Shown here piece by piece: positions 1 to 12,639 of a DNA stretch of 12,639 bases. The position numbers and the translations under genes are program-made. Every line of letters starts with the position of its first letter. The stretch's first letter is position 1. The notes beneath the pieces were generated by a model, which was not told the origin of the DNA, did not search any database, and was given only the letters and a program-made list of their open reading frames with translations. The DNA comes from an uncultured archaeon. GTDB taxonomy: Archaea > Asgardarchaeota > Lokiarchaeia > Sigyniarchaeales > SOKP01. The DNA is taken from the NCBI GenBank assembly GCA_964583985.1, contig CAZOYD010000084.1, positions 1 through 12,639 of the forward strand. Direction: 5' to 3'.

Positions 1-149
1 GCCCTGATAGTCATGTTTTCTTGAATTCGCATCAGAGATTTTGAATTAGCATATTTTTCAATGTTCTCTTTATCATAATAACCAATTACATCGGAATATT
101 TGTCTTCGGGTCTTTTCCGTTTTATTTCAAATTTGTACTCATCATTCAC
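1..149 (-). CDS. Bud23/WBSCR22-like SAM-dependent SSU rRNA methyltransferase, N-terminal part (runs off the left edge of the window)
   Basis: Not in the ORF track. Manual translation from GTG at 149-147 (an in-frame TAA lies just upstream) gives MNDEYKFEIKRKRPEDKYSDVIGYYDKENIEKYANSKSLMRIQENMTIRA. The pattern RPE...YY......KY..S.....IQ..MT.RA matches the Bud23 N-terminus as I recall it (RPE...FY...EA.KY..S.R...IQ..MT.RALELL). The SAM-binding motif would lie outside the window. Confidence 0.75.
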   Translation of the reverse strand, partial: MNDEYKFEIKRKRPEDKYSDVIGYYDKENIEKYANSKSLMRIQENMTIR

Positions 150-325
150 AGAGATTTTGCCTTGATCATTTTATTTTCTGATTTAATATCAAAAATTCAA
201 GCATAAATCAAAAATTTTATTAAAATTTAAATATTTAACAACTCAGTTGTCAGAATTTTTCAAACTTAAAAATTCATAAATTAATAAAAAAATCTTGTAT
301 CCATGCATTGAATTAAGTGAATATC

Positions 326-625
326 ATGTCTGAAAAAGAAGAAAGGGTTCTTGTAAGAAAAGCTACATTGAATTTAAGAAGGAAATATGGCAGAACAAAA
401 CAGATTAACGTATTAGAAAGAGATGCTTTTATTCCAAGTTCTTTAGAAGAAGAAATAAAGGAATCTATTTTGAAGAGGAAATCTATACTGGCTTCCGATA
501 TTGCATTGAAGTATGATATTAGAATTTCTACAGTAAAACTCTTGCTTAAACAAATGGAACAACAAGGAGTAATCAAACTTCTTGATCCGTCGCTTAAACT
601 AAAAATTTATGTCCCTTCTTCCTAA
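326..625 (+). CDS. rps25e: 30S ribosomal protein eS25 (S25e)
   Basis: Basic 99-aa protein with a Lys/Arg-rich N-terminus and a winged-helix-like C-terminal pattern (ILASDIALKYDIRISTVKLLLKQMEQQGVIKLL...KIYV) typical of eS25. ATG at 326 is preferred over GTG at 317. Confidence 0.85.
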   Translation: MSEKEERVLVRKATLNLRRKYGRTKQINVLERDAFIPSSLEEEIKESILKRKSILASDIALKYDIRISTVKLLLKQMEQQGVIKLLDPSLKLKIYVPSS

Positions 626-660
626 TTTACATTTTATATGACAGAAGTAATGGTCAATTT

Positions 661-677
661 AGAAAAAAATTTATATT
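661..677 (+). promoter_or_regulatory. Putative archaeal BRE/TATA promoter for the tRNA
   Basis: Purine-rich AGAAAAAAA followed by TTTATATT (670-677), about 40 nt upstream of the mature tRNA 5' end. The AT-rich background lowers certainty. Confidence 0.45.
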
Positions 678-714
678 CAACTATACTATACCTAAATGAA
701 GAATTCATATAAAT

Positions 715-818
715 GCAGATGTAGCCTAGTTGGTAAGACGCTAGCTTCGAGCGCATGAGATATGACTGAGAAAGCTGGTGCGTGAAAACGTTCGGGGGTT
801 CGAGTCCCTCCATCTGCG
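715..818 (+). tRNA. tRNA-Ser(CGA) with a 21-nt intron at the canonical 37/38 position
   Basis: Acceptor stem GCAGATG/CATCTGC (715-721/811-817). D arm GCCT-AGTTGGTA-AGAC. Anticodon stem CTAGC/GCTGG with anticodon CGA at 748-750. Long variable arm GCGT-GAAA-ACGT. T arm GGGGG-TTCGAGT-CCCTC. Discriminator G818, as expected for Ser. CCA is not encoded. Confidence 0.95.
752..772 (+). other. Archaeal tRNA intron with bulge-helix-bulge splice motif
   Basis: Central 4-bp helix TTCG(746-749)/TGAG(767-770) with 3-nt bulges AGC(750-752) and AAA(771-773). Outer helix G-CATG/TATG-A-C. Removing 752-772 restores a 7-nt anticodon loop TTCGAGA. Confidence 0.9.
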
Positions 819-850
819 TTCATTCTTCTAATATTGTGTGTGATAATCTA

Positions 851-1927
851 ATGAATAAAGAAATTATCGTGTTGGGAGAATTACATCAGGATCTCTATTA
901 TGAAAGTGAATTATATGATAAATTAGTTGAAAAAATCACAACAAAGTTACTGAATTTTATACATCATAATCCTGATGATTTTAATTCAAAAATAGCACAT
1001 AAAATTATCACACAAGCATTTGGAGAAATTCCCAAGAAGATTGAAGATAAATGTTACATCAAAAGAGGAGGGAATGGTAATAATTCTGCAGAATATCTAT
1101 CCCGATTAGAAATTCCGACGAAACTAATAGCGATTATAGGTCGTGATAGTGAATGGATGATTTCAGAATTATTGGAAAATGGAATTAATACAGATTATAT
1201 TTTTCAGAAAGATGTTCCAACTCCTATTAGTACAATCATAAAATCAAAAATTACAACAAAAATTCATATAGCTTCAAATTTTAAAGAAAAGATGAATTTT
1301 GAAGGCATGGATATTCCTAAAGAAGCATTCGAAAATGCTAAGATAATATTTACAACACCAATATCATCTGTATCTAAACTAGTATTTGAGATGGGCGAAT
1401 CATTTGGGTTAATTACAGCTTTTAATATAGAAGAACAGAAAATTCATTCCCTTGAACAATTATCAAATATCATTGAAGAAACAAAAGATATTTTTTTTCT
1501 TAATCTTAATGATGCTAAATTAATATTAAAAGTGAATCTTGATTTAGACAAAATTGATGAAATTTTTCGCCAATTTGCGAAAGTTAGGGTATATACTGCC
1601 GGTGAAAAGGGATCTTATCTCTTTACTGATCATTTTCATATTTCTCAACCAAGTATTAATATAAAAAAAGTCGTTGATTTGACAGGAGCAGGTGATACTT
1701 ATGCAGCGGGTTTTTTGTCTAAAATCTATGAACTTATTAACGATAAAGATCACTTTCAAAAATCAGCAACAACGGAACGAAAGGAAGAGTTTAAATCTAT
1801 TTTAAAAGAATCGATGAAATTTGGCACTATCGCTTCTTCATACAAAATAACTAACCAAGTGGCCCCATCAAAAGGAGAACTTGAGGAATATGTTAAACAA
1901 CTCGAAAAATCAGAAATTAATGAGTGA
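851..1927 (+). CDS. PfkB/ribokinase-family carbohydrate or nucleoside kinase
   Basis: Signature 1 (RGGNGNNSAEYLSRL) and signature 2 (VDLTGAGDTYAAGF) are present, as is the N-terminal strand IIVLGELHQD. The start is moved to ATG 851 because the track start (782) lies inside the tRNA. Confidence 0.9.
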   Translation: MNKEIIVLGELHQDLYYESELYDKLVEKITTKLLNFIHHNPDDFNSKIAHKIITQAFGEIPKKIEDKCYIKRGGNGNNSAEYLSRLEIPTKLIAIIGRDSEWMISELLENGINTDYIFQKDVPTPISTIIKSKITTKIHIASNFKEKMNFEGMDIPKEAFENAKIIFTTPISSVSKLVFEMGESFGLITAFNIEEQKIHSLEQLSNIIEETKDIFFLNLNDAKLILKVNLDLDKIDEIFRQFAKVRVYTAGEKGSYLFTDHFHISQPSINIKKVVDLTGAGDTYAAGFLSKIYELINDKDHFQKSATTERKEEFKSILKESMKFGTIASSYKITNQVAPSKGELEEYVKQLEKSEINE

Positions 1928-1929
1928 TT

Positions 1930-2862
1930 TTACTGGATAATTTGGAATATGATATTTTCCATTTGAGGTTTTGCAGATTCTAATTTATTTAGAATTTCTA
2001 CTGTTCTTTCCAGATTTTCTATATCTTCTTCTACGATAAAAAGCAAATAAAACTCTAAATTGCCAAATTTAAGAACTTCAATTAGCCCAGTATATCTTTT
2101 CCCATTTTCATACATATCTGAAAATTCATAAAACTTGCGATTTTCAGACAGGATCTTTTTCTGAGCTTCGAGATATTTTTCATATATTCGTAATTTTTCA
2201 CGTAATTGTAAATGGGGACGATAATATTCCCCAATTGTAAAACCTCTTGAATCAAATAATGCGATCAAAACTGAATTATAATTTTTACTTATTTCAGCAA
2301 ATAATTGGGACACCATCTCCATTTTTTCAAACAGCAATGACAAACCACTTGAAAATGCGTCCATTATTGATTTTATATCATATATTGAAGTTTCAAAGAA
2401 AAATATATCAAATTCAGTGCTATATCTCATCAACGCTTGTTTTATTGTTAAAATATGCTGATTTAATTCTAAATCTTTATTAATTTCGGGATCAAATTTA
2501 TGGAAAAGAATGCACACTGGTGGATATTCTTGCTCTTCTTTGAGATGAAGTAATATCTCATCCAAATAATCTATGGTTTGTACATAACGATCATAATCTT
2601 GAGCATCAATTACATAATAAATGAGATCCATACCGGAAAGGTATCTCGACGGATTTTTTAAATATTCCTCTCGATATTGAGTTTGACCACCAAAATCCAT
2701 CCGTATAAATTCAATTCCAAGAAATTTAAAAGCATCACGAGCAATTCTTCTAGTAGGCATCAATTTCATTACATCTTGTTCAAAACCAAACCGTTTCGTT
2801 ATAGCTGTAATTATACTGGTTTTACCTGCATTATCTAGTCCCAGAAACCCTAATTTTTTCAT
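1930..2862 (-). CDS. Rag/Gtr-like (Arf-related) small GTPase with C-terminal roadblock/longin-like domain
   Basis: G1 GLDNAGKT, G2 MPT, G3 DFGGQ, G4 HKFD, G5 ETSIYD. HKxD and TSIY are Rag-type. A C-terminal extension of about 130 aa begins helix-LIALFDSRGFTIG, which is roadblock-like. Confidence 0.85.
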   Translation of the reverse strand: MKKLGFLGLDNAGKTSIITAITKRFGFEQDVMKLMPTRRIARDAFKFLGIEFIRMDFGGQTQYREEYLKNPSRYLSGMDLIYYVIDAQDYDRYVQTIDYLDEILLHLKEEQEYPPVCILFHKFDPEINKDLELNQHILTIKQALMRYSTEFDIFFFETSIYDIKSIMDAFSSGLSLLFEKMEMVSQLFAEISKNYNSVLIALFDSRGFTIGEYYRPHLQLREKLRIYEKYLEAQKKILSENRKFYEFSDMYENGKRYTGLIEVLKFGNLEFYLLFIVEEDIENLERTVEILNKLESAKPQMENIIFQIIQ

Positions 2863-2916
2863 TTTCTTAAATAATGGTTGATGATGATAATTATAAGTTA
2901 TTCATGAATCTTAGGA

Positions 2917-2924
2917 TTTATAAA
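2917..2924 (-). promoter_or_regulatory. Putative TATA box for the GTPase gene
   Basis: TTTATAAA about 55 nt upstream of the ATG, preceded on the minus strand by the purine-rich CGACAAAA. Confidence 0.35.
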
Positions 2925-3016
2925 TTTTGTCGTAAAATCTTTTAATTAGACTAAATTTAAATAATGATTAAAAGAACATATTCAAAACTTAATTATTATG
3001 AAGATGCATGATAACT

Positions 3017-3298
3017 TTATCCTCCTGAAATCGGAAAGGATAAATAAAGTTTATCTCCTTCTTTCAATTTAGTCCTATAATTCTTTAGATAAGTAATATT
3101 TCTTCCATTTAGTAATACAATCATGATAGGATTCAATCGCTTTTTATTTTTGCTCAGAATACTTTCATCAAGACTATCTCGATAATCATTCAAAAATTGA
3201 GTTATAATATCGCCAACTGTTATTCCATCATATTCGATCTTGCTTTTTTTAGTCCTAAGAGCAAAGATATTCAGTAGGTTTAATTCAATTTTTACCAT
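3017..3298 (-). CDS. MoaD/ThiS/SAMP/Urm1-like ubiquitin-fold sulfur carrier
   Basis: 93 aa. Beta-grasp pattern (TVGDII...IVLLNGRNI...TKLKEGDKL) and a C-terminal PISGG diglycine. Confidence 0.92.
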   Translation of the reverse strand: MVKIELNLLNIFALRTKKSKIEYDGITVGDIITQFLNDYRDSLDESILSKNKKRLNPIMIVLLNGRNITYLKNYRTKLKEGDKLYLSFPISGG

Positions 3299-3378
3299 TT
3301 TCTTTTTATAAGGGTTAATATTAATTGAAATGATAAATCTCTTTAAAACTTCATGGTATTTAAAATAAAGGATGAAGA

Positions 3379-4626
3379 TTAAATAACAGATTCTTTGGAT
3401 TGAGGCAAAGAAATTCTTATTAAGGCAAGGTTATTTAAAGATTCCTCAATTAAAGGATTAATATCTAAATCATCGAAAATTTTTAGAATATTTACTGGAT
3501 CATAGGTTTGATTTTGAGGTTTTAATTTACAATAATCAAAAACTTTCAAATTATTCGATATTTTTTCTCTTAAATTGTTTATTTCTGCAACATTAAACCC
3601 AATTAAAGGAGTGAAGATCGGATAATCTGAAAATAGATTATTTAATGCTAATGATTCCAAATCTACATTGTCATCACAATGGGAGGTGTTTGTCAAAGCC
3701 AGCCCATCAGTGAATGCTCTGATTTTATCATAACGCTTACCTTCAAGCTTAGACTTCAAAATTCCAATCAGTCTAAATCGGATTAGGCGGCAAATTCCAC
3801 AAGTTAGTTCAGCATTATTAATTTTAGGAATCACTTTTTCTAATATTTGCAACAAATTAATCTTGATTAGCATGAAATTAGAATAAGGGGTATAATCTAA
3901 TAATTCCCTCCAATTTGATTCCCAGATGGTAATATTTTCTTGATTGTTCATCATATTAAATAGTATTGGAAAAATATTGCACCCTCGCTTCATCAACATG
4001 AAACCAGCAATCAAATCATCTATTCTCCCAACATCCATGACGAATATTTTTTTTGGTGATTCAATTGGGAGTCCTACCCACGGTGTTTTTATGATTTGAG
4101 AAAATACATAAGAGAAATCATCGCGAATTTCAATAAAGATTTTCTTGTCAGGATTTGATAAATTAACTTTTAATTCAAAATCAGATAATTCTTCAATTAT
4201 ATTTTTTCCTACGATTTGAGCGACATCTAGAGAGGTATAATCATGGGTACCAGATCTCCGTACTCTTAAAGCAAATGTGTCTCCTTTCGTGAAAATTTCT
4301 TTAGCAATTTCAATAACTCTTTCGCTAATGTTATTAATTTTATTTGAAGTTCTTAAAGCGGGGCTTACTGAAAAAATTCCAAATACCTTTTTCAGTACAT
4401 CAATTGCATTACTTAAATCATCATTTTTGAAGAAAAAAAATATTCGAGATGAGTCCTTACTTAGTTGATACTTAATGAATGGAATTCCGTTTCGATTAAG
4501 GGCGTTCTTGATATTATCCATTAAGATTTTTAGCATCCGTATCTTGACTTTTTGAGATTTTAACCAAATTTCAGAGTAACGGATGATTACCAAATTATAC
4601 TGTTTTAATAAAATAAGTTTTTCCAT
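3379..4626 (-). CDS. thiI: ThiI-like THUMP-domain protein (tRNA 4-thiouridine synthase family) with degenerate PP-loop
   Basis: N-terminal IIRYSEIWLKS, VFGIFSVSP, THUMP motifs TFALRVRRSGTH and KVNLSNPD, linker GLP, and LMKRGC all fit ThiI. The canonical SGGxDS is replaced by VGRIDD. CGIC and a distal Cys (FDYC) are retained. Confidence 0.8.
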   Translation of the reverse strand: MEKLILLKQYNLVIIRYSEIWLKSQKVKIRMLKILMDNIKNALNRNGIPFIKYQLSKDSSRIFFFFKNDDLSNAIDVLKKVFGIFSVSPALRTSNKINNISERVIEIAKEIFTKGDTFALRVRRSGTHDYTSLDVAQIVGKNIIEELSDFELKVNLSNPDKKIFIEIRDDFSYVFSQIIKTPWVGLPIESPKKIFVMDVGRIDDLIAGFMLMKRGCNIFPILFNMMNNQENITIWESNWRELLDYTPYSNFMLIKINLLQILEKVIPKINNAELTCGICRLIRFRLIGILKSKLEGKRYDKIRAFTDGLALTNTSHCDDNVDLESLALNNLFSDYPIFTPLIGFNVAEINNLREKISNNLKVFDYCKLKPQNQTYDPVNILKIFDDLDINPLIEESLNNLALIRISLPQSKESVI

Positions 4627-4701
4627 GCTAAATGATTCCAGACATCCATCAATATGATAATTATTATAATTTATTAAATGAAAAAAGTCTTAACTTTTGG
4701 G

Positions 4702-6297
4702 CTATACAAAAATACTTATATAATAATTACCAATAATTCGATATTTTCCCGTTTTTAGATTATGTTCCTTTAAAACTACAAGTCCTTTCTCAAAGATTTC
4801 TATCTCAACAAACACTTCATCAAATCTTTTTCCCTCAAGATTTCCACCATTTGAAAATACCGTATTTTCAATCTTTACATTGAATGAAATACTCGGAGAA
4901 CTATTTAATACTAAATCAATTTGCGATCGTGCAAATTGAGATAACGCATCTCCTGAATCCAATAATTCAGTTCTCCATACACTTGATGGAGTAGGAATTA
5001 ATCCGTGAAAACACGCTACACCTAAGATTTTCTTATGATTTAGTGAAACTACTTGTTCAATAAAATTATTTAGCTTTTTTCTACCTATAAAACCTTCTTT
5101 TGAGTCTGGAGTTGTTGAATTGATTCCCTGAAAATAGAGATTTTCACTCTCATAAAGAGGATTCAATTCCCCTATATAGTGCTCCCAATAATCCCACGCA
5201 GGAGGGATAGAATCTAAAGGGCCTGGAACTACCATGAACGGGTGTCTAAATAAACTCAAGATTTCTTTTGAAATAATAAATTCTTCTTTATAACTGTGTT
5301 GCGTTAGGTTTCCCGCGTGAACTACCAATTCTACGTCTTTATATTTATTTATTTCTTTAATGACTTTTTCTAAAATCCTCAGTTCATTTTCTGATTGTTC
5401 ATTGATTAATGAATTTGAAATCTGAAAAATTCTACAAATTGGGACTCGATTCTTAATAAGTTCTAAAGGCACATAATATTTGACCTCTCTATGAATTTTT
5501 TTCGGAGAATTTGATTCTAAGACAGGTATAATTTGAAAACTAACGCTTTCTCCATCAATTTCTATTATAGAATATGTAAAAAGCTCCCGATATCTGGTTT
5601 TATTGCAACAAAATGTACCAGCATTGAAAATAAACATGTCTTTCTCACTACTACTCACAGTATACAAATTAGAGATGTGTCTGTGTCCATTTAAAACAAG
5701 ATCAGCTCTTGCATCTAAAAGCATTTGAAGCATATCTCCTGAATCATCAATTGCTGAACGTTCTTTACCCGTATTAGGAATAGGAATGAGTTGATGATGA
5801 AAACATACTACTTTGAATTTTTCTTCCCGTGAGGGGGTTTCTAATTCCTTGCGAACCGTATCAATAATACTATGATGAATTATACCTCCTGGAAGATCTG
5901 GTTTAGTACTATCAATTCCAATTACATATATATCATCATCTTCGTATTCATAATGACGTCGCCCAATCATTTCCTCAAATAATAAATAACCAACATTCAT
6001 CGCATCATGATTTCCGATAAGCATCATTATTGGTGCTTTAGAACGTGGATTAAATTTTGCTAATTGTTCTAAACTAAATTCATATTCTAATAAAGTTCCA
6101 GAATGCGTGATGTCTCCTAAGTGAAGAAATAGAGATACATCCTTAATTTTGTTTATTTTATCGATCCCTACATTAAAAGCATGCAAATTATAAGCCCCCC
6201 CAGAACGACTAAAATGAGTATCTGAGATTATGACAAATTTTTTCTTGGGAAGGATCCTTTCTGATGTATTAAAACGTAAACTTTTTTCCGTTGTCAT
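4702..6297 (-). CDS. Tandem calcineurin-like metallophosphoesterase (CpdA/Icc-like); N-terminal domain intact, C-terminal domain degenerate
   Basis: Domain 1 has ISDTH, LGDIT, GNHD, FHHQ and NGHRH. Domain 2 is an internal duplication (DSTKPD/NSTTPD, LIPIP/LIPTP, DSGD/DSGD, ADLVLN/IDLVLN) with the metal ligands replaced. Confidence 0.9.
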   Translation of the reverse strand: MTTEKSLRFNTSERILPKKKFVIISDTHFSRSGGAYNLHAFNVGIDKINKIKDVSLFLHLGDITHSGTLLEYEFSLEQLAKFNPRSKAPIMMLIGNHDAMNVGYLLFEEMIGRRHYEYEDDDIYVIGIDSTKPDLPGGIIHHSIIDTVRKELETPSREEKFKVVCFHHQLIPIPNTGKERSAIDDSGDMLQMLLDARADLVLNGHRHISNLYTVSSSEKDMFIFNAGTFCCNKTRYRELFTYSIIEIDGESVSFQIIPVLESNSPKKIHREVKYYVPLELIKNRVPICRIFQISNSLINEQSENELRILEKVIKEINKYKDVELVVHAGNLTQHSYKEEFIISKEILSLFRHPFMVVPGPLDSIPPAWDYWEHYIGELNPLYESENLYFQGINSTTPDSKEGFIGRKKLNNFIEQVVSLNHKKILGVACFHGLIPTPSSVWRTELLDSGDALSQFARSQIDLVLNSSPSISFNVKIENTVFSNGGNLEGKRFDEVFVEIEIFEKGLVVLKEHNLKTGKYRIIGNYYISIFV

Positions 6298-6306
6298 AGT
6301 ATTTAA

Positions 6307-7041
6307 TTACTCTATTATTTTTGCTGGATGCCCCCCGTATAAACAATCTTCCTCTAAAATGAAATCATAGTTGCTATAAGAGTGTGCTGCTAATTTTGCT
6401 TTTTTTTTTACAATTGTACCTGGGAGAAGAACGCATTTAGCGCCAATAAGAGCCTCATCTTCTATGAGAATTCTCTTCAAAATAAATTTATCTTGCTCGA
6501 TTCCAAACGTTAAGATTGTAGAATTCATGCCCAAAATGACATTCTTACCGATTCTAACAAACTCTGACGAAATCCAAGTATTATCACATAAAGTGTGCTT
6601 ACCTATTCTTACGCCGAAGAATCTCAGTGTGAATCGATTTTTGAGCCAGGGAAATGGATTAGATGCAGTAACAAATAATGCCCATTTTTTAACAATATTT
6701 CTCATGTTCCAGAAATAGTATTCTTTATCTTTTACATTTCGTTCAAAGATCCCTTCCTTCGGAGCATGAATTAAATTTATCATTTTTAAAATTAGAAATG
6801 ATATCACGATGGCACTAAATTGGAGAAGATAAATCATGCATATTAAATTGAGAGGAAATAGAAGTATAAATATTACATAAAATTGAATTCGCCACAAATA
6901 AAGAACGATAAAGTATTCCATAATTGATACTGGAATAAAGCTGAGCAATATTATGAGTATATATAACGGAATGAATTTTTTTCTGACGTTCTCATCTATT
7001 GGTGTTGGAGAATCACCTTTCAAGCTAGCAGGTTGAAACAT
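6307..7041 (-). CDS. Membrane-anchored left-handed beta-helix (hexapeptide repeat) acyltransferase-like protein
   Basis: Two long hydrophobic N-terminal segments, then PKEGIF, FFGVRIGK, hexapeptide repeats (VRIGKN, ILIEDEALIGAKCVLLPG) and a terminal GGHPA. Confidence 0.8.
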   Translation of the reverse strand: MFQPASLKGDSPTPIDENVRKKFIPLYILIILLSFIPVSIMEYFIVLYLWRIQFYVIFILLFPLNLICMIYLLQFSAIVISFLILKMINLIHAPKEGIFERNVKDKEYYFWNMRNIVKKWALFVTASNPFPWLKNRFTLRFFGVRIGKHTLCDNTWISSEFVRIGKNVILGMNSTILTFGIEQDKFILKRILIEDEALIGAKCVLLPGTIVKKKAKLAAHSYSNYDFILEEDCLYGGHPAKIIE

Positions 7042-7044
7042 AGG

Positions 7045-7887
7045 TTATTCCTCCATTTTTTTTGGAGATTCTTTAATCTTTGTGACCTTCTCTTGAGATT
7101 CTTCAACGGATTGCAACGGTAACTTAATATTAACGGGAGTCCCAACGTGGATCAAGTCACTCTCCAATCTTTGACCAATCATTGTATAACTATTTGCCCC
7201 TAGTATTGCTCTATCATCCATTTGTGTTCCCGGAGAAATAATCGTTTGAGGTCCCACCACGCAAGCTTCACCAATCTTGACTTTCTGGATCAATACTCTA
7301 TCCTGATAAATTAAATGAGAAAATATGCATATATTCAAAGAAGTCATCGTAAAATTACCAATTTCGATAAAGTAGGGATCCACATATCCCTCATATAAAA
7401 CTACATTTTTACCAATACGAACTCCAAAAAATCTATAAACAAAAATATCCGCCCAAGGTATTGGTAACGCTCTTGCTAACCAAACTGGAAAAAACGCGGT
7501 CCAAAATTTCCGGTGTACATATTTCCATTCTTTAGTATCTCTTAAGAATATTCCTTCTTTTTGTGGAGATAATTTATTTAAAATCTTAAAAATGACAACC
7601 GAGAAGAGAATTATTGAAAAAGCAAATAAATAAGCACATCCATAAATATTTAAGGGAATGAGGCAAATAAAAAATACGCGTTCCAAAATTGAATCATTAA
7701 TAGGGTAAGGAAAAATAATTTGACCCGTAAAATAATAATACAAGTTATTCCAGTACCATGAGTTGGCAAGGATTGTAATTAACACCCCAACATACAATTG
7801 CACTATTATTACCAGCGTAAAAGGAGTTTTGTATACTCCGGAAGTGGATATAAATTGTACATTCTTAGCTGATATCTCACTTTTCAT
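7045..7887 (-). CDS. Membrane-anchored left-handed beta-helix acyltransferase-like protein (paralog of 6307..7041)
   Basis: Hydrophobic N-terminal helices, then QKEGIF, FFGVRIGK, IFSHL, VKIGEACVVGPQTIISPG and a terminal VGTP. Confidence 0.8.
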   Translation of the reverse strand: MKSEISAKNVQFISTSGVYKTPFTLVIIVQLYVGVLITILANSWYWNNLYYYFTGQIIFPYPINDSILERVFFICLIPLNIYGCAYLFAFSIILFSVVIFKILNKLSPQKEGIFLRDTKEWKYVHRKFWTAFFPVWLARALPIPWADIFVYRFFGVRIGKNVVLYEGYVDPYFIEIGNFTMTSLNICIFSHLIYQDRVLIQKVKIGEACVVGPQTIISPGTQMDDRAILGANSYTMIGQRLESDLIHVGTPVNIKLPLQSVEESQEKVTKIKESPKKMEE

Positions 7888-8008
7888 GATATATAACTTG
7901 CTTGATGCCTCTATTCTTCAATATATCATTATATGATCAGCACTTAATTTATATTTTTTATACCATCATGTAAATAAAATTAAACATTAGAAATATTAAT
8001 GGAATAGG

Positions 8009-8659
8009 TTATCTCAGATGAAAATTGTAATTATTCTTTAAAAGTTTCATCATTCTTAAGATAAGACGTAAATTCTCGTTATTACTATTAATATTTATAG
8101 AATTCGTTTGAAATTCCTTGAGGAAACGCGTTTTATAGCTAGTTGGAATCAATATGCTTTTTAATTCGGAAATTATTTTTCTTATAAGGATATCCTCTGA
8201 ATTCAATACGTGAAGATTATCTTGTAGTGAATAATTCTGATCATTTAAAATATCTGAAAATGCACTTTCGTCAATGATTATGCTATCTACCATGCCCCCG
8301 ATTTCTTTCGATATCTTATCAACATTGTTTAGCGTAAAATCATTATCATTGTTTCTTAAAATGATTAGAAGCCATAAATCCGCAGGAATTTGTGAAAGAA
8401 GATAGATATAATCTCGGTTTTTAATTAATGACGTGCTATATGTCTTTCCCACGAACATATCATCGAAATTATCCATTTCTGAGAAAATGGAGCAAGCTTT
8501 TGAACATATCTCATCCGGGTCAATACTATATCCATCAGGCACGCAATTAGCTATAGGCAAGGCCTCAACATCAATAATGTGAGCTGAATAAAAAGAATTC
8601 TTAAAAATTCTCTGTAATTTCTGTAATACTTTTTCAAAATTAGCTTGTAAATCTATCAT
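8009..8659 (-). CDS. Roadblock/LC7 (LAMTOR/MglB-like) domain protein with Asn-rich C-terminal extension
   Basis: The first ~125 aa follow the roadblock order helix-beta-beta-helix-beta-beta-beta-helix (FEKVLQKL; SAHIIDVEALPIA; DPDEICSKACSIF; SLIKNRDYIYLLSQI; LWLLIIL; VDKISKEIGGMV). Confidence 0.7.
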   Translation of the reverse strand: MIDLQANFEKVLQKLQRIFKNSFYSAHIIDVEALPIANCVPDGYSIDPDEICSKACSIFSEMDNFDDMFVGKTYSTSLIKNRDYIYLLSQIPADLWLLIILRNNDNDFTLNNVDKISKEIGGMVDSIIIDESAFSDILNDQNYSLQDNLHVLNSEDILIRKIISELKSILIPTSYKTRFLKEFQTNSININSNNENLRLILRMMKLLKNNYNFHLR

Positions 8660-8821
8660 TAGCGCAACATCATTTTTAAAGAGATATAAGTTTATTCAAA
8701 ATGTATGTTTTTAAAGTTCTAATAAAATATCGCTCGAAAAAGAAATAAATAATTTTGTTAATATCCCATTAAAAATATTGATTCACATAAAATTGACCCT
8801 TCTTCATTAAACAATCTAAGA

Positions 8822-9391
8822 TCATTTTTTCTTGAATTTTTTACCGATACTCCACGCTCTCCCTATGTGATCTCCAATCTTCCAGTAATTATTATCATTC
8901 ATTGTAAAAATTATCGGTTTGAATTTTTTCACATCAGGGATTCCATTAGTAAGGTTTTTTTCCTCAGCATATGCCCCAATGATTTCACCCATAAAAATCT
9001 CATGTCCAAAACCCAAATCAACAGTCTTTATCAATTTACATTCTAAATTTACAGGTGCTTCCATTATCATCGGGGCTGTTTTTAAATCACCGTAAAACAA
9101 TTCAAATAGCTCAGACTTATCAATATCTACTCCTGAATTAAGACCACAAAAGTCAGTAATTTCCACCATTTCCTCAGAAGGAAGATTAACACTAAATGTT
9201 CCATTTTCCTTTATTCCTTTGTTCGTATAATGTGATTGAGATGCTGAAATCTGGATCATTGGTGGATGGTGCTCTATAATCTGAACCCATGCAATAGGCA
9301 TAAAATTTGCCTTGCCTCCTACATTTGCACCAATAATTACCACTGGCATTGGATATAGATACATGCCATTTCTAATTTTATTCTTTATCAT
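8822..9391 (-). CDS. Flavin reductase-like / flavoredoxin (DIM6/NTAB family) FMN-binding protein
   Basis: LYPMPVVIIG, NFMPIAW, HYTNKGI, FSVNLPS, CGLNSG..IDK, APMI.EAPVNLEC and HEIFMGEI. Confidence 0.92.
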   Translation of the reverse strand: MIKNKIRNGMYLYPMPVVIIGANVGGKANFMPIAWVQIIEHHPPMIQISASQSHYTNKGIKENGTFSVNLPSEEMVEITDFCGLNSGVDIDKSELFELFYGDLKTAPMIMEAPVNLECKLIKTVDLGFGHEIFMGEIIGAYAEEKNLTNGIPDVKKFKPIIFTMNDNNYWKIGDHIGRAWSIGKKFKKK

Positions 9392-9531
9392 TGTATCATC
9401 TTTAAGTATTATTTATCTTAATAAAAGATTGTACGAGTTAAATAATTATTTCGAAAGAGAAAATGCATCTTATTTTCATATTTGGACTTCTAAAAAAATC
9501 TTTATTTTATGCAAATTATGCTTAGAAAGCA

Positions 9532-9613
9532 TATCATAGCCATGGTGAGAATTATGAGGATTTTCACCAAGATTATAATTAACCTTTAGCCTCCTAAAAT
9601 TCTTGGCTTGATA
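9532..9613. ncRNA. Candidate structured RNA element (unassigned)
   Basis: 11-bp hairpin at 9543-9569, a small hairpin TTTAG-CCTC-CTAAA, and an enclosing stem TATCA-T-AGCCA/TGGCT-TGATA. No RNA family recognised. Confidence 0.3.
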
Positions 9614-9742
9614 ACAACACAGTTCTTTTTTTGTACTTTTTAGTTTTTATTTCATTAAAATTAAATATATATCCAATTATTGTTTATTTAACTAAAATGA
9701 TCAAATTAGATTCAACAATATTCTATTACGAGTGTGAAAAAT

Positions 9743-10654
9743 ATGTCGATTGATTGGGCCGCCGCAGAAGCCAAACCGGACAAAGGGCAAAAGGTTGAAG
9801 GCAGATTCTTACTGGATCTCAGAGCTAAAGTCAATGATCTTGAACAACAGCTTAGTGAAAATAAAAAAGTTATTTCTGACACTCAGAAAAAGCTCCAAGA
9901 CACTACTCAAGCTTTAGATAAGGAAACTAATGAGCATAATTCAACCAAATCTACCCTGGATGGTGTTAAAACTGAATTGAATGCTGTTAAATCAACTCTC
10001 CAACAATATAATGCTGAAAATAAGAGTAAAGAGCAAACAATTATTAGTTTAACTACAGAACTTGATGGGTTAAAAACGAGCCTAGAGGAATCAAATTCAA
10101 AAATTAGTGAATTAGAAGCTAACTATCAAGCAAAAGAGAGCGAAGTGGGTGTTTTAAATGAAAAAAATGCAAGTTTAACGGCTGATTTGGATGATTTAAA
10201 AAATGAATTAAATAATGCAATGAGTCTTGGTTCAGAATCTCAAGAGAAAATGACTCAACTTTCAAGTGAAATCCAAGAATTAAAAAGCAAACTTGAATCT
10301 GCTCAATCAGAGAATGCAAGTCTTCACTCCCAATTGCAAGAAATGAATGACTTATTGCACCAAAAGGATTCAGAAATTCAGAATTTATCGGGTTCTATTG
10401 GTGAAAAAGAAAAACTGATTGAAGCTCAAACATCTCTCATCGAAGAAGTAGAAACTGAACTGAGTGAGTTAAAGCCTCCTGAAATTGGATCGGGTGGTTT
10501 TGTTAACGATGAGAGAACCACATGTCCCATGTGTGGTGCGGTAGGGCATAATATTAAACAAATTGAAGATAAAGGCAAAGTATTGAGCTACGTGGGTCAC
10601 ATTCCCATGTATGCAAAGAAACACGTCTGTAAGAAGTGCGGATACGAATTTTAA
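9743..10654 (+). CDS. Long coiled-coil protein with C-terminal C4 zinc ribbon
   Basis: About 220 aa of proline-free, E/K/Q/S/L-rich heptads, ending in CPMCG...CKKCGYEF. ATG 9743 is preferred over GTG 9734. Confidence 0.85.
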   Translation: MSIDWAAAEAKPDKGQKVEGRFLLDLRAKVNDLEQQLSENKKVISDTQKKLQDTTQALDKETNEHNSTKSTLDGVKTELNAVKSTLQQYNAENKSKEQTIISLTTELDGLKTSLEESNSKISELEANYQAKESEVGVLNEKNASLTADLDDLKNELNNAMSLGSESQEKMTQLSSEIQELKSKLESAQSENASLHSQLQEMNDLLHQKDSEIQNLSGSIGEKEKLIEAQTSLIEEVETELSELKPPEIGSGGFVNDERTTCPMCGAVGHNIKQIEDKGKVLSYVGHIPMYAKKHVCKKCGYEF

Positions 10655-10677
10655 CGTATGTAACGTGAAAAAATTAA

Positions 10678-10765
10678 TTTTTTTTGTTCATTTCTTTTTA
10701 ATCTTTTAAATAATAAAGTAATTTTCTTAATTGGTTAATCTTAATAAAGAAAAAAAAAAAGAAGA
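10678..10765. terminator. Probable oligo-T terminators between convergent genes
   Basis: T-tracts on + (from about 10678) after the coiled-coil gene, and a long A-run on + (about 10746-10765, oligo-T on -) after the MFS gene. Confidence 0.5.
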
Positions 10766-10775
10766 TAAGGTTACA

Positions 10776-12164
10776 TTATATTCGTGATTTTTTTTGATCA
10801 TGTATTTTTTGACGTTCTTCTTTTACTTTAAGAAGTCTTTCTCCGTGTAAGGGATATTTATATATTGCTAAGGCGGCAATAACTAATGCTATGGCAGGAA
10901 GTGCAAACATTAATATTTTTAAACCTATAGTCACGTTTATTCCAGGGTTGGGCACATATCCTCCGCCCCACTCAGTTCCTGAGAAAACAATTCCAATGGC
11001 TAAAATAACTAGAACATTAGAAAATCGAAGAACGAACGCATTAACACCATAATATCCCGCTTCTCGTCGCATACCCGTAACTGTTTCATCTTCGTCAATA
11101 ATATCGGCTACTACTAAATCGATAATAAATAATGATCCTGATAAACCGATTCCGATCAAAAAGAAGACAATCAACCCTCCAATAAATTCGCTTATAAATA
11201 AGGTTCCCGAGAGTGATAAAATCCAAATTATAAAAGAAATTATCCAAGCTTTCCTATTCCCAATTTTTCGCACTAAAGGTTTCCATAAAAATGTAATGAA
11301 TATAGTTGCTGATATGAAAGTAGTTGCTAACAGCAGTGAAGTAGATAATCCAACAACTTTTAGCACTTCTCCTGCATACAAGGGAACAATAGTGGGTAGC
11401 ATACCATACACGAACCATACACACGTCTCTGCTATGATATACCATCTAAATGATTTGCTTTTAAAACAATATTTTATTGTTCCGAAAAATCCGAAAGCTT
11501 TTTGATAATCCTGTTGGAATTCTACTCGTTCTTTGGGACCAAAGATAAGAAATATTAATGCGCAAGCAACAATGATAACTGCAGCGATGATTCCAAATAA
11601 TTGATATTTCGGTAAATTATTTGGATCTCTATAATCGTCAATTATCATACCCGGTAAAATGAAAGCGAATATTAAACCAACGATTGTAAAAACTTGTCGT
11701 ACATTATTAGCTTGAGTGCGTTCTTGTTGTGTCATAAAAATCTCTGGAAATAAAGAGGTTAGATTCAAGCTATAGATGGTATAAAATAGCTCAAATATCA
11801 CGATGACTATGAAAAAGTAAATAAAATTGGCTACCATGCTTGTATCCCCAAAACTTATCGGTGGAAAGTACAAAAATATAACCGTAATTGCTAATGGAAT
11901 AAATGCACCTATAATATAGGGTAGCCTTCAACCGAGTTTTGTATGAGTTCTATCAGATAGAAATCCCATCATTGGATCATTAACCGCATTCCACACAGAC
12001 CAAATTGAATATCCTAATACCATCAACCAGGTACCAATCCCTACAACAGCAAAATAAAAAGTAAAGATTAACAAAATGAAGGATTGATAAGACAATACGT
12101 CGCTAATCTGCCCAAAACTGTAGAACAGTGCTTTTCGTCCCGAACTTCTTTCCTTTTTACTCAT
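10776..12164 (-). pseudogene. GPH/MelB-family MFS sugar:cation symporter with one in-frame TGA at 11928-11930
   Basis: Track ORFs 11928..12164 and 10776..11873 are in the same frame. The read-through translation is ...WNAVNDPMMGFLSDRTHTKLG*RLPYIIGAFIPLAITVIFLYFPP..., 462 codons before the final stop. The C-terminal motif ADIIDEDE..TG.RREAGYYG is typical of the GPH family. Confidence 0.8.
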
Positions 12165-12225
12165 GAATGATCATTTACCAAAAATTTAAAATTTAAATCT
12201 AATTCAACCTCATAGTAAATAAAGA

Positions 12226-12639
12226 TTATTCGTTTTTTTTCTCATAAGAATACTGAGTATTGCATATTTTAAATCCTAATTTTTCATAAACATGAATCGC
12301 AGGGGGATTATCAACCCTAACTGTAATAAGGCATTGTTTTTTATCTTGAAAAAGTATTTTTAAAACTGATGAGACTAATGAACTGGCATATCCCTTATTC
12401 CAATAGTCGGGATGAGTTCCAACAATCGTGATATATCCCACTTCTTCATATTTCCACAGACTTGTAATACAAACTATTTGGTTTTGATCAAATATTCCAT
12501 AAAGGATGTTGTTTTCATCTATCAAGATATCTTCCGGTTTGCGAGAACCCCAATAGACAGGATCAGTAGTTCTCATTAAATTAGCGATATCAGCTTTATA
12601 TTCTTGAGATAGTACTGTAAATTCATATTTCTCACGCGA
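12226..12639 (-). CDS. GNAT-family N-acetyltransferase (5'-truncated by the window edge)
   Basis: Motif A VGTHPDYWNKGYAS and motif B V..DNPPAIHVYEKLGF. The frame stays open from 12576 to the window end (SREKYEFTVLSQEYKADIANLMRT...). Confidence 0.9.
   Translation of the reverse strand, partial: SREKYEFTVLSQEYKADIANLMRTTDPVYWGSRKPEDILIDENNILYGIFDQNQIVCITSLWKYEEVGYITIVGTHPDYWNKGYASSLVSSVLKILFQDKKQCLITVRVDNPPAIHVYEKLGFKICNTQYSYEKKNE

Follow-up and report, generated by a model that had tools for sequence, protein, structure and literature searches.

A contig-end fragment of a tail-less Bud23/WBSCR22-type methyltransferase gene, divergent from eS25, in a Loki-type Asgard archaeon

The stretch of DNA analyzed here (the window; 12,639 nucleotides) corresponds to bases 1-12639 of contig C84 in a 3.8 Mb assembly of 138 contigs. 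Its left end carries two divergent genes and the spacer between them, with the following features.

1..149 (codons 3..149), minus strand: predicted Bud23-type class I SAM methyltransferase, first 49 codons and two bases of codon 50; GTG start at 149..147
150..316, no strand assigned: divergent intergenic region between the methyltransferase and eS25 genes; 167 nt when measured to GTG 317 and 176 nt with ATG 326 as the eS25 start
206..237, no strand assigned: conserved AT-rich block of 32 nt, with the core AATAAAATTTTTGA on the methyltransferase-sense strand
317/326..625, plus strand: ribosomal protein eS25, 102 aa when counted from GTG; matches Pfam PF03297 and PDB eS25 chains
386..388, plus strand: codon of eS25 Tyr24, inside the invariant motif L-x-R-K-Y-G-R, the most conserved stretch of Asgard eS25

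The minus-strand open reading frame beginning at GTG 149, to which an earlier note on this DNA had drawn attention, is confirmed. The open frame comprises 56 aa, with only seven sense codons between the upstream stop and the GTG, and the start is sound because close homologues begin (with ATG, GTG, or TTG) at the same aligned position. At its other end the frame runs off the left edge of the window, exactly where contig C84 begins, and the gene is thus cut by the contig end; the complete gene encodes approximately 210 aa, judging by relatives and a co-occurring strain.

The remainder of the gene was not found in the 138 contigs, and an assembly with 49 codons only would fit a decayed gene, either a remnant or a pseudogene. 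That explanation is very improbable, however, given that the frame stops precisely at the contig end and that the unitigs of two salt-marsh sequencing runs (X1, the likely source, and X2, an independent run) match window positions 1-232 without a single difference and continue 403 nt leftward. Sequence databases list a protein of 210 aa, P0012, that agrees with the window fragment at 46 of 48 positions. Its only differences, E4N and K27E, equal SNPs at window positions 138/140 and 71 in runs X3 and X4, and this exact agreement identifies P0012 as the full-length allele of a co-occurring salt-marsh strain. Past the break P0012 reads 'AIELLNLP...LILDLGSGVG', and the two leftover bases of the window (GC, minus strand) fit its Ala50. 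An intact gene is present in every complete genome of the genus that was sampled. The gene is therefore whole in nature, as far as can be told, and its truncation in the window is an assembly artefact.

Searched alone, the 49-aa fragment matched no Bud23 chain of the PDB (E<=10) and no Pfam family, so the significance of its identification comes from full-length orthologues. These are 210-230 aa long and occur in 33 of 40 related genomes; the closest, from genome G022 of the same genus, is 80% identical to the fragment. Searched against the PDB by sequence, the G022 orthologue matches human BUD23/WBSCR22 (1.5e-30) and yeast Bud23 (9e-30) over residues 12-207, compared with 1e-8 for the best solved methyltransferase of any other kind. 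The corresponding HMMER values for P0012 against solved Bud23/WBSCR22 chains are 1e-29 and 2.7e-28. The catalytic domain aligns to Bud23 along its whole length, including the N-terminal cap encoded in the window, at 35-37% identity. The alignment to yeast Bud23 that the earlier note had given was reproduced by HMMER (residues 13-49 against yeast 3-38, one gap), as part of the full-length P0012 alignment rather than of the fragment alone.

The cap (RPE ... Y ... Y..S ... IQ ... R.LELL), encoded at window positions 3..149, precedes β-strand 1 and aligns to residues 7-43 of human BUD23 and 3-38 of yeast Bud23, with P14, E15, Y25, Y33, Q43, and R49 kept. Beyond it, the full-length orthologue and P0012 contain the class I SAM core, LDLGSG(A/V)G, followed by the acidic D88 after strand 2; D65, G67, G69, G71, and D88 hardly vary across the clade, and the window ends one residue short of the part encoding this core. 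The earlier note had expected ALELL and then LD(I/L)GCG to the left of the contig end, and had named the lack of a SAM-binding motif, or grouping with unrelated methyltransferases, as grounds for abandoning its proposal. Orthologues and the same-population allele show '(A/T)(I/L)ELL' and then 'LDLGSG(V/A)G', the SAM-binding motif is present both in the orthologues and in P0012, and by sequence and fold the full protein groups with Bud23 and not with unrelated methyltransferases; neither ground for abandoning the proposal therefore applies.

Eukaryotic Bud23 has 52 columns with conservation of at least 85%, and P0012 retains 37 of these, including S124, S126, Q129, W130, Q164, Y166, P167, F186, D193, P195, S197, and K202. 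A Bud23-family paralogue from the window's genome, described below, keeps 31, and generic methyltransferases of the same genome keep 16-18. The Bud23-specific motifs SxSAxQW, QFYP, and F.GG..D.P.S.K..K.YL, which belong to the substrate pocket and the C-terminal strands, are all present. Changes at otherwise conserved columns in the window's genus are C68S, G86A, and M93F. The AlphaFold model of P0012 (pLDDT 95, pTM 0.91) places a helical cap ahead of the Rossmann core, residues 1-49 contributing helices 14-17, 21-24, and 27-34 and the start of helix 37-54. In a Foldseek search of the PDB with this model, the best eight matches are all Bud23/WBSCR22 (E 1e-17 to 1e-19, TM 0.75-0.93, rmsd 1.4-2.5 Å), followed by generic methyltransferases at approximately 1e-10 and TM of about 0.5-0.64; the weaker matches include 6f5z and 6zxw. 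Identification as a Bud23-type methyltransferase gene is thus well supported, although the window itself has only a contig-end fragment.

In the archaeal proteins no match to PF12589 (WBS_methylT, the basic C-terminal extension of eukaryotic Bud23) was detected, and the 210-aa proteins end with the catalytic domain; for this reason they are classed here with the Bud23 catalytic-domain family, as a variant without the tail, and not as two-domain, eukaryotic-type Bud23. An exhaustive HMMER search returned 1067 representatives at E<=1e-3, of which 113 are near-full-length. PF12589 is found in 44 of these 113, all of them long forms (eukaryotic Bud23), and the tail-bearing eukaryotic proteins are interleaved with short forms in the search results. 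A quick maximum-likelihood tree of 115 rows separates a eukaryotic clade (SH-aLRT 99), a short-form clade containing the query (97; 42 rows), and a small clade with the paralogue (98), with two generic methyltransferases of the same genome far outside all three; taxon labels in this tree are sparse and it does not settle the branching order among the three clades. Named relatives are Asgard metagenome-assembled genomes (MAGs) with Promethearchaeota/Loki, Hod, Hermod, Odin, and Thor labels, and the short-form clade includes one member labelled Micrarchaeota. A sample of 300 genomes from the phylum gave strong matches over the full length (E<1e-47) in families f1, f2, and f6, which make up the window's class in this sample, and in families f7 and f22. 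Genomes of family f7 measure 1.3-1.4 Mb. The other families among the 300 gave weak partial matches only, and those inspected are generic methyltransferases. On sequence grounds, the window gene is best described as the start of a tail-less archaeal form of the Bud23/WBSCR22 methyltransferase, a family to which the JGI and KEGG pipelines already give the Bud23 name.

The genome also encodes a candidate partner. A Trm112-family protein of 208 aa scores 33.7 bits against PF03966 (cut-off 22) with a match spanning residues 5-165, and its N- and C-terminal zinc-knuckle halves are set apart by an insert of approximately 130-140 aa. A length of about 207 aa is conserved across Asgard MAGs, where NCBI names the relatives 'Trm112 family protein'. 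In complex models of the G022 methyltransferase with the Trm112 of the same genome, ipSAE reached 0.91 (three runs), compared with 0.00 for the best of three controls; in a benchmark, 58 of 80 solved complexes reached the mark applied to this score, as did 2 of 110 mismatched pairs. The runs have 90% or more of their contacts in common, and the pLDDT of the partner is at least 83. The predicted interface lies between methyltransferase residues 103-118 and Trm112 residues 1-17 and 163-177, on the strand-3 edge described for Bud23-Trm112 (PMC5372719). The co-folding proposed in the earlier note thus gave a model that passes its controls; since a similar Bud23-Trm112 complex has already been solved, the pass demonstrates likeness rather than binding.

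On the other side of the spacer, the eS25 gene scores 29.3 bits against PF03297 (cut-off 28.8) and matches PDB chain 9fhl_c by sequence at 9e-5. A profile of 29 eS25 orthologues matched 14 eS25 chains, archaeal and eukaryotic, at 1e-7 to 1e-5. Of the two possible starts, ATG 326 is the likelier because conservation among orthologues begins near Met4; with this start, the 176-nt divergent region given in the earlier note is correct, the distance to GTG 317 being 167 nt. Searches of species-representative genomes with a 13-row alignment as query recovered 80 Asgard loci, and in every one of them eS25 lies upstream of the methyltransferase gene in divergent orientation, with spacers of 76-174 nt (median 142). 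With the queries used here, neither eS25 nor uS10 was found within approximately 2.5 kb of the type-A (window-type) gene in families f6, f7, and f22, and the linkage is thus regarded as a feature of the window's order. The synteny suggested in the earlier note therefore holds within that order (80 of 80 loci, and family f2) but was not found in the more distant families f6, f7, and f22, which also have the gene.

Within the spacer, the 32-nt block has a mean top-base fraction of 0.88, compared with 0.57 for the remaining spacer, across 81 sequences. It holds TATA-like octamers in both orientations, which makes a shared bidirectional promoter core a reasonable reading, and the block may be a candidate for such a core. 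The conserved block is also the basis on which the methyltransferase may be co-regulated with eS25. The core AATAAAATTTTTGA is not enriched genome-wide (five sites, compared with three for a reversed control). An approximately 3x spike in unitig depth at 203-238 fits identical k-mers common to co-occurring relatives. A sigma-70 promoter and terminator scan, whose model is not applicable to an archaeon, gave no enrichment (6 compared with 4.5). Separately, an intron-containing tRNA was missed by ARAGORN at its default settings.

A second, more altered Bud23-family paralogue is present in the same genome (G000:C15, L014:1336-1995; 219 aa). Like the window gene it belongs to the Bud23 family, has a similar length, and lies near the gene of a small-subunit head protein. 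It differs in sharing only 32% identity with the window-type protein (aligned residues 55-207), in keeping 31 rather than 37 of the 52 signature columns, with the changes Q129N, W130F, and Q164E, and in forming a separate clade. Its best PDB match is Bud23 (4.5e-14), and PH0226-type methyltransferases score nearly as high. Within the window's own family the paralogue and the type A gene are not linked; uS10 lies within 1.5 kb downstream of the paralogue in 14 of 30 loci and is directly adjacent in three of the 30, this genome's among them. In the sister family f2 (G031), eS25, type A, type B (the paralogue), and uS10 form one cluster, with both methyltransferase genes in tandem.

In eukaryotes, Bud23 adds a methyl group to a single guanine of the small ribosomal subunit, at the P site. 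Considered as a whole, the findings are best explained by a tail-less archaeal Bud23 that makes the P-site m7G in 16S rRNA together with Trm112, a proposal made with moderate confidence. The strand-3 edge of the methyltransferase would pair, in the manner of yeast Bud23-Trm112, with the zinc-knuckle of the 208-aa Trm112 encoded in this genome, and the heterodimer would bind a late small-subunit precursor and transfer a methyl group from SAM to N7 of a universally conserved guanine on the P-site ridge of the 16S head. The target would be the second G of GGAAUCCCUAGUAAUCG (also written GG*AAUCCCUAG), which we take to be the equivalent of yeast G1575 and human G1639 by yeast/E. coli numbering. 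The methyltransferase gene is transcribed divergently from eS25, with the conserved 32-nt block perhaps acting as a common promoter core. The 16S rRNA of the genome carries GGAATCCCTAGTAATCG; since this G is expected in any organism, finding it here favours none of the explanations. By analogy, from family membership, we infer both the rRNA target and a role in maturation of the small-subunit head. In yeast and human it is the Bud23 protein, not its activity, that is needed for ribosome biogenesis (PMC5372719), and the cellular role in archaea could therefore differ.

Two other readings of the enzyme have to be weighed against this proposal. In domain databases the protein could pass for a class I methyltransferase of the generic or small-molecule kind (UbiE/BioC/TehB-like) that resembles Bud23 through the shared Rossmann fold only: Pfam and NCBIfam return generic methyltransferase domains and sub-threshold BioC/UbiE matches, and NCBI names the relatives 'class I SAM-dependent methyltransferase'. 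These generic names are accounted for by the fact that neither Pfam nor NCBIfam has a model of the Bud23 catalytic domain; the JGI pipeline names P0012 and its relatives '18S rRNA (guanine1575-N7)-methyltransferase'. Approximately 20 orders of magnitude separate the match to Bud23 from that to any other solved methyltransferase, with a matching gap in fold similarity. The match extends beyond the generic core to the N-terminal cap and the C-terminal strands, and 37 of the 52 Bud23 signature columns are retained, against 16-18 in the generic methyltransferases of the same genome. A generic enzyme is accordingly a highly implausible explanation.

The principal competing reading leaves the family as it is and changes the substrate. 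The protein may be a Trm112-dependent Bud23-family enzyme whose substrate is a tRNA, a translation factor, or some other nucleotide of rRNA, or the uS10-linked paralogue may be the one that makes the P-site m7G, with the window copy serving another purpose; the paralogue could also take over or share the P-site function. Two long-diverged paralogues per genome are in keeping with such a division, as are the position of the short-form clade apart from the eukaryotic clade and the C68S, G86A, and M93F changes in the window's genus. Archaeal Trm112 has many methyltransferase partners, and m7G has gone unreported at the P-site position in the archaea studied (PMC6144793). However, it is the window copy that keeps the Bud23-specific Q129, W130, and Q164, which are altered in the paralogue, and that has the stronger Bud23 score (1e-30, compared with 4.5e-14) and a close match to the Bud23 fold (1.4-2.5 Å rmsd). 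A substrate other than the P-site guanine of 16S rRNA is considered fairly unlikely.

The reference system for the proposed P-site enzyme is Bud23 of S. cerevisiae (BUD23/WBSCR22 in human) with Trm112/TRMT112 (PDB entries 4QTT/4QTU, 6G4W, and 7WTS-7WTW; KEGG K19306). Shared with it are a full catalytic domain, the SAM motifs, the SxSAxQW, QFYP, and F.GG..D.P.S.K motifs, the presence of Trm112, the conserved rRNA target, and a predicted Trm112 interface on the same strand-3 edge. Unlike eukaryotic Bud23, the archaeal protein lacks PF12589, ends at 210 aa, and belongs to a separate short-form clade; its gene is linked to eS25, its host has no nucleus, and its activity is a predicted one. The partner also differs, the Asgard Trm112 of 208 aa carrying an insert of approximately 130-140 aa that sets it apart from its yeast and human counterparts. 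To our knowledge, no U3/Dhr1-type processome context is known for the host. The archaeal Trm112 holoenzymes (Haloferax volcanii Trm9, Mtq2, and Hvo_0019; Archaeoglobus Trm11-Trm112) likewise contain class I methyltransferases, and structures of such holoenzymes (6f5z and 6zxw) are among the weaker fold matches, but the enzymes belong to other methyltransferase families with other substrates. In these holoenzymes the methyltransferase is activated through a β-zipper with the Trm112 zinc-knuckle (PMC6144793). The eukaryote-like module put forward in the earlier note is therefore upheld in part: a Bud23-type gene, a SAM motif, Trm112, and linkage to eS25 in the window's order are present, whereas the eukaryotic C-terminal tail is absent, linkage was not found in the three more distant Asgard families, and a second paralogue exists.

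The eS25 gene suggests a further, structural connection. Tyr24 is invariant in all 29 Asgard eS25 sequences and, in profile alignments to 7nwg_a2, 3j7a_2, 6zu5_SZ0, and 7qep_D5, falls on the Trp within KKKW(S/G)KGK, a motif of the eukaryotic protein (human Trp35); the archaeal ribosome chain 9fhl_c has no aromatic residue at this position. Human eS25 Trp35 has been reported in a preprint to stack on m7G1639, the product of Bud23, in a late 48S complex (bioRxiv 10.1101/2025.05.16.654455). Linkage to eS25 together with an aromatic residue at the human contact position yields a concrete structural hypothesis. Tyr24 is compatible with a pairing of m7G writer and reader, but constitutes no evidence for one. 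In its simple form, the idea that an eS25 aromatic tracks the presence of the methyltransferase was rejected, as an aromatic is present in families f11 (Trp) and f9 (Phe), where the profile detects no Bud23-type gene, and f7 has the methyltransferase gene without the aromatic; the best methyltransferase matches in f11 and f9 are generic and lack the RPE, QW, and QFYP motifs. It is tempting to speculate, though doubtful at present, that eS25 and Bud23 form a pre-eukaryotic writer-reader pair, in which a Trm112-dependent enzyme would place m7G on the P-site ridge of Loki-type 16S rRNA and eS25 Tyr24 would stack on it, as human Trp35 reportedly does when the initiator tRNA is positioned, the genes originally forming one eS25-Bud23A-Bud23B-uS10 cluster. 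If true, a detail of the way eukaryotes initiate translation would already have been put together in archaea.

According to Bourgeois 2017 and van Tran 2018, archaea have neither a protein with significant homology to Bud23 nor m7G at the P-site position (PMC5372719, PMC6144793), and the authors of the Trm112 holoenzyme study could find no Bud23 orthologue in archaea in general (PMC6144793). Among the papers searched, none combines Bud23/WBSCR22 with Asgard/Lokiarchaeota; surveys from 2021 of ribosome biogenesis in archaea leave an Asgard Bud23 out of their main text, and Birikmen 2021 includes BUD23 only as a seed factor in its supplement. For the window itself the message is smaller, this being a contig-end fragment of a gene for which JGI and KEGG already use the Bud23 name. 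For Loki-type Asgard archaea, the presence of a clear and conserved tail-less relative of Bud23, along with a Trm112 to match, leads one to expect a specific modification of the rRNA, and one more eukaryotic ribosome-biogenesis factor would date from before eukaryogenesis.

Besides the Bud23-type methyltransferase gene that lies divergent from eS25 (type A), the genome encodes a second Bud23-family protein, whose best PDB match is Bud23 itself (4.5e-14), and a Trm112:

G000:C15, L014:1336-1995, + strand: second Bud23-family paralogue, 219 aa
G000:C15, L014:2103-2408, + strand: uS10
G000:C62, L018:1489-2115, + strand: Trm112, 208 aa

A gap of 107 nt separates the paralogue from uS10, which follows it on the same strand. 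Compared with Bud23, the paralogue carries the substitutions Q129N, W130F, and Q164E. In the sister Asgard family f2, it is found in tandem, placed between the type-A gene and uS10. Trm112 carries an insert of approximately 130–140 residues between the N- and C-terminal zinc-knuckle halves, which exceeds the helical insert of eukaryotic Trm112 in size; the protein is conserved in Asgard MAGs at a length of approximately 207 aa. In the complex model, a predicted pair of Trm112 and type-A methyltransferase from the relative G022, insert residues 66–73 are also predicted to contact the methyltransferase.

Short unitigs of 36–39 nt, at 2–4 times the depth of their flanks, occur at window positions 203–238, 310–345, and 713–751. 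They interrupt the metagenome graph at three places: the conserved intergenic block, the eS25 start, and the tRNA. Their k-mers are probably common to co-occurring related species. Among genomes of the same genus, the type-A gene often lies within 1–2 kb of a contig end (genes near contig ends in related genomes: G002:C90:341; G015:C29:912; G009:C69:1204; G022:C193:1239; G035:C435:138; G011:C21:8715). The next gene downstream in related genomes encodes a large secreted protein, and a strain-variable neighbor of the type-A gene may cause such assembly breaks, as in the window.

In Asgard family f11 (loci L179–L190), an eS25 domain with a KKW motif opens stop-to-stop frames of 212–341 aa, and this position at the start of long frames suggests a long C-terminal extension of eS25 or a fusion.

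Downstream of eS25, the window contains:

714-819, + strand: tRNA-Ser(CGA), Rfam 41 bits
851-1927, + strand: PfkB-family sugar kinase
1930-2862, - strand: Gtr1/RagA-type small GTPase, Pfam 2.4e-24

The tRNA has a 21-nt intron after position 37, and was detected by ARAGORN with the intron option only, the default run giving no detection. The listed ORFs 634–813, 692–823, and the 5′ part of 782–1927 are spurious where they overlap it. The true start of the kinase gene is ATG 851, and the listed GTG 782 is wrong. The kinase and GTPase genes are arranged tail-to-tail, and the GTPase is a eukaryote-like signature protein.

Follow-up and report, generated by a model that had tools for sequence, protein, structure and literature searches.

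A conserved ThiI-like pseudo-enzyme of Asgard archaea is the probable tRNA-docking subunit of a two-gene s4U8 synthase

We analysed a stretch of 12,639 nucleotides from an uncultured Asgard archaeon (the window), and found that it encodes a ThiI-like protein, P0001, which is a conserved pseudo-enzyme under selection and not a gene in decay. P0001 probably serves a heterodimeric s4U8 synthase as its tRNA-docking subunit, with no catalytic role, and would represent a variant of the orphan PH1313 (1VBK) family in which the cysteines are retained. Domain content, loss of the ATP motifs, conservation, purifying selection, and co-occurrence and co-deletion with a second gene were all observed and form the basis of this model. 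From them we infer that P0001 physically heterodimerises with the product of that second gene, P0125, and that s4U8 is the product of the pair.

Results

Domain organisation and motifs of P0001

P0001 and its features in the window are listed below.

3379-4626, minus strand: P0001, ThiI-like pseudo-enzyme of 415 aa (translation, Pfam, AF2, Foldseek, orthologs, dN/dS)
[quoted passage not shown]
4015-4035, minus strand: former PP-loop, D198-V-G-R-I-D-D204 (aligned to SGGIDS of 2C5S/4KR6)
3790-3801, minus strand: CGIC (C276, C279), invariant, matching the CxxC that ligates the cluster in archaeal [4Fe-4S] TtuI (alignment and PMC9825150)
3676-3708, minus strand: remodelled dimer-interface/ATP loop DGLALTNTSHC, aa 307-317, ending with C317 (alignment)
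3676-3678, minus strand: fourth Cys, C317, family-specific and invariant (ortholog alignment)
3529-3531, minus strand: distal Cys, Cys366, at the position of Cys348 in M. maripaludis TtuI (alignment)

A preliminary description of this DNA had proposed an intact ORF that retained a THUMP RNA-binding module, CGIC and a distal Cys, with VGRIDD in place of SGGxDS and an unrecognisable GESLGQVASQT region. Each of these proposals was upheld: VGRIDD occupies aa 199-204 (4015-4032), CGIC lies at aa 276-279, and DGLALTNTSHC replaces the GE-x-LGQ-x-ASQT loop.

Pfam detected ThiI_fer (PF22025, aa 13-88, E 1.5e-15) and THUMP (PF02926, aa 97-175, E 2.2e-15), followed by a weak match to the ThiI PP-loop domain (PF02568, aa 200-357, E 7.6e-11), giving a layout of NFLD, THUMP and a full-size PP-loop-like domain whose ATP site is dead. 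The AF2 model (pLDDT 87, pTM 0.86) was matched by Foldseek to the full-length ThiI structures 2C5S (TM 0.78/0.87) and 4KR7 (TM 0.80/0.85), indicating that P0001 has the architecture and fold of ThiI/TtuI, and the TIGR00342 profile scored 148 bits, under its curated equivalog cut-off of 264.5. Judged from its sequence, the NFLD and THUMP half is predicted to be a docking module for the tRNA acceptor stem and CCA end.

The ATP-binding S-G-G-x-D-S motif was absent from all 121 orthologs that we aligned, and D-[IV]-G-R-x-x-D stood in its place in every one (121/121), with D198, G200, R201 and D204 invariant or nearly so. The GEQASQT-type ATP loop has become D-G-x-[ST]-L-N-x-x-x-C-x-D, and Leu stands at the positions of the canonical Arg residues that contact ATP phosphates. 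Compared with canonical Asgard ThiIs, all ATP-contacting positions are substituted in the P0001 family, which retains 23 of 26 conserved positions in the N-terminal half and 18 of 48 in the PP half. The CxxC and distal Cys of the archaeal [4Fe-4S] TtuI subclass are present (C276, C279, C366), together with the extra C317; these four residues (276, 279, 317, 366) were invariant, Cys366 being found in 120/121 orthologs with a gap in the remaining one. The invariance of C317, which sits inside the old GEQASQT loop, and the near-invariance of D198-[IV]-G200-R201-x-x-D204 across the 121 orthologs had both been missed in the preliminary description. The role of CxxC+C has been described for M. maripaludis TtuI (PMC9825150), and in P0001 the old active site most likely holds a [4Fe-4S] or Zn site ligated by the four cysteines alone, which could be structural or act as a relay.

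The loss of the PP-loop and the retention of the cysteines were thus both conserved across the family, and no ortholog had kept SGGxDS, as local decay would have it; the view of P0001 as a conserved pseudo-enzyme therefore held. Values of dN/dS ranged from 0.12 to 0.21 overall (about 0.14), and those in the PP-like half were similar to the overall value in most pairs. A decaying ThiI pseudogene, or a function lost only in this genome, would account for the absent catalytic motifs, but has a negligible probability in the face of more than 120 intact orthologs (46-84% identity) with the same replacement motif, the low dN/dS and a confident AF2 model. Ortholog conservation and dN/dS together rule out pseudogene formation or local decay.

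A PP-loop-only ThiI encoded elsewhere in the genome

The genome from which the window derives (G000, 100% complete) does not encode a complete ThiI. It contains two strong ThiI-domain matches only, P0001 and a THUMP-less protein, P0125, and two THUMP proteins only, P0001 and one of ~187 aa.

G000 contig C19, 18372-19049, minus strand: P0125, PP-loop-only ThiI of 226 aa

P0125 keeps SGGLDS, CILC, GDILGEQASQT and the distal Cys, and is without an RNA-binding domain. Instead of a canonical ThiI, whose presence in the genome had been posed as a question, there is apparently a ThiI split into P0001 and P0125; the separate, live gene for P0125 on contig C19 does not appear in the preliminary description.

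We sampled 25 genomes of the same GTDB family (f1), including G000. The ortholog of P0001 (ThiIL) and the PP-only ThiI occurred together in 22/25 genomes, and neither was present in the other 3/25 (G049, G131, G149; 94-99% complete), in which a Pfam ThiI search returned weak PP-loop cousins only. In these three genomes, ThiIL is cleanly absent from the order Hex-Hex-MPE-[ ]-Ubl-GTPase, and the PP-only gene is equally cleanly absent, its two conserved neighbours now being separated by 16-18 nt. Both genes are retained in the sister genome G008. The losses are two unlinked, precise deletions within one lineage.

Dead THUMP-containing ThiI-likes were found in at least seven more Asgard families (f2, f5, f13, f16, f22, f24 and f27), and in each of these seven a PP-only ThiI of 208-257 aa is encoded elsewhere in the genome. 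The live, THUMP-less ThiI is thus co-distributed with the dead subunit, and where ThiI is canonical and fused, most families have that gene only. The pairing is not exclusive, because f13 has, in addition to the dead/PP-only pair, a canonical full-length ThiI, and in two further genomes (G113, G046) a canonical ThiI is accompanied by a PP-only gene. The sister dead lineages of f5, f13, f16 and f2 have lost the cysteines.

The ubiquitin-like neighbour

The GG-ended ubiquitin-like protein (Ubl) that had been noted beside P0001 was confirmed, 80 nt downstream (gap 3299-3378).

3017-3298, minus strand: P0002, GG-terminated beta-grasp Ubl, MoaD/SAMP1-like, 93 aa

P0002 scored 21.8 bits against Pfam ThiS (cut-off 22.5), and 42.8 and 41.5 against NCBIfam moaD_arch (cut-off 49.5) and SAMP1 (cut-off 60), respectively, placing it closer to MoaD/SAMP1 than to ThiS. 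The C-terminal G92 and G93 were invariant in 39 Ubl sequences. The genome holds five E1-like ThiF-family matches, and MoaE was not found in it; a role for P0002 as the MoaD of molybdopterin synthase was set aside for the latter reason.

The Ubl lies directly downstream of ThiIL on the same strand in 46/47 informative species-level loci. One locus (L008), which had room but no Ubl, was excluded as uninformative since a TnpB-type transposase-like ORF and the contig end follow downstream, and at another (L043) the Ubl is cut by the contig end. The adjacency sits in a syntenic block of nine genes that includes the unrelated genes for ribosomal protein S25e and pfkB. No Ubl was seen beside the dead ThiI-likes of the seven other Asgard families (18 loci, three of which were canonical controls), and adjacency is therefore confined to the family of P0001; the expectation that it would be conserved was borne out within that family and failed outside it.

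Co-inheritance of the Ubl with ThiIL is not obligate, as losses have occurred in both directions. G049, G131 and G149 retain the Ubl (54-57% identity) after losing ThiIL and the PP-only ThiI, and in these three genomes its tail has changed from S-F-P-[ILM]-[SA]-G-G to S-Y-A-L-A-G-G. Conversely, genus g3 keeps ThiIL and the PP-only ThiI with no Ubl at the locus (gap 68-139 nt), and a search of the g3 genome, including a profile search, gave no convincing Ubl match. The link between the Ubl and ThiIL is weak, and P0002 is a syntenic neighbour that relatives can lose independently. The Ubl as the partner of P0001, as first suggested, was thus not borne out, in view of the reciprocal losses and the synteny of the whole block.

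Discussion

In the mechanism that we favour, the NFLD and THUMP domains of P0001 would grip the acceptor stem and CCA end of tRNA, while its PP-loop-like domain, with ATP binding gone, would serve as a dimerisation face. P0125 would be the catalytic subunit of a two-gene ThiI/TtuI (tRNA U8 4-sulfurtransferase), and the combination of a dead THUMP subunit with a live PP-only subunit would leave exactly one productive site. The published structure of T. maritima ThiI with RNA shows catalysis that acts in trans across a dimer of PPase domains (PMC4041423). A three-chain prediction containing P0001 aa 186-415, the PP-only ThiI and the Ubl, run without controls, gave an ipSAE of 0.00 in both runs; the Ubl alone was the scored partner and not the heterodimer, so that the value does not bear on binding in either direction. 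The co-deletion represents a single evolutionary event among close relatives and would also fit a shared pathway without binding, and a pure scaffold role leaves the four invariant cysteines and the D-x-G-R-x-x-D motif unexplained.

The preliminary description had considered a non-catalytic subunit resembling Ctu2/Ncs2, an ATP-independent sulfur-transfer or sulfur-removal enzyme, and a sulfur or Fe-S sensor; our analysis favours the subunit and neither of the others. The partner to which co-occurrence and co-deletion point is not an NcsA-type enzyme, as also envisaged there, but a stand-alone PP-loop ThiI encoded elsewhere. By analogy with TtuB and TtuA, P0001 might use its Cys cluster to take sulfur from the thiocarboxylated neighbouring Ubl and, performing no ATP chemistry itself, hand it over to tRNA or the live ThiI subunit; such a transfer is compatible with the heterodimer and could be added to it. 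The same-strand position of the Ubl at nearly all informative loci, its invariant GG end and the E1-like proteins in a genome without MoaE, the CxxC+C and fourth Cys of P0001, and the altered tail in the three genomes lacking ThiIL are all in keeping with such a transfer. However, the Ubl persists where both ThiI genes are gone, both persist in g3 where it is gone, its adjacency is part of a block with S25e and pfkB, the dead ThiI-likes that were sampled from the seven other families have no Ubl beside them, and a cluster ligated by four cysteines would have no free Fe for sulfide, all of which makes this reading unlikely. A related arrangement, for which we see only a slim chance, is a heterodimer with two metal clusters in which the old active site of the dead subunit, near the dimer interface, has turned into a four-Cys [4Fe-4S] site that takes up sulfur or electrons, possibly from the Ubl thiocarboxylate, and relays them to the PP-only subunit. 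If this is true, no ThiI fed by a Ubl would have been described before, and the pseudo-enzyme would have taken on the role of a cofactor carrier.

P0001 could instead be an enzyme that acts on tRNA near position 8 in a new way that needs no ATP, such as another modification or sulfur removal; its active site would be the remodelled site with D198, R201, D204 and the four cysteines, and its link to the PP-only ThiI would be at the pathway level only. The invariance of these residues in 121 orthologs exceeds the needs of a scaffold, the THUMP/NFLD module is wholly retained, and the pseudo-domain is under purifying selection; yet there is no known chemistry that would suit it, a PP-only ThiI is still paired with sister dead lineages that lack these residues, and one two-part enzyme explains the co-deletion more simply, so we regard a new activity as rather improbable. 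Very improbable is a tRNA-binding or Fe-S/redox sensor or regulator outside s4U synthesis, tied to the Rag/Gtr1-like GTPase and the tandem phosphoesterase. Synteny with the GTPase and MPE genes extends throughout f1, and in f2 the distance between the ThiI-like gene and a Rag-like GTPase is ~3.4 kb, but the link consists of synteny alone. The GTPase, MPE and Hex genes are independent of ThiIL because they stay put in genomes that have lost it, and co-loss is with the PP-only ThiI and with no neighbour. The connection to the downstream GTPase drawn in the preliminary description thus comes down to shared synteny.

For the proposed two-gene s4U8 synthase, the reciprocal gene losses provide natural knock-outs, in which the tRNA of lineages with and without the gene pair can be compared, and what a metal site does when it is retained in a dead subunit is best asked of the four-Cys variant. 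Genes that resemble P0001 or P0125 alone should not be annotated as 'thiamine biosynthesis protein ThiI' or 'tRNA 4-sulfurtransferase'. We did not find a published description of a two-gene ThiI or of the P0001 family in the literature on ThiI/THUMP in Asgard archaea, PH1313 and THUMP-less ThiI.

Comparison with known systems

PH1313 of Pyrococcus horikoshii (1VBK) was the top PDB sequence match of the family profile (E 8.4e-31, limited to P0001 aa 11-249) and also a strong fold match. It shares with P0001 the NFLD, the THUMP and a Rossmann-like domain without SGGxDS, and both are THUMP-bearing ThiI homologs that lack the PP-loop motif. However, PH1313 has only 307 aa, its C-terminal domain being truncated, and lacks CxxC+C, whereas P0001 (415 aa) does not show the shortening typical of this group (~300 aa): its C-terminal domain is complete and of full size (TM 0.87 to 2C5S), and it has four invariant cysteines and its own invariant D-x-G-R-x-x-D. 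The crystal structure of PH1313 dates from 2005; its activity is still unconfirmed, and it is treated as an orphan in the review by Hori (PMC9957541). Among the best 150 library representatives for the P0001 family profile, 108 likewise lack the PP-loop motif, and in a tree P0001 groups with the dead type of f2, outside the canonical clade. Relatives without the PP-loop thus account for the majority of the top library matches. The model proposes a testable function for a large orphan group.

The archaeal [4Fe-4S] ThiI/TtuI proteins (M. maripaludis MMP1354, P. furiosus TtuI) have the same three domains as P0001, and their CxxC and distal Cys match C276, C279 and C366. In P0001, the PP-loop, Arg and GEQASQT contacts to ATP are all replaced and, unlike in archaeal TtuI, a fourth Cys could close the open Fe site of the cluster. 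The overall fold is likewise shared with the ThiI homodimers of T. maritima and B. anthracis (4KR6/4KR7, 2C5S), which dimerise through their PPase domains and present U8 in trans (PMC4041423), the template for the proposed heterodimer. These homodimers have two live sites, whereas the proposed pair would combine a dead subunit with one that lacks the RNA-binding half.

E. coli ThiI serves a GG-terminated Ubl, ThiS, in thiamine synthesis; this role needs a C-terminal rhodanese domain, which P0001 does not have. In the eukaryotic s2U34 thiolase, Ctu1-Ctu2/Ncs6-Ncs2, a catalytic PP-loop enzyme is joined to a degenerate paralog. This system belongs to the TtuA/Ncs6 PP-loop clade and not to ThiI, acts at another tRNA position and is Urm1-dependent, and the P0001 model gave only matches of E ~1e-4 to TtuA, which places their homology at the superfamily level, but its logic is the same. 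If our model is correct, a textbook homodimeric tRNA-modifying enzyme has repeatedly been rebuilt as a pair of pseudo-enzyme and enzyme, as in Ctu1/Ctu2.

A conserved ThiI-like protein with a remodelled active site

The AT-rich window (GC ~30%) encodes the ThiI-like protein P0001 (ThiIL), and all of the motifs named in the preliminary description were found where it had placed them:

3379-4626, minus strand, P0001, ORF of 415 aa
P0001 aa 199-204, VGRIDD, standing where SGGxDS would be
P0001 aa 276-279, CGIC
P0001 aa 307-317, DGLALTNTSHC, standing in place of the GE-x-LGQ-x-ASQT loop
P0001 Cys366, downstream of CGIC

Pfam recognised the ThiI ferredoxin-like domain, the THUMP domain and, weakly, the ThiI PP-loop domain. 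A confident AF2 model (38 orthologs as input; pLDDT 87, pTM 0.86) superposed on the full-length ThiI structures 2C5S and 4KR7 with TM values of 0.78/0.87 and 0.80/0.85, respectively. According to the model, the predicted ThiI fold is complete and the chemistry alone is lost.

More than 120 orthologs (51-84% identity), every one from Asgard MAGs, were retrieved by database search. SGGxDS was present in 0 of the 121 aligned, and the replacement motif D198-[IV]-G200-R201-x-x-D204 was essentially invariant. Also invariant were C276, C279, C366 and a fourth cysteine, C317, located inside the former ATP/dimer-interface loop. C216 showed no conservation in this alignment. Loss of the PP-loop and retention of the cysteines, for which the preliminary description had proposed an ortholog comparison, are thus conserved across the family. 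These invariant residues, together with dN/dS values of 0.12-0.21 against close relatives (the PP-like half being similar in most pairs), rule out a decaying gene.

Among positions at least 80% conserved in 20 canonical Asgard ThiIs, the P0001 family retains 23 of 26 in the NFLD (N-terminal ferredoxin-like domain)/THUMP half and 18 of 48 in the PP half. The ATP-contacting positions (PP-loop Ser/Gly/Asp/Ser, Arg and loop Glu/Gly/Ser-Gln-Thr) are all replaced. Judged by these residues, a tRNA-docking half appears to be preserved intact beside a remodelled active site. Canonical Asgard ThiIs formed one supported clade in a tree, and since the type found in GTDB family f1, to which the window's genome belongs, did not fall within it but grouped with the f2 dead type as its sister (SH-aLRT 98), the P0001 family is an old paralog and not a recent breakdown. 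A profile search of a library of 1.8 billion representatives found the PP-loop motif absent from 108 of the best 150 matches, and the D[IV]GRxxD form confined to roughly three clusters (50% identity) of full-length proteins.

A PP-only ThiI with the same distribution

We found no ThiI combining THUMP and a live PP-loop in the window's genome, which is 100% complete by marker genes; in place of the canonical ThiI whose presence the preliminary description had wished to check, that genome has P0001 and P0125, the latter a 226-aa ThiI PP-loop domain alone (contig C19; Pfam ThiI, 144 bits) in which SGGLDS, CILC, GDILGEQASQT and the distal Cys are all present. Besides P0001, THUMP occurs in this genome in just one protein, of ~187 aa. 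By this domain and motif content, the chemistry lies with P0125, which lacks an RNA handle, and the RNA handle with P0001, which lacks the chemistry. The P0125 gene is overlapped by 31 nt by an upstream CxxCxxCC gene (PF03692, putative Zn/Fe chelating). This gene pair (L001:1435-2828, minus strand, outside the window) is conserved in four other f1 genomes, and the CxxCxxCC gene persists in genomes without ThiI.

A scan of 150 genomes of the phylum detected strong P0001 orthologs (46-58% identity) in f1 only, in 22 of 25 genomes including the window's own. PP-only ThiI (open frames of ~215 aa, 50-65% identity) occurred in exactly the same 22. Both genes are missing from G049, G131 and G149, all of genus g2 and 94-99% complete, where the Pfam ThiI search gave just weak matches to other PP-loop enzymes. 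Gene order at the ThiIL locus of all three is Hex-Hex-MPE-[nothing]-Ubl-GTPase-S25e (Hex, hexapeptide-repeat gene; MPE, metallophosphoesterase gene), ThiIL being cleanly gone with no remnant by tblastn. At the PP-only locus, which is unlinked to ThiIL, the two conserved neighbours (a 133-aa ORF and the CxxCxxCC-domain protein) now lie 16-18 nt apart, the PP-only gene being lost. In the sister genome, G008, both ThiI genes remain at their loci. Two precise deletions of unlinked genes in one lineage, with all flanks kept, are expected if neither gene is useful alone.

The pairing recurs in seven further Asgard families (f2, f5, f13, f16, f22, f24 and f27), which have THUMP-bearing ThiI-like proteins without any PP-loop (~310 aa and PH1313-like in f5; CxxC plus CC retained in f22, loci L069, L077 and L078) and, elsewhere in the genome, a 208-257-aa PP-only ThiI that carries S-x-G-x-D-S and GEQASQT. 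Canonical fused ThiI is mostly the sole ThiI gene in f3, f4, f6, f8, f9, f12, f17-f21, f25, f26 and most of f7. As exceptions, f13 has a canonical copy too, and G113 and G046 carry an extra PP-only gene. Two f7 proteins (L072, L073) lie within the canonical clade; their PP-loop is degraded (LSATLAS / IDGSLAS), their GDVIGE is intact, and by sequence this looks like a recent, independent start toward the same loss.

The adjacent Ubl and other genes

The genes around P0001 are:

317-625, plus strand, ribosomal protein S25e (Pfam E 1.1e-6), in the conserved synteny block
1930-2862, minus strand, Gtr1/RagA-type GTPase (Pfam E 2.4e-24) with a long C-terminal extension, directly after the Ubl
80 nt after P0001, P0002, the Ubl, 93-aa ORF ending GG
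4702-7887, minus strand, two hexapeptide-repeat (LbH) paralogs and a tandem metallophosphoesterase, a tight operon immediately upstream of ThiIL
10776-12164, minus strand, MFS_2 transporter gene, interrupted by one in-frame TGA at 11928-11930 (...TKLG*RLPY...)

P0002 is a MoaD/SAMP1-like beta-grasp protein, scoring slightly below curated cut-offs, with an invariant GG end. The preliminary description had paired it with ThiIL. The two genes are adjacent in 46 of the 47 species-level loci that were informative; in the remaining one (L008), a transposase-like ORF intervenes and the contig ends. At L008:5018-5518, a TnpB/IS605-OrfB-like ORF, within which the contig ends, takes the Ubl's usual place directly downstream of ThiIL. 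Adjacency alone says little because synteny throughout the family extends to the entire block (CC / Hex-Hex-MPE-ThiIL-Ubl-GTPase / pfkB-S25e), and since S25e belongs to it, not all of its conservation reflects functional coupling.

An obligate link is disfavoured on three counts. The Ubl is retained at 54-57% identity in the three genomes that lost both ThiI genes; genus g3 (G019, G030) keeps ThiIL and PP-only ThiI with a 68-139 nt gap at the Ubl position, a profile search of these genomes giving no convincing copy; and no Ubl was found beside the dead ThiI-like proteins sampled in seven other Asgard families. The Ubl tail points, as a small hint, toward such a link, reading LSFP[ILM][SA]GG with ThiIL versus ISYALAGG without it (L083:8165-8446, L084:7988-8302, L085:8054-8335). 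MoaE was not found in the window's genome, which has five E1-like matches, one NcsA/TtuA-like gene and several other ThiS/MoaD-type genes; together with the independent losses, this suggests that the Ubl probably has other or multiple clients.

Gtr1/RagA-type GTPases are among the eukaryote-like proteins already known from Asgard archaea. The one here (66-92% identity across the family) stays put with or without ThiIL or Ubl. The Hex-Hex-MPE operon (55-87% identity) occurs in nearly all f1 loci. MFS_2 of relatives is a single unbroken ORF spanning both pieces (e.g. L083:876-2297); the split may reflect pseudogenisation, recoding or an error in sequencing.

A possible mechanism

The T. maritima ThiI-RNA structure is a dimer joined through PPase domains, in which one monomer binds the acceptor stem through its NFLD/THUMP and positions U8 in the partner's active site (PMC4041423). 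Exactly one such trans-acting site would remain in a P0001-P0125 heterodimer, which we consider the best explanation, with somewhat better than even confidence. The heterodimer does not account for this family's keeping four invariant cysteines and a new acidic/basic motif when other dead lineages dropped the cysteines. The [4Fe-4S] cluster of M. maripaludis TtuI is held by three Cys and binds sulfide at its fourth Fe (PMC9825150); the fourth Cys in the remodelled loop of P0001 could close that Fe site, and the outcome would be a cluster with a structural or relay role, or else a Zn site.

Comparison with known systems

The best match of the P0001 family among solved structures was PH1313 of P. 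horikoshii (1VBK; E 8.4e-31), which likewise lacks the PP-loop and was, in a 2023 review, still a ThiI-like protein of unconfirmed activity (PMC9957541). P0001 is ThiI-like but not a ThiI, failing on PP-loop, ATP-loop and equivalog score, and groups with the PH1313-type dead proteins as a full-length, Cys-retaining variant of one Loki-type family only. Our literature search found no published description of a two-gene ThiI. New here are the clean loss of both ThiI genes together, the reciprocal loss of the Ubl, and the variant with four invariant Cys.
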